Shown here piece by piece: positions 1 to 64,000 of a stretch of 64,000 bases of DNA. Position 1 is the first letter of the stretch. Every line of letters starts with the position of its first letter. The notes under the pieces were generated by a model, which saw nothing but the letters and a program-made list of their open reading frames with translations, was not told the origin of the DNA and searched no databases. A program made the position numbers and the translations under genes. This stretch comes from an uncultured Chloroflexia bacterium (GTDB taxonomy: Bacteria > Chloroflexota > Limnocylindria > Limnocylindrales > CSP1-4): positions 512,001 to 576,000 of the forward strand of contig CAVXPZ010000001.1 in NCBI GenBank assembly GCA_963763775.1, read 5' to 3'.

Positions 1-659
1 AGCTGCGGGCCATTGCCGACCCACGCGTCCTGCAGGCCCTGGACCCCGGGCGGCGTGAACTCGCCGATGCGGACCAGGACATCGGGCAACGCGACGCGAG
101 GGACGTACACGCCGCCCAGGAACATCACCATGAAGAACAGCGGGATCGCGACGGCCGTGGCCACGCGGGCGGACGGCGCCACGGCCGCGAGCAGCAGGCC
201 GATGACGAAGAGCGACGACGTGCCCAGGACGACCGCGGCCACATAGCCGACGACGTCATGCGGCAGCGGGACGTCGAACGCGACGCGCGCGACGACCATG
301 AGCAGGACGAGCGCGACCAGCGCCGTGACGAGATACACGATGAGCTGCGCGGTCAGGAGGCGCATCGGGTGCGCGGGCGTCGTCGACAGTCGGCGCAGGA
401 CGCCCTTCTCGCGGTAGGTGGCGAGTCGGATGGGGAGGGTCTGGATGCCCAGCGTCCCCACGGTGATCACCACGAGGGACGGGACGAAGACATCGATGAA
501 GCGCAGACCCCCGAGGCCGGGGTCCACGCCGCCCTTCGAGAAGATGGACCCGAAGATCAGGAGGACCGCGGACGGCAGGGCCACCGCCGCGAGCCACGAC
601 ACGGGCTCGCGGAACAGCAGTCTCGCCTCGGTGCGGACGAGCGCGCGGAGTTCGTTCAT
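1..659 (-). CDS. ABC-2 type exporter permease (3' end runs off window)
   Basis: Read manually: MNELRALVRTEARLLFREP...YREKGVLRRLSTTP; multiple hydrophobic segments; ATG overlaps the stop codon of the ATPase gene. Confidence 0.85.
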   Translation of the reverse strand, partial: MNELRALVRTEARLLFREPVSWLAAVALPSAVLLIFGSIFSKGGVDPGLGGLRFIDVFVPSLVVITVGTLGIQTLPIRLATYREKGVLRRLSTTPAHPMRLLTAQLIVYLVTALVALVLLMVVARVAFDVPLPHDVVGYVAAVVLGTSSLFVIGLLLAAVAPSARVATAVAIPLFFMVMFLGGVYVPRVALPDVLVRIGEFTPPGVQGLQDAWVGNGPQ

Positions 660-1582
660 GACAGCTCCCTTGCAGGCGAGGCCGCCGAGCGGCCGGTGAG
701 GGCGATGAAGGCGTCGTCGAGCGTCGCCTGGTCGATGCGCAGATCCTTCGCCACGATCCCGTTGCGGGCCAGGACCGCGGTCACGGCGGCCAGGAGGTCG
801 CCACGGCCGGTCACGACCACCGTCGGCCCGGACCGCTCGATGCGGCGGACCTCGGGCAGGCCGGCGAGCAGCCCGTCATCGAGTTCCACGGATGGCCGGA
901 ACCGGACGCGCTGCTCGGGGTCGGCGCGAGCCACGATGCCGGCCGGCGTGTCCACCGCCACGACGCGGCCGTCGCGGATCACGGCGACCCGGTCGGCGAG
1001 CCGCTCCGCCTCCTCCATCAGGTGCGTCACCAGGAGGACGGTCACGCCCTGGTCGCGGATCGACTCGATGACCCGCCAGGTCTCACGGCGGGCGTGCGGG
1101 TCGAGACCCGTCGAGAGCTCATCGAGGATGGCGACTCGGGGTCGCCCGACGAGGGCGAGCGCGATCGACAGCCGCTGCTTCTGACCACCGGACAGGTTTC
1201 GGTAGGCCGTGTCGCGCCGGTCCGCGAGGTCGAGGTCGTCGAGGAGCCGTGCCGGGCTCGCCGGCGCGGCGTAGAACGAGGCGAACAGCTCGAGGGCCTC
1301 GCGAGGCGTCATCCGCTCAGGCAGGTCGCTCTCCTGGAGCTGCACACCGACGAGCGTCCGCAGGCGATCCCGGTCGTTCCGGGGGTCGTACCCGAGGACG
1401 CGGATGGTGCCGCCATCCGGGGTCCGCAGACCGGCGATCGACTCGACGGTCGTCGTCTTGCCGGCACCGTTCGGGCCGAGGATCCCGAAGATCTCGCCCT
1501 CCTCGACCGTGAACGACACGCCGTCCACGACGAGTCGGTCGCCGTACCGCTTCTGGAGGTTGCTGACATCGATGACGTTCAT
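656..1582 (-). CDS. ABC exporter ATP-binding protein (DrrA-like)
   Basis: Walker A GPNGAGKTT, signature LSGGQ, Walker B ILDE. Confidence 0.92.
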   Translation of the reverse strand: MNVIDVSNLQKRYGDRLVVDGVSFTVEEGEIFGILGPNGAGKTTTVESIAGLRTPDGGTIRVLGYDPRNDRDRLRTLVGVQLQESDLPERMTPREALELFASFYAAPASPARLLDDLDLADRRDTAYRNLSGGQKQRLSIALALVGRPRVAILDELSTGLDPHARRETWRVIESIRDQGVTVLLVTHLMEEAERLADRVAVIRDGRVVAVDTPAGIVARADPEQRVRFRPSVELDDGLLAGLPEVRRIERSGPTVVVTGRGDLLAAVTAVLARNGIVAKDLRIDQATLDDAFIALTGRSAASPARELS

Positions 1583-1717
1583 GCGAGGCCGCCCTCGCTG
1601 GTCGTGGTGACGCGCTTGGCGTCGGTCAAGATGCTCATGTGATGCAGCATCAGTCGCCGAGGGTCCCGCTCGCATCGGACGTTGCGCCAGTCCTGCGGCC
1701 GCACTCGGTGGAGTCGC

Positions 1718-1739
1718 GCATCAACCGTTCGGTGGATGC
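1718..1739. promoter_or_regulatory. 22-bp imperfect palindrome, putative regulator operator between the divergent ABC and flavodoxin genes
   Basis: gcatcaaccg-tt-cggtggatgc, one arm mismatch; an extra tcggtgga half-site lies just upstream. Confidence 0.4.
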
Positions 1740-1848
1740 CACGACCGGGTCATGGTGCCCGCCGTCTCCGTGACGTCCGACACTGGCCGACGGCGCGGGA
1801 ACAGCCTACGGTCGCGGTACGAGCGGGTAGACCGCAGGAGGGTGTGCC

Positions 1849-2430
1849 ATGACCAGCGTGTTGATCGTCCATGCCAGCCGCCATGGGGGCACGGCGGGGA
1901 TCGCCCAGCGGATCGGCGAGGTGATGCAGTCGGCCGGGGTGGACGCGGTCGTCACCAGCGCAGCCGGGATGCGGGACCCGGACCCGTTCGACGCGTGCGT
2001 CGTCGGCGGCGGTGTGTACATGGGCACCTGGGTGAAGGAGGGCACGGAGTATCTGGAGCGATACGCGCATATCCTGGCCACCCGCCCGCTCTGGCTGTTC
2101 AGCAGCGGCCCGCTCCCGGCGTCCACGAAGACCCCGAAGGCGCCCACGGACCCGATCGAGCTGGCGCTCGGCCCGCGCGAGGGACCAGGCAGTGGCGGCC
2201 GCCGCAAGCTCGAAGGGCTCGCCGCGCCGCTCCATCCACGGGAGCACCGCGTCTTCGCCGGGGCCTTCGACCCCGATGACCCGCCCCAGGGCATGTCAGA
2301 GCGTCTCGTCCGGCTGATGCCGATGGCCAAGGGCATCCTGCCGCACGGCGACTTCCGGGACTGGCCCGCCATCGAGGCGTGGGCTCGCGAGATCGCCGCC
2401 GATCTCGCGCCGGTCGGGGTCGGGGGCTGA
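1849..2430 (+). CDS. Flavodoxin-domain protein (HemG-like family)
   Basis: VHASRHGGTAGIA FMN-binding loop, GGGVYMG, LWLFSSGP, GDFRDW; GGAGG RBS. Confidence 0.85.
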   Translation: MTSVLIVHASRHGGTAGIAQRIGEVMQSAGVDAVVTSAAGMRDPDPFDACVVGGGVYMGTWVKEGTEYLERYAHILATRPLWLFSSGPLPASTKTPKAPTDPIELALGPREGPGSGGRRKLEGLAAPLHPREHRVFAGAFDPDDPPQGMSERLVRLMPMAKGILPHGDFRDWPAIEAWAREIAADLAPVGVGG

Positions 2431-2497
2431 CGGGACCTCGAACGGCGAGGCGAGCGCGCCGCGCGCCGCCCCTCCGCCAGGGCGTACCCTTCGGCCC

Positions 2498-2854
2498 ATG
2501 GCGCATGGGATCGATTACGTCGAGCTGGCCGTCGAGGACCTCGCGCAGGCGAAGGCGTTCTACGGTGCCGCGCTCGGGTGGGCGTTCAACGACTATGGCG
2601 ACGACTACGCCGGGGTCAAGGATCCCGCGGATCCCGACCACGAGTTCGCCGGGCTGAACCCCAGCGCGGCGCCGTCCGGCGGCACGGGCGTCGTGGCGCT
2701 GGCGCGGACCGACGATGTGGACGCCGACCTGGCGAGCGTGCTCGCCGCCGGCGGCCGGATCACGGTGGAACTCCACGACTATCCCGGCGGGCGGCGCTTC
2801 ATGTTCGCCGACCCGTGGGGGAACGTCCTCGGGGTCTACCAGCCGTCCGAGTAG
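2498..2854 (+). CDS. VOC/glyoxalase family protein
   Basis: IDYVELAVEDLAQAKAFY...GGRRFMFADPWGN. Confidence 0.88.
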   Translation: MAHGIDYVELAVEDLAQAKAFYGAALGWAFNDYGDDYAGVKDPADPDHEFAGLNPSAAPSGGTGVVALARTDDVDADLASVLAAGGRITVELHDYPGGRRFMFADPWGNVLGVYQPSE

Positions 2855-2856
2855 GC

Positions 2857-3459
2857 TCAGCCGGCCGGCCCGAAGGTCGCCCGGCCGTTCGGCCGATACG
2901 TCTGGACCATCACCCCGCTCGAGGTCGACCACGAGTCGACCAGCTCGAAGTCATGCGTCTGGCCATGTTCCGGGAAGAGCCGCAGCCCGTCGCCCACGAC
3001 GACCGGGGAGATGCGCAGGTTCAGCTCGTCCACGAGGTCGCGCTCGAGGAGCCAGCGGAGCAGCACGCCGCTGCCGTGCACCTGGAGCTCGCGACCGGGC
3101 GTCGCCTTGAGCGCGCGGATCGCCGCCTCGACGTCGCCATCGAGGACATGGGTGTTCTGCCAGGTCGGGTCCTTGAGCGTGGTCGAGGGCACGTACTTCG
3201 GCAGGACGTTGATCGTGTGGCCGAACGGGTTGTCGTCGTGGTCGGGCCAGTACGGCTCCCAGATCTCCCAGGTCCTGCGCCCGAGGAGCAGCGCGTCGGC
3301 ACGTCCGAACAGGTCCATCAGGAAGGGACCCATGTCGGCGTCGGCGTGCGACGCCGTCCAGCCGCCGCGCTCGAACCCGCCGCGCCGGTCCTCGTCCGGG
3401 CCGCCGGGGCCCTGGTACACGCCGTCGAGGGTCAGCATCATCGATGCGATCAGTTTCAT
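2857..3459 (-). CDS. Dihydrofolate reductase/RibD C-terminal family protein
   Basis: MLTLDGVYQGPG, LLLGRRTW, ELQVHGSG, LVDELNL. Confidence 0.88.
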   Translation of the reverse strand: MKLIASMMLTLDGVYQGPGGPDEDRRGGFERGGWTASHADADMGPFLMDLFGRADALLLGRRTWEIWEPYWPDHDDNPFGHTINVLPKYVPSTTLKDPTWQNTHVLDGDVEAAIRALKATPGRELQVHGSGVLLRWLLERDLVDELNLRISPVVVGDGLRLFPEHGQTHDFELVDSWSTSSGVMVQTYRPNGRATFGPAG

Positions 3460-3570
3460 GGTCGTCGCTCCCTGCCGAGGCCGCCGTCGGTCGCTAGGCT
3501 ACCGCCCGTGGTGCCGCGTCGAACGTTGCCGTGCCGATGAAGCCGTTGCGAGATCGCGGGCTCGGCCTGC

Positions 3571-4104
3571 TTGGACGTGCTCTTCGTCGTCTACCTCGTG
3601 TTGCTGGTCTGGGCGGTGGTATGGAAGCTCGACGTGCCGTATGTGGGCGCGGCGGCGGGCCTCCCGCGGCCGATCAAGCTGATCCCGTTCCTCCCCAGTG
3701 CCGAGGCCGGCGCCAGCGCCCCCCTCGAGATCGTCGCGAACGTCGTGCTCTTCATCCCGTTCGGCCTCTACCTCGGCCTCCTGGCGCCGACATGGCCGTG
3801 GTGGAAGATGACCGGCGTGTTCGTCGGCGCGAGCCTGGTCCTGGAGACCACCCAGCACCTGTTGTCGACCGGCAGCTTCGACACGACGGACGTCATCGTC
3901 AACGCCGCGGGAGGCTTGGCCGGCGTCGGTCTGCTCGCGCTGGCACGCCGCCGGCTCGGAGCCAGCACCGCGGTCGTCGTGACCCGGATCTGCCTGGTCG
4001 GGACGGTCGTTTCGGTCCTGGCGATCGGCATCTTCGTCGCCTCCCCGCTGTATCACGCGCCCCAGCACGATGTCGTGTTCGCCACGCCGGTTCCGTCGCG
4101 ATAG
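3571..4104 (+). CDS. VanZ family membrane protein
   Basis: NVVLFIPFG, LETTQ, GSFDTTDVIVNAAG motifs. Confidence 0.85.
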   Translation: MDVLFVVYLVLLVWAVVWKLDVPYVGAAAGLPRPIKLIPFLPSAEAGASAPLEIVANVVLFIPFGLYLGLLAPTWPWWKMTGVFVGASLVLETTQHLLSTGSFDTTDVIVNAAGGLAGVGLLALARRRLGASTAVVVTRICLVGTVVSVLAIGIFVASPLYHAPQHDVVFATPVPSR

Positions 4105-4275
4105 GGCGCTCGGCGGGCCCAAGCGAGGTGCTTCCGCGTAACGACTTGGGGGCGTCGCTCGTCACAGCCCCGACGAGCGAGCCTCGCGGCGCGTGACAGA
4201 ATCGCGGTCACCAGCGAAGATGTCGCGACTGCCCGGGATGAGGCCCGACGCTGACCGACCGCCCATGAGCATCTG

Positions 4276-6415
4276 ATGACCGATCTGCCCGAACCCGCAG
4301 CCGACCCGGCTGACGAGGCCCCCATACCCGACAGCGAGACGCCCGCCGGCGATCCCGAGCTCGCGGCGCTCGTCGCCACGGCACAGTCCGCGGCGGATCC
4401 CGACGTTGCCGATGTCGCGCCCGCGGCCGCGATGGCCGCTGCCGATGATGCCGCCGCGGCTGATCCGACCGTTCTCGGCGCTGTTGCGTCGAGCGAGCCG
4501 ACCGACGAGGTCACGACGGACACGACGACGACCTTCGAGGCCGGCGTGGATGCGGTGCCGGTCCTGCCGCTCGCGGCCGCCGTGACCGACGGCGAGCCGG
4601 CGAGACGGCCTCGGCGGCGACGGTCGCTCGTCCTTCGCTTCGGCGTCTCGTTCGCTCTGGCCTTCCTGCTCGCGTTCGGCGTCGGCGCCGGCGCGCTGTA
4701 CGCATGGAGTTCGCAGTACGACGGCCGGGTCCTGCCCGGGGTGAGCGTCGGCAGCACGGGACTCGGCGGGCTCACCCGCGAGCAGGCGAGCGCGGCCATC
4801 ACGGACGCCTACGCGTCGCTCGGGACCGGGCAGATCACGCTCACCGGCCCGGACGGCCAGGCGACGACCATCAGCTACACGGACGTCGGTCGCGGGCCCT
4901 GACACCGAGGCGCTGCTCGACGCGGCCTTCGCGGCCGGCCGTCAGGGCGAGCCTCTCGCGACGCTCATCGGCGGCCCGCAGGTCGCGATCAACGGCATGA
5001 CGCTCGACTCCGCCGTCGCCTACGACCGCGACAAGCTGGCGGCCGCCGTCGATGCCCTCGCCACGTCGATCGACCAGACCCCCACCGACGCCACCGTGTC
5101 GGCCAGCGCAGGCGCGACGTTCGCCGTCTCCCCGGCGAAGGACGGCCGCGCGGTAGACAAGGCGGCCCTCCTGGCCGCGCTCGACCAGCAGCTCGCGGCG
5201 CTCGGCACGCCGGACTCGATCGCCATGACCGTGCCGGTCGTGCCGTTGGCACCCGCCGTCGCGACCGCGTCGGCGGAGGCGGCGAAGGCGGCCGCGGATC
5301 GCATGGCCTCCGACCTGGTCATCGAGCGTGGCAAGGAGAACTGGACGGTCGCGGGCACGAGCCTCGCGCCCCTGATCTCGTTCTCCACCACGGCGGACGG
5401 TGCCATCACCCCGGTCTTCGATGAGGCGGGCCTCGACCCGATCCTCAAGACACTGGCCAAGCAGGTCAACCAGAAGGTGCGGGACGCCAGCCTCAAGCGA
5501 GTCGGCGGACGCATCATCGCCACCGGCAGCAGTCGCGAGGGCCGAACGCTCATCGCCGACGGCATGAAGACCGCGCTCATCAACGAGATCGGGTCCCGGC
5601 AGTCGGGCACGGCGGCAGCGTCGCTCGCGGCCGTCGTCAAGTCCACCGACCCGAAGCTGAGCACAGCGGACGCCAAGGCCTTCGCCCCGAAGATGCGGGT
5701 CATCAGCAAGTACAGCGTCTTCTACTGGGTCATCGTCAACAACCACTGGGGCGGGAACATCGAGGCGCCGGCGACGAAGATCAACGGCACGGTCGTGCCG
5801 CCTGGCGGGAAGTTCGACTTCTGGAAGGTCGTCGGCGACCTGCGCAAGCTCCCAGGCGCCGGTCCGGGCAACGCGATCGAAGGCGGGAAGATCACCGTGA
5901 CCGGCGCGTTCGGCGGCGGCATCTGCACCACGTCCACGACGCTGTTCAACGCGGCGTTCCGGGCGGGCATGGTTCCGCTCGCACGACAGAACCACAACGA
6001 GTTCATCGACCGGTATCCGCCGGGCCTCGATGCCACCGTCTGGATCGTCGGCAACACCAAGCAGACCATGAGCTTCCGGAACGACACCAAGTACCCGATC
6101 CTGATCCAGCGGATCATCACCAACGCCGGCAGCAAGCGATGGATCACGTTCAAGATCTGGAGCGTCCCCAACGGCCGGACCTACAAGATCAGCAACCTGT
6201 CGATCCAGCACGGGCCGCGCGCGAGGAGCACGATCGTGCGGGATTCGAGCAAGCCGGTGGGGTATCGGTTCTTCAACAACGCCCCGGCGGACGGCGCCAA
6301 GGTCGCGGTCACCGTGTCGATCTACGACCACGGCAAGCTCCACTGGCGGAAGCGGTACTTCTCGAACTACCCAGCGGTCGACGGCGTCACCGTCGTGGGG
6401 ACCAAGCGAAGCTGA
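4276..6415 (+). CDS. VanW family protein with acidic N-terminus, one TM helix and a peptidoglycan-binding region (frameshift near 4900)
   Basis: ORFs 4276-4902 and 4997-6415 read as one protein; GGGICTTSTTLFNAA, GLDATV and FRNDT are VanW motifs. Confidence 0.8.
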
Positions 6416-6463
6416 CGCTGGTCCGGCGGCTCCTCCTAGGACGAGTTCCCAGGCTCGGCCCCG

Positions 6464-7068
6464 TCAACCTCCCTGCGGTCGTCGTCGCCGGGCCGACGGC
6501 CAGCGCCACCCCGGGATCAGCTGCGGCACGCGTGATCGGTACGCGCCGTAGGCGTCGGGGAACGTCGCGCGGAGCAGTCGCTCCTCAGCCCGGATCTTGA
6601 CTCGAAGACCACCAGTCCGGCAAGGACGAGCACGAGCCACTGCCCAAGGCCGCCCAGGATGGCGCTTCCCAGCAGCATCCCGAGCAGACCGGTGTAGATG
6701 GGGTGGCGCGTGATCGCATACGGGCCATCCGTGCGCAGGCCGCGATCCGGCACCGCACGGGGACCGACGCTCCACGACGATCCGAGCGCGAGACGCGCCC
6801 AGATGGCGAACAGCGTGGATGCCACGAGGACCACGACGCCGATGACGCGGACCCAATCGGCCTCCACCGTGAACGGCGCGAGGATCGCCCGTCCGAGGAG
6901 CACGATCGCCGCGACGGAGACGGACGCGAGGATGTCCATCCCGATCGAGGACGACCCGCGGATCTGCCCGGTCGTTCGGGTGCCGGCGTCGCGGACGGCG
7001 GTGACGATCCAGACGACCACCACGGTGCCCCAGCAGAGGATATCGGCCGTCACCACGAGAACGTCCAT
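6464..7068 (-). CDS. Isoprenylcysteine carboxyl methyltransferase/PEMT family membrane protein (frameshift near 6600)
   Basis: GPYAITRHPIYTG; the C-terminus EERLL..F..AY..YR..VP is in another frame. Confidence 0.8.
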
Positions 7069-7212
7069 CGCGCCGAGAGCGTAGCGCAGGTCGTCGGCGA
7101 TGCTTGGAGGCCATATGGCGCACGACCGATGTGCGAGGTCGGCAGGGGATCATCGTCGCGCCCGCCCAGCGGATCGACTCACCACGCGCGGATCGGCGAT
7201 CTGACTTCGGCC

Positions 7213-7773
7213 TCAGGTCCCGGACGCGGCCGCCTCCATGCGCTCCAGGAGCGCCAGCGTCGTCTGCCAGCTGCGGATCGTCATCGACTTGTACGCCGCC
7301 GTCCCCATGGTCTTGCCCAGTCGGCTCTTCGTCCGCTCGGCGCTCAGCCGCTGCGAGTAGATCACGCCGACTCCCGGCCAGACCTCGTCGACGCCGGGCC
7401 GCGGGTCGAAGGCCTTCATGGCCGTCGGCGTGTCGATGTCGATCAGGAAGACCGCATCGCTGTGGTACGTCTCTGGGTGGTCGCCGAAGCCCTTCGGCCG
7501 CTCCTGGACGACGGCGCGGAGCTGCGCTTGCGTCAGCACCAGGACCGCGATCAGCTCGCTGTCGAGCTTGAAGGTCTTCGGGAGCGCGTCCTCGAGCTCG
7601 CGCCTGATCGCGGTGGGGGAGCGGTCGGAGCTCAGGATCACGTTGCCGCTGGCGATGAAGGTGGAGACCTCCGTGTGCCCGTGCGACTCGAGGAGGTCGC
7701 GCAACGCCGCCATCGGCACCGTGTTCTTGCCACCGACGTTGATGCCGCGGAGCAGGACGAGGTATCGGGTCAT
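7213..7773 (-). CDS. DUF1697 family protein
   Basis: LLRGINVGGKN..PMAALR, TFIASGNV, TIRSW. Confidence 0.85.
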   Translation of the reverse strand: MTRYLVLLRGINVGGKNTVPMAALRDLLESHGHTEVSTFIASGNVILSSDRSPTAIRRELEDALPKTFKLDSELIAVLVLTQAQLRAVVQERPKGFGDHPETYHSDAVFLIDIDTPTAMKAFDPRPGVDEVWPGVGVIYSQRLSAERTKSRLGKTMGTAAYKSMTIRSWQTTLALLERMEAAASGT

Positions 7774-7782
7774 GAGCAGGGC

Positions 7783-8220
7783 TCAGCGTTTCCCGAAGCC
7801 GGGGATCGCGGCGGCCTGCTCCATCCACGAGGCGACCTGGCGTTCGTCGATGTCGTCCACGGACCCGAGGTCGACACCGCGCGAGTCCTTGCCCATCCCG
7901 ATCGGCGTGACCGGCGGTACGGGTGTGAGCGACGTGCCGCGCCCGAATGTGAGCTTGACGTGGCCGACGAAGCCGCCGCACGAGAAGCACCAGCCGTCCC
8001 CGACGCCGTAGAACGCCATGCCCCACTTCACGGCGCGCTGCAGGCCCGGCAGCGTCTCGGCCGCCAGGGCGTCGACCCGTTCGGCGATCGAGCGTTGGGG
8101 TTGCGGCAAGCTGGCGATGTAGGCGAAGACCGGCTTGTCGCCGACGGCGGCCTTCGCGGGGCTCGCTCGGCCGGTCATGGCTTCGGGCAGCGCCCACGTC
8201 GGTTCGTTCTCAGGCGACAT
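7783..8220 (-). CDS. DUF1801 (YdhG-like) protein
   Basis: AYIASLPQPQR, AVKWGMAFYG, HVKLTF. Confidence 0.75.
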   Translation of the reverse strand: MSPENEPTWALPEAMTGRASPAKAAVGDKPVFAYIASLPQPQRSIAERVDALAAETLPGLQRAVKWGMAFYGVGDGWCFSCGGFVGHVKLTFGRGTSLTPVPPVTPIGMGKDSRGVDLGSVDDIDERQVASWMEQAAAIPGFGKR

Positions 8221-8254
8221 CGTCGTTCCCTCCCGGATGGCCCGTGATCCCTGG

Positions 8255-9928
8255 TCAGGCCGTGATCTTGGCCGCCCGCCGTCGCTGTAGGCGAGCCTCA
8301 TGGACCTGTCGGATGGCGGTGGACCCGTCGCCGACCGCCGCCGCGACCCGTTTCACCGGGTTCGAGCGCACGTCGCCCGCGGCGAACACGCCTGGCATCG
8401 TCGTCGCGAGGCCCAGGCCGTCGCTGGGGTCCGGCCGCTGCTCGCCGGTCAGGATGAACCCGTGGTCGTCGCGGAGGATCTCCGTCGGAAGCCACGATGT
8501 GTGCGGGGCGGCTCCGATGAGGATGAATACAGCATCGGCCGGGACCTCCTCCGACGTCCCCGCCGAGCGATCGCGCAGGACCAGTCCTTCGAGGCGCAGG
8601 TCGCCGCGAACGTCCTCGATCTCGGTGTGCAGGCGCACGTCCACGTTGTCCGCGTTGTCGATCTCGCGGATCAGGTAGTCCGACATCGTGTCGGCGAGCG
8701 TCCCGCCGCGGACCAGGAGCGTCACCCGAGCCGCATGCCTCGCCAGGTGCATCGACGCCGACCCCGCGGAGTTCGCGCCTCCCACGACGTAGACGTGCCC
8801 GCCGGCGACCGCACGGGCCTCGCTCGTGCCCGAGCCGTAGAACACCCCACGACCGACAAGCGCCTCGAGCCGTTCGATCCCCATCCGGCGGTACGACACG
8901 CCGGTCGCGACGACGACGTCCGCGGCGTGCAGCTCGGCGCCGTCGTCGAAGGTGACGATCCGATCCTCGCCATCGGTCCGCAGCCCCGTCGCGGTGCGCC
9001 CGAAGACGAACTTGACGCCGAACGTGACGGCCTGCTGGTACGCCCGTGCGGTCAGCTCCCCACCCGTCACCCCGGCCGGGAAGCCAAGGTAGTTGCGCAT
9101 CATGGGGCTGGAGCTGGCCTGGCCCCCGATGGCGGTCGACTCGATGACGACGACGCTCAGACCTTCGGACGCCGCGTACACGGCCGCGGCGAGTCCCGCG
9201 GGGCCGGCGCCGATGACGGCGACGTCGACGCGCGCATCACTGATCGTGCCCTGCACGCCGAGCGCGACCGCCACGTCGGCTTGCGACGCCTGCGCGATGG
9301 CTCGTCCATCGGCCAGGACGACGACCGGCAGGGGACCCTGGACGCCGACCTCGTCGAGCAGCGCACGCCCCTCCGGCGACGCGGCGTCGCGGAACCGGAA
9401 CGGGAGCAGGAGCCGAGCGAACGCGTCGCGAAGGGCACCGGCGGCTGGGTCCCATGGCTCACCGACGATGGTCAAGGCGACGCCGGCTCGGTCGGCCTCG
9501 TGGGTCCACCGCGCCAGCGCCGACGTCAGGACCGTGTGGAACTCCTCGTCCGCAGGGCCGAACGGCCGCGCGACCCAGGTGTCGATCTCCCCGACCGTGA
9601 GGGCCTGGACCGTCTCGTCGACGGTGCTGAAGTCGGCCCAGTCCGTCAGGAGCAGCCGTTGCGCCGTCGGGTGAAGTCGCCGCGACGCGGCGAGGAGCTG
9701 CGCGCCGGTCTCATCGGGCATGTGGTGATCGGCGACGATCATCGCGACCGGCCGACCTTCGCGGTGCAGGTCCTCGAGTCGGTCCTTCGCCTGGGCGGCC
9801 GAGCCCTCGGCCGTGACGTCGTAGTCGTGCCCGTAGCGGCGATCGACCGCGTCGAGGAGCGCCGCGCGAGCCGCGGGATCGTCATCGACGACGAGGATGA
9901 CGGGCAGCGGACCGACGGATCCAGTCAT
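8255..9928 (-). CDS. Receiver-domain-fused thioredoxin-reductase-like FAD oxidoreductase
   Basis: N-terminal ILVVDDD...ADHHMP receiver; GAGPAG, NYLGFP, GGANSAG, GVFAAGD. Confidence 0.85.
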   Translation of the reverse strand: MTGSVGPLPVILVVDDDPAARAALLDAVDRRYGHDYDVTAEGSAAQAKDRLEDLHREGRPVAMIVADHHMPDETGAQLLAASRRLHPTAQRLLLTDWADFSTVDETVQALTVGEIDTWVARPFGPADEEFHTVLTSALARWTHEADRAGVALTIVGEPWDPAAGALRDAFARLLLPFRFRDAASPEGRALLDEVGVQGPLPVVVLADGRAIAQASQADVAVALGVQGTISDARVDVAVIGAGPAGLAAAVYAASEGLSVVVIESTAIGGQASSSPMMRNYLGFPAGVTGGELTARAYQQAVTFGVKFVFGRTATGLRTDGEDRIVTFDDGAELHAADVVVATGVSYRRMGIERLEALVGRGVFYGSGTSEARAVAGGHVYVVGGANSAGSASMHLARHAARVTLLVRGGTLADTMSDYLIREIDNADNVDVRLHTEIEDVRGDLRLEGLVLRDRSAGTSEEVPADAVFILIGAAPHTSWLPTEILRDDHGFILTGEQRPDPSDGLGLATTMPGVFAAGDVRSNPVKRVAAAVGDGSTAIRQVHEARLQRRRAAKITA

Positions 9929-10007
9929 GGGGCGTCTCCAGGGGCCGGCTCGACTCGGGCCGTGAGCGGGTGACGGCCCGGCGTCTGCGATGGTAATCCG
10001 CCGATGA

Positions 10008-11024
10008 TCAGACGTGCGGGGCGACGCCTTCGGCGAGCTGCTGCATGACCTCCACCTGCGCGTCGTACTCGAGCAGTGGGAGATGGCTGCGGGCCACGAA
10101 CTCGACCGGGACCGGCACGTGGTTCCGGACCTCGAGCAGCGCCTCCACGAGCTCATCGGGCGTGCCGGCGTGCGCCGTCCGTCGCGCCAGGAGATCCTCG
10201 TCGCGGCCACTGAACGGGGGAGGGGATACCGCTGGGAGCGGTCGGATCGCGGAGGCCTCCATGTCCGAGTACTTCCAGTTCAGCGCCCAGACCTGGTCGC
10301 GGTATCGGGCGAGCGCGTCGGCGCGCGACGCGCCGGGCAGCAAGATCGAGTAGTGGATGAACCGGAACGTCGACGGGTCGCGACCGGCTTGGTCGAGCTC
10401 GTCGAGCACCCACCCGACCTGGACACCGAACTGCTCCGCCGGCGCGTTCGAGAAGATGCCGTCGGCGAGCCGGGCGGCCCGGCGGATCGCGGGCTCGGCG
10501 CCGCCGCCGATGAGGATCGGGATTCGGGCCGCCGGCGTCGGACGGACGGCGAGCGTGGGCAGCTGGTGGACCGATCCCTGGTAGGTGAACGGCTCGCCGC
10601 TCCACGCCTGCGGCAGGATCTGGAGGGTTTCCTCCATCGCGGCGCCGCGACGGCGCATGTCGGCTCCCAGGCCGGCGTACTCGACCTCCGACCAGCCGAG
10701 CCCGAGCCCAAGGGCCAGTCGGCCGTGGCTCAGCAGCTGGACCGTCGCCGCGTCCTCGGCGAGGCGCAGCGGGTGGTGCATCGGCGCGAGGATGACGCCG
10801 GTGCCGATCTCGATCCGTGACGTGGCCTGCGCGATCGCCGCGCTGACGACCAGGAGCGACGGCATGTACCCGTCGTCGACGAAGTGGTGCTCGGTCGTCC
10901 AGACCGAGGTGAAACCGAGTCGCTCCGCGTCGACAGCGAGCCGGATCGTATCGTCGTAGGCCCGGGTCCAATCCGTCTCACCGGGTCGCAGTTGGGCGCT
11001 GAGGAGTCCGAATCCAAGGGTCAT
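10008..11024 (-). CDS. LLM-class (luciferase-like) flavin-dependent oxidoreductase
   Basis: WTTEHHF, HPLRLAEDAA, GRLALGLGLG, RRAARLADG. Confidence 0.88.
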   Translation of the reverse strand: MTLGFGLLSAQLRPGETDWTRAYDDTIRLAVDAERLGFTSVWTTEHHFVDDGYMPSLLVVSAAIAQATSRIEIGTGVILAPMHHPLRLAEDAATVQLLSHGRLALGLGLGWSEVEYAGLGADMRRRGAAMEETLQILPQAWSGEPFTYQGSVHQLPTLAVRPTPAARIPILIGGGAEPAIRRAARLADGIFSNAPAEQFGVQVGWVLDELDQAGRDPSTFRFIHYSILLPGASRADALARYRDQVWALNWKYSDMEASAIRPLPAVSPPPFSGRDEDLLARRTAHAGTPDELVEALLEVRNHVPVPVEFVARSHLPLLEYDAQVEVMQQLAEGVAPHV

Positions 11025-11145
11025 GGCGGACAGGCTACCGCGTCCGGACCCAAGGCGAGCGCGTACACGGCAACCCGCCATACGACACCCATCAACCCGC
11101 CGCGTCCCGGCCGGGAGTGGCGTCGTCGAGGTGCGATACTGAGCC

Positions 11146-11829
11146 ATGCCCGTTCGCACGGTCATCGAACGTGGACCGAAGGACAAGCGCTCGGTCGCCT
11201 TCGCTCTCGACTGGCCCGGGTGGAGCCGGGGCGCCAGGACCGCCGCGCTCGCCGTGAAGACGCTCGAGTCATATCGGGAGCGCTATCGGCCGATCGCCGA
11301 CCTAACGGGACTGGCACGCGACTTCGACGCTGCTGGCCCACTGGAGGTGGTGGAGGAGAGGGTCGGGACCGGCTCGGTCGACTTCTGGGGCATCTCCTTC
11401 TCGGCCTCTTCGACCGAGCACGGGCCGATGGGCGAGGCGGAGCTTGAGCGAGCGGTCACCCTGTTGCAGTCAGCCTGGACGTATTTCGACGCCGTCGGCG
11501 CGCGGGTCTCGCCGGAGATGCGCAAAGGCCCGCGCGGCGGAGGCCGCGACCGCGACCGGATCATCCGCCACACCATCCGGACCGAAAGCGAGGACTTCGC
11601 GAGGCAGGTCGGGCTGAAGATCCCGGAGGAAGCGGCGCTCACCCCGGACGGGCTGAGGCAGCATCGGGTGGCCTACGTCGCGGCGATGCGCGCCTACAAC
11701 GCCGGAGAGATCGAGAAGCGCATGCGTTCGTGGACGCTCCCGTTCCTCATCAGACACTCGGCCTTCCACACGCTCGACCATGCGTGGGAGATGGAGGACA
11801 AGGATCTCTCCACCGAAGGCCCGGCCTGA
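11146..11829 (+). CDS. Conserved hypothetical protein (DinB-like C-terminus)
   Basis: ALDWPGWSR N-terminus; RHSAFHTLDHAWEMED His-rich helix. Confidence 0.65.
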   Translation: MPVRTVIERGPKDKRSVAFALDWPGWSRGARTAALAVKTLESYRERYRPIADLTGLARDFDAAGPLEVVEERVGTGSVDFWGISFSASSTEHGPMGEAELERAVTLLQSAWTYFDAVGARVSPEMRKGPRGGGRDRDRIIRHTIRTESEDFARQVGLKIPEEAALTPDGLRQHRVAYVAAMRAYNAGEIEKRMRSWTLPFLIRHSAFHTLDHAWEMEDKDLSTEGPA

Positions 11830-11894
11830 CCCACCGAGTTCGTTCCTGGCCCCGCGCGTGGTCCGGGAGACCAGTCTGGTCCACGGTGTAGTCT

Positions 11895-11922
11895 GACAGA
11901 CATAACTCACCTTATCGGCAGT
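11895..11922 (-). other. dif-like XerC/XerD recombination site
   Basis: Minus strand reads ACTGCCGATAA-GGTGAG-TTATGTCTGTC: 11-6-11 layout with the ATAA-N6-TTAT core; resembles actinobacterial dif (GCCGATAA-N6-TTATGTCAA); AT-rich island between convergent genes. Confidence 0.7.
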
Positions 11923-11943
11923 TGTCACACCACCGGGAGAGCG

Positions 11944-12336
11944 TCAGAAATCGAGGCGTCCGGCGAACGATGACTCGATGACGCCGGGGCGCGTGAGTTC
12001 GTAGACAGCCACGCGCTGCCCGCCTGGTGCCGTGAACACGTGCACCGGGCCTTGCGGGATCTCCAGGCTGTGGCCGGCGGCCCAGCCGCGGCCGCGCAAG
12101 ATCTCGACCGCTGCGGCAAGGTCAGCCACCCGATACACGAGGATCGGCCGGTCGCCGTCCAGGTGTCCGGCCAGCACGATCGACGGCGAGGCATCACCCA
12201 GCTCGACCATCGCGACCCGGGTACCCATGCCCTCGATGGCGAACACGACCCTGGCCTCGAGGACGTCGCGGAAGAACGCCACGTCGGCCGCGACGTCGGC
12301 GCTGGGCATGTACAGGTAGTCGAGGCGCTCGAACAC
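11944..12336 (-). CDS. VOC family protein
   Basis: LDYLYMPSADVAADVAFF, YRVADL, PGGQRVAVYE. Confidence 0.8.
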   Translation of the reverse strand: MFERLDYLYMPSADVAADVAFFRDVLEARVVFAIEGMGTRVAMVELGDASPSIVLAGHLDGDRPILVYRVADLAAAVEILRGRGWAAGHSLEIPQGPVHVFTAPGGQRVAVYELTRPGVIESSFAGRLDF

Positions 12337-12340
12337 CGTG

Positions 12341-13165
12341 CTACGACGCCCGGCACGCGAGGTAGACGTACAGCGGCAGGTCCAGCGCGATGTGCCAGGC
12401 GATCGGGATCAGGAGCGACCGGGTGCGGAGCGCGATCCAGCCGGCGATGAAGCCGCCAAGACCGAGCGTCGCCATCAGGACCACCGGCGACCCGCCGACA
12501 TCCGCGCCGCCGTGGGCCAGCCCGAAGACGACCGCCTGCGCGATCAGGGCGATCCACGTCCCGGTGACGCGGCCCGTCCATTGCATCAAGGCCCCGCGGT
12601 ACGCGAGCTCCTCGGCGACACCGTTCGCCGTCGCGAACACGAGGGCCGGCACCAGGAACCCGATGTCGCTCAGGTCGAGCGAGAACGACCCGAAGAACGG
12701 GCGCGCGAGCGCGGCGCCCAGCAAGAGGCCGACCGGCCCCAGGATGATCGCCCCGACGAGGGCGAGCTGGACGACGGAGCGCTTGGGCCAGCGCAGGAGC
12801 AGGTCATGGGGCCGGACCCGGAGCGCCACGGCGAGGACCGCGAGCACGCCGAGGACCAAGGCCGCCTCCGCGAGCCGCCACACGGCCGGCGGCGACGTGA
12901 TGCTCGTGCAGTCCGTGCCGCCCGGCGCCGCCAACGGCGCGCTCAGGAGGCCCCAGCACAGCGCCACCGCCACCGGGACCGGCGCCGCCCAGGCCCACCG
13001 AACGGGCGCGTCACGACGGATCGCGACGACGGTCCCGGCGACCAGCGCCGCCAGGACGAACGGGCGCGTCGGCGCGACGGCCGCCGCAAGGATGATGAGC
13101 GCGATCGGCACGAACGAGCGTGCGAACTCGCGTGTGTCGCGGGGGAGGGCCGTGGAGGCGGGCAC
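12341..13165 (-). CDS. CPBP (CAAX/Abi) intramembrane glutamic metalloprotease
   Basis: EELAYRG, FGLAH, AWHIALD motifs; multiple TM segments. Confidence 0.88.
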   Translation of the reverse strand: MPASTALPRDTREFARSFVPIALIILAAAVAPTRPFVLAALVAGTVVAIRRDAPVRWAWAAPVPVAVALCWGLLSAPLAAPGGTDCTSITSPPAVWRLAEAALVLGVLAVLAVALRVRPHDLLLRWPKRSVVQLALVGAIILGPVGLLLGAALARPFFGSFSLDLSDIGFLVPALVFATANGVAEELAYRGALMQWTGRVTGTWIALIAQAVVFGLAHGGADVGGSPVVLMATLGLGGFIAGWIALRTRSLLIPIAWHIALDLPLYVYLACRAS

Positions 13166-13239
13166 CCGCCGATGATGCCACCGACACTCCCCCGCTATCA
13201 TTCGGTCGCCCATCGGCCCGAGCCGCCCCGGAGGACCCC

Positions 13240-14817
13240 CTGACCGCTCCTGCCAGCGCCGGCGAACCCGCCCGGTCAGACCGCTTCGCCGCGCTCCATC
13301 CGCTGCTGTTCGCGGCGTACGCGGTGCTGTTCCTGTGGTCGCAGAACCTTGGCGAGACCGACCCGAAGGAGGTCGTGATCCCGCTCGTGGTCCTGATCCT
13401 GGCCGCCGCGCTCCTCACGCTCGTCCTGGGCCTCGTGTTCCGGGACCGCCGGCGCGGCGCGATCGTCGCGTCGCCGTTCGTGGTCGGCGTCCTGATGTAC
13501 GGCCACGGAGCGCATATCGCCGCCGCCCTGCACTTGCCGGCGTTGGTCGTGCCGGTCGCGTGGGTCGGGCTGATGGTCGTCGCGGTGGTCGCCGCGATCA
13601 GACTGCCTCGAGCCCGCCTCCGGACGGTCGACGTCGCGCTCGACCGGATCGCCGCGATCCTCGTCGTCGTGACCCTGGTGCTGATCGTCCCATACCAGGC
13701 GAACGTCGCCGTCGGCGGCCGGACGGCGGAGCGCGTCGAACCGCTCTCGAGCACGACCACCGCCCAGAAGCGCGACGTGTACTGGCTCATCTTCGACCGG
13801 TACGGGTCCGACCGGTCCCTCAAGCTCAAGTACGGGCTGGACAACGACCTGACCGGGTGGCTGTCGGAGCAGGGCTGCACGGTGCTCCCGGACAGCCACG
13901 CGAACTACATCCGGACCGTGCTCTCGCTCGAGACGACGGCCCAGATGGCCGACCTCGCCGACATCGCCGAGGACGAGGGCGAGCAGAGCTCGGACCTGTC
14001 GGTCATCAACCAGGGGCTCCAGGACCCGCTCGTGGCGCGCCAGTTCAAGGCGCTCGGCTATCGCTACTACCACGTCGGCGGCTCATGGGGCCCGACCCGC
14101 ATCGACTCGGGCGCGGACGTCAACCTGACCGTGCCCACGATCCCCGGCACCGGCGACTTCTCCGACGCCCTCTACGACGCGAGCGCGTTCCCGTCGGTCG
14201 CGCGACGGCTGCACATCGCGGACGACGCGGGTCGCGAGCGCCAGTTCCTGTACAGCGGCCACGGCCTGGACGCCCTCCAGGGTCTGCGCGACGAGCCCGG
14301 GCCGAAGTTCGTGATGTCGCACATCCTGCTCCCCCACCCTCCCCTGGTCTTCGACCGCGACGGCAGCTACATGACCGGGGCCAAGATGCGCGGGCTCTCG
14401 GGCGACGAGCAGTACGAGCGCCAGCTCGCGTACACCAACTCGCGCATCCGCGAGATCGTGGGCGGCCTCCTGGCCCTCCCCGAGGCCCAGCGGCCGATCA
14501 TCATCCTGCAGGCCGACGAAGGCCCGTTCCCCGACACGTACGAGGTCCAGCGGCGCCAGGACGTCGACTGGGCCGCGGGCGCCACGGAGGACGAGCTCGA
14601 GCAGAAGTACGGGATCCTCAACGCCTGGTGCGTCCCCGGGGGTCAGGACCTCGGTCTCGACCCGAAGATGACGGCCATCAACACGTTCCCGACGCTGTTC
14701 AGCCGCTACTTCGGCATCGGCTACCCGACGCTGCCGGACCGCTCGTTCTCGTCGCACGACTGGTTCCACCCGTACGACCTGACCGACATCACGGACCGGC
14801 TGCCCAGCCTGCGCTGA
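13240..14817 (+). CDS. Membrane-anchored sulfatase/alkaline-phosphatase-superfamily transferase (LtaS/EptA-like architecture)
   Basis: About 5 N-terminal TM helices, then VYWLIFDRY, NYIRTVLS (candidate Thr nucleophile), HILLPHPP, IILQADEG; probable CTG start after GGAGG. Confidence 0.8.
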   Translation: MTAPASAGEPARSDRFAALHPLLFAAYAVLFLWSQNLGETDPKEVVIPLVVLILAAALLTLVLGLVFRDRRRGAIVASPFVVGVLMYGHGAHIAAALHLPALVVPVAWVGLMVVAVVAAIRLPRARLRTVDVALDRIAAILVVVTLVLIVPYQANVAVGGRTAERVEPLSSTTTAQKRDVYWLIFDRYGSDRSLKLKYGLDNDLTGWLSEQGCTVLPDSHANYIRTVLSLETTAQMADLADIAEDEGEQSSDLSVINQGLQDPLVARQFKALGYRYYHVGGSWGPTRIDSGADVNLTVPTIPGTGDFSDALYDASAFPSVARRLHIADDAGRERQFLYSGHGLDALQGLRDEPGPKFVMSHILLPHPPLVFDRDGSYMTGAKMRGLSGDEQYERQLAYTNSRIREIVGGLLALPEAQRPIIILQADEGPFPDTYEVQRRQDVDWAAGATEDELEQKYGILNAWCVPGGQDLGLDPKMTAINTFPTLFSRYFGIGYPTLPDRSFSSHDWFHPYDLTDITDRLPSLR

Positions 14818-14846
14818 GCTGCCGGCGGGCCGGCCGTCGGGAGCCG

Positions 14847-16274
14847 TCAGCGGCGGCGCAGGAGGAACAGCGTGCGGGGGCTGTCCTCGATCGCGGTCTC
14901 GGCCTCGATCGCCCAGCGCTCGGCGGCCGCGGCACGGAACCCCTCGATCGTGTAGTCGGGGAACACGTCGCGGCGGGTCGCGAGCAGCCGGCGGACCATG
15001 ACGTCCTCCTTGGGGACGAACTCGACCACGGCCCACGGGGCCATCGTCGCGAACAGCTCGAGCAGCATCGGCAGCGGCACGTTGCGCGAGATCGCGAGGT
15101 GGTGGACGAGCGCGAGCGCGAGGATCAGGTCCGGGTCCGCCCGTTCGAGCAGCGATCGCCGCTCGAGGTTCGCCCACCCGATGCCCGGACTCGGGTTCGC
15201 GACGTCGAGGATCAGCGGCAGGATATCGGTGCGCCCCTCGGCGACGAGCTGGCGGTAGTTGCGCTCGGCCGCCGCCGGGTCGATGTCGAAGGCGAGCACC
15301 TGGCGGCCCGCGGCGGCGGCGATGCGGCTGTACCGGCCGGTGTTCGCGCCGAGGTCCCAGACTCGGGTCCCGGGCGTTCGCTCGACGAAGTCGCGGACGA
15401 GGGCTTCCTTGGCCTGCGTCGCGCGGTCGTTGTAGCTGGTGTTCTCGGCATAGTCGGACCACTCGGTGCCGCCCGGGCGCCAGGTCAACCCCGCGACCGT
15501 CGAGCGCAGGTTGCCGATCAGCGCGATGAGCCTCGAGCGGCTGATCCGGGCGCGCTTGGCCGCGTGACCGTCGTCGTCATCGGCGGCATGGCGCACCTGC
15601 GCGTTGGCATGGAGGTGGAGGTGCGAGAGGAGCCCGAAGTTCAGCCGGGTGCGCCACGGCACGAGGCCCTTGGCCAGGTCGAGGGGGATCCCGTCGGGGT
15701 CGGCCCGCAGCAGCGAGGAGAGGCGGATGTCGCGGTGGGCCATCACCGCGAGCGGTGCGAGGAAATGCTCGCAGAACTGGCGGTAGGCCACCCACGGCGC
15801 GCCGTCCTCCAGCGGCTCGAACGACAGGGAATCGATCAGGACCGGACGCCCGCCGCGGAACTGGATGTTGTAGGCCGAGGCGTCCTTGAGGGTCCATCCG
15901 GCCGCGAGGGCCTCCAGCTCGATGTCGAGCGTCAGGAGGGCCGCGTCCTTGAGCTCCCCGAAGGTCCACTCGTACGGGTAGGAGATGAATTCGATCGGGT
16001 CGGGCGCGATGACCGCGCGGGCCTCGGGGGTCGCGGCGTCGTCGAGGGCCGCCGGCCGGTAGCCGATGAGCCGGCCCGATGAGATGAGCCGGTCGGCCAG
16101 GCCGCTCGCGAGGAACGCCTCCCAGTCGTCGATCGACGCGGGGCCGATCTGGCGGTACAGGACGCCGTCGCGGCGGTAGACGAAGCCCCCGGGGTCGCGG
16201 TACGACCCGGGGTCGCGCGCGATGGCCGGTCGCGCGTCGCCGGCGGGAGCGTCAGTCGTTGCCGGCTCGGTCAT
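14847..16274 (-). CDS. Kinase-like domain fused to a class I SAM methyltransferase (NoeA-like)
   Basis: N-half SYRDP, LKDASAYNIQF, PVLIDSLSF (kinase catalytic and Mg-loop-like); C-half VWDLGANTG, LAFDID, LALALVHH. Confidence 0.8.
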   Translation of the reverse strand: MTEPATTDAPAGDARPAIARDPGSYRDPGGFVYRRDGVLYRQIGPASIDDWEAFLASGLADRLISSGRLIGYRPAALDDAATPEARAVIAPDPIEFISYPYEWTFGELKDAALLTLDIELEALAAGWTLKDASAYNIQFRGGRPVLIDSLSFEPLEDGAPWVAYRQFCEHFLAPLAVMAHRDIRLSSLLRADPDGIPLDLAKGLVPWRTRLNFGLLSHLHLHANAQVRHAADDDDGHAAKRARISRSRLIALIGNLRSTVAGLTWRPGGTEWSDYAENTSYNDRATQAKEALVRDFVERTPGTRVWDLGANTGRYSRIAAAAGRQVLAFDIDPAAAERNYRQLVAEGRTDILPLILDVANPSPGIGWANLERRSLLERADPDLILALALVHHLAISRNVPLPMLLELFATMAPWAVVEFVPKEDVMVRRLLATRRDVFPDYTIEGFRAAAAERWAIEAETAIEDSPRTLFLLRRR

Positions 16275-16431
16275 CGGCCACGGTCTTCTCCTCCTTGGGC
16301 CCGCGGATCGCGTGCAGGACGCGCGCGATCTGAGTGCGGAAGAAGATCGGGATCGCCACCAGGGTCGCGATGACCGCCTGGATGATCAGACTCCCCGAGC
16401 CTGGATCGATATACGCGAGGTGCTCGTGCAC
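16252..16431 (-). CDS. Small single-TM peptide with YIDPGSGS motif (59 aa, missing from the ORF track)
   Basis: GGAGG RBS plus GTG; MHEHLAYIDPGSGSLIIQAVIATLVAIPIFFRTQIARVLHAIRGPKEEKTVADDRAGND; overlaps the start of the kinase-methyltransferase gene. Confidence 0.8.
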   Translation of the reverse strand: MHEHLAYIDPGSGSLIIQAVIATLVAIPIFFRTQIARVLHAIRGPKEEKTVADDRAGND

Positions 16432-16534
16432 GGGTCCTCCGCGTTGCCTCCGACTGCTCGGTCGGTGTCGGATGTCAACGGGATGTTAACCGCCCGTTGT
16501 CGCGTCGGCACGTAGAGCCGGCGCGGGACTCGGG

Positions 16535-17500
16535 CTAGACGTTGCTCCCGGTGATGATCAGGAGCACGGCGCCGGCCGGCTTCGGTCCCGCCAGGACGCC
16601 CGCCCAGGACGCCGCCGCGGCCCCTTCCACGGTGAGCCCAAGCTCCCGGTCGAGTTCGGCCTGCGCGGCGTGGAGCGCCGCCTCGTCGACCAGGACCATG
16701 TCGTCGACCCGGCCCTCCATCAGGGCGACGGCCTCGGGGACCGCGACTCGCGAGGCGATGCCGTCGGCGTACGTGTCGACCGTGTCGGTGTCGATGGCGC
16801 GGCCCGCGCGCCAGCTGAGGGTCATCGCGGGCGCCCCGGCCGCGCCGATGCCGACGACTCGGCACGCGGGCGCCGCGGCCCGGAGCCACGACGCGACGCC
16901 GTTGATGAGCGCGCCGTTGCCGACCGGGACCGAGGCCATCGCGAGTGGCGGCAGGGTCCCGGCCTCGATCGCGTCGGTCACTTCCAGGGCCATCGTGGCC
17001 GCGCCGGTCGAGATCCGTGCGTCCTCGCCATCGACGAGGATGTGCGCGTCGTGATCGGCCGCATAGGCCGCCGCGGCCTCCCGAGCCTCGTCGAAGTCCT
17101 CCCCCGCCTCGATCACGGTCGCCCCGAGCGCCCGCATCCGGGCGATCTTCCCCCGGTTGGCATGCCTCGAGGTGAACACGACCGTGGGGATCCCCAGGGG
17201 TCGGGCGGCATACGCGATCCCCTGGCCGAAGTTCCCGGCGGACGCCACGACGATGGCCCGGTCGGGCCCGATGGTCCCCTCCCCCGCCAGCGCGTGCACC
17301 GCGACCCATGTCCCGCGGCCCTTGAACGAGCGGATCGGGTTCACTGTCTCGACCTTGACGACGACCGGGACGCCGAGCATGGCGCTGAGGCCCTCGTGCA
17401 CGTACTGCGGGGAGCCGGTGAACGCCGGGGCGATCGAGCCGTGCGCGGCGCGGATCGCGGCGACCGTGAGATCAGGGGAAGGGATCAACGCGGCGGGCAC
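16535..17500 (-). CDS. PLP-dependent threonine/serine dehydratase family enzyme
   Basis: KVETVNPIRSFKGRG (PLP Lys), SAGNFGQG, VPVGNGALING, VEGAAA. Confidence 0.88.
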   Translation of the reverse strand: MPAALIPSPDLTVAAIRAAHGSIAPAFTGSPQYVHEGLSAMLGVPVVVKVETVNPIRSFKGRGTWVAVHALAGEGTIGPDRAIVVASAGNFGQGIAYAARPLGIPTVVFTSRHANRGKIARMRALGATVIEAGEDFDEAREAAAAYAADHDAHILVDGEDARISTGAATMALEVTDAIEAGTLPPLAMASVPVGNGALINGVASWLRAAAPACRVVGIGAAGAPAMTLSWRAGRAIDTDTVDTYADGIASRVAVPEAVALMEGRVDDMVLVDEAALHAAQAELDRELGLTVEGAAAASWAGVLAGPKPAGAVLLIITGSNV

Positions 17501-17529
17501 TCCGTGGTGCGGGCGGCGGACCTGGTCAC

Positions 17530-17624
17530 AGACACAGAAACGCCCGAAGGAACCGCCGGTCCGTAGTCAGCGCCGCCGATGTAAACACCTGCAACACCGC
17601 TTTCGGTCTGGGGCCCCTTCGGGC
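17530..17624 (-). ncRNA. Putative rod-shaped small RNA of about 90 nt (no family recognised)
   Basis: 5' GCCCGAAGGGGCC pairs with 3' GGUUCCUUCGGGC; inner stems CGGUGUUGC/GCGGCGCUG and GGUG-UUUA-CAUC; U-rich tail; -10-like TAACGT 7 nt upstream. Confidence 0.55.
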
Positions 17625-17666
17625 AAGACCTACGTTACCCGGTGCCGCCCCGCGCCGGGAAGGGAC

Positions 17667-17717
17667 TTATCCACGACTTTCGCAGTTCGTGGCACGCTCC
17701 CACGAGGGTTGTCCACA
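17667..17717 (+). promoter_or_regulatory. Two DnaA-box-like 9-mers
   Basis: TTATCCACG (17667-17675, one mismatch to TTATCCACA) and TTGTCCACA (17709-17717, high-GC consensus), same orientation. Confidence 0.55.
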
Positions 17718-17736
17718 GCGCGTCCACGAGCGACCG

Positions 17737-18320
17737 TCAGTCACGCTCCAAGGGGACCGTCACGCCGCCCGGCGGGCGCGGCACGCCATCGTCGTCTACG
17801 TCGAGCGAGGGCTCGTCCCCGATGGTCCAGCCGGTCGCCGAGGACCTCGTGACGTGGATCTCCGAGACCGCGGCCACAGCGCCGGCCGGGTCGATGCGCA
17901 CCCCGCGGCGCGTCGTGCTCGCACCGACCGGGAGGCGGCTCGAGAGATGCCACGCGACCGCGGCGACCGCGATCGTGGATCCGTCGACGAGCACGAGGTC
18001 GTCCGGCGCGAAGGCCCATCCGACGATGTGCCGGATCTCGCCGCGTCCACGCGTGACGTGGTTGCCGTGGATCGTGCCGTCGCCCTCGGGGTGGAGGGTC
18101 CAGAGCCCACCGGCCGCGGCGAGTTCGAGGTGGCTGAACCGCCCCGCGGCGTCGGTCTCGAGGAGAAGTGAGTGGCGGATGGCGTCGCCGAGGGCGACGA
18201 CCTCCCGCCAGCGACGGCCGCGCCGACCGGTCGAGATCGTCCAGGTGACGGTGGCCCCGTCCGCGCGGGCTCCCCAGCCGGCGAGTCGGACCGGACGGAC
18301 CGTTCGGGCGGTCGTGGTCG
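17737..18320 (-). CDS. Hypothetical protein (start codon uncertain)
   Basis: The 3' part of ORF 17737..19359 reads as protein-like (GATVTWTISTGRRGRRWREVV...HSLLLETD...LELAAAGGLWTLHPE); no clear start. Confidence 0.5.
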
Positions 18321-18323
18321 GCC

Positions 18324-19961
18324 CTAGCCGGCGCTGGCCGTGCCGGACTCGACGAGGACCGGCGCCGGCTCGGGCGCCTCCATCGGCGCCGTCGCCACGC
18401 CGTCGTGATGCCGGGCGACGAGGGTCGGGATGACGTCCGACCACGAATGGCCGGTCACTCGGAGACGGAGGCGCCAGGCGGTCTGGACGGCCGCCACGAG
18501 GAGCGTTCGCTCCCGCGCCCGGAGGGTCGGGTAGTCCATCCCGTCGATCACGATCTCCGGCGCGAAGGCGGCGAAAGGCGGGAACGTGTAGGCGTCGTCG
18601 GTGTTCTCGAGCAGCCGGTCGATGGTGAACTCGAAGTCCGGCTCCTCGGTCAAGGGGTCGCCGCGCTCCATGATCACGACCGCGTCGAGCGGCGCGCTCT
18701 CGGAGACGTCGCAGTCGATGAGCGACTGGACGTGGTACTTCGGCGGCGGGATCAGCAGCTGCACCCAGCTGTTGATCGTGACGATCGGCAGGTTCTGGCG
18801 GCCCATCGAGTGCCCGATCGAGCGGCCCTGCTTCGAGTGCACGCGGCTGCGGATGCCGAGCATGATCCGGTCGGCCATCGGCAGGCGCTTGTCGTTGACC
18901 GCGCTCATCGTGTGCGACGAGAGTGTCATCGGCTTGGGGTAGCCGTAGACGGTCCCGTCCGGCGCGACGATCGCCATGTCGTCCGACAGGAAGCCCCAGC
19001 TGTGGTGCATCAGGAGCCGCAGGACCGTGCTGGTCTTGCCGGTGTCGGTCTGCGCCGAGAGGACGATCGCGCCCTGGTCGCCATCGATGGCGGCGCAGTG
19101 GAGCAGCACGTGGCCGCGCGCCACGAGGATGAACCGGAGCAGCGGCTCGACCATGTTCGTGTACAGGACGTGGTGCGACCACGTGAGCAGCCAGTTGGCG
19201 TCGAGCTCGATCGGCCCGACGTCCGGCGCCCCGCCCCCGGCGCCGGGCGGCAGCCGGACGTCGAAGGCGGCCGAGAGCACGCCGAAGTGCTCGCGGTAGC
19301 GGATCGTGTCGTCCTCGCGCCACGTCCGGACGTGGAGCCGCGGGCCGCCGCCCAGCCACTTGCGGCGCACGATGATGTCCGGCTCGACGAGGTGGTCGAC
19401 GTTGAAGGCGGCAAGCTCTGGCAGCCGAACCACCGAGCGGATCTTCAGGATGCTGTGGACGTCGTACTGGTACGAGCCGTCGACCGCGACCTGGTCGCGC
19501 CGGTCGCGGCCGGCCCAGATCCAGTTGTCGGCGATGAGGTAGCGGACGCCGAACGTCACGCCGATCGCCACGAGGTTCGAGACGAGGTAGTAGATCCCGA
19601 ACAGGTCCGTGAGGATGTAGAGGATCGGGACCCGGACGACGAGGGTCGCGATGTTGACCGCACTGAACACGAGATACCGGGTGATCAGGCCGTGCCGCGT
19701 CTCGCGATGACGGAACACGAACAACTCGACCAGGATGAAGTTGTTGAGGGTCGACACCAGCGACGCCAGGATCGCCGAGTAGATGTAGAAGATCCCGAGG
19801 CCTTCGGTGAAGACGTACAGGGCGATCTGGTTGACGAAGATGCCGACGATGCCGACGACGGCGAACTTCGAGGGCGAGAGAAGGGCCCCCAGGAGGCTCG
19901 TGACCTGCGTCCGGCGGTGGCGGCGCACGCTCGGCGGTGACTCGGCGGCAGCTGGGCTCAA
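18324..19961 (-). CDS. GtrA-family membrane domain fused to an HprK-like P-loop kinase domain
   Basis: N-terminal KFAVVG...NNFIL.ELFVF with 4 TM (GtrA); C-terminal LLHCAAI...SAQTDTGKTST...FLSDDM. Confidence 0.8.
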   Translation of the reverse strand: MSPAAAESPPSVRRHRRTQVTSLLGALLSPSKFAVVGIVGIFVNQIALYVFTEGLGIFYIYSAILASLVSTLNNFILVELFVFRHRETRHGLITRYLVFSAVNIATLVVRVPILYILTDLFGIYYLVSNLVAIGVTFGVRYLIADNWIWAGRDRRDQVAVDGSYQYDVHSILKIRSVVRLPELAAFNVDHLVEPDIIVRRKWLGGGPRLHVRTWREDDTIRYREHFGVLSAAFDVRLPPGAGGGAPDVGPIELDANWLLTWSHHVLYTNMVEPLLRFILVARGHVLLHCAAIDGDQGAIVLSAQTDTGKTSTVLRLLMHHSWGFLSDDMAIVAPDGTVYGYPKPMTLSSHTMSAVNDKRLPMADRIMLGIRSRVHSKQGRSIGHSMGRQNLPIVTINSWVQLLIPPPKYHVQSLIDCDVSESAPLDAVVIMERGDPLTEEPDFEFTIDRLLENTDDAYTFPPFAAFAPEIVIDGMDYPTLRARERTLLVAAVQTAWRLRLRVTGHSWSDVIPTLVARHHDGVATAPMEAPEPAPVLVESGTASAG

Positions 19962-20019
19962 ACGGTCCCCTTGGTCGGCGGAGGGTCGGCCGGATGGTAG
20001 GTGACGCTCCGTCGCGGCG

Positions 20020-22227
20020 TCAAACGACCACGGCCCGCGTCAGCGACCGTGGAGGGCCTCCAGCCGCGCCAGGAGGGCGCGCGTCGTCGGGTGAGGACGG
20101 CGTGATCGTCACCCGTTCCCGAAGCCGGTCGGCCGTCTCCCCCACCCCGGGGCCGGCCGCCTCGAGCTTGTCGATGATCCGGTCCAGGACGCCCGGGTCG
20201 ATGAACAGCCGCGCCGGGTCCGGCGCGAAGACGTCGGGATCGATGCGGTAGACCGTGACGGTCATCTGCTCGTCGCCGTAGGGATAGGTCCAGCGCTGGG
20301 CCACGGACGCGCCGGGGGTCGCGTCGAGGGCGGCCGTCATCGCCGGTGTCCCGTCGCCCAGGGTCGCATGGACCCAGTAGCCCGGCCGCAGCGTCTGGAT
20401 CCGCTTGGTCAGCGAGGCCGCATCTCGTTCGTCGAACTGGTCCACGTTGTAGAGGGACGGCGAGATCGCGATCGCGTCGGCGAGCGGACGGTTCGCGGGC
20501 ACCGCGCGCAGCCCCAGCGGCGCCGTGGGGTCGAGGACCGCGGTCCCGGGGCGGATCCGGGTCACCGGGTAGTCGCCGGTCACACGCTGGCCGACGTCGT
20601 AGGCGAGGAACTCGCTGAGGGCGATCCTGGTGCCGGGCGGGACGTTGGCGCGGATCCAGGCGCTCGTCGCATCCACCGCCGCGATCTTCGCGTCGTCGCC
20701 GACGATCGGGCGGGCGGCGGTCGCGAGGGCGATCCCCGCCGCCCCGAAGACCAGCGCGGTGCCCAGGACGGCCGGCAGCCAGGCCCGCCCGCCTCCGCGG
20801 CGGCGCAGGACGAGCACCAGGAGCGCCAGGATCGACGACGCCGACGATGGCGACCAGGACGAAGCCCAGCCGGCGCGGTCCTGACGCCGACGAGGCTCCG
20901 GCGTGCCAGCAGGAACAGGAAGGGCACGACGAGGAGCCCGCCGACGACCGCGGCCACGCTCGCCCACCGTTCCCGCGCCAGGATGCCCGCGGCCACGGCG
21001 ATCCACCCGATCGAGGCGGTCACGGCGAGGACCGGGAAGACCGCGACGTAGTGGCGCGGCGTCTCGCCGATGGCGACGACGAGCAGGATCAGGGGCACGT
21101 TGGCCAGGAGGGTCATCACGAGCGGGAACAGCTCCCGATGTGCCACCGCGGACAGTCGTCGGGCGGCGAGGGCGACGGCCGTCAGGACGATGCCGGGCAC
21201 CGCGAAGGCGAGCGCGCCGGCGAGCTGTGGCACGTAGCTGGCGTACGCCGTGAAGGCCGAGAGCCGGATGACGCTCGCGCCGGCCAGCTTGGGCGCCCGT
21301 GCGTAGACGACCAGCTGCACGCCCGCCCAACCGAGACCCGCCACCCACGCGACGATCACCGGCCACCGCGACGCGCTCACGGGCGCCGGGGCGCGACCAC
21401 GACGCTCGAGGAACGGCTCGATCGACCAGCCCGGCGACGATGGCGACCACGATGGCCACCGCGATCGGCCCGAGCAGCCAGGCCGGTGCCCCGAGTCGGT
21501 AGACGACGCCGGTGATCGAGGCGTGGAGCACGAACCACCAGGCGAGGATGGGCGTGGCGACCAGGAGCGCCACCGCCGCTTGACGCGCGAGGCGCGGCCA
21601 CGGGCGGCCCCAGGCCAGCCCCGCGAGGAACGGGACGGGCGCGAACGGGAGGGCCGTCTCCTTGATCAGGAAGCTGAGGCCGAAGCACGCCCCGGCCAGG
21701 GCCGCCAGCCCGAGGGAGCCGCGATCGACGGCGCGCAGACCGACGACGAGGTAGGCCACCGCGAGCACGGCCGCCGGCAGGTCGATGCCGGCCGTCCGTG
21801 ACAGCGTGAGCAGGTACGGGAACCCCAGGAGCGAGATGGCGGCCAGCGCGCCGACGGCCGGTCGCACCCGCCAGCCGAGCGCCCCGCCGAGCGCGATGAG
21901 TCCCGCCGCCGAGATCGCGTCGATGACCTGCCCGACGCGCACCCCGTCGACGCCGAACCAGGCCTGCGGGGCCGCGAGGACCAGGGGCCAGACCGGCGAG
22001 TGATTCGGGAAGCTGACGCCGAAGACCGTGATGAGACCCTTGCCCGCGAGGATGTTCAGGCCGAGGCCGACGTACTTCGCCTCGTCGGGCGTCTCGAAGG
22101 CCGGCGGCGCCAGCGCGCGGATCACCAGGAAGGCCACGACCGATGCGGCGATCAACCACGCGGCGGCCGTCCGCTCGGTCGGCGCCGTCGAGGCGGCCGC
22201 CGGCCGGGTATCGGGCGCGTCGGTCAT
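20020..22227 (-). CDS. GT-C fold (ArnT/PMT-like) membrane glycosyltransferase (several frameshifts)
   Basis: First-loop TPDEAKY, HSPVWP, LIKET, many TM helices; split across frames near 21400 and 20850. Confidence 0.7.
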
Positions 22228-23543
22228 GACGCGGGCGCGGCCGACGCCCCGAGGCTCTCCGTCCAGGCGCGGGCCACGGCCTCGAGCTCGCCGGCCAGCG
22301 ACGGCGCCACCCGGCCGACCACGCGGACGTCGCGTTCGCCGTACTCGACGTCGACCGTGCCGCGCTCCCGGACCCTCGCGAGCAGCTCGCCCGCGGCGTA
22401 CGGCACCGCGACGTCGACATCGACCCACAGGGACGCGAGGAGGGCCGCGATCTCGGCTCGCAGCGTGTCGATGCCGTAGCCCGTCGTGGCCGAGACGAAG
22501 ACCGCGCCGCCGATCGCGGGGGCCGGGGTCTCGCCGTCGCGCGCGGCCTTGTCGAGGAGGTCCGCCTTGTTGTAGGCCACGAGCCGCGGCTTCTCGCCGG
22601 CGCCCAGTTCGTCGAGCACCGTCTGGACGGTGGCCCGGTGTTCCTCGATATGGGCGTCCGCGGCGTCGACCACCTCGACCAGCACGTCGGCGCGGTTGAC
22701 CTCTTCGAGGGTGGCCCGGAACGCGTCGACGAGCTGGTGCGGCAGCTTGTGGATGAAGCCCACGGTGTCGGTGACGATCGCCGTCTGCCCGTCGCCGAGC
22801 TTGACCTGGCGACTCGTCGGGTCGAGCGTCGCGAACAGCTTGTCCTCGGCGAGCGCGACTTCGGCGCCGACGAGGGTGTTCAGCAACGTGGACTTGCCCG
22901 CATTCGTGTAGCCGACGATGCCGACCGTCGGCCACAGCCGCCGGTCCCTGCCGCGCGCCGCGGTCGAGCGCTGCTGGCGGACCTGGTCCACGCGCTCCTT
23001 CATCTTGGCGATCCGTGTCCGGATGATCCGCCGGTCCGTCTCGAGCTGGGACTCGCCGGGTCCGCGGGTCCCGATCCCGCCGCCGGTCCGCGACAGGTGC
23101 GTCCAGAGGCGGGTCAGTCGAGGCAGCTGGTACTCGAGCTGCGCCAGCTCGACCTGGAGGCGGCCCTCGTGCGTCTGCGCATGCAGGGCGAAGATATCGA
23201 GGATGAGGCGGCTCCGGTCGATGACCTTCACCTTCAGGAGTTCCTCGAGCGCCCGCTGCTGCGCGGGCGAGAGTTCGTCGTCGGCGATGAGCACGTCGAA
23301 ACCGGTCTCGCGCTTCGCCGACAGCAGGTCCTCGGCCTTGCCCTTGCCGACGTACCAGTTCGGGTCGACATGACGGCGGTTCTGCCACTCGGCGCCGACC
23401 ACGTCCGCGCCGGCGGTCGTCGCAAGGTTCGCGAGCTCCGCGAGCGAGTCGGGCGCGGTCCAGCCGTCCTCGGTCCCGGTATCGACGGCGACGAGGAAGG
23501 CCTTCTCGACGGGCGTGGCGAGGTCGATCAACTCGTTGGGCAT
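22224..23543 (-). CDS. hflX: Ribosome-splitting GTPase HflX
   Basis: [34 protein letters not shown]. Confidence 0.95.
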
Positions 23544-23687
23544 CGTCGCGAAGGATAGCCCGTCAGCCTCGCCCTCCCATCGAATCATGCGGTTCGGGCG
23601 ATGGAACGGCCGCAGCGGTTGCTATGCTGCGGGGAAACCGTCCCCACATGTGTGGTCGTGGACGGAAAGAGGGAGGCTCAATCACCG

Positions 23688-24224
23688 ATGCATCGTCCTA
23701 TCGGCGTCACACTGCTTGCGCTCGGCGCCGGGGTGGCAGGTCTCTTCGAGATCTGGCGGGCCCTGGTGTTCCTGGGCGTCGCCAGCTTCACCTTCGTCGG
23801 CAAGTCCGTCTCGTTCCCGGATCCGCAGTGGGGCTCGGCCCTCTGGGCGCTCCTCATCGCCGCGATCTGGTTCTGGGTCGCCATGGGGTTCTGGAACGTC
23901 CGCGCCTACGCGTGGTCCTTCGGGATCTTCATCAGCATCTTCACGGTCATCTTCGGCTTCTTCGCCCTCCTGGGTGGGTCGACGATGGAAGCGGAGACCA
24001 TCGGCTGGCTGCTGGCCATCGGCATCTTCATGTACCTGAACTACCCGGGCGTCCGGGACGTGTTCATGAAGCATGAGCTCGAGCTCATGACGCCGGAGCA
24101 GCGCGCCGCAGCCCAGCAGATGCAGGCCGCGCAGATGGCGATGGCGCAGGCTTCCGTGCCGCAGGCCGCCGCGGCCCCGCAGAGCCCCACGCCTCCGCCT
24201 CCGGCCCCGCCCGCGGCGAGCTAG
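23688..24224 (+). CDS. Hypothetical 4-TM membrane protein with Gln/Ala/Pro-rich tail
   Basis: MHRPIGVTLLA..., GGGAGG RBS, four hydrophobic helices. Confidence 0.75.
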   Translation: MHRPIGVTLLALGAGVAGLFEIWRALVFLGVASFTFVGKSVSFPDPQWGSALWALLIAAIWFWVAMGFWNVRAYAWSFGIFISIFTVIFGFFALLGGSTMEAETIGWLLAIGIFMYLNYPGVRDVFMKHELELMTPEQRAAAQQMQAAQMAMAQASVPQAAAAPQSPTPPPPAPPAAS

Positions 24225-24270
24225 GCCCGCAACCGCCCCCGTCGAGCGACGGGGGGCTTGGAACCGATCA

Positions 24271-24301
24271 GAAGGCCGACCGGCCCCGCCGGTCGGCCTT
24301 C
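24271..24301. terminator. Bidirectional terminator-like hairpin
   Basis: gaaggccgaccgg-loop-ccggtcggccttc between convergent genes. Confidence 0.65.
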
Positions 24302-24327
24302 GTCGTTGCGCGGCGCGCGAGTTGCTG

Positions 24328-25267
24328 TCAGCCGTCGACGACGCTCGACACCTCGGGTCCTCGGCGGAGGGCGACGACGTCGATCCCCTCGGTCGCGTCC
24401 ACCCAGTCGATGCCCGGCTCTGACCGGAACCACGTGCGCTGGCGCCGCGCGAACGCGACGTTGCGCTGCGCGTCGAGCTCGATGGCGGTCTCGCGGGTCA
24501 GCGTGCCGTCAAGCACGGCCCACGCTTCGCGATAGCCGATCGCGGTGAAGGCCGGCAGCGTCGGGATCGAAGCGCCGGCGGAGTGACGCCGCCTCTTCGA
24601 TGAGCCCGCCATCGAACTGGGCGACGGCCCGGGCGAGGATCCGCTCGCCGTGGACAGCGGGATCGACCGTCAGCCCCAGCCACGTGACGCGCCCCGGATA
24701 GCCGAGGGCGGGCGGCCGTGGCGCGTCCCCCTGGAGCGTCGCGATCTCGAGCGCCCGGACGACGCGACGAGGATTCTGCAGGTCGACGTCCGATGCGAGG
24801 GCCGGGGCGGCCTCGCGCAGTCGGACGACCAGCGCCTCGAGTCCGTCGGCGGCGAGGTCCGCTTCGATGGCCGCCCGTACGGCGGGATCGCTCGGCAGGG
24901 CGTCGGTGTCGAGGCCGCGCGCCACCGCGCGCAGGTACAGGCCCGTGCCGCCCGCGAGGATGGCGATGCCGTCCCGTCCCGCCAGCTCGCCGAGGACGGT
25001 CCTCGCGTGATCCGCGAAGTCGGCGACGCTGAACGGCTCGTCGGGATCCACGAGGTCCAGCCCGTGGTGCGGGACGCGGGCCCGTTCGGCGGCCGTGGCC
25101 TTGGCCGTCCCGATGTCGAGGCCGCGGAACACCTGGCGGGAATCCGCGGAGATGACGACGGTCGACCGCCCCTCGGCGATCAGCATCTCGGCCAGTTCGA
25201 TCGCGAGGGCGGTCTTGCCGGTCGCCGTCGCCCCGGCGATGACGAGCAGCGGTGGCGCTGCGGTCAC
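24328..25267 (-). CDS. miaA: tRNA dimethylallyltransferase (frameshift near 24545)
   Basis: GATATGKT, ISADSRQV, GGTGLYL, NPRRVVRALE; C-terminal AIGYRE...FARRQRTWF is in another frame. Confidence 0.92.
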
Positions 25268-26881
25268 GCGCTGACGAGGCTCCCGCGGAGCGCGTACGGG
25301 CCGGCATGATCGACGCGCACGACGACCTCGCGACCGACGAGGTCGGGGTTGCCGGCCACGTGCACCAGCTTGTTGCCGCGGGTCCGGCCGGTCAGCGACG
25401 ACCCGGACGGTCGTTCCGAGCCTTCGTGGTCATGCGAGCGAGGGACGGCCACCGCGTCCAGCAGGACGGCCACGTCCCGGCCGAGCCACGCCTCGTTGCG
25501 CTCGAGCCCGATCGACTCCTGGAGCGCGAGGAGCTCGTTGAGCCGCCGGCGTTTCGTGTCGGCCGGGACGTCGTCGGGGAGTCGGGTGGCCGGCGTTCCC
25601 GGCCGCGGCGAATACGCGGCGGCGAAGACCTGGTCGTACCGCACGGCCTCGAGCAGGCGCAGGGTGGACTGGAACTGTGCCTCGGTCTCGCCGCAGAACC
25701 CCACGATGACGTCCGTGGAGATCGTGATGCCGGGGACGGCGTCGCGGATCCGCGCCAGCCGCTCCTGGTAGTGCTCGATCGTGTACTGGCGGCCCATCCG
25801 GCGCAGCACGGTGTCGTCACCGGACTGGACGGGCAGGTGGAGATGCTCGCAGACGCTCTCGCAGGCCGCCAGGGCCTCGATCAGGCGGTCCGAGAGGTCC
25901 CAGGGGTGCGACGTCACGAACCGCAGGCGGCCGATGGCGGGGCGGCCGTCGGAGGTCCGGAGCGCGTCGATGGCCCGGATCAACTCGGCGAGGTCCGGTC
26001 GCCCCCGCAGATCGAGCTGCCGGCCCGCGAGCCGTCCCTCGTGGACATGGGCGAACCGCGGCTCCGGCGCCAGGTCGTGGCCGTACGAGTTCACGTTCTG
26101 GCCGAGCAGCGTCACTTCGTGGTACCCGGCGGCCGCCAGGGCGCGCGCCTCGTCGACGACCTCATCGAACGGGCGGCTTCGCTCCGGTCCGCGACTGAAG
26201 GGCACGATGCAGTAGGTGCAGGTCTTGTCGCAGCCGTAGATGATCGGCAGCCAGGCGCTCACCGCGGACCCGCGGGCGACGCTCCCCTCCCCGATGGCGC
26301 GGGCACGGGTCGCGGCCAGGCCGTCGGCGGCCCCGACCACGGTCCGTCCGACCGTCGTCGTCGTGCCGACCGTGCCGATCGGCGCCTGCGCGGAGCCGAG
26401 ACCGAGGCGGTCGACGAGCTCCGGCTCCTCGTCGGGCCGCAGGAACAGGTCGACCGACGGATAGCGTCGGCGCAGGCCGGCCCGATCCGGCTCCCGGACG
26501 GAACAGCCGGTCAGGACGACGCGCAGGCCGGGGTGCGCCGCCTTGAGCTGCGCGAGCTGACCCTGGCGCCCGATGACCTTCTGCTCGGCGCCCTCGCGGA
26601 TGGCACAGGTGTTGATGACGATGAGGTCCGCGTCCTCGAACCCGCTCGCTTCGGCGCAGCCGGCCTGGAGCAGGCGGCCGGCCATCTCCTCGGAGTCGCT
26701 GCGGTTCATCTGGCAACCGAGGGTCCAGAGGTGGAACCTGCGGCAGCGTCCGGCTTTCGGGCAGGTACTCGTCGAGCCGCTCGTCGGTCGGCGTGACGGG
26801 CGCGCGGGGCGCGCCGCGAGGTGCCGGCGGGACGATCTCGAGCATCGGCAACGCGCGGTCGAGGAGCGTTCGGTCCGTCAC
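25264..26881 (-). CDS. miaB: tRNA methylthiotransferase (frameshift near 26740)
   Basis: TLGCQMNRSDSE, NTCAIRE, CDKTCTYC radical SAM motif, TRAM domain. Confidence 0.92.
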
Positions 26882-27838
26882 AGGTCGGTCATCGGTCGGT
26901 CATCGTCCTCGCCGGAGCCTACCCCGATGGCCGCACGCACGTCATCACCGACCGACGGCGGCACCCACAGCCGCGCATGCGACTCGGCGTACGTTCCGGT
27001 GTCCCCGTGGTAATCCGTGCCGCCGGTGGGCACGAGCCCGAGCGTGCGGGCGACGGCCCCGACCATCGTGACCGTGTCGGCGTCGAAGGAGCGGTAGTAG
27101 ACCTCGAGGCCGCCGAGCCCGGCGTCGATGAGGTCGCGGAGGACGGACATCCGCGACGGCGCCTCGCTGAAATGCGCGAGCGAGGGCAGGCCGCCTGCCG
27201 CACGGATCGCCGAGATCGCCTCGGACGGGCCGAGGCCCTCGCGCGGGACGTAGGCCGGGCAGCCCCATCCGAGCAGCCGGCGGAAGGCGTCCTCGACGCT
27301 GGTCGCGTGCCCCGCGGCCATGAGCGCCCGGGCGACCGTCGGACGGCCGAGCGCGTCGCCGTCGCCGGCATCGAGCTCGGCGACCTGGGCGTCGATCGCG
27401 AGCCCGAGCTCGCGGAGGCGGTCGACGGTTCGCTCGAAGCGGACCCGCCGGCGATCCCGCTGCGACCCGAGCGCCGCCTCGAACGCGGCATCGGCCGGGT
27501 CCATCCCGAAGCCGAGGATGTGGAGCTCGCCCTCCCACAGCCCGAGGTCGCGCGTGACGATCGCGTTGATCTCCACGCCCGGCAGCAACGTCATCGCCGT
27601 CCGGCACCCCGTCGGCGGCGACCACCTCGCGGTAGCCGGCGAGGGTGTCGTGGTCGGTCAGCGCGAACGTCCGCACGCCGACCGCGAATGCCTCCTCGAC
27701 GAGCGCGGCCGGCGCGACGATGCCGTCGGAGCGGGTCGTGTGGGCGTGCAGGTCGACGGTCGTCGGCGGGTGGTCCCGAGTCCGTCCCGCCTCGACTGGC
27801 GGCAGCGGGTCGTGGCGTCGCCGGCGGCCGGTCGTCAC
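26878..27838 (-). CDS. PHP-domain phosphoesterase (frameshift near 27600)
   Basis: DLHAHTTRSDG, LTDHDT, PGVEI, GGTDYHG. Confidence 0.85.
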
Positions 27839-27842
27839 GCGG

Positions 27843-28634
27843 TCAGCCCTCGAGCAGCCGCTGGATGCGCTCGATCTGCAGGGCCCGGCCGGTCGCGGGA
27901 TCGATGTCCACCTGGACCGCGTTGAAGATGACCGGGCCCTCACCCACCTCGAACCGGGTCGGGAGCGCGTTGATGAACCGCGGCAGGACGGTCCGCGGGG
28001 CGAATCCGATGACACTCCAGACAGGTCCGGTCATCCCCAGGTCGGTCTGGTAGGCGGTGCCATTCGGGAGGATCCGCTCATCACCGGTCACGACGTGGGT
28101 ATGCGTCCCCACCACCACGCTGACCCGCCCGTCGAGGTAGAGCCCGAGGGCGTTCTTCTCGGAGGTCAGCTCGCAGTGGAAGTCGACGAGCCGGACCGGT
28201 GGCAGCGGCTCGGCGGACTCGTCCAGCAGCCGGTCGGCATCGGTGAACGGGTTCTCGATCTGCTGCATGTACGTCCGACCCTGGAGATTGATCACGGTGA
28301 CGTCCGTGCCGTCCATGGCGCCGTACACACCCCAGCCGCGCCCGGGGACCTCGTGCGTGCCGTAGTTGAGCGGCCGCAGGACGCGGTCGTTCGCGTCGAG
28401 GAACGGGTAGATCTCGCGCTTGTCCCAGATGTGGTTCCCCGAGGTGATGACGTCGACCCCGGCGGCCAGCAGCGATTCGGCGGTGGACGGCGTCAGGCCC
28501 ATGCCGCCTGCCACGTTCTCGCCGTTGGCGGTGACGAAGTCGATGCCGCGCTCGTCGCGCAGGGCCGGCAGGATCTCCTCGACGGCGGCCCGACCGGGCT
28601 TGCCGATCAGGTCCCCGATCATCAGGACGCGCAG
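27843..28634 (-). CDS. ymdB: YmdB-like 2',3'-cyclic phosphodiesterase (start uncertain)
   Basis: GDLIGKPG, NGEN, TSGNHIWD, DFHCE, GTHTHV, TDLGMTG; directly downstream of rny. Confidence 0.9.
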   Translation of the reverse strand: MRVLMIGDLIGKPGRAAVEEILPALRDERGIDFVTANGENVAGGMGLTPSTAESLLAAGVDVITSGNHIWDKREIYPFLDANDRVLRPLNYGTHEVPGRGWGVYGAMDGTDVTVINLQGRTYMQQIENPFTDADRLLDESAEPLPPVRLVDFHCELTSEKNALGLYLDGRVSVVVGTHTHVVTGDERILPNGTAYQTDLGMTGPVWSVIGFAPRTVLPRFINALPTRFEVGEGPVIFNAVQVDIDPATGRALQIERIQRLLEG

Positions 28635-28717
28635 GGCCCCCTTCGGCCGGGAGGCGTTGCCGTTGGGCGGGTTGCCGAGTCGCGTCGGCCGATGGGCGCG
28701 TCAGTCCCGTCGGCGGC

Positions 28718-30247
28718 TTACTTCGCGAACTCCACGGCCCGCGTCTCGCGGATGACCGTCACCTTGATCTGGCCCGGGTAGGTCAGCTGCTCCTCGATCT
28801 TCTTGACGATGTCGCGGGCGAGCCGCGACGCGGTGAGGTCGTCGATCTCCTCCGGGCGCACGAGGATGCGGACCTCGCGGCCGGCCTGGACCGCGAACGA
28901 GCGCTCGACGCCCGCGAAGCTCTCCGCGATCGCCTGCAGGTCCTCGAGCCGCTTGACGTACGTGTCCATCGACTCACCGCGTGCCCCGGGCCGCGACGCG
29001 CTGATCGCATCGGCGACCTGCACGATCGGGGCCTCCAGGCAGGCGTACTCGACCTCCTGGTGGTGCGCCGCGATCCCGTTGATCACCTTGAACGGCAGGT
29101 TGTGCCGCTGGGCGATGGCCGCGCCGATGGCCGCGTGCGGCCCTTCGACCTCGTGGTCGACGGCCTTGCCGATGTCGTGGAGCAGGCCGCCCATCTTGGC
29201 GATCTGGACGTCCGCGCCGATCTCGGCGGCGATGACGGCCGCCAGGTGGCTCGTCTCGACCACGTGGTTGAGCACGTTCTGCCCGTAGCTCGTGCGGAAC
29301 TTGAGCCGGCCCAGGAGCTTGATGATCTCCGCGGGCAGGCCCGGGACGCCGGCCTCGTAGGCGGCCTGCTCGCCGGCCTGGCGCATGACCAGGTCGACCT
29401 CGGCGCGGGCCTTGGCCACGACCTCCTCGATGCGGCCCGGATGGATGCGGCCGTCGGCGATCAGCTTGGTGATCGCCAGGCGGGCGATCTCCCGGCGGAC
29501 CGGGTCGAAGCCGGACAGGACGACCGTCTCCGGCGTGTCGTCGATGATCAGGTCGACGCCGGTGGCCTGCTCCAGGGCCCGGATGTTGCGGCCTTCGCGG
29601 CCGATGATCCGGCCCTTCATCTCGTCCGAGGGCAGGTGGACCACCGACACCGTGTGCTCGGCGGTGTGGTCGGCGGCCACGCGCTGCATCGCGGTGACGA
29701 CGATGTCGCGGGCCTTGTCCTGGGCTTCCTCGCGGGCGGAGCGCTCGATGGCACGGGCAAGCTTGACGGCGTCGTGCTCGGCCTCCTCACGGACGGCCTC
29801 GAGCAGGACGGTCTTCGCGTCGTCGGCGGACATCCCCGACACGCGCTCGAGGGCATCGACCTGCTGCTGATGGGCGTGCGCGAGTTCCTCGCGGGTCTTG
29901 TCCAGTTCGCGTTCGCGATCGAGGAGCTTGCGGTCGCGCTGCTCGAGCATGTCGGTGCGCTGGTCGAGCTGCTCGTCCCTTGCCAGAAGCCGGCGTTCGA
30001 GGTTCGAGAGCTCGTTGCGCTTCGCGCGGGCCTCGTCCTCGGCCTCGGCCTGCATGCGGAGCTTCTCGTCCTTCGCCTCGAGGATGAGTTCCTTCTGGCG
30101 AGCGCGCGCCTCGGCCTCGATGCGGCGGGCCTCGGACTGCGCCGCCTTCATCGTCTGCGAGGCCCAGAGGCTGCGCAACAGCCAGCCGAGTACGGCTCCG
30201 CCGACGATGGCCGCGAGGGCCACCGCCACGACGACCGGTGTGTCCAT
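28718..30247 (-). CDS. rny: Ribonuclease Y
   Basis: N-terminal TM, coiled coil, KH domain ([12 protein letters not shown]), HD domain (LLHDIGK). Confidence 0.96.
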
Positions 30248-30524
30248 CAGTGATCCTCCCATCCGGTCGAATCGCGCGACCGGAGGTCATGTCTACGATG
30301 CAGCAGCGCCAAGCGCGAGGAAGGGACATCCGACCGAGGTCCCTACGCGTCCGTCTCGAGTCCCTCCTGGGCCGCGATCGGCACTGTCTTCGGGCTGGAA
30401 CGCCGCTCGGGCGGCGTTGGATTCATCTGCCGCGTAGCCTACGAGCCGCGGGCCGGAGGGTCAACCGAGACGACACCGGGCGACGACCATGCGACGACAG
30501 GCCGGGGCTGCCGTCGCGCGTCGC

Positions 30525-31106
30525 TCAATCCGCGTCGCTCGCGGGATCGTCCGTCGGCGCCCCGGAAAGCGCCGCGACCTCGCGGCAGGTCTCGGGGTCG
30601 AAGCCGTGGCGTGCCAGGAGCGCATACGCCCGCTGCCGGCGTTGCCGCGGATCGGGGACGCGGGCGAGGGCCCGGGCGTGCTTGGCGATGAGTCGCTCCG
30701 CCGCCACGCGGTCGACCGACACGGGCACGTCATCCGCGTCGACCGTCGCTCCACCGGCTCGCCGGTCGGCCATCACGGCATCGACCGTCGTCCGGTCGAT
30801 GCCCTTGAGGGCGAGTTCCTGGCGGATGGCTCGCTCACCGCGCGGCCGGGCGCGATCACGGGACTCGACCCAGGCACGCGCGAACATCTCGTCGTCGAGC
30901 ACGCCGAACTCCGTCAGCTTGACGATCGCCGCCTCGACGAGGGCAGGCTGGTACCCCGTGGACGTGAGCCGACGCCGAACCTCCGCGACGGAGCGCGACC
31001 GTGCCTCGAGGAACCTGCCGGCGGCTTCGAGGACGACCTGCGGGTCGTCGACGGCCGCCTTGGCGTCCTGGCGCTCGGCGAAGGACCTCGACGGACGTCC
31101 AGCCAT
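30525..31106 (-). CDS. recX: RecA regulator RecX
   Basis: FLEARSRSVAEVRRRL, LDDEMFA, RGERAIRQEL, LARHGF; follows recA. Confidence 0.9.
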   Translation of the reverse strand: MAGRPSRSFAERQDAKAAVDDPQVVLEAAGRFLEARSRSVAEVRRRLTSTGYQPALVEAAIVKLTEFGVLDDEMFARAWVESRDRARPRGERAIRQELALKGIDRTTVDAVMADRRAGGATVDADDVPVSVDRVAAERLIAKHARALARVPDPRQRRQRAYALLARHGFDPETCREVAALSGAPTDDPASDAD

Positions 31107-31117
31107 GTGGCGATGGC

Positions 31118-32179
31118 CTATTCGGCCTCTTCGATGCCCTCGACCGGGATGACCGCGGCGTCGTCGGCGATCGCGCCACGGATCCGGCGCTCGATCTCCT
31201 CGGCCACGCCCGGGTTCCCCTTGAGGAACTCCTTGGATGCCTCGCGGCCCTGGCCGAGCCGCGTCTCGCCGAAGTTGAACCACGCCCCGGTCTTCGAGAC
31301 GACGTCCATCGCCACGCCGACGTCGAGCAGGCCGCCCTCCTTCGAAATGCCTTCCCCGTACATGACGTCGAATTCGGCGACGCGGAACGGCGGCGCGACC
31401 TTGTTCTTCACGACCTTGACACGCACCCGGTTGCCGACCGACTCGGTGCCGGTCTTGATGGTCTCGACGCGGCGGATGTCGAGCCGGACCGACGCGTAGA
31501 ACTTCAGCGCGCGGCCACCTGGCGTGGTCTCGGGGTTCCCGAACATGACGCCGATCTTCTCGCGCAGCTGGTTGGTGAACACGAGCGAGGTGTTCGAGCG
31601 CGAGACCGCACCGGTGAGCTTGCGCAGGGCCTGGCTCATGAGCCGGGCCTGGATGCCCATGAACGAGTCACCCATCTCGCCTTCGATCTCGGCGCGCGGC
31701 ACGAGGGCGGCGACGGAGTCCACCACGACGATGTCGATCCCGCCCGACCGGATCAGTGTCTCGGTGATCTCGAGCGCCTGCTCGCCGGTATCGGGCTGGC
31801 TGACGAGGAGCTCGTCGACGTTGACGCCGGTCTTCCGGGCGTACCCCGGATCGAGGGCATGCTCGACGTCGATGAACGCGGCGACGCCGCCACGGCGCTG
31901 GGCCTCGGCGATGACGTGCTGGCAGACGGTCGTCTTGCCCGACGACTCCGGCCCGAAGATCTCCGTGATGCGGCCGCGAGGGATGCCGCCGACGCCGAGG
32001 GCGAGGTCGAGGGCGATGGACCCCGTGGGGATCGTGTCGATCTCGAGCTGCTCGCGCGAGCCGAGCTTCATGATCGAGCCGCGGCCGAACTGCTTCTCGA
32101 TGGCGAGTAGCGCCGCATCGACGGCCTTGCCGCGTTCCGTCTGGGATCGGTCGCTCGCTCGCTCTTCGGTCATCGCCAT
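31118..32179 (-). CDS. recA: Recombinase RecA
   Basis: [34 protein letters not shown]. Confidence 0.98.
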
Positions 32180-32251
32180 CAGTCCGTCACGCTCCTCATC
32201 GATCGGTCGACCGGACACCGAAGCGCGCCATCGTGGCGACGGATCCGGTGG

Positions 32252-32419
32252 TCAGCCCTCGGTCTCGTCGTCCTGTTCGACGACGGGCTTCTCCTTGCGC
32301 GGCTTGCGGATCACCTCGACGTTCTGGGGCGGTGCCTCCAGCGGCGAGAGCGTCGGCTGTCCGAGCTTGGCTTTCGGCTTCTTCTTGGCTTCCTTGCCGG
32401 GACGGTTTCGCGAGCCCAT
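32252..32419 (-). CDS. Small 55-aa Lys-rich protein with acidic tail (missing from the ORF track)
   Basis: GGAGG RBS plus ATG; MGSRNRPGKEAKKKPKAKLGQPTLSPLEAPPQNVEVIRKPRKEKPVVEQDDETEG; codon third positions mostly G/C. Confidence 0.7.
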   Translation of the reverse strand: MGSRNRPGKEAKKKPKAKLGQPTLSPLEAPPQNVEVIRKPRKEKPVVEQDDETEG

Positions 32420-32461
32420 CGCTGCGCCTCCGCGTCGAATAGCAGGCTACGGAACGACCCT

Positions 32462-33637
32462 TCACGCCGACTGCACCGCCCCTTCATCGCCGCTCAACCG
32501 GCCAGCGTGAACACGCAATCCGGCCATCGAAGCGGGGAAGGAACCGGCCCGGATGGAGGCTCGGACCCTGGCCATGAAGTCTAGGGTGAAGGTCAGGTTG
32601 TGACAAGTCGCGAGACGGTAGGCGAGCAGCTCCTTGGCCCGGAACAGATGGGCCAGATACGCTCGGGAGAAGCGCCGGCAGGCGAGGCACGGACAGTCCT
32701 CCTGGATGGGTCGCGGATCGTCGAGGAAGGCCCGATTCCGGATGTTGAGGCGACCCCCGGGGACCCAGAGCTGGCCGTTTCGCGCAACGCGTGCCGGCAG
32801 CACGGAATCGAAGAGGTCGACGCCGCGATGCACGGCCTCCAGCAGGTCCGCCGGGGAGCCGAGGCCCATCAGGTAGCGCGGCCGCGGGTCGTCGTCCAGG
32901 AGGGGCACGGCCAGGTCGAGCGTCGCGTCGCGTTGGGCCGGCGTCTCGTCGCCCGCCAGGCCGCCCAGGCAGATCCCGTCGAACGGCAGGCTGGCGATGA
33001 ACCGCGTGGACGCCGCCCGGAGTTCCGGGTCGAGGCCGCCCTGGACGATCCCGAACAGCGCCTGATCCTCCCGCGTGTGCGCCGCCAGCGATCGTTCCGC
33101 CCATCGGTGCGTGCGCTCGGTCGCGTCCGCGACCACGGCCCGCGGCGACGTGGGAAAGACGGGCTGGTCGAACGCCACGGCGACGTCCGAGCCCAACGCC
33201 TCCTGGGCGCCGATCGCGACCTCGGGCGTGAATCGGTGTGTGGAGCCATCGAGGTGGCTGCGGAAGGTCACCCCGTCCTCGTCGACGACCCGGAGGTCCC
33301 CGAGGGACACGACCTGGAACCCTCCCGAGTCCGTGAGGATCGGCCGGTCCCAGTCCATGAACCGGTGGAGGCCGCCGAGCCGTGCGATCCGGTCCGCACC
33401 GGGGCGAAGGTAGAGGTGGTACGTGTTCGAGAGGATGATCGAGGCACCCGTCTCACGGATCTCGTCGGGCGAGAGGGCCTTCACGGTCGCGTTGGTGCCG
33501 ACCGGCATGAACTGCGGCGTCTCCACGATCCCGTGGGTCAGCGTCAGCTGGCCGAGGCGCGCCCGCGTCGATCCGTCGGCCGGCGGGGGCACGAGCACCT
33601 CGTAGCGCGCCGCCCGGCCCTCGTAGGGAGCGGTCAC
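32462..33637 (-). CDS. tgt: Queuine tRNA-ribosyltransferase
   Basis: [34 protein letters not shown] zinc site. Confidence 0.95.
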
Positions 33638-34714
33638 GCGTCCTCCGGGGCGGGGTCGTCCCAGAGGCTGGGCATCCCGGCCTCGGCGCGTCGGGGTGGC
33701 GGGATCTCGTACCCGAGCGCCGCGAGGTGTGCCCGCGCCGCCTCGGTCGCGATGCGGCCCTGCGGCGTGCGGTCGATGAACCCGAGCCGCAGGAGGAACG
33801 GCTCGTAGACATCCTCGATGGTCTCGATCTCCTCGGACAGGACGGCGGCGAGGGCGGCGACACCCACCGGGCCCGGAGGCGAACTTCTGGATGATGGCCG
33901 CCAGCAGCTTCCGATCCGTCGAGTCGAGGCCCTCGTCGTCGATCTCCATGGCCCGCATCGCCTCGCGGGCGCGTGCCTCGTCGACGGTCCCGTCTCCGTG
34001 GACCTGGGCATGGTCGCGGACCCGCTTGAGCAGCCGGTTCACGATCCGAGGCGTGCCCCGGCCGCGTCGCGCGATGGCCCGGGCCGCCGCCGGCTCGATC
34101 TGGACGTCGAGGATCGACGCGGACCGGTCGACGATGGCCGTCAGCTCGTCGTCCGTGTAGAAGTCCAGGCGGTACGTCGCCCCGAACCGGTCGCGGAGCG
34201 GGCTGCTGATGCGGCCGGCGCGGGTCGTCGCCCCCACGACCGTGAACGGCTTGAGGCTGAGCCGCAGGCTCCGGGCGCTCGGCCCCTTGCCGATCATCAC
34301 GTCGAGCGCGTAGTCCTCCATCGCCGGGTAGAGGATCTCCTCCACCGCGCGGTTCAGACGATGGATCTCGTCGATGAAGAGCACGTCCCGCTCGTCGAGC
34401 GAGGTCAGGACGCTCGCGAGATCGCCGGCCCGCTCGATCGCGGGTCCCGAGGTGTAGCGGACATTCACGCCGAGCTCGCGGGCGACGATGGTCGCGAGCG
34501 TGGTCTTGCCGAGGCCGGGCGGCCCGTAGAGGAGGACGTGGTCTGCCGCCTCTCCCCTGCCCTTCGCCGCCTGGAGGAGGATCGACAGGTTGGCCTTGAC
34601 CTCCCGCTGCCCGATGTATTCGTCGAGCGTGCGGGGCCGCAGTGTGCCCTCCACGACGAGATCCGCCTCGTCATCGAGGTCCGGCGACAGGATGCGAGAA
34701 AGATCGTCGGCCAT
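33634..34714 (-). CDS. ruvB: Holliday junction helicase RuvB (frameshift near 33870)
   Basis: [26 protein letters not shown]; EDVYEPFL...RTPQGR is in the next frame. Confidence 0.95.
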
Positions 34715-34746
34715 CGGGCGGGATGGTAGCACGCCGACGACCATTT

Positions 34747-34760
34747 CGCACGCCTGTTCT
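34747..34760 (-). promoter_or_regulatory. Possible LexA (SOS) box upstream of ruvB
   Basis: AGAACAGGCGTGCG versus Gram-positive-type GAAC-N4-GTTC (one mismatch), near the -35 position of a TACCAT -10. Confidence 0.4.
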
Positions 34761-34793
34761 ACATCTCGCCGCACCTCGTCCGCCTCGGATGCG

Positions 34794-34818
34794 AAGTCCC
34801 ACTACGCGAGTAGGGCTT
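34794..34818. promoter_or_regulatory. Putative Rrf2 autoregulatory operator
   Basis: AAGTCCCAC-N7-GTAGGGCTT inverted repeat just upstream of the Rrf2 -10 (TACGAT). Confidence 0.5.
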
Positions 34819-34836
34819 CAGCGCTACGATGACCCG

Positions 34837-35313
34837 ATGCGGCTCTCCCGCCGTTCCGAATACGGCTTGCGCGCGCTCACCGACCTCGTCCGGCACGCCG
34901 ACGACGGCCCGGTGGCGCTCGCCGCGCTCGCCGAGCGAAACCGCCTGCCGCTCAAGTTCCTCGAGCAGATCATGGCCACGCTCAAGCACGCCGGGATCGT
35001 CCGGACCACCCTCGGCGCGCATGGCGGCTATGCGATCTCCGCCGACCCCCGCACGGTGTCGCTCGGCCGCGTGATCCGCCTCCTGGACGGCGCCCTGGCG
35101 CCGCTCGGGTGCGTCTCCCTCCGCTACTACGAGGCGTGCTCCTGCCCCGACGAGGCGACCTGCCCGCTGCGCGACACGATGATCGACGTCCGCGACGCGA
35201 TGCTGGACATCCTCGACGAGCAGACGCTGGCAGACCTCGCCGCCCGGTCCGGCGGCCGCTCGATCGACCCGCTTGGCCGACACTCGGACGCGCTGGCCGG
35301 TCTGCGGCCCTGA
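34837..35313 (+). CDS. Rrf2 family transcriptional regulator with Cys cluster
   Basis: MRLSRRSEYGLRAL, KFLEQI, GAHGGY, CVSLRYYEACSCPDEATC. Confidence 0.9.
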   Translation: MRLSRRSEYGLRALTDLVRHADDGPVALAALAERNRLPLKFLEQIMATLKHAGIVRTTLGAHGGYAISADPRTVSLGRVIRLLDGALAPLGCVSLRYYEACSCPDEATCPLRDTMIDVRDAMLDILDEQTLADLAARSGGRSIDPLGRHSDALAGLRP

Positions 35314-35334
35314 CGCGCTGGCCGGTCTCCGGCC

Positions 35335-35931
35335 CTAATCCCGCGCGAGGCTCCGCAGGGCGGCCTTGACCCGTTCCTCGAGCGTCGAGGCGACCCCCAC
35401 GTCCGAGAGCGCGATCCGCGAGGCCTCGCGGGCCTCACCGAGCGAGTAGCCGAGGGCCTGGAGGGCCGCCACGATCTCGCCCTCGCTCGCGGCCTGGCCG
35501 GCGACCGACGGACCCGAGACCGCGACGCCTGCCGCAGTGACCTTCTCCTTGAGCTCGAAGATGATCCGCTCGGCGAGTTTCTTGCCGATCCCGGGGATCG
35601 CGACGAGCACGGCCTGGTCCTGCGCCATGATCGCGAGCTGCAGGTCCGCCGGCGGCCTCGACCCCACGATCGCCAGGGCCACCTTCGGCCCCACCCCGTT
35701 GACGGTGAGCAGGAGGTTGAAGAACCCGAGCTCTTCCGAGGTCCGGAAGCCGTACAACGCCTGCTGGTCCTCGCGGACCAGGTGGTAGGTGTGCAGCTTG
35801 AGCCGGCCGCCCGGCACCGCCGAGGCGATGACCGACGGCGCGGCGAAGACCCGGTAGCCGATGCCGCCGACCTCGATGACCAGCGAATCGAAGGCGACGG
35901 CGCCCACCGTCCCCTCGACCGAGGCGATCAC
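35335..35931 (-). CDS. ruvA: Holliday junction DNA-binding protein RuvA
   Basis: GGIGYRV, LYGF, VNGVGPK, IPGIGKK, LQALGY. Confidence 0.95.
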   Translation of the reverse strand: MIASVEGTVGAVAFDSLVIEVGGIGYRVFAAPSVIASAVPGGRLKLHTYHLVREDQQALYGFRTSEELGFFNLLLTVNGVGPKVALAIVGSRPPADLQLAIMAQDQAVLVAIPGIGKKLAERIIFELKEKVTAAGVAVSGPSVAGQAASEGEIVAALQALGYSLGEAREASRIALSDVGVASTLEERVKAALRSLARD

Positions 35932-36545
35932 GAGGCGCTGCGCTTCGCGGCGCGGATCCCGGCACGCTCGGCGGCGAGCGCTTCGCGGACCGCCCGTTCG
36001 TAGGCGCTCTCGCCGCGGACGATCGGGGCGACCGCCGCGCGATCCATGACCGCGGCACCGGCACGCTCGGCGCCGACGCGTTCGGTGTTCGCCGCCCAGG
36101 TCGCGATGGCGAGCGCGTCCGCGGCGTCATCCGGGCGCGGCAGCTCGCCCATGCCGAGAACCAGCTGCACCATGCGCGCGACCTGGTCCTTCTCTGCGGC
36201 GCCATAGCCCGTGATGGCGCTCTTGACCTCGCTTGGCGTGGCCTCGCGCACCGGCGTGCCGTGCTGGGCCGCCGCCAGCAGGACGACCCCGCGGGCCTGC
36301 CCGACCGCGAAGGCCGTCTGGACGTTCTTGGAGAAGAAGAGCCGCTCGACCGCGATGACGTCCGGCTGGTGCAGGGCGAGCAGGTCGTCCACGAGCGTGT
36401 GGATCGCCAGCAGGCGCTCGGGCAGCCCCAGGTCCGCGCTCGTCGTCAGGCAGCCATGGTCGACCTCGCGCAAGCGGCCGCCGGATCGCTCGACGATCCC
36501 GTAGCCCAGCGCGGCGGTCCCCGGGTCGATCCCGAGGACGATCAC
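35928..36545 (-). CDS. ruvC: Crossover junction endonuclease RuvC
   Basis: [26 protein letters not shown]. Confidence 0.95.
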
Positions 36546-37294
36546 CCGGCGACCTCGGCGAAGACGTCCTCGGGGATGTCGAAGTTGGCGGTCACGCGCG
36601 AGACGTCGTCGAGGTCCTCGAGCAGCTCGACGAGCCGAAGGGCCTGGCGCGCCTTCGCCGAGTCCAGTTCGACGGTCTGCTTGGCGACCATGGTCGCTTC
36701 GGCGGAGTCGACCGCGACCCCGGCCCCTTCGAGCGCCCGGCGCACGGCCTCGAGCTCGCCGGGGGCGGTGTAGATCTCGATGGTCTCGCCGTCCTCGGTG
36801 TCGACGTCCTCGGCCCCGGCGTCGATCGCCGCGAGCGCCACCTCGTCGGCATCCACGCCGTCGCGCGCCACGGAGATGAGCCCGCGCGGCTCGAACTGCC
36901 AGGCGACCGCGCCGCTGCCGGCCAGCTGGCCGCCCGACTTCGCGAACATCGAGCGCACCTCGGCCGCGGTGCGATTGCGGTTGTCGGTCTGGGCTTCCAC
37001 GAGGACCGCCACGCCGCCCGGGCCGTAGCCCTCGTAGACGATCTCCTCGTACTGGTCGACCTCGCCGGCGCCCGTCGCCTTGTCGATCGTCCGCTTGATG
37101 TTGTCCGCGGGCATGTTCACCGAGCGGGCCTTCTCGATGGCGAGCCGAAGCCGATAGTTGGCATCGGGGTCGCCGCCGCCCTGACGAGCCGCAACGGAGA
37201 TCTCACGCGCCACTTTCGTGAACAGGGCGCCGCGCTTGGCGTCGGTGATGCCCTTGGCGCGCTTGATCGTGGACCACTTGGAATGACCTGACAT
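36542..37294 (-). CDS. yebC: YebC/PmpR family protein
   Basis: [29 protein letters not shown]. Confidence 0.95.
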
Positions 37295-37391
37295 CGCGGG
37301 CCGGAGTATAGCCGACTATGATGGCTGGACCCCTTGCGCTCCCTTCACGACCTCCGCTCGCAACGCCCACCAGGAGGACCGTCGAACCACG

Positions 37392-39485
37392 ATGACGATG
37401 AAGAGCGTCGACCTCCCCCACCTTCGCAGCGTCGTCCTGACGGGCCACGTCGGCTCGGGCAAGACGACGCTGGCGGAGCAGCTCATGTTCAAGGCCGGGG
37501 CGATCCCGCGACTCGGTCGCGTCGACGACGGGACGGCCCACCTGGACTTCGAGCCCGAGGAGCAGAAGCGGCGCGAGTCGCTGAGCCTGGCGGTCGGCAC
37601 CTTCGAGAGCGACGGCACGCGGATCTCGCTCGTCGACACGCCCGGATACCCGGACTTCGTCGCGGACGTCGTCGAAGGGTTCGCCGCCGCGGACGGCGCG
37701 ATCTTCGTCATGGACGCCTCCGGCGGCGTCGAGGCCGGACTCGAGAACGCGGTGGCGATCGGCCGCGCGACCGGCCGCGCCGCGTGCTTCTTCATCAACA
37801 AGGGCGACCGCGAGAACGCGGACCCCACCGCGGCGCTGGACGCGTTGCGGGCCACCTTCGGGGAGAAGATCGCGCCGCTCCAGCTCGCGATCGGGGCTGC
37901 GGAGTCGTTCTCCGGCTACGTCGACCTCGTCCACCGCAAGGCGTGGCAGTGGGACGGCTCGAAGGAGGTCGAGGTCGCGATCCCGGCCGACATGGTCGAC
38001 GAGGTCGCGCGTCGCCGCGACCAGCTCCTCGAGGCCGCCGCCGAGGCCGACGACGACGTCCTCACGAAGTACCTGGAAGGCGAGGAGATCGCCGACCACG
38101 AACTCGAGGTCTGCCTGCGCAAGGGCGTCAAGGACAGCATCCTCGCGCCGGTCCTCGTCGGCAGCGCCGCCAAGGGGATCGGCCTGCGCGGTCTCCTCGA
38201 TGCGATCGTCCGGTACCTCCCCTCCCCCGCCGACGAGCCGCCGGTCAAGTGCGCGGACAAGGGCGGTGGCGCCACCGAGATCGCCGCCGACGAGGCCGGG
38301 CCGCTCCTGGTGCGCGTCTTCAAGACCACGGCGGACCCGTTCGTCGGACGGCTGACCTACCTGCGCGTCCTGTCCGGCACGCTGCACTCGCAGGCGCACG
38401 TGTGGAACGCGACGCGCGGCGAGGACGAGCGGATCGGGCAGCTCCTGCTGCTGCACGGCAAGGAGCAGGAGGCGATCGGCGAGCTCAAGGCGGGCGAGAT
38501 CGGGGCCGTCGCCAAGCTGACGGTGACCGAGACCGGCGACACGGTCTCGACGAAGGAACGCCCCCTGACGCTCCCCCCGCTCGAGTTCCCGTCGCCGTCG
38601 CTCGTGCTGGCGATCGAGCCGCAGTCCAAGGGCGACCTCGACAAGATGGGCCCGGCGCTCCAGCGGATGCTCGAGGAGGAGCCGACGGTCCGCCTCGAGC
38701 GCAGCGCGACCGGCGAGCAGGTCCTGCGGACGATGGGCGAGGCGCACACCGCGGTCATCATCGAGCGGCTCAAGCGCAAGTTCGGTGCCGCGGTGGTCAC
38801 CCACACGCCCAAGGTGCCGTACAAGGAGACCATCCGCGGCAAGACGCAGGTCCACGGCCGCTACAAGAAGCAGACCGGCGGCCACGGGATGTTCGGCGAT
38901 GTCTGGCTCGAGCTGGAGCCGAACCCCGACGGCGGGGTGGCGTTCGCGGAGCGTGTCGTCGGCGGCAGCGTCCCGAAGGGGTTCTTCGCGGGCGTCGAAA
39001 AGGGCATCCGGGAAGCCGCGGCCGAGGGCGTCGTCGCCGGATACCCGCTCTCGGACTTCCGGGCGACGCTCTACGACGGGTCGTTCCACCCGGTCGACTC
39101 GAACGAGCTCTCGTTCAAGATCGCGGCGTCGATGGCCCTCAAGGACGGCGTCCTGCAGGCGAAGCCCGCGCTGATGGAGCCCATCATGGCGGTCGAGATC
39201 CGGGTCCCCGAGGCCTACATGGGCGAGGTCAACCGCGACCTCAACGGCCGGCGCGGCCGAGTCCTCGGGATGGACTCGGCCGGGTCGACGCAGATCATCA
39301 GCGCCCATGTGCCCGAGGCGGAGCTGTTCACGTACGCGATCGAGCTGCGGTCGCTCACCCACGGCCGCGGCACCTTCACGTCCACGCTCGACCACTACGA
39401 GGACGTGCCGTCGCACATCGCCGAGAAGGTGATCGCGGAGCACCGCAAGGAGCTCGAGGCCGCCGGACACGGCGGCGGCCACTAG
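37392..39485 (+). CDS. Elongation factor G paralog (EF-G2-like)
   Basis: [36 protein letters not shown]; located outside the str operon. Confidence 0.9.
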
Positions 39486-39515
39486 GCGCGGCGGACCCGC
39501 CTCTGACGCGGCGCC

Positions 39516-40261
39516 TCAACCGATCGCCGCGAGGGCCTCCGCGAGGTCCAGGGACCCGTCGTAGAGCGCACGGCCCACGATCGCGCCCGAACAGCCCACC
39601 GCCCGGACCGCCTCGAGGTCTCGGATCGAGGCGATGCCCGCCGACGCGATGATCGACGCGTCCGAGCCGAGCGCGCCGAGCAGACGCCCGTAGAGGGACA
39701 GATCCGGACCGCCGAGCAGCCCGTCGCGGTCGATCGCGGTGACCTCGAAGCAGCGCACGCCGTGTTCCACGAGGTCACGGATGACCCGTTCGGCGTCCAC
39801 GCCCGGCGCGTCAGCGGTCCAACCCCGGCCGACGGCCAGGCCGCCACGGACATCGATGGCCACCACGATCCGATCCGCCCCATGGGTTCGGACGAGCCGG
39901 CCGGCAAGGTCCGGATCCGCCAGCGCCGCAGTGCCGACGACGGCCCGGGCCGCACCCGCGCGTCGAGCACCGCCGCGACGGCCCCAGCGGTCCGTAGCCC
40001 GCCGGCCACCTCCACGGAGGCACGGTCCGCCACGGCCGCCACGATGTCGGCGATCACCCCGCGGTGCGCCGGCTCCCCGCTGCGGGCGCCGTCCAGGTCC
40101 ACGACATGCAGCCAACGGGCGCCCGCCGCCACGAACGAACGAGCGACCGACACCGGATCGTCGGAGAACGCCGTCTCCCGGTCGAAGTCGCCCTGCTCGA
40201 GGCGGACGACGCGGCCGCCGCGGAGGTCGATCGCCGGCAGGATCTCGAAGGCGCTTGTCAA
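39516..40261 (-). CDS. hisA: ProFAR isomerase (frameshift near 39960)
   Basis: [37 protein letters not shown]. Confidence 0.9.
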
Positions 40262-40274
40262 GAGATGTGCTCCG

Positions 40275-40306
40275 TGTTAGCGTGTTAGCACGCTACTATG
40301 ATAGCA
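40275..40306. promoter_or_regulatory. Tandem operator for the TrpR-like his regulator, overlapping divergent promoters
   Basis: TGTTA-N6-TAGCA (40275-40290) abuts CGCTA-N6-TAGCA (40291-40306); contains -10 TATGAT (40297-40302). Confidence 0.65.
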
Positions 40307-40338
40307 CAGCCACACGAACGAACGAGGACGACGGCGAC

Positions 40339-40641
40339 ATGGCCGACGACTGGCGCACCCCTGACGCGGAGGCACTCTTCCAGACGATCCTGGGCCTCGA
40401 CACGATCGATGAAGCCGAGCGCTTCTTCCGCGACCTCTGCACCCTCAACGAACTGCGCGACATGGCCCAGCGCTGGGCCGTCGTGCGGCTCCTCGACAGC
40501 GGCAAACACTATGCCGAGATCTCGCGCGAGACCGGAGCGAGCACGGCGACGATCACCCGCATCGCCTCGTGGCTCAACCACGGCGAGGGCGGCTACCGAG
40601 CGGTGCTCGACCGGACCCGTGGCCCCGGGGACGGCGCATGA
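40339..40641 (+). CDS. YerC/YecD TrpR-like regulator (HisR-like)
   Basis: FFRDLCTLNELRDMAQRW, TGASTATITR, GEGGY; first gene of the his operon. Confidence 0.9.
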   Translation: MADDWRTPDAEALFQTILGLDTIDEAERFFRDLCTLNELRDMAQRWAVVRLLDSGKHYAEISRETGASTATITRIASWLNHGEGGYRAVLDRTRGPGDGA

Positions 40642-41498
40642 CCGAGCGACTCCGCCTGGCCGTCCCGAACAAGGGGCGGCTCGTCGAGCCGACGCTCCGG
40701 CTTCTGCACGACGCGGGCCTCGTCTTCGAGGAGCACGACCGGAGTCTCGTCGCGCGCGTCCAGAACTTCGACCTGGACATCCTGTTCGTGCGGACCAACG
40801 ACGTCATCGAGTTCGTCGGCGATGGGGTCGCCGACCTCGGCGTCACCGGGATCGACCTCCTGAGCGAGACCGGCGCCGAGTTGCCGCGCGTCCGCGAGCT
40901 CGGCTACGGGCGTTGCCGTCTGGCGGCCGCCGTGCCGACCGACGCGCCACAGCGGACCGTGGAAGAACTGGCGGGACTCCGCGTCGCGACCGCCCACCCG
41001 AACACGGCGCGACGGTTCTTCGCCGAGCGACGGATCGCGGTCGACGTCATCCCGATCTCGGGTGCGGTGGAGGTGGCGCCGCGACTCGGGCTGGCGGAGG
41101 CGATCGTGGACCTCGTGTCCACGGGCTCGACGCTCGTGATGAACGGGCTCCGCCAGGTCGGGGACGTGCTCGCCTCGGAGGCGGTGCTGGTCGCGAACCC
41201 GAACGCCCAGCGCCAACGGGCCGAGGAGCTCGCCGCGATCGACACCATGCTCAGCGCGGTGATCGCGGCCCGCGCCCGCAAGTACCTGATGATGAACGCC
41301 CCGGCGGCGACCCTGCCGGAGCTCGAGCGGCTGCTGCCCGCCCTCGAGTCGCCCACGGTGATCCCCCTCGCCCACACCGGGATGATCGCCATCCACTCGG
41401 TCGTGAGCGCCGACGAGGTCTGGGGGCTCCTCCCCCGCCTGAAGGCCGCCGGTGCCTCGGGGATCCTCGTGCTCCCCATCGAGAAGATCGTCCCGTGA
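40638..41498 (+). CDS. hisG: ATP phosphoribosyltransferase, long form
   Basis: LAVPNKGRL, DLGVTGID, GAVEVAP, DLVSTGSTL. Confidence 0.95.
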   Translation: MTERLRLAVPNKGRLVEPTLRLLHDAGLVFEEHDRSLVARVQNFDLDILFVRTNDVIEFVGDGVADLGVTGIDLLSETGAELPRVRELGYGRCRLAAAVPTDAPQRTVEELAGLRVATAHPNTARRFFAERRIAVDVIPISGAVEVAPRLGLAEAIVDLVSTGSTLVMNGLRQVGDVLASEAVLVANPNAQRQRAEELAAIDTMLSAVIAARARKYLMMNAPAATLPELERLLPALESPTVIPLAHTGMIAIHSVVSADEVWGLLPRLKAAGASGILVLPIEKIVP

Positions 41499-42833
41499 GC
41501 CAGACGACGCTCGCGCATCCGCCGCCTCGATCTGGCGGCGGTCGGCGCCGGCGATCCGTCGGCGAGGGCTGACCGCGATGCCCTGGTGCGTCGCGGGGCG
41601 GTGCCGGACGCCATCGTGCGCGACGCGGCGCGAGCCACGGTGGCCGATGTCCGCGACCGGGGCGACACGGCGGTCCGCGAGGCCAACGACCGCGTCGGGG
41701 GCGGCCGGCCGGATGGTCGGCTCGTCCTCGAGCCCCGCGACCTGCGGGCCGCACGAGACGCCCTCGAGCCGAGGGTCCGACGGGCGCTCGACCAGGCGAT
41801 CGCCAACGTGACGCGGTTCGCCGAGACCCAGCGTCCCGTGTCGACCAGGACCCAGATCCTCCCGGGCATCGAGATCGAGCGCCGCTGGACGCCGCTCGCC
41901 TCGGTCGGCGCGTACGTGCCGGGCGGCTCGGCCCCGTATCCGTCGTCACTCGTCATGACCGTCGTGCCGGCGCGCGTCGCCGGTGTGGAGCGGGTCGTGG
42001 TCGCGTCGCCGGCCGATCGTGACGGCCGGAACCATCCGGTCCTCCTCGGCGCCGCCGGCCTCCTGGACGTGGACGCGGTCATCGTCGCCGGGGGCGCGCA
42101 GGCCATCGGCGCGTTGGCGTACGGCCTGCCCGACGTCGGCATCGGTCCCGTGGACCGGATCGTCGGGCCGGGCAATGCGTGGGTGACCGCGGCCAAGATC
42201 GAGGTCTGCGGCGACGTCGGCATCGACCTGCCGGCCGGCCCGTCCGAGGGCATGGTCCTCGCCGCGCCGCCGGCCGACCCTCGTCGCGTGGCCGCGGACC
42301 TCATCACCCAGGCGGAACACGGGCCGGATTCGCCGGCGATCCTCGTCACGACCGACGCCGGGTTCGCCGACGCGGTGGAGGCCGCCGTCGCGGGGCTCCT
42401 GGCGACCGCGCTGCGGCGCGACATCCTCGAACGGGCTCTGCGCGACCACGGTCGGATCGTGCTGGCCCCCTCGCTCGACGTCGCGATCGCGTTCGTCGAC
42501 GCGTACGCGCCCGAGCACCTGTCCGTCGATGTCGAACCGCTCGAACCGACGGTCGCGCGCCTTCGCAACGCCGGGTCGCTGTTCGTGGGACCGTGGGCGC
42601 CGGAATCGGCCGGGGACTACGCCACGGGCGCGAACCACGTCCTGCCGACCGGCGGGCTGGCACGCGGCGCAGGCGGCCTCTCCGTCGAGGCGTATGGCAA
42701 GTTCGTCCAGGTCCAGCGGGTCGACAGAGTCGGTCTCGCCGCGATCCGCGAGTCCGTCACGACCCTTGCCGAGACCGAGGGGCTGCTCGCGCACCGCGAC
42801 GCCGTCGAGATCCGGTTCGAGGGCGAGGCATGA
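41495..42833 (+). CDS. hisD: Histidinol dehydrogenase (indel near 41515)
   Basis: [44 protein letters not shown]. Confidence 0.95.
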
Positions 42834-43975
42834 AGACGACGCCCGTCACGTTCGCGTCACCGGTCGCGCCCGCCTCGTACAGCTGGGAGGCCACGAACGA
42901 GGAGGTCGCGGCGCGGTTCGGGATCCCGGTCGAGCAGGTCGTGCGGTTCGATCTCAACACGTCCCCGACGCCGCCGGACCTCGTCCGCGAGTTGCTCGCC
43001 GCCGGCCGCTTCGAGACCGAGCTGTCCGAGTACCCGCCGTCCGACTACCGCCGGCTCACCGCTGCCGCCGCGGCGCGGTATGGCGTGGGCGAGGACGAGA
43101 TCCTCGTCGGAGCCGGGGCGGACGAGGTCCTCGACCTCGTGGCGAAGACGTTCCTCCAGCCGGGCGACACGGCCGTGGTCCCGACACCCACCTACGCGAT
43201 GTACCGGGTCCTGACCGAACAGCGCGGGGCGACGGTCGCTCCGGTGCCCCGCCGTCCGCCCGCGGAGGGTTGGGCCCTCGACCTGGAGGCGGTCGCCCTG
43301 GCGGCCCGATCGGCGACCGTGGTCTGGCTGTGCAGCCCCAACAACCCGACCGCGCTCCCCGAGCCGGACGGGACGATCGCCGACCTGCTCAAGGCGATCC
43401 GGGACGACGCGGCGACCGACGGCCGTCCGGCGCCGATCGTCGTGCTGGACGAGGCCTACGCGGAGTTCGTCGGGGTTTCGCTCGCGTCGCTTCGCTCCGG
43501 ATATCCCGGCCTCATCGTCGTCCGCACCGCCAGCAAGGCCTATGCGCTGGCCGGCCTGCGCGTGGGGTTCGCCGTGGCCCGCCCCGAGGTCGTCGCCCGG
43601 ATGAACCCGTACCGGCCGCCGGGCTCCGTCTCCACGGTCTCAGTGACCGTCGTGACCGAGGCCCTCCTCCATCCGACGATCCTCGAGGGCAACCTGACCC
43701 GCGTCGAGCGCGAGCGGTCCCGTCTGAGCCTCGGCCTCTCGGCGGCGGGGTGGGCGGTCGGCCCATCGGTGACGAACTTCGTGCTGGTCGACTTCGGCAC
43801 GCCGGCGCTGGCCGCGGCCACTGCGGAGGGCCTGTTGCGAGCGGGCCTCGTGCCACGGACCTTCCCCAGCGGCCATCCTGCCGCCGCGTACCTGCGCCTC
43901 ACGGTCCGCGACACGGCGGAGAACGACCGGCTCATCGCGGCCGCCCACGCCATCACCACGGAGCTGCCCGCATGA
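42830..43975 (+). CDS. hisC: Histidinol-phosphate aminotransferase
   Basis: CSPNNPT, DEAYAEF, RTASKAYALAGLRVG. Confidence 0.93.
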   Translation: MKTTPVTFASPVAPASYSWEATNEEVAARFGIPVEQVVRFDLNTSPTPPDLVRELLAAGRFETELSEYPPSDYRRLTAAAAARYGVGEDEILVGAGADEVLDLVAKTFLQPGDTAVVPTPTYAMYRVLTEQRGATVAPVPRRPPAEGWALDLEAVALAARSATVVWLCSPNNPTALPEPDGTIADLLKAIRDDAATDGRPAPIVVLDEAYAEFVGVSLASLRSGYPGLIVVRTASKAYALAGLRVGFAVARPEVVARMNPYRPPGSVSTVSVTVVTEALLHPTILEGNLTRVERERSRLSLGLSAAGWAVGPSVTNFVLVDFGTPALAAATAEGLLRAGLVPRTFPSGHPAAAYLRLTVRDTAENDRLIAAAHAITTELPA

Positions 43976-44598
43976 CGACCCCGCTCGGCGACCTGACGCT
44001 CGGACCGCGCGAGGGCCGTCGCGTGACGGTCGCCCGCTCGACCCGGGAGACCGACATCACGGTCACGCTCGGCCTCGATGGTGCCGGGCATGCATCGATC
44101 GATACCGGGGTGGGCTTCTACGACCATCTCCTGTCGTCGTTCGCCCATCACGGGCTGTTCGACCTCGCCATCTCGTCGGACGGCGACCTCCAGGTGGACG
44201 AGCATCACACCGTCGAGGACGTGGCCCTGGTCCTGGGAGCCGCGGTCGCGGAAGCGCTGGGCGACCGTGCCGGGATCCGGCGTTTCGGCGAGGCCTCGGT
44301 CCCGATGGACGAGTCCCTCGCGACCGCGGTCGTGGACGTCGGCGGACGGCCGTATGCCGTCATCGACCTGCCATTCCGTGGCGAGCGCGTCGGCGCCCTC
44401 CCGACCCAGCTCATCGAGCACGCGCTCGAGGCCTTCGCGCGGACCTCCGGCATCACCGTGCACCTCCGCGGCATCGGCCGGAACGACCATCACCTGGCCG
44501 AAGCCGCGTTCAAGGCCCTCGCGTACGCGCTGCGGCAGGCCTGCGAGCCCGACCCGCGGCGTGATGGTGTCGCCTCGACGAAGGGGTCGCTCGGGTGA
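43972..44598 (+). CDS. hisB: Imidazoleglycerol-phosphate dehydratase
   Basis: [32 protein letters not shown]. Confidence 0.95.
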
Positions 44599-45224
44599 GT
44601 CGCCGGCCGCGTATCGCCGTCGTGGACTACGGCGCCGGCAACCTCGTCAGCATCGACCAGGCGCTGACCACCGTCGGCGCGGAGGTCACGGTCATCCGCG
44701 ACGGCGCCGGACTGCGGGACGCGGACGCCCTGATCGTGCCCGGGGTCGGCGCGGCGGCACCCGCGATGGCCCGCATCGAGGCGCAGGGCCTGACCGCGCC
44801 GATCCGCGCGTGGCTGACGGGCGATCGGCCGTTCCTGGGGATCTGCCTGGGCCTGCAGCTCCTCTTCGAGCGCAGCGAGGAGGATGCCGCCACGACCTTC
44901 GGCTTCCTGCGCGGGGACACGGTCCGCCTCGACGACGCCCCCACCCTGCCGCACATCGGGTGGAACCAGGTGGAGCGCACCCGTCCCCACGAGCTGTTCG
45001 ACGGGATCGGCGAGGCCGCCGACTTCTACTTCGTCCACTCGTACGCCGGAGCGCCGGACCCGAACGACCGCGAGGTCGTCCTCGCCTGGACGCAGCACGG
45101 CGGCCGATTCGTGTCGGCCGTGGGCCGAGGCCCGGTCCTCGGCGTGCAGTTCCATCCCGAGCGGAGCGGCTCGGACGGCGTGGCGCTCCTCGGCAACTTC
45201 GTCTCGATCGTGCGGGCGGCCTGA
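44595..45224 (+). CDS. hisH: IGP synthase glutaminase subunit
   Basis: DYGAGN, GICLGLQ, PHIGWN, QFHPE. Confidence 0.95.
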
Positions 45225-46027
45225 TGCTGCGCCACCGGGTGATCCCATGCCTCGACGTCGCCGATGGGCGCGTCGTCAAGGGCACGCGCTTCGTCGACCT
45301 CGTCGACGAAGGCGACCCGCCGGAACTCGCCGAGCGCTATGCCGCCGAAGGCGCGGACGAGCTCGTGTTCCTCGACATCACGGCCGCGCCGGAGCGCCGC
45401 GGCACCCTGCTCGACATCGTGGAGCGGACGGCGCGGCGCGCGTTCATCCCGCTCACCGTCGGCGGCGGCGTGCGGAGCGTGGACGAGATGCGCGACGTCC
45501 TCCGGGCCGGCGCCGACAAGGTCTCGCTCAACACCGCGGCGGTCGCCGACCCGGGGCTCATCACCCGGTGCGCCGAGCGGTTCGGACGGCAGGCGGTCGT
45601 CGTCGCCATCGACGCCCGGCGTCGCGCGGCCCCGGACGAGCACGGCACGGGTCCAGGGCAGGGCTGGGAGGTCGTCGTGCAAGGGGGTCGAGAGGCCACG
45701 GACCGCGACGTCGTCGCGTGGGCGCAGCAGGCCGTGGCCCTCGGCGCCGGCGAGCTGCTCGTGACCTCGATCGACCGCGACGGGACCGGCTCGGGCTTCG
45801 ACACGGACCTCCTGCGGGCGATCAGTGACCGCGTGCCGGTGCCAGTGATCGCCTCGGGCGGCGCCGCCGGCCCGGACGACTTCGTGGCCGCGATCCGCGA
45901 CGGCGGCGCCGACGCCGTCCTGGCCGCATCCATCTTCCACCGCCGGGTCCATGCCATCGCCGAGGTGAAGGCCGCCATGGCCGCGGCCGGCCTCCCGGTC
46001 CGCCTCGTGCCCGAGGCCGTGCGATGA
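45224..46027 (+). CDS. hisF: IGP synthase cyclase subunit
   Basis: [31 protein letters not shown]. Confidence 0.95.
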
Positions 46028-46695
46028 GCGTCCCGAACGTCGCCCCGGAGGTTGACTACGGGCCTGACGGCCTCGTCCCCGCCATCGTCCAGGACCGGGC
46101 GGACGGCCGCGTCCTGATGCTCGGGTACATGGACGCCGAGGCGCTCGGCGCGACGATCGAGCACGGCGAGGTCCACTTCCACTCGCGGTCGCGCGACCGG
46201 CTATGGCGCAAGGGCGAGACCAGCGGGCATGTGCTCCGACTCGTGTCGATCGCCGTGGACTGCGACGGCGACGCCCTCCTCGTCACCGTCGATCCGGTCG
46301 GCCCGACGTGCCATCGCGACACGCGGAGCTGCTTCGACGCGGACGGCGCCCCGCCGGCGCGCGACGACCCAGGGTTTCGCCTGGCTCGAGACCCTGTGGG
46401 CCACGATCGCCTCCCGTGCCGCCACGCGTCCCGCCGGCTCGTACACGACGAGCCTGCTGGAGGGCGGCGTCGACACGGTCGGCCGCAAGGTGACGGAGGA
46501 GGCGACCGAAGTGCTGCTGGCCGCCAAGGACGACGCCACGGCCCAAGCCACCGAGGCGCGATCGGACGGGGACCCAGGCCGCCCTGGCCGGCGAGGCCGG
46601 CGACCTCCTGTATCACGCGCTCGTGCTGCTCGCCGAGCGCGGCCTGGCGCCGTCGGCGGTCCTCGAGACCCTGCCGGGCGCGCCACACGGCCTAG
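46024..46695 (+). CDS. hisIE: Bifunctional PR-AMP cyclohydrolase/PR-ATP pyrophosphatase (frameshifts near 46370 and 46575)
   Basis: [21 protein letters not shown]...SCF; [15 protein letters not shown]; EAGDLLYH. Confidence 0.88.
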
Positions 46696-47106
46696 TCCAC
46701 CGGCGGGTCGATCACCACGCAGTCGAACCCCGCCTGGGTCGCGTCGGTCCCGGTGCACGAGAGTCCCGCGGCGCGGCGTGACCCGTCCTCGAACGTGACC
46801 ACGACCACGCGGACCGAGCCGCCGCCGCGGTTCGCGACGATGACGGAGCCGCTCGCGTCCACGTACGCGCCCTCTTCATAGACCTTCGCGGTCTTGTACG
46901 GCCGGCCGTCGTCGATGGTGGCCCGCGCCGGCGGCACCATGGCCGCGCAGGTCGCGGTGACCGGCTTCGCCGATGTCGGCGGGCACTCCTCGATGAACCC
47001 GCCCGTCGCCCAGCCGTCGATGCGGTCCGATCGCCGCCCCGCCGCCGCAGGCGCCCGCCAGCGCCGCCCCGACCATCGCGAGGGCGAGCCGGCGGTCCGC
47101 GTTCAC
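46692..47106 (-). CDS. Hypothetical lipoprotein (frameshift near 47025)
   Basis: [20 protein letters not shown] lipobox, continuing into ORF 46692..46940. Confidence 0.5.
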
Positions 47107-48395
47107 CCCACGCGGCGCCCGATCTCGCGACGCCGTTTGCCGATGCGGACGTCCAGCCACTCCCCCGCGATCGGTTCGGGGACGTGGTCGGGGTCGCTGA
47201 CGCGCGCGCCGTTCACCGTGACGCCGCCGGCGGCGATCATCCGGCGCGCCTCGCCGCGCGACGCGAACAGCCCGGCGTCTGCCAGCAAGACGGCGGTCCC
47301 GCCGGCGAGACCCGCCGGGTCGAACCGGAACCCGCCGGTCGAATCGAAGAGCGCCTGGAGCGCAGCCGGGTCCGCGATCGCGGCCGTCGAGAAGCGGGCT
47401 GACGCATCCGCGACCGCGCGGTCGGCGGCCTCCTGGCCATGCGTGCGGGCGGTGATGTCGAGCGCGAGCGCCCGTTGCCCCGGCCGCCCTTCCGGTGCCG
47501 CGGCGGCCTCCGCTTCGAGCGCCTCGATGCGCTCGCGCGGGAACTCCGTGAACCAGCGCAGGTACGTGCCGATGTCGCGGTCGTCGGTGTTCAGCCAGTA
47601 CTGGTAGAAGTCGAACGGCGACGTGCGGTCCGGGTCCAGCCAGACCGAGTCGCCGTCGGCGCTCTTGCCGAACTTCGAGCCCGACGGCGAGAGCAGGAGC
47701 TTGTACGCGAGCCCATGGGCCGGCTCGTGGCCGTCGTCGGCGTCGGTCGTCCGACGGATCAGCTCGAGCCCGGCGGTGATGTTCCCCCACTGGTCCGCGC
47801 CGCCCATCTGGAGCTCGACGCCCATCGTCCGGTGCATGTGGGCGAAGTCGTACGACTGCAGCAGCATGTAGCTGAACTCGGTGAAGGACAGGCCGCGCTC
47901 CAGGCGCTGCTGGACGGAGTCCTTGGCCAGCATGTACGGCACGGTGAAATGCTTGCCGGTGTCGCGCAGGAAGTCGATCAACGACAGCTGGCCGAGCCAG
48001 TCGAGGTTGTTGACGAGGATCGCTCCCGTGCCGGGCGTGAAATCGAGGAATCGCTCGAGCTGGGCGCCGATCCCGGCCACGTTGCGGGCCAACGTCTCGC
48101 GGTCGAGGAGGTTCCGTTCGGACGATCGCCCGGACGGGTCCCCGATCATCCCCGTGCCCCCACCGACGAGGGCGACCGGGCGGCCGCCGAACCGCTGGAG
48201 CCGGAGCAGCCCGAAGATCGGGATCAGGTGCCCCACATGCAGCGAGGCGCCCGACGGGTCGAAGCCGATGTACCCCGAGACCGACCGACCGGTCGCCAGG
48301 CGCGCCGCCAGACCGGGCGTCGTGGCGTGGAGGATGCCGCGCCATTCGAGCTCGTCGATGAGGCCGCTGAGCGCGGGCGCGTCGGCGGGCGTCAC
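47103..48395 (-). CDS. tyrS: Tyrosyl-tRNA synthetase
   Basis: GFDPS..SLHVGH, GGADQWGN, KFGKS, C-terminal S4 domain. Confidence 0.96.
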   Translation of the reverse strand: MTPADAPALSGLIDELEWRGILHATTPGLAARLATGRSVSGYIGFDPSGASLHVGHLIPIFGLLRLQRFGGRPVALVGGGTGMIGDPSGRSSERNLLDRETLARNVAGIGAQLERFLDFTPGTGAILVNNLDWLGQLSLIDFLRDTGKHFTVPYMLAKDSVQQRLERGLSFTEFSYMLLQSYDFAHMHRTMGVELQMGGADQWGNITAGLELIRRTTDADDGHEPAHGLAYKLLLSPSGSKFGKSADGDSVWLDPDRTSPFDFYQYWLNTDDRDIGTYLRWFTEFPRERIEALEAEAAAAPEGRPGQRALALDITARTHGQEAADRAVADASARFSTAAIADPAALQALFDSTGGFRFDPAGLAGGTAVLLADAGLFASRGEARRMIAAGGVTVNGARVSDPDHVPEPIAGEWLDVRIGKRRREIGRRVG

Positions 48396-48478
48396 AGCGG
48401 GCAGGGGCGGCGCGTCTGGACCCGTCGGGGGGAGCTCGACCGTTGATTCACGCTCCCTATGCTATCGTGCGGCCACTC

Positions 48479-51167
48479 ATGCAGACCAGCCTCGCGCGGC
48501 GCCGGCGCCAACGAAGAGCGCTCCAGGGCCGCCCCCAGCAGGCGGGTCGCGGCTCGATCATCGGTCGGGTCGCCCTCGTCGTCCTGCTCGTCTTCCTCCT
48601 CATCGCCCTGCTGACCGCCGGCACGGGCCTCGTCTTCGCCGTGGGCGCGTACAACCACTACGCGCAGGGCCTGCCGGATCCGAAGGCCGCCCTCACGAAC
48701 CTCACGTACGAGCAGCAGACGATCCTCTACGACCGGACCGGCAAGGTCGAGCTCGCCCGCCTCGGCGAACTCAAGCGTGAGGTCGTGTCCTACGACGAGA
48801 TCCCCGGCGAGATGATCGACGCGACCACCGCGATCGAGGACAAGGACTTCTGGCAGAACTCCGGCTTCGACCCGATCGCCTTCGTCTCCGCCGGTCTCGA
48901 CACGATCTCGGGCCGCCCGCGTGGCGCCTCGACGATCACCCAGCAGCTCGTCCGAGCCCGCCTCCTGCCGCCCACCGCGTTCGAGGGGACGGTGTACGAG
49001 CGCAAGTTCCGCGAGATCATCCAGTCGGTCCGCCTCACGAGCGCCTTCCCCGGTGAGCAGGGCAAGGAATCGATCATCACGGCCTACCTGAACCAGAACT
49101 TCTACGGGAACGGCAGCTACGGCGTGAAGGCGGCCGCGAAGGGCTACTTCGGCAAGCCGCTCTCGCAGCTCTCGCTGGCCCAGTTCGCGATCCTGGCCGC
49201 GATCCCGCAGTCGCCGACGAAGTTCGACCTCATGAAGAACGCCGACGAGTTCTGCCCGGGCCAGCCCGAGCCCGGCGGCGACTGCGGCGACGACGTCCAG
49301 CTCATCGTGCCGGCGAGCTCGGAGATCGTGCAGCGGCGCAACTTCGTCCTCGACCTCATGAAGACCCGCTCCACGCTGACCGGCTCCAAGCACACCGCCG
49401 CCGAGTACGAGGCCGCCAAGCAGGAGCCCGTCGTCCTGACGCCGCTCGTCTCCGCCAACTGGAAGGCGCCGCATTTCGTGTGGCAGGTCCGCAAGGACCT
49501 CGCCGAGATCCTGTGCCCGGACACCCCCGATACCTGCGACAAGGTGGACGTCGGCGGCTACCACGTGACGACGACGGTCGACATGCGCCTGCAGAAGATC
49601 GCCGAGAAGTACGTCTACGCCGCGGCCCGCGCCCCGAACGCACGGGATCCGCGCTCGGTCCTGCGGTCCAAGGGGATCGCCGGGAAGCACTACAGCTGGA
49701 TCCTGGGCCTGCGCGGCCACAACATCCACAACGCCGCCGCGGGCGTCATCGACTACCGCACGGGCGAGGTCCTCGCCTACGTCGGCAGCGCGAGCTACAC
49801 GTCGAAGGGCAACAGGAAGTTCCAGCCCCAGTTCGACGTCCTGGCCGACGGCTGGCGCCAGCCGGGTTCGGCGATCAAGCCGATCGACTACCTGGTCGGC
49901 ATCGATGACAAGACCCTGACCGCTGCGACGATGTTCATGGACGTCACGACGGACTTCGGCCACGGCTTCATGCCGACCCAGGCCGACAAGCTCGAGCGCG
50001 GACCCGTCCGCCTGCGCAATGCCCTCCAGTTCTCGCTCAACATCCCCGCGATCAAGGCCGGGATCATCACCGGGCTCGACCACCTGTTCCAGCGCACCCA
50101 GGAGTTCGGGATCCATTACCCGAAGACCGCGAGTCCGGTGGTGTCGATGGGGATCGGCACGCTCGAGGTGCACCCGATCGACCTGCTCGGCGCCTACGGC
50201 ACGGCCGCCAACGGCGGCGTCCTGATGCCGCGTCGGACGATCCTCGAGGTCAACGGACGACAACGGGAACGTCGTGTGGCCGCAGAAGGGCGAGGAGCCC
50301 GTCGGCAAGCGCGTGGTCAGCAAGCAGGCCGCCTACATCATCACGGACATCCTCGCGGGCAACACCGTGAAGACCATCAACCCGTTCTGGGGCAAGTTCG
50401 CGATCTACGACGGGGGTCGTCGTCGCCCGGCCGCCTACAAGACGGGCACCACGAGCGACAACCGCGACGTGGCCGCCTACGGCTTCCTGGCGCCGCCGAA
50501 GGACCCGAAGGCCCCGGCCCTCGCCGTCGGCGTCTGGATGGGCAACAGCGACAACTCGCCCAACGACGGGAAGCTCTCGCTCGACACGTCGGCGCCGCTG
50601 TGGTCCGCGATCCTGACCGACATCAGCAAGGGGATGCCGATCGCCTCGTTCCGGGCGCCCTCGGGCCTCAAGACGGCCAGCGTGGACGCCTTCACCGGCC
50701 TCAAGCCCGGCCCCTTCACCTCGAAGAAGGTCCAGGAGCTCTTCATCCCCGGGACCGTGCCGACCCAGCGCGAGACGAACCGCGTCGCCAAGCAGATCGA
50801 CAAGGCCAGCGGGCTGCTCTGGCAGGACGGCTGCGTCGGCCCCGAGGTCACCAAGGGCTTCTTCAACATCGGCGAGATCGACTCGGCCTTCCCGAACTGG
50901 CAGAAAGCGGACCGCAACTGGGCCGCACGTGCCGCGAAGGGCTCCGGCGTCCGGGGGACCCCCAAGGGGACCCGCACCGCCTACTTCTACAACGGGGCGT
51001 TCGCGCCGTTCGGCCGATCGTGGGGCGCGCCGTTCGCGCCGACGAAGAAGTGCCCGCTGGCGCCGCCGCCGGCCTGCGACCCGCTCGACCCGACGCTGAT
51101 CACGCCGTGCCCGAGCCTCCCGCCCGAGCCGACGCCGACCCCGACGCCGAAGCCGAAGAAGCCCTGA
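48479..51167 (+). CDS. Class A penicillin-binding protein, transglycosylase/transpeptidase (frameshift near 50260)
   Basis: IEDKDF, GASTITQQL, RKFRE, YLN; SAIK, SLN, KTG. Confidence 0.92.
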
Positions 51168-51183
51168 CCGAGCCGGCGGCGCG

Positions 51184-53549
51184 CTAGAGCGACACGATCG
51201 TCGCGCCGTCGCCCCCCTCGCCGCGCTCGCCGGGGCGGACGGCGGTCACCAACGGATGGTCCGCGGCCTCGCGACGCACGGCGTCCCGCAGCGCCCCCGT
51301 CCCCAGACCGTGGATGATCGTGACCCGATCGAGTCCGGCCAGCCCGGCGTCGTCGAGATAGCGCGTCAGGGCCTCGAGCGCCTCGTCCACCCGGGCGCCG
51401 CGCAGGTCGAGCGATGAGGCGACCGAGTTGGCCCGGGCGAGTCGGAGCGCGGCGGCGTTCGACGTCGACGCTGTGGCCTTCGCCGAACCGGTGGACGGCG
51501 CCGGCTCCGGCCCGCCGAGCGCGAGATCCAGGTCATCGACGTCGACCGTGACGCGCATGCCGCCCGCCTCCAGGGTGGCGCGCTTGCCGCCACGTTCCAG
51601 CGCCGCGATCCGCCCCTCCCAGCCGCCGGACCGGCTCCGTGCCCGGTCGCCGAGCCGCCAGACGTGATCCGCCGCGACGAGCACGGGATCGGGTACCGGC
51701 TCCTCGTCCGGCGGGAGCGTGGAGGCCGTGTCGGCCGCCCGGTCCAGCGCGGCGTCCAGGGAGGTGGCGGTGATGGTCTCGCGGTCCAGGGCGTTCCGCA
51801 GGTCCTGGACCTCCTCGCGGAGTGCCGCGAGGACCTTGTCCGCCTCGGCGCGGGCGGCCCGCACGGTCTCGTCCCGCTCGCGACGGGCGCGACGGCGCTC
51901 GTCCTCGGCGATCCGCAGCTGGTCGGTCGCACGGAGCTCGGCGGCCCGTGCGCGGTCCAGCGCCTCGCTCGTCTCGCCCTCGGTCGCCTTGAGCGACGCC
52001 AGGGTCGCCTCGAAGGAGCGCTGCGACTCGCTGAGCCGCGACCTCGCGTCGCCGACGATCCCCTCGGGCAGGCCCAGCCGCTCGGCGATCGCGAACGCCT
52101 GGCTGCCGCCCGGGAGCCCGATCGTCAGACGGTACGTCGGGCTCAACGATTCCAGGTCGAACTCGACGGCGGCGTTGCTCGCGCCAGGCGTCGTGTGCGC
52201 GTAGGCCTTGAGCTCGGCGTAGTGGGTGGTCGCGGCCACGATCGAACCGGCGCGGAGGAAGTGGTCCAGGAGCGCCTGGGCGAGCGCGGAGCCCTCGGTC
52301 GGATCCGTCCCGGCGCCCAGCTCGTCGAGCAGGACCAGGGTCCCTGGCCCGGCCTCGGCCACGATCCGGATGATCGACCGCAGGTGCCCGGAGAACGTCG
52401 AGAGCGACTGCGCGATCGACTGCTCGTCGCCGATGTCGGCGAAGACATCGCGCCAGATCGGGAGGCGGCTCCCCGACGCGGCCGGGACGTGGAGACCTGC
52501 CTGGTGCATCAGGCTGAGGAGCCCCAGCGTGCGCAGGGTCACCGTCTTGCCGCCCGTGTTCGGGCCGGTCACGACCAGCGCGCGGACCTCGTCGCCGAGC
52601 CGGATGTCGATCGGCACGACCCGGCCGGTCAGGCCCGGGTGCCGCGCCGAGAGCAGGACCACCACCGTCTCCGGATGACGTCTCGGCCCGGACGCCGTCC
52701 ATGTCGGCCGCGAGGCTCGCCTTGGCGGCCCAGAAGTCGAACCGCGCGAGCGCGTCCAGGGTCTCGCGCAGCGGCGCCGCGTTCGCCGCCACGAAGGCCG
52801 ACAGCTCGTCGAGGATCCGCGCGACTTCCTCGGCCTCGGCGACCTGGGCCTCGCGCCAGGCGTTCCCGAGCTCCACGGCGACGAGCGGCTCGATGAACAG
52901 GGTCTGGCCGCTGCCCGAGGCGTCGTGGACGATGCCCTTGACCTTGGAGCGGGCCTCGGCCTTGACGGGCACGACGTACCGGCCGTTGCGGAGCGTGATG
53001 ATCGGTTCCTGCAGCGCGGATCCCAGCTCCGCGCCGACCAAGCGCATCGAGCCGGCGTCGCAGGCGGTCGTAGGCCACGCGCACCGACGCGCGAAGCCCG
53101 CCGAGCCGTGGCGATGCGGTGTCGAGAAGCTCCCCCACCGGGTCGAAGCTGCGCGCCAGCGTGCTCCGGAGCGCCGGCAGCGTGTGCAGATCGCCCGCGA
53201 GGTCGCGCAGCAGCGCTCGTCGCTCATCGGCCAGCACGGCGACCAGCCGGACCGTCGCGTCGAGCGTGTCGGCGATCTCGAGGAACTGGGCGGGCTCCAG
53301 GCGGCCGGCGCGCGCCGCGCGTTCGATCGCAGGGCCGATGTCACGGGCCGCGCCGACCCCCACCCCGGGCCGCTCGGCGAGCAGCGCACGCGTCTGGTCG
53401 GTCTCGTCGAGGCCGCGAGCCACGATGACCGGGTCGCTCGACGGTTCGAGGGCCTCCGCGAGGCGCCGGGACGGCGGGAACGACGTCGCCTCGGCGAGAC
53501 GAGCCCGGACGAGCGGGAATTCCAGCAGCGCGAGGGAGCGGGGATCCAT
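51184..53549 (-). CDS. mutS2: MutS2 endonuclease (frameshifts near 53045 and 52670)
   Basis: TGPNTGGKT, SLSTFS, DELGAGTDP, Smr domain LDLRG..IIHGLGTG. Confidence 0.92.
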
Positions 53550-53563
53550 GGCGCCGCCCGCCG

Positions 53564-54236
53564 TCAACGCGCGGAGCGCGGGCCGGAGACGGACGGGTGT
53601 CCTGCGACGACGAGCCGCCAGGGCACCGACGACCACGGTTCGCCGGCATACGCGATCCCGATCCGCGGCGTCGCGACGATCGGTGCGGCGACGACACCGC
53701 CGGCCGGTCGCTCGAGACGAAGCGGTGCGTGCGGGTCGCACAGGTCGATGCCGGTCCAGCCGCGGTCGAGGCCCAGGGCCGCACCGACGAGACCCGGGCC
53801 GCTGGCCACGCGCGCATCCGGGATGGCGGCCGTGCGGCGCGAGGACGATGGGTCAGCGGTCCGCGCGGCGTGACGGCGCGACGCGGTCACGCGGGCGCGG
53901 TCCAGCCGGAGCAGGTCGATCCCCTCGAGCGGCTCGATGGCGCGGATGAGCACCGCGGCGGCCGAGCCATCCCGGCCGGTCACCACGTTCAGGCAGTCGT
54001 ACATCCCGTAGACAAGGTACACGTAGGCGACGCCCGCCGGCCCGAACATGACGGCGTTGCGCCGCGTGCGGCCGAAGCGCGAATGCGAGGCGCGATCCTC
54101 TGGTCCGTCGTACGCCTCGACCTCGACGATGCGGCCGGATCGCCGCCCGGTGGCGTCGTCGCGGACGATGGCGAGGCCCAGGAGCGCGCGGGCTGCCTCG
54201 ACCGGCCCACCCTCGAGGGCCGACCGGTCGACGACG
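53564..54236 (-). CDS. mpg: DNA-3-methyladenine glycosylase (start uncertain)
   Basis: GRIVEVEAY..EDRASH, YVYLVYGMY, AVLIRA, GPG, PRIGI. Confidence 0.88.
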
Positions 54237-54825
54237 TCAGCCGCGGGGGTAGTTCCGCTCGATCCAGTCCGGGACGATGAAGCCCGTGAGCAGGAAGAAC
54301 GTCGGGATGACCGTCTCGCGGAAGATTCGCGGCCGAGTTCGTCGGGTCGATCTGCTCCCAGAACTGCCGGACGAACTTGAGCTCCTGGCCGTCCACCGGG
54401 ATCCCGGGGATCCGGAAGAACGAGTCGAGGATGACGAGGATGCAGCCGAAGATGAGGCCCGCCTCGATGATGCCGAGGATGCCGCCGATGAGCTCGTCGA
54501 GGAACCGCGCCTTCTGGAAGAGCGGCTGCGGCTTGTACAACCCCTGCACGACGACCGCGAAGGCGATCGACGACGCGAGGAAGACCGTGAGGAACCCCAC
54601 CATCGTGGCGTATTCCTTGGAGAACTGCGTCCAGTTGCTCCCGAGGTAGTTCCCGAGCGGCTCGGCGACGTTGGCGGCGAACAGGAACGAGAAGAGGATC
54701 GAGCCGATGCCGATGAGCCGGCGGATCGTCCCCTGGGCGAACCCGAGGACGAAGAACGCCATGAAGTACAGGAAGATGAGCAAGTCGACGCGGTTGACTG
54801 TGCTCAGGAATCCCGAGAGATCCAC
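54237..54825 (-). CDS. CvpA (colicin V production) family membrane protein (frameshift near 54330)
   Basis: VDLLI..GFAQG.IR, LDELIGGILG; AAAGGAG RBS. Confidence 0.8.
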
Positions 54826-54974
54826 TGATGCTCCTTTGTGGCGTCCGATCCCCGGCCTGGCCCGGGGCCGCGCAAGCCTAGCAGCGGCCAAACGCGGGTC
54901 GCAAGGGGGTCCGACCCCGGTCGGGTGGGTCCGGGGCGGTCTGGGGCCGTCCGGGGGCCTCTGGGGCCGTCCAG

Positions 54975-57465
54975 CTAGGTCCGGAAGCGGGCACCCAGGT
55001 CGGCGGTCAGCCCGGCGACGACCGCGGCGACGGCCTCGTCGACCTCGGCCTCGGTGAGCGTCCGGTCGTCGCTCCGAAGGATCAGGCGGTAGGCGAGGCT
55101 CTTGTCGGCGTCGTCCAGCGGGCGGCCGCGGTAGACATCGAAGAGCTCGACCCGCCGCAGCAGGGGGCCACCGTGCCGTCGGATCGCCGCGTCCACGTCT
55201 GCCGCCGCCCGGTCCAGCGGCATGATCACCGCGAGGTCCCGCTCCACGGACGGCTGACGCGACGGGGTCGCCCCGGCCGGCACGCTCGGTCGGCCGCCGG
55301 CCAGGCCGGCGACCGCGAGTTCGGCCAGGACCACGCGGTCCGCGCGCAGGTCGAGGGCCTCGAGGGTGTCGGGATGCAGCTCACCGATCCGCCCCGTGAC
55401 GCGGCCGCCCGTCGAGACCCGGGCCGCGCGGCCGGGATGGAGGTTCGGGTCGTCGGTCAGCGGTGCGTAGGTCGGGGCGTCGAACCCCAGATGCCGGCAG
55501 AGCAGCTCGATGAGGCCCTTGCCGTCGTCGAGGTCGTACGGGCGGGCGGCCCGGTTCCAGGCCGGCGGCTCCGCCGGGCCGGTCAGGGCGAACCCGAGGC
55601 GCCACCACTCGTGCGTGCGGCGGGTCGTCGGTCGCGCCGTAGCCCTTGCCGACCTCGAAGATCGCGACCGCGTCGCGCCCGTACCGGACGTTCGTGGAGA
55701 CCACGTCGAGCAGGCTGCCGGCGAGCCGCTGGCGAAGCACGGAGTGCTGGCTGGACAGCGGGTTCGTGACCGTGATCGGCCGCCCGGCGGCGCGCTGCTC
55801 CGGTTCCTCGGCCAGCACCTCGTCGTCGACGACCGGGAACCGCTCGACGTTCCGGGGCGACACGAGCGCGAAGGTGACGACCTCCGTGAGGCCCGCGCCG
55901 ACCAGCGTCGTCCGGACGTGGTCGCGCGTCTCGAGCGGGTCGTGCCGATACGTGGGCATCGGGGTGTGCGGCAGGATCGAGGGGACCAGGTCGTAGCCGC
56001 GGACCCGGATGATCTCCTCGGCGATGTCGGCCTCGACCGCGAGGTCGCGACGCCACGTGGGCACGATCGCGTCGACGACCGCGTCGGCCCCGGGGTCGGC
56101 GTCGAGCGGGCGCGTGCCGCCGGCGATGGGGATCCGGGTGCCCGGTGCCGCGGGCGCGCTCTCGATCCCGACCCGGGCGAGCAGGTCGCGCTGCTCGTCG
56201 GCCTCGAGCGAGGTCCCGAGCAGTCGGTTCACTCGGGCCGGGCGGAACGCCACCCGCGCGACGTCGGGTTCGATCGGGTTCGAGTCGACGGCGCCCGGCG
56301 CGACCGTGCCCCCGGCCCATTCGGCGACGAGACGGGCCGTGCGATCCGCCCCGATCCGTGCCAGGCGGAACTCCTGACCCTTCTCGAAGCGCAGGCTCGC
56401 CTCGGATCGGAGGGCGTAGCGGAACGCCGTCCGACGGATCGTCACCGGGTCGAAGATCGCGGATTCGACGGCGACCTCCGTGGTCGAGGGCGACACTTCC
56501 GAGCCCGCCCCGCCCATGACCCCCGCGAGGCCGATCGGCCCGGCCGGATCCGTGATCAGCAACGTGTCCGGGTCGAGGTCGCGCATCACGTGGTCGAGCG
56601 TCTCTAGGCGCTCCCCGCGTTCGGCGCGGCGCACGATGATCCGACCCTCGTGGATCGCGGCGGCATCGAAGGTGTGGACCGGCTTGCCGAGCTCGATCAT
56701 CACGTAGTTGCTCGCGTCGACGACGTTGCTGATCGGCCGCTGGCCGGCGGCCATGAGCCGCATCTGGACGCGGTCGGGCGACGGCCCGATCGTCACGCCG
56801 CTGACCCAGCGGCCGACGAACCGCGGGCACAGGTCCGGCTCGCGCACCTCGACGCTGAGGCGTTCGCTGGTCGGCTGGCCGCCGGTCTCGACATCCGTGG
56901 GCGGGAACCGGAGCGGCGAACCGGTCACGGCCGCGACCTCGCGCGCCAGGCCGACGATCGACAGGGCGTCGCCCCGGTTCGGCTTGACGTCGACGTCGAG
57001 GACCGTGTCGCCGTAGAGCGCGGTGAGCGCGGCACCGATCGGCGTGTCCGACGGCAGGATCAGGATCCCCTCCCCGTCGGCGGTCAGTCCCAGCTCGTCG
57101 CCGGAGCAGAGCATCCCGTTGCTGACGACGCCCATCTTCTCGGTCCGCTCGATCCGTCGGTCGCCGGGCAGGACCGCGCCGGGCAGCGCCACCGGGACCC
57201 GCTGTCCGACGGCGATGTTCGTCGCCCCGCACACGATCTCGAGCGGCTCCCCGTCACCGACCGCGACGCGCGTCAACGACAGGCGGTCGGCTCGCGGGTG
57301 ACGGTCGACCGCCAGCAGCTCGCCGACCACGACGTTTCGCCACCCGGCGCCCCACGCCTCGACGCCCTTGACCTCCATCCCGAGGAGCGTCAGGCGCTCC
57401 GCGAGCGCCTCGGGCGTGAGGTCGACGTCCACGAACTCGCGCAACCAGCTCAGCGGCACCCTCAT
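54975..57465 (-). CDS. pheT: Phenylalanyl-tRNA synthetase beta subunit (frameshift near 55615)
   Basis: MRVPLSWL, IVCGATN, PNRGD, RFEKG, RDLAV..FDVY..KSLAY. Confidence 0.95.
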
Positions 57466-58502
57466 CGGAACTGCTCCAGGAACCGGAGGTCGTCCTCGAG
57501 GAACAACCGCAGGTCCGTGATGCCGTGCTTGAGCATCTTGATGCGCTCGGGGCCCATCCCGAACGCGAAGCCCTGGTAGCGCTCCGGGTCCAGACCGCCG
57601 TACTGGAGCACGACCGGGTGGACCATGCCGGCGCCCAGGATCGTCATCCAACCCGTCCGGCCGCAGGCGGGGCAGCCACTGCCGCCGCAGACAAGGCACT
57701 CGACGTCGAACGCGACCGACGGCTCCGTGAACGGGTAGTAACCCGGCCGGAACCGCGTCCTCTTGTCCGCGCCGTACATCGCCTTGGCGAACTGGTCGAG
57801 CAGGCCTTTGAGATCGGCCATGGTCGTGCCTTCGTCGACCATCAACCCCTCGACCTGGAAGAACTCCGAGCCGTGCGAGGCGTCGATCGCCTCGTATCGG
57901 AAGCATCGGCCCGGGAGCAGGGCCCGGATGGGCGGCTTGACCGTGCGCAGCACGTGGATCTGACCCGGCGACGTGTGGGTCCGGAGCAGCCGGCCCTCGA
58001 CATCGACGTACAGCGTGTCCCAGAGGTCCCGTGCCGGATGATCGGGCGGGATGTTGAGCATCTGGAAGTTCGTGAGGTCGTCCTCGATCTCCGGGCTCTC
58101 GTACGAGACGAACCCGAACTGCTCGAAGATCCGGCCGATCTCGCGCATCCCCTCGATGCTGGGATGGAGCGTCCCGCGGGCGATCGGGCGGCCCGGCGTC
58201 GTGACGTCGACACGTTCAGCGACCAGGCGTTCCGCGAGGGCCGATCCGTGCAGCAGCGCCCCACGCCTCGCGATAGCGGACTCGATCGCGGTTCGGACGG
58301 TGTTGGCGATGGCGCCGACGCGCGGCCGGTCATCGGCCGGCAACGCCCCGATGCCGCGCAGCACGGACGTCAAGCGACCCTTCTTGCCGAGGATGTCGAG
58401 CTCGAGGGCATCGAGCGTGCGGGCGTCCGGGCTGGCCTCGATCGCCGCCAGCGCGTCGTCGCGCAGCGTCTCGAGGTCGCGGGTCAGGTCGGCGAGGTCC
58501 AC
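57462..58502 (-). CDS. pheS: Phenylalanyl-tRNA synthetase alpha subunit
   Basis: HPARD, LRTHTS, FFQVEG, YPFTEP, GFAFGMG. Confidence 0.96.
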   Translation of the reverse strand: MDLADLTRDLETLRDDALAAIEASPDARTLDALELDILGKKGRLTSVLRGIGALPADDRPRVGAIANTVRTAIESAIARRGALLHGSALAERLVAERVDVTTPGRPIARGTLHPSIEGMREIGRIFEQFGFVSYESPEIEDDLTNFQMLNIPPDHPARDLWDTLYVDVEGRLLRTHTSPGQIHVLRTVKPPIRALLPGRCFRYEAIDASHGSEFFQVEGLMVDEGTTMADLKGLLDQFAKAMYGADKRTRFRPGYYPFTEPSVAFDVECLVCGGSGCPACGRTGWMTILGAGMVHPVVLQYGGLDPERYQGFAFGMGPERIKMLKHGITDLRLFLEDDLRFLEQFR

Positions 58503-58535
58503 ATCCGTCCTTCCGGGAGTGACCCGAGAATCAGA

Positions 58536-58565
58536 AGCCCTCGAGCGTCAGCGACGTCGAGGGCT
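58536..58565 (-). terminator. Terminator-like hairpin after rplT
   Basis: agccctcga...tcgagggct stem followed by a U-rich tail on the minus strand. Confidence 0.5.
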
Positions 58566-58601
58566 CGTGTCGGGCCGTGATAACCGCCGAATCGGCGGCG
58601 G

Positions 58602-58952
58602 TCAGGCGCCCTTGGCGAGCTCGACGATCCGCCCGAAGGTGGCGGCGTCGCGAACCGCCAGGTCCGCCAGGATCTTGCGGTCGATCTCGACGTCGGCCTT
58701 CTTGAGGCCGTTGATGAACTGCCCGTAGGTCAGCCCGTTCTGGCGCGCCGCGGCGTTGATCCGGACGACCCACAGCTGGCGCATCTGGCGCTTCCGCTGC
58801 TTGCGGTCCCGGGTGGCGTAGGCGAGCGCATGGAGCAGGGCCTCGCGCGCCGGCTTGATCAGCCGCGACTTGGTGCCCTTGCGGCCCTCAGCGTCCTGGA
58901 GCAGGCGCTTGTGGCGCCGGTGGGCCGTGACGCCCCGCTTGACTCGTGCCAT
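58602..58952 (-). CDS. rplT: 50S ribosomal protein L20
   Basis: [29 protein letters not shown]. Confidence 0.97.
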
Positions 58953-58970
58953 GTGGTCTGAACGCCTTCC

Positions 58971-59168
58971 TTACAGGTACGGCAGCAGGCGTCGGACCTG
59001 CTTGGCGTGCTCGGGGCCGATCACGGACTTGCCGGCGTACCGGCGGGTCCGTCGAGACGACTTGATCTCGAGATGATGGCCGCTCCAGGCGTTGACCCGG
59101 ATGATCTTGCCGCTCCCGGTCACGCCGATGCGCTTCTGGGCGGCCTTGTGGCTCTTGATCTTCGGCAC
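58971..59168 (-). CDS. rpmI: 50S ribosomal protein L35
   Basis: MPKIKSHK..KR..TGSGK..LLPY; lies between infC and rplT. Confidence 0.93.
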   Translation of the reverse strand: MPKIKSHKAAQKRIGVTGSGKIIRVNAWSGHHLEIKSSRRTRRYAGKSVIGPEHAKQVRRLLPYL

Positions 59169-59175
59169 GCCGGCC

Positions 59176-59925
59176 TCACTCTCCTGTGGCGACCGGCTCG
59201 GGAGCCGGTGCCGCTTCGGTCTTGGTCGCAGCCGGCGCGGGCGCCGGTGCGGGTTCGGTCTTGGTCGCGGCCGGCGCGGGCGCCGGCGTGGTTGCGCGTT
59301 TCACCGGTGCCGCGGCCGGAGCCGGAGCACCATCGGTCATCGGTGCCGCGGCGGTGACCGCCTCGGCGGTCTCGTCGTCGGCCGGCCGTGGGGCCGGGCC
59401 GTCGTGTCCCTTGGGCTTGTGGGTCGACGCCATCGTGATGTGCATCGACTTGCCTTCCAGGAGCGGCGTCCGCTCGGGGATCCCGTGATCCTTGACTCGA
59501 TCGGAGAACCGAGCGAGGAGGTTCCGGCCGATCTCCGGATGGGTCAATTCTCGACCGCGGAAGCGGACGGTCACCTTGATGCGATCACCCTCCTCGAGGA
59601 ACTCGATCGCCCGGTGGACCTTGGTATCGAAGTCGCCGACGCCGATCTTCGGCGACAGGCGGACTTCCTTGAAGGTGACCGAGCGCTGCTTGCGCTTGGC
59701 TTCCTTCTCGCGCTTCGTGAGTTCGTACTTGTACTGCCCGAAGTCCAGGAACTTGACCACCGGTGGCGAGGCCATCGGTGCCACTTCCACGAGGTCGAGT
59801 CCCCGCTCCTGCGCCATCTCGAGCGCCCGCGGCGTGGGCATCACACCCAGCTGGGCACCTTCCTCATCGACCACCCGGACCTGAGGGATCCGGATCATCT
59901 GATTGACTCGCAGGTCTCGGCTGAT
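59176..59925 (-). CDS. infC: Translation initiation factor IF-3 with non-canonical ATC start and Ala/Pro/Thr tail
   Basis: AAGGAG-N6-ATC; RVNQMIR..VRVV, LDLVEVAP, FRGRE. Confidence 0.95.
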   Translation of the reverse strand: MSRDLRVNQMIRIPQVRVVDEEGAQLGVMPTPRALEMAQERGLDLVEVAPMASPPVVKFLDFGQYKYELTKREKEAKRKQRSVTFKEVRLSPKIGVGDFDTKVHRAIEFLEEGDRIKVTVRFRGRELTHPEIGRNLLARFSDRVKDHGIPERTPLLEGKSMHITMASTHKPKGHDGPAPRPADDETAEAVTAAAPMTDGAPAPAAAPVKRATTPAPAPAATKTEPAPAPAPAATKTEAAPAPEPVATGE

Positions 59926-60063
59926 GGTTCGCTCCTTGTACGTTCCCGGGCAGACGACCGGCACGGGCACATAGCCCGCCTTCGGCCGAGCCGGGAGGAT
60001 AGCATATCGGGTCCTCGAGCGACAACGACCAGGGAGGTCCCGGCAGGCGCCCCGAACGTGACC

Positions 60064-61898
60064 TCAGGCGATGCCGCGCTGTCGGCTCTCCTCCGCCAGG
60101 CGGTCGGCGAACGCCTCCCAGTCCTGGGGCTCCTGCTGCTCGCCGGCCCTGGTCCGCGGCGAAGCCGTGCGAGCCTCGATCTCGCGGTCGCCGAGGACGA
60201 CCATGTACGGCACCTTCTGCTCCTGGGCGAGCCGGATCTTGTTCTGCATCCGGTTGTCCGACGCGTCGACCTCGACCCGGAGGCCGCGATCGTGGAGGAC
60301 GCCGGCGAGCTCCCGGGCAGCGTCGACGTGCCGGTCGGCGATCGGGACCACGACGGCCTGGACCGGGGCCAGCCACAGCGGGAAGGCCCCGGCGAAGTGC
60401 TCGGTGATGACGCCGATGAACCGCTCCAGCGAGCCGTAGATCGCCCGGTGGATCGCGACCGGGCGTTGCTGCTTCCCCTCCTCGTCGATGTAGTGCAGGT
60501 CGAACCGTTCGGGCAGCATCACCAGGTCGACCTGGATCGTGGCCGTCTGCCACTCGCGCCCGAGCGCGTCCTCGACCTGGATGTCGATCTTCGGCGCGTA
60601 GAACGCGCCGTCCTTCTCCTTGACGCGATATTCGCGCGCCGGAGCGCTCGAGGGCGTCGCGGATCAGGCTCTCGGCCCGGTCCCACAGCGCCGGGTCGCC
60701 GAGCGCCTTGTCGGGACGTGTCCCGAACGTGAAGTGCGGCGTCAGCCCGACCCACGAGTAGGACTCGCGGACCTCGCTCGAGCATCGCCTCGATCTCCGA
60801 GCCGATCTGGTCGGGACGGACGTACACGTGGGCGTCGTCCGTGACGAAGTGGCGGACGCGGGTCAGCCCCGAGAGCGCGCCGGACAGCTCGTTGCGGTGG
60901 AGCTTGCCGTACTCGGACAGCCGCAGCGGCAGGTCCCGATACGACCGCACGCGACTCCGGTAGATGTAGGTGGACTCCGGGCAGTTCATCGGCTTGAGGC
61001 TGAACGTCTGCTCCTCGGCTTCCACGAGGAACATGTGCTCGCGATAGAGGTCCCAGTGCCCGGATTGCTCCCAGAGGCGCTGATGGACCAGCGGCGGCGT
61101 GTAGATCTCCTGGTAGCCCCGTCGCTCCTGGAGCTCGCGCATGGCGTTCTCGAGCGTCCGGTACAGCGTCCAGCCCTTGGGGTGCCAGAACGCGGCGCCG
61201 GGCGAGATGTCGTGGAAGCTGAAGAGGTCGAGCTGGACCCCGAGCCGGCGGTGGTCGCGTTTCTTGGCCTCGGCGCGGCGCCACAGGTACTGGTCCAGCT
61301 CCGCCTGCGTCGCCCACACCGTGCCGTAGACGCGCTGGAGCATCGGTCGGTGCTCGTCGCCGCGCCAGTACGCACCGGCGACGGCGAGGAGCTTGAACGG
61401 GCCGACGTTGCCCGTGCTCGCCACGTGCGGCCCCTTGCACAGGTCGACGAACGGCCCGTGCTCGTAGACCGACACGGGCGGCATCGGCTCGCCGGCGCCC
61501 GTCGCCTTCGCCGCGAGGTCGTCGAGGATCTCCACCTTGAACGGCTGGTCGCGCTCGGCGAAGAAGGCCCGCCCGTCGGCCGGCGACAGCTCGCGCCGGA
61601 CGAACGGGTGGTCCGCAGCGACGCTCGCCGCCATCCGCGCCTCGATCGCCGCGAGGTCATCCGGCGTCAGCGGCCGGTCGAGCTTGAAGTCGTAGTAGAA
61701 GCCGTCGTCGATGGCCGGGCCGATCCCGAGCTGGGTGCCCGGGTACAGGTCCATGACCGCCTCGGCCATGACGTGCGCCGCCGAGTGGCGCATCGCGTCG
61801 AGCTCGCTGTGGGCGCCCGCGTCCAGCAGCTCGTCCGCGGAGCCGCGGGCCGGTGCCTCGAACAGCTCATCGCCGTCGTCGCGCTGTTCGTCGCTCAT
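60064..61898 (-). CDS. thrS: Threonyl-tRNA synthetase (frameshifts near 60780 and 60640)
   Basis: RHSAAH, DLCKGPH, RDHRRLG, KPMNCP, FYAPKID, HRAIYGSLERF. Confidence 0.95.
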
Positions 61899-61914
61899 CG
61901 TCCGGACCTCCTGA

Positions 61915-62150
61915 GAATCACGAAACCTCTCGTCCATCGACAGGACGAGAGGTTCACTCCCGCGGTCCCACCCGCCTTCGCGAGCCCGAGAGGCTCACGC
62001 ACTCGTGGTCGCGCTAACGGGCGACGCCCGGATCGGTTCACCGATCGCTCGCGGGTGGTGCCGGCCGGGTCGATCGTCGGGCTCGCAGCAGGTGCCCGGC
62101 TCTCTGGGGATCGATGGAACGGCTGGCGCGTCCCGTTCGACGCTGTCTGC
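61915..62150 (-). promoter_or_regulatory. T-box riboswitch (Thr specifier) upstream of thrS
   Basis: T-box GGGTGGGACCGCG, terminator CCTCTCGTCC..GGACGAGAGG-TTT, AG-box AGAGAG, ACC codon near 62057. Confidence 0.88.
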
Positions 62151-62158
62151 AGAAGATG

Positions 62159-62235
62159 TGGTGGGCGACACTGGACTCGAACCAGTGACCTCTTGCATGT
62201 CAAGCAAGTGCTCTAACCAGCTGAGCTAGCCGCCC
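62159..62235 (-). tRNA. tRNA-Val (GAC)
   Basis: GGGCGGCTAGCTCAGCTGGTTAGAGC..CTTGC-TT-GAC-AT-GCAAG..GGTTCGAGTCC..CGCCCACCA cloverleaf with encoded CCA. Confidence 0.97.
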
Positions 62236-62380
62236 ACGTCGCCGGTGTCCGCTCCCCGTGGTCGCGTCTCCGTTGGCTCACGGGTGTTCCAGGTCCGTGA
62301 CGGAGCCGTGCCCGCGGTGATCGACCGCCGGCGGCGACGCGCATCATACCCCGAGCCTCGGGTGACGTCATCATCGACCG

Positions 62381-63212
62381 ATGACCGGACCGACGCCGTA
62401 CGCGCTGCTCGATGTCGGCGGCGGCGGCCGACTCGAGCGGTTCGGCGAGCGAGTGGTGGACCGCCCGGCACCGGGCGCGCTCGGCGACCGCCGCGATCCG
62501 GCCGCCTGGCGGCGCGCCGACCTTCGCTTCGACCGCGACGGCGGATGGAGCGGTCCGGCTGCGGACGAAGCCCCGTGGTCGGTCGAGGTGGCCGGGGTGA
62601 CCCTCGAGCTGCGGCCGACCGACGCCGGGCAGGTCGGGCTGTTCCCGGAACACATCGCGACCGTGCCGTGGCTGCTCGCCCAGGGCGCCGCGACGATGCT
62701 GAGCCTGTTCGCCTACACCGGTCTGGCGACGCTCGCCGCGGCACGGGCCGGGACCGCGGTCACCCACGTGGACGCGTCGCGTCCCGCGGTCGCGTGGGCG
62801 CGGCACAACGCCGAACGCTCCGGCCTGGCGGACCGACCCATCCGCTGGATCGTCGACGACGCCCGCGGGTTCGTCGCACGGGAGGCGCGGCGCGGGCGGT
62901 CGTACGCCGCGATCGTCCTCGATCCGCCGACCTACGGTCACGGACCGGGCGGCCGGGCGTGGTCGATGGCCGACCTGCCCGCCCTGCTCGCTGACTGCCG
63001 CGCGCATCCTCGAACCGGGCGGGGCCGTCCTCCTCACCGCGCATACCCCCGACCACGACGAGGACCGGCTCGCGGCCCTGCTTGCTACCGGGGTCGGCGT
63101 GCCGGCCGGCCGCATCGGCACCGGCCGGCTGGCGATCGCCACCGAGGACGGCCGGGTGCTCGAGCTCGGCGCGTTCGCCCGGGTCGCAGCCACCGCCGAC
63201 CGGGCATCATGA
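62381..63212 (+). CDS. Class I SAM-dependent methyltransferase, RlmI-like (frameshift near 63000)
   Basis: YALLD.G.G.RLERFG, QVGLFPEH, LSLFAYTG, VTHVDAS, LDPPTYG. Confidence 0.82.
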
Positions 63213-64000
63213 CGTCGATGCCCTCCCCTGCCCCACCGACTCTCACGAGCCGAGCGAACCCGCGTGTCGTCGCGGTCGCGGCCCTGCGCGACCGACGCGA
63301 GCGCGACCGGTCCGGGCTGACCGTCGTGGACGGCGCGCGGGAGGTCCGACGCGCGCTCGACGCCGGGGCATCGGTCGTCGAAGCGTTCATCTGCGGATCA
63401 CGACTGGCCGGGCCGGACGCCCGCGCGGCCCTCGACCGCCTGACGGCGGCCGACGTCCCGACCACCTCGGTCAGCGAGGCGGTCTTCGAGAAGATCGGCT
63501 TCGGCGACCGGGCCGAGGGGATCGTCGCGACCGTCCGCATCCCGGACCTCGCGCTCGAGACGCTGGTGCTCCCAGGAGACGCCCTGGTCGTTGTCCTCGA
63601 GGCCGTCGAGAAACCCGGCAACCTCGGCGCGGTCCTCCGGTCCGCGGACGGCGCCGGCGTGGATGCCCTGGTCGCGGCCTCGCCGACGACCGACCTGTAC
63701 AACCCGAACACGATCCGCGCGAGCGCCGGCACCATCTTCCAGGTCCCGCTCGCCTCGGCGCCCGCGGACGACGTCCTCGCCTGGACGCGGGCCCAGCACC
63801 TGCGGGTCGTCGCGGCGCGCGTGGACGGGGCGCTGCCCTACACCGACGCGGACCTGACCGGTCCCCTGGCGATCGTGCTGGGCGCGGAGGCGGACGGACT
63901 GACGGACGCCTGGCGGGCCGCAGACGTGGAGCCGGTGTCCATCCCGATGCACGGGATCGCGGACAGCCTCAACGTCTCGGTCTCGGCCGCGGTGTTGCTC
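63209..64000 (+). CDS. TrmH/SpoU family RNA methyltransferase (3' end runs off window)
   Basis: LTSRANPRV, LEAVEKPGNLGAVLRS, LGAEADGL, IPMHGIADSLNVS. Confidence 0.9.
   Translation, partial: MTSMPSPAPPTLTSRANPRVVAVAALRDRRERDRSGLTVVDGAREVRRALDAGASVVEAFICGSRLAGPDARAALDRLTAADVPTTSVSEAVFEKIGFGDRAEGIVATVRIPDLALETLVLPGDALVVVLEAVEKPGNLGAVLRSADGAGVDALVAASPTTDLYNPNTIRASAGTIFQVPLASAPADDVLAWTRAQHLRVVAARVDGALPYTDADLTGPLAIVLGAEADGLTDAWRAADVEPVSIPMHGIADSLNVSVSAAVLL

What the first reader, a model, noticed from the sequence alone, without database searches (positions are those of the whole stretch)
13240..16431. Peptide / kinase-methyltransferase / membrane transferase module: candidate methyl-phosphate surface-modification system with a peptide carrier
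Seen: an unannotated 59-aa single-TM peptide gene (AYIDPGSGS + TM + basic tail) overlaps the start of a 475-aa protein. That protein's N-half has protein-kinase-like motifs (KDASAYN catalytic loop, IDSLSF) and its C-half is a class I SAM methyltransferase. Its N-terminus (RDPGSYRDPGG) echoes the peptide's DPGS. It converges on a 5-TM alkaline-phosphatase-superfamily protein with a candidate Thr nucleophile. Known: WbdD couples a kinase and a methyltransferase to make methyl-phosphate glycan caps, and LtaS/EptA-type enzymes transfer phospho-substituents through a Thr intermediate. From memory (unchecked), the two large proteins resemble rhizobial NoeA/NoeB, whose mechanism is unknown. Inference: the peptide Ser, or a lipid it chaperones, is phosphorylated and methylated, and the membrane enzyme transfers the methyl-phosphate to a surface glycan.
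Basis: partly seen in the sequence, partly recalled or inferred. Interest (0 to 1): 0.8.

Follow-up and report, generated by a model that had tools for sequence, protein, structure and literature searches.

The report
NoeA/NoeB-type envelope cassette with microprotein
The three genes form one more copy of a widespread bacterial set: a tiny membrane protein, a fused kinase-like/methyltransferase enzyme and an outward-facing phosphatase-family membrane enzyme, first met as the rhizobial nodulation genes noeA/noeB; its chemistry is still unknown, and the tiny protein may be the enzyme's direct target.

Summary
A 59-aa ORF (16252..16431, -) overlaps by 23 nt a 475-aa protein. That protein is 36% identical over its full length to Sinorhizobium meliloti NoeA. 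It converges on a 5-TM alkaline-phosphatase-superfamily protein, a remote NoeB relative (hhalign 96.8%).

The microprotein is a real gene. It lies next to the enzyme gene in 82 of 84 loci. On pSymA the same kind of ORF sits between nodL and noeA. In 401 Chloroflexota genomes, 49 of 50 NoeA-positive genomes also have the microprotein.

The trio was described by computer analysis in 2022 (PMC9758233). This scan has met it at least nine times on other DNA. So it is a new member of a known, biochemically unsolved kind.

New here:
- A complex prediction places the microprotein's invariant motif and helix on the kinase lobe, beside catalytic-loop Asp131. The score was 0.71 against a best control of 0.00.
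- Ser14 is invariant in NoeA-linked copies. It is Gly in a paralogous type that precedes PF01663 enzymes.

The kinase fold could not be checked by fold search.

The parts
16252..16431 (-). 59-aa microprotein gene (GTG start, SD GGAGGA). Motif A6-Y-I-D-P-G-S-G-S14 lies at 16390..16416 and the hydrophobic helix (residues 13-31) at 16339..16395, followed by a basic tail. Predicted topology is N-out/C-in.
   Evidence: Found in 82 of 84 loci beside the enzyme gene. 632 homologues of 32-104 aa. Y7, D9, S14 and Q18 are invariant in 34 sequences. dN/dS 0.38.
14847..16274 (-). 475-aa NoeA-family protein with no TM segment. The atypical kinase-like N-half spans about residues 20-265 (nt 15480..16217). 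Key codons: R41 at 16152..16154, D131 at 15882..15884, N136 at 15867..15869, D148 at 15831..15833. The class I SAM methyltransferase C-half spans about residues 267-475 (nt 14850..15476).
   Evidence: 36% identity to S. meliloti NoeA over the full length. AF2 model with pLDDT 85.2 and pTM 0.86. Methyltransferase fold matches.
13120..14817 (+). Membrane protein of the sulfatase/alkaline-phosphatase superfamily. The ORF starts at GTG 13120 or 13132, and the conserved part begins at about 13240-13290. It has 5 TM segments and an outward-facing catalytic domain. Key codons: D186 at 13795..13797, candidate nucleophile T226 at 13915..13917, H366 at 14335..14337, D426-E427 at 14515..14520.
   Evidence: 29 of 37 family members hit Pfam PF00884, although the window's own protein does not. 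hhalign to NoeB gives 96.8%, E 2.2e-10.
16252..16274 (-). 23-nt overlap between the microprotein's stop region and the enzyme's ATG. This indicates translational coupling.
   Evidence: The same 23-nt overlap occurs between the 71-aa ORF and noeA on S. meliloti pSymA.

Best explanation
This is a Chloroflexota (Limnocylindria-like) copy of the NoeA/NoeB-type cassette. I put that identity at about 0.95.

Proposed mechanism (about 0.35):
1. The cytoplasmic NoeA-type enzyme binds the newly made microprotein at the substrate side of its kinase-like lobe. Binding goes through the invariant Y-x-D-P-G-x-G-S motif and the following hydrophobic helix.
2. The enzyme phosphorylates Ser14. Its fused methyltransferase probably methylates that phosphate.
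3. The microprotein then inserts into the membrane N-out/C-in, like a small phage coat protein.
4. The modified N-terminus now faces the catalytic domain of the 5-TM alkaline-phosphatase-superfamily enzyme. That enzyme attacks the phosphodiester with Thr226 and passes the group to an envelope acceptor, or removes it.

Shown here: gene linkage, family membership, conserved residues, and a predicted complex.
Inferred: every chemical step, the order of events, and the acceptor.
For: Linkage:
- The microprotein was found by tblastn in 75 of 80 loci and by HMM in 82 of 84.
- The AP-family gene lies within 4 kb in 57 of 80 loci, in four different arrangements: 23 convergent, 16 divergent, 6 upstream on the same strand, 12 downstream on the same strand.
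- In 5 of 5 genomes without a nearby copy, AP-family genes lie elsewhere. In 3 of these they have their own second microprotein gene.
- In 121 Chloroflexota genomes, all 10 NoeA-positive genomes have both partners. In 401 genomes, 49 of 50 do; the exception is a contig-edge fragment.

Binding:
- Complex prediction scored 0.71/0.71/0.73 against a best control of 0.00. Partner pLDDT was at least 61, and the runs shared at least 77% of contacts. That mark was reached by 116 of 157 solved complexes and 2 of 215 mismatched pairs.
- The interface covers peptide residues 6-8, 10-26 and 29. On the enzyme it covers 130-131, 160-166, 168 and 217-255.
- It includes residues invariant on both sides: Y7, S14 and Q18 on the peptide; D131, W161, Y164, R165, Q166, H218, H222, Q226 and L252 on the enzyme.

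Ser14:
- It is Ser in 34 of 34 aligned copies.
- The paralogous type has Gly at that place. This type is found in the 4 NoeA-less genomes where the motif could be read, and as extra copies in 4 NoeA-positive genomes. It precedes PF01663 enzymes in 3 of 3 tested cases.

Topology:
- No basic residues lie before the helix and 4 lie after it.
- Proteobacterial and Patescibacterial copies carry a signal-peptide-like segment ending in AHA directly before the Y.
- The AP domain is outside by the positive-inside rule.

Chemistry hint:
Against: - No modification has been observed.
- The complex score is a model's own confidence. The two control partners were unrelated small proteins, not other hydrophobic helices, so a generic fit of a helix into a groove is not excluded.
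- Which peptide residue touches D131 was not reported.
- The top methyltransferase matches are tied within 1 Z with ordinary small-molecule methyltransferases.
- Overlapping, coupled genes suggest a 1:1 subunit rather than a turnover substrate.
- Modifying the peptide before membrane insertion is an added assumption.
- The Ser/Gly split follows the type of neighbouring enzyme and comes from few lineages: families f8 and f60 for the NoeA-less cases. It is therefore weak as statistics.
- The kinase fold of the N-half was not confirmed here. An HMM search against PDB found nothing. hhalign against two APH-family proteins of the same genome gave probability under 1%. No fold search of the N-half could be run.
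Confidence: 0.35

Rival explanations
1. The microprotein is a non-substrate subunit. It would be a membrane anchor or scaffold that tethers the soluble kinase/methyltransferase to the membrane, and perhaps joins it to the AP-type enzyme. The enzymes would act on something else, such as a lipid-linked glycan (as WbdD does) or another envelope polymer.
For: - The genes overlap by 23 nt and are translationally coupled, here and in S. meliloti.
- The predicted interface is large: 101-116 contacts, mostly along the hydrophobic helix.
- The same microprotein family also precedes AP-family and PF01663 enzymes where no NoeA is present. A general partner role therefore exists.
- The enzyme has no TM segment of its own.
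Against: - If the helix spans the membrane with the basic tail inside, the motif is outside. The model instead puts the motif beside the cytoplasmic catalytic loop.
- The cytoplasmic tail is the least conserved part.
- The invariance of Ser14, specific to the NoeA-linked type, remains unexplained.
Confidence: 0.3
2. Lipid-donor cycle. The enzyme phosphorylates and methylates a membrane lipid head group on the inner leaflet. For example, diacylglycerol would be converted to phosphatidic acid and then to its methyl ester. The outward-facing AP-type enzyme then uses this lipid as donor, as EptA uses phosphatidylethanolamine and LtaS uses phosphatidylglycerol. The microprotein would be an accessory.
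For: - The AP-family protein has the 5-TM plus outside-domain build of EptA/LtaS-type transferases. PMC9758233 supplement passages report EptA and YejM as the best remote matches of the Legionella counterpart.
- That such enzymes take their group from a phospholipid is established knowledge (recalled).
Against: There is no direct evidence. It does not explain the predicted docking of the motif at the kinase site or the invariant Ser14.
Confidence: 0.15
3. The microprotein is a ribosomal peptide precursor. It would be tailored by the kinase/methyltransferase and released as a signal or antimicrobial.
For: It is a small gene directly beside a modifying enzyme. There is a weak NCBIfam hit of the methyltransferase half to a daptide-type RiPP methyltransferase (E 0.0063, far below its cut-off).
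Against: - The conserved part is the N-terminal motif plus a membrane helix, and the tail is variable.
- No protease or exporter gene is conserved nearby: the CPBP protease is found in only 17 of 80 loci, all close relatives.
- The peptide also pairs with AP-type enzymes.
Confidence: 0.05

Closest known systems
S. meliloti nod-box n5 operon nodL-(71-aa ORF)-noeA-noeB on pSymA, and the Legionella anisa Lani_1193/1194/1195 neighbourhood (PMC9758233)
   Same: - NoeA: 36% identity over 466 residues, E 5e-87.
- A small ORF with YLDPGTGS plus a helix plus a basic tail overlaps noeA by 23 nt, as in the window.
- NoeB is a membrane protein with a Pfam Sulfatase domain and a remote relative of the window's protein.
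- The paper reports a small (~65-residue) hypothetical protein in 65% and an AP-fold protein in 38% of 816 neighbourhoods. It also reports the kinase residues R(for K72)/D/N/D (section 8 read whole; supplement passages).
   Different: - The AP gene here is convergent, not downstream in the operon. It belongs to a subfamily with D-E-G where NoeB has D-H-G.
- There is no nodL and no link to symbiosis.
- The microprotein here lacks the signal-peptide-like N-extension.
- The function of noeA/noeB is itself unknown (passage in bioRxiv 10.1101/2021.11.23.469708).
WbdD of E. coli O9a (bifunctional kinase/methyltransferase that caps polymannan with methyl phosphate)
   Different: - The domain order is reversed: in WbdD the methyltransferase comes first (4ax8 residues 4-211 match the window's 264-475).
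- No Wzm/Wzt transporter or mannosyltransferase genes are in the window.
- PMC9758233 treats the NoeA family as a distinct kinase-methyltransferase family (passages).
- The WbdD mechanism itself is recalled, not tested here.
EptA / LtaS / YejM-type membrane enzymes of the alkaline-phosphatase superfamily
   Same: - 5 TM segments followed by an outward-facing domain.
- A conserved Asp, Thr and Asp-x pattern.
- Weak profile matches to sulfatases and LtaS over the correct region, E 0.085-0.3.
- Pfam Sulfatase hits in 29 of 37 family members.
   Different: - There is no significant sequence match of the window's own protein to any Pfam or NCBIfam model.
- Glu replaces the usual His after the second Asp.
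- No structure model could be made here, so the active site was not compared.

Membership tests
NoeA / Lani_1194 kinase-methyltransferase family | Full-length sequence similarity to S. meliloti NoeA | tested here: met
   BLASTP gives 36% identity, 466 aligned residues, E 5e-87. tblastn finds noeA on 57 Sinorhizobium plasmids at 97% coverage.
NoeA / Lani_1194 kinase-methyltransferase family | Kinase-like catalytic residues: Arg in place of PKA K72, and equivalents of D166, N171 and D184 (as the paper defines them) | tested here: met
   R41, D131, N136 and D148 are invariant in 28 sequences. The D-x4-N spacing is kept. Mapping them onto the PKA residues rests on the paper's description, not on a superposition made here.
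NoeA / Lani_1194 kinase-methyltransferase family | Protein-kinase-like fold of the N-half | tested here: inconclusive
   The AF2 model is confident (pLDDT 85.2). Its order of strands and helices fits a two-lobe kinase. However, both fold searches were filled by the methyltransferase half, with rows spanning only 267-475. The N-half could not be folded alone: the machine gave no answer. The HMM search against PDB and hhalign against APH proteins found nothing.
NoeA / Lani_1194 kinase-methyltransferase family | C-terminal class I SAM methyltransferase domain | tested here: met
NoeA / Lani_1194 kinase-methyltransferase family | Conserved neighbours: a small hypothetical protein and an AP-fold membrane protein | tested here: met
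   82 of 84 and 57 of 80 loci respectively. 49 of 50 NoeA-positive genomes have the microprotein.
NoeB | Sequence relationship to S. meliloti NoeB | tested here: met
   The relationship is only remote. BLASTP gives E 1e-4 over 89 residues. Profile against NoeB gives probability 96.8%, E 2.2e-10, 355 columns including the membrane part. This is the same superfamily and build, but a different subfamily.
NoeB | G-D-H-G metal-site motif near the end of the catalytic domain | tested here: not met
   The window's family has Q-A-D-E-G, with D426 E427 G428 invariant. NoeB and the second Chloroflexota/Gemmatimonadota subfamily have GDHG.
Sulfatase / EptA-LtaS type (Pfam PF00884) membrane enzymes | Match to PF00884 | tested here: inconclusive
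   The window's own protein has no match at E 0.01. 29 of 37 aligned family members match, the best at 6.4e-12.
Sulfatase / EptA-LtaS type (Pfam PF00884) membrane enzymes | Nucleophile Thr/Ser and metal-binding Asp residues in the fold's usual places | tested here: inconclusive
   D186 and T226 are nearly invariant, and H366, D426 and E427 are invariant. T226 aligns with a Thr of NoeB. No structure model could be made, so their placement was not checked.
WbdD-type O-antigen terminators | Methyltransferase-kinase-coiled-coil order, and linkage to an ABC-transporter-dependent polymannan gene cluster | tested here: not met
   The domain order is reversed. The window's other genes are housekeeping genes: VanW-like, HflX, MiaA, MiaB, RNase Y, RecA, RuvB/TGT.

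The most novel reading that the evidence does not exclude
The microprotein is a protein counterpart of a lipid carrier.
- NoeA-type enzymes load a methyl-phosphate (or phosphate) onto Ser14 in the cytoplasm.
- The short acidic N-tail then flips across the membrane, as phage coat proteins do.
- Outward-facing NoeB-type enzymes use the loaded peptide as donor to decorate envelope or secreted molecules.
This would be a previously unknown way to export an activated phospho-group. It would also give rhizobial noeA/noeB their long-missing biochemical function.
Probability: 0.2. Interest if true: 0.85.

Novelty: new member of a known kind. Interest (0 to 1): 0.5.

Why it matters
The cassette is very common:
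- At least 8000 close NoeA-like proteins in the first search.
- 9529 clusters of the AP-type partner.
- 50 of 401 Chloroflexota genomes.
- Per PMC9758233, more than 1200 species, including rhizobia and Legionella.

Yet noeA/noeB have had no known biochemistry since 1995. If the microprotein is the enzyme's direct target, there is a simple test: two proteins, ATP, SAM and a mass spectrometer. That test could open up the whole family. This particular copy adds nothing unusual beyond a convergent gene order and a D-E-G variant of the metal site.

Tried and rejected
Kinase fold by sequence:
- A profile of the N-half against PDB sequences gave only a chance hit (uridylate kinase, E 0.94).
- hhalign against two APH-family proteins of the same genome gave probability 0.4-0.6%.
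- The ESM Atlas returned only unnamed clusters for residues 15-275.

Structure jobs:
- The first two jobs were interrupted.
- The full-length enzyme was later folded.
- Jobs for the N-half alone and for the AP-type protein were never accepted.
- So the AP fold and the kinase fold were not checked by structure here.

Other checks:
- PDB search with the enzyme sequence gave only weak methyltransferase hits.
- Fused forms of the microprotein: of 15 longer hits, the 4 examined were three frameshift artefacts and one read-through into an AP-like gene.
- Consensus promoter and terminator scan: none found.
- Expression: no RNA holder was listed among sequencing runs.
- Literature on the motif: six spelling variants, searched anywhere in words, found only unrelated linker sequences.
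- Later work on the family: the searches found only PMC9758233 and rhizobial genome papers.

Rejected ideas:
- The neighbouring CPBP protease, PLP enzyme and GtrA-like gene are not part of the unit. They occur in 17, 14 and 0 of 80 loci.
- The cassette does not sit in a glycan cluster in this window.
Full report
**What is there.** The window is about 71% G+C. Between 13120 and 16431 it holds three ORFs with the codon bias of real genes:
- A 59-aa ORF at 16252..16431 (-).
- A 475-aa ORF at 14847..16274 (-), which the first ORF overlaps by 23 nt.
- A + strand ORF at 13120..14817, which converges on the 475-aa ORF.

The nearest relatives of these genes are in Limnocylindria/Chloroflexota metagenome-assembled genomes. 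Each of the three genes is single-copy in the window's own 3.3-Mb assembly.

**The microprotein is a real gene.**
- It reads MHEHL-AYIDPGSGS, then a 19-residue hydrophobic segment, then a basic tail. There are no K/R residues before the segment and 4 in the 20 residues after it.
- It has a good Shine-Dalgarno sequence.
- In 80 loci that encode a relative of the 475-aa protein, tblastn finds the microprotein in 75.
- An HMM finds it in 82 of 84 loci: the 80, three plasmid loci and the window. Of the two misses, one has only 12 nt of upstream DNA.
- A database search gave 632 homologues of 32-104 aa.
- Y7, D9, S14 and Q18 are invariant in 34 aligned copies.
- The core has a median dN/dS of 0.38.

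**The 475-aa protein is a NoeA-family enzyme.**
- At least 8000 database proteins match it, and most are misnamed 'PrmA'.
- tblastn against plasmids finds 65 records, 57 of them Sinorhizobium pSymA, under genes annotated noeA.
- Identity to S. meliloti NoeA is 36% over 466 residues, E 5e-87.
- These match what PMC9758233 (section 8 read whole) describes for the Legionella homologue Lani_1194: Arg in place of the catalytic Lys, and equivalents of PKA D166, N171 and D184.
- An AF2 model is confident (pLDDT 85.2, pTM 0.86). The order of its secondary-structure elements fits a two-lobe kinase followed by a Rossmann-type domain.
- The C-half is clearly a class I methyltransferase.
- I could not confirm the kinase fold by fold search. 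Both searches were filled by the methyltransferase half. The N-half could not be folded alone, and the sequence-profile routes found nothing.

**The membrane protein.**
- It has five hydrophobic segments with basic inside loops, and a 375-residue outside domain.
- Its family is large: 9529 clusters at E no higher than 0.001.
- The window's own copy matches no Pfam or NCBIfam model. However, 29 of 37 aligned relatives match Pfam Sulfatase.
- A profile matches S. meliloti NoeA's operon partner NoeB with probability 96.8% over 355 columns. NoeB itself carries a Sulfatase domain.
- Conserved residues are D186, T226, H366, D426 and E427. Glu stands where NoeB and a second subfamily have His.
GTG 13120 or 13132 are the in-frame common start codons.

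**The three genes travel together.**
- The AP-family gene lies within 4 kb in 57 of 80 loci, in four arrangements: 23 convergent as here, 16 divergent, 6 upstream on the same strand, and 12 downstream on the same strand. In 23 loci it is not in the flank.
- In five genomes of the last kind, AP-family genes were found elsewhere in 5 of 5. In three of them a second microprotein gene sits in front of them.
- In an even sample of 121 Chloroflexota genomes, 10 have the enzyme, 13 the microprotein and 12 the AP family. All 10 enzyme-positive genomes have both partners.
- In 401 genomes, 50 have the enzyme and 49 of those have the microprotein. The exception is a fragment at a contig end. Related genomes are not independent, so these are counts, not statistics.
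- On S. meliloti pSymA, a 71-aa 'hypothetical protein' with AHA-YLDPGTGS lies between nodL and noeA and overlaps noeA by the same 23 nt.
- A deltaproteobacterial plasmid has the order Sulfatase-domain gene, enzyme, microprotein.
- The rest of the window is housekeeping, and no glycan cluster is present.

**Already known.**
- PMC9758233 (2022) reported the Lani_1194/NoeA family as a kinase-methyltransferase fusion.
- It reported a small hypothetical neighbour (Lani_1193) in 65% and an AP-fold neighbour (Lani_1195/NoeB) in 38% of 816 neighbourhoods, with function unknown. I saw supplement passages only.
- Ardourel et al. 1995 was not seen; it is cited through these papers.
- My searches found no later biochemical work and no paper naming the motif.
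- This scan has reported the same cassette at least nine times on other genomes. I reached the same identification independently before reading those notes.

1. A predicted complex of the enzyme and the microprotein passes its controls.
   - Scores were 0.71, 0.71 and 0.73 against a best control of 0.00. Partner pLDDT was at least 61, and the runs shared at least 77% of contacts. That mark was reached by 116 of 157 solved complexes and 2 of 215 mismatched pairs.
   - The model supports binding; it does not show it.
   - The interface is not the basic tail. It is the invariant motif plus the hydrophobic helix (residues 6-8, 10-26, 29).
   - On the enzyme it lies against 130-131 (the catalytic-loop Asp), 160-166 (after the D148 segment, where protein kinases hold their substrates) and helices 217-255.
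2. There are two microprotein types.
   - The Ser14 type is the only one found beside NoeA-type genes. It is also found beside 5-TM AP-family genes.
   - The other type has Gly at position 14 (M-YIDPNTGG...). It precedes PF01663 phosphodiesterase-family genes in 3 of 3 cases tested.
   - The Gly type is the only one I could read in NoeA-less genomes (4 genomes). It also occurs as an extra copy in 4 NoeA-positive genomes.
   - Y7, D9 and Q18 are shared by both types.
3. The final topology is probably N-out.
   - The basic tail follows the helix.
   - Proteobacterial and Patescibacterial copies carry a signal-peptide-like segment ending AHA just before the Tyr.
   - Gemmatimonadota copies start M-YIDP.

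**Reading.**
- The identification as a NoeA/NoeB-type cassette is secure.
- For the mechanism I favour, at about one in three, the following: the enzyme binds and modifies Ser14 before the microprotein inserts, and the outward-facing AP-type enzyme then acts on the modified N-terminus.
- The main rival, nearly as likely, is that the microprotein is a structural subunit or anchor and the substrate is something else.
- Three points count against my reading. No chemistry has been seen. The control partners were not hydrophobic helices. Overlapping coupled genes fit a subunit better than a substrate.
- The transfer to a surface glycan is not supported by anything in this window.

Noticed in passing
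window 18324..19961 (-): A 545-aa protein has an N-terminal GtrA/DPMS transmembrane domain (Pfam E 2.2e-20). Its central part is weakly like HprK-related kinase A (NCBIfam E 2.5e-09, far below the cut-off). It is not conserved next to the cassette: 0 of 80 loci.
   Followed up: partly
window 19961..22224: About 2.2 kb with very high G+C (0.745-0.752) and strong AT skew (0.3-0.4). The ORFs tested there gave no Pfam match.
   Followed up: no
window 32462..34774 (-): One 770-aa ORF carries RuvB domains (residues 45-279) and a complete queuine tRNA-ribosyltransferase domain (404-749). It could be a fusion, a missed stop or frameshift, or an ORF-calling effect.
   Followed up: no
L098 2980-3171 and 3175-4998; L109 2189-2680 and 2684-4507: Gly14-type microprotein ORFs lie in the same reading frame as the following 608-aa PF01663 phosphodiesterase-family ORF. 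Only one stop codon separates them, and the enzyme ORF has no signal peptide. This could be tight coupling or stop-codon read-through giving an N-terminally anchored enzyme.
   Followed up: partly
L059 881-1051 and 1039-1332: One relative has a second microprotein copy about 3 kb upstream of the main one. It is followed by a fragment like residues 10-109 of the enzyme. The main copy there is frameshifted.
   Followed up: no
G001, G002, G003 (loci L088-L093); G014, G063, G121: AP-family genes are often multiplied, with 3-7 matches per genome and tandem arrays of 3-4. The enzyme gene stays single-copy.
   Followed up: partly
window 12341..13213 (-) and 13120..13213: The CPBP (Rce1-like) protease ORF and the long form of the AP-type ORF overlap head to head by about 90 nt. 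At least one of the two listed starts is probably too far upstream.
   Followed up: no
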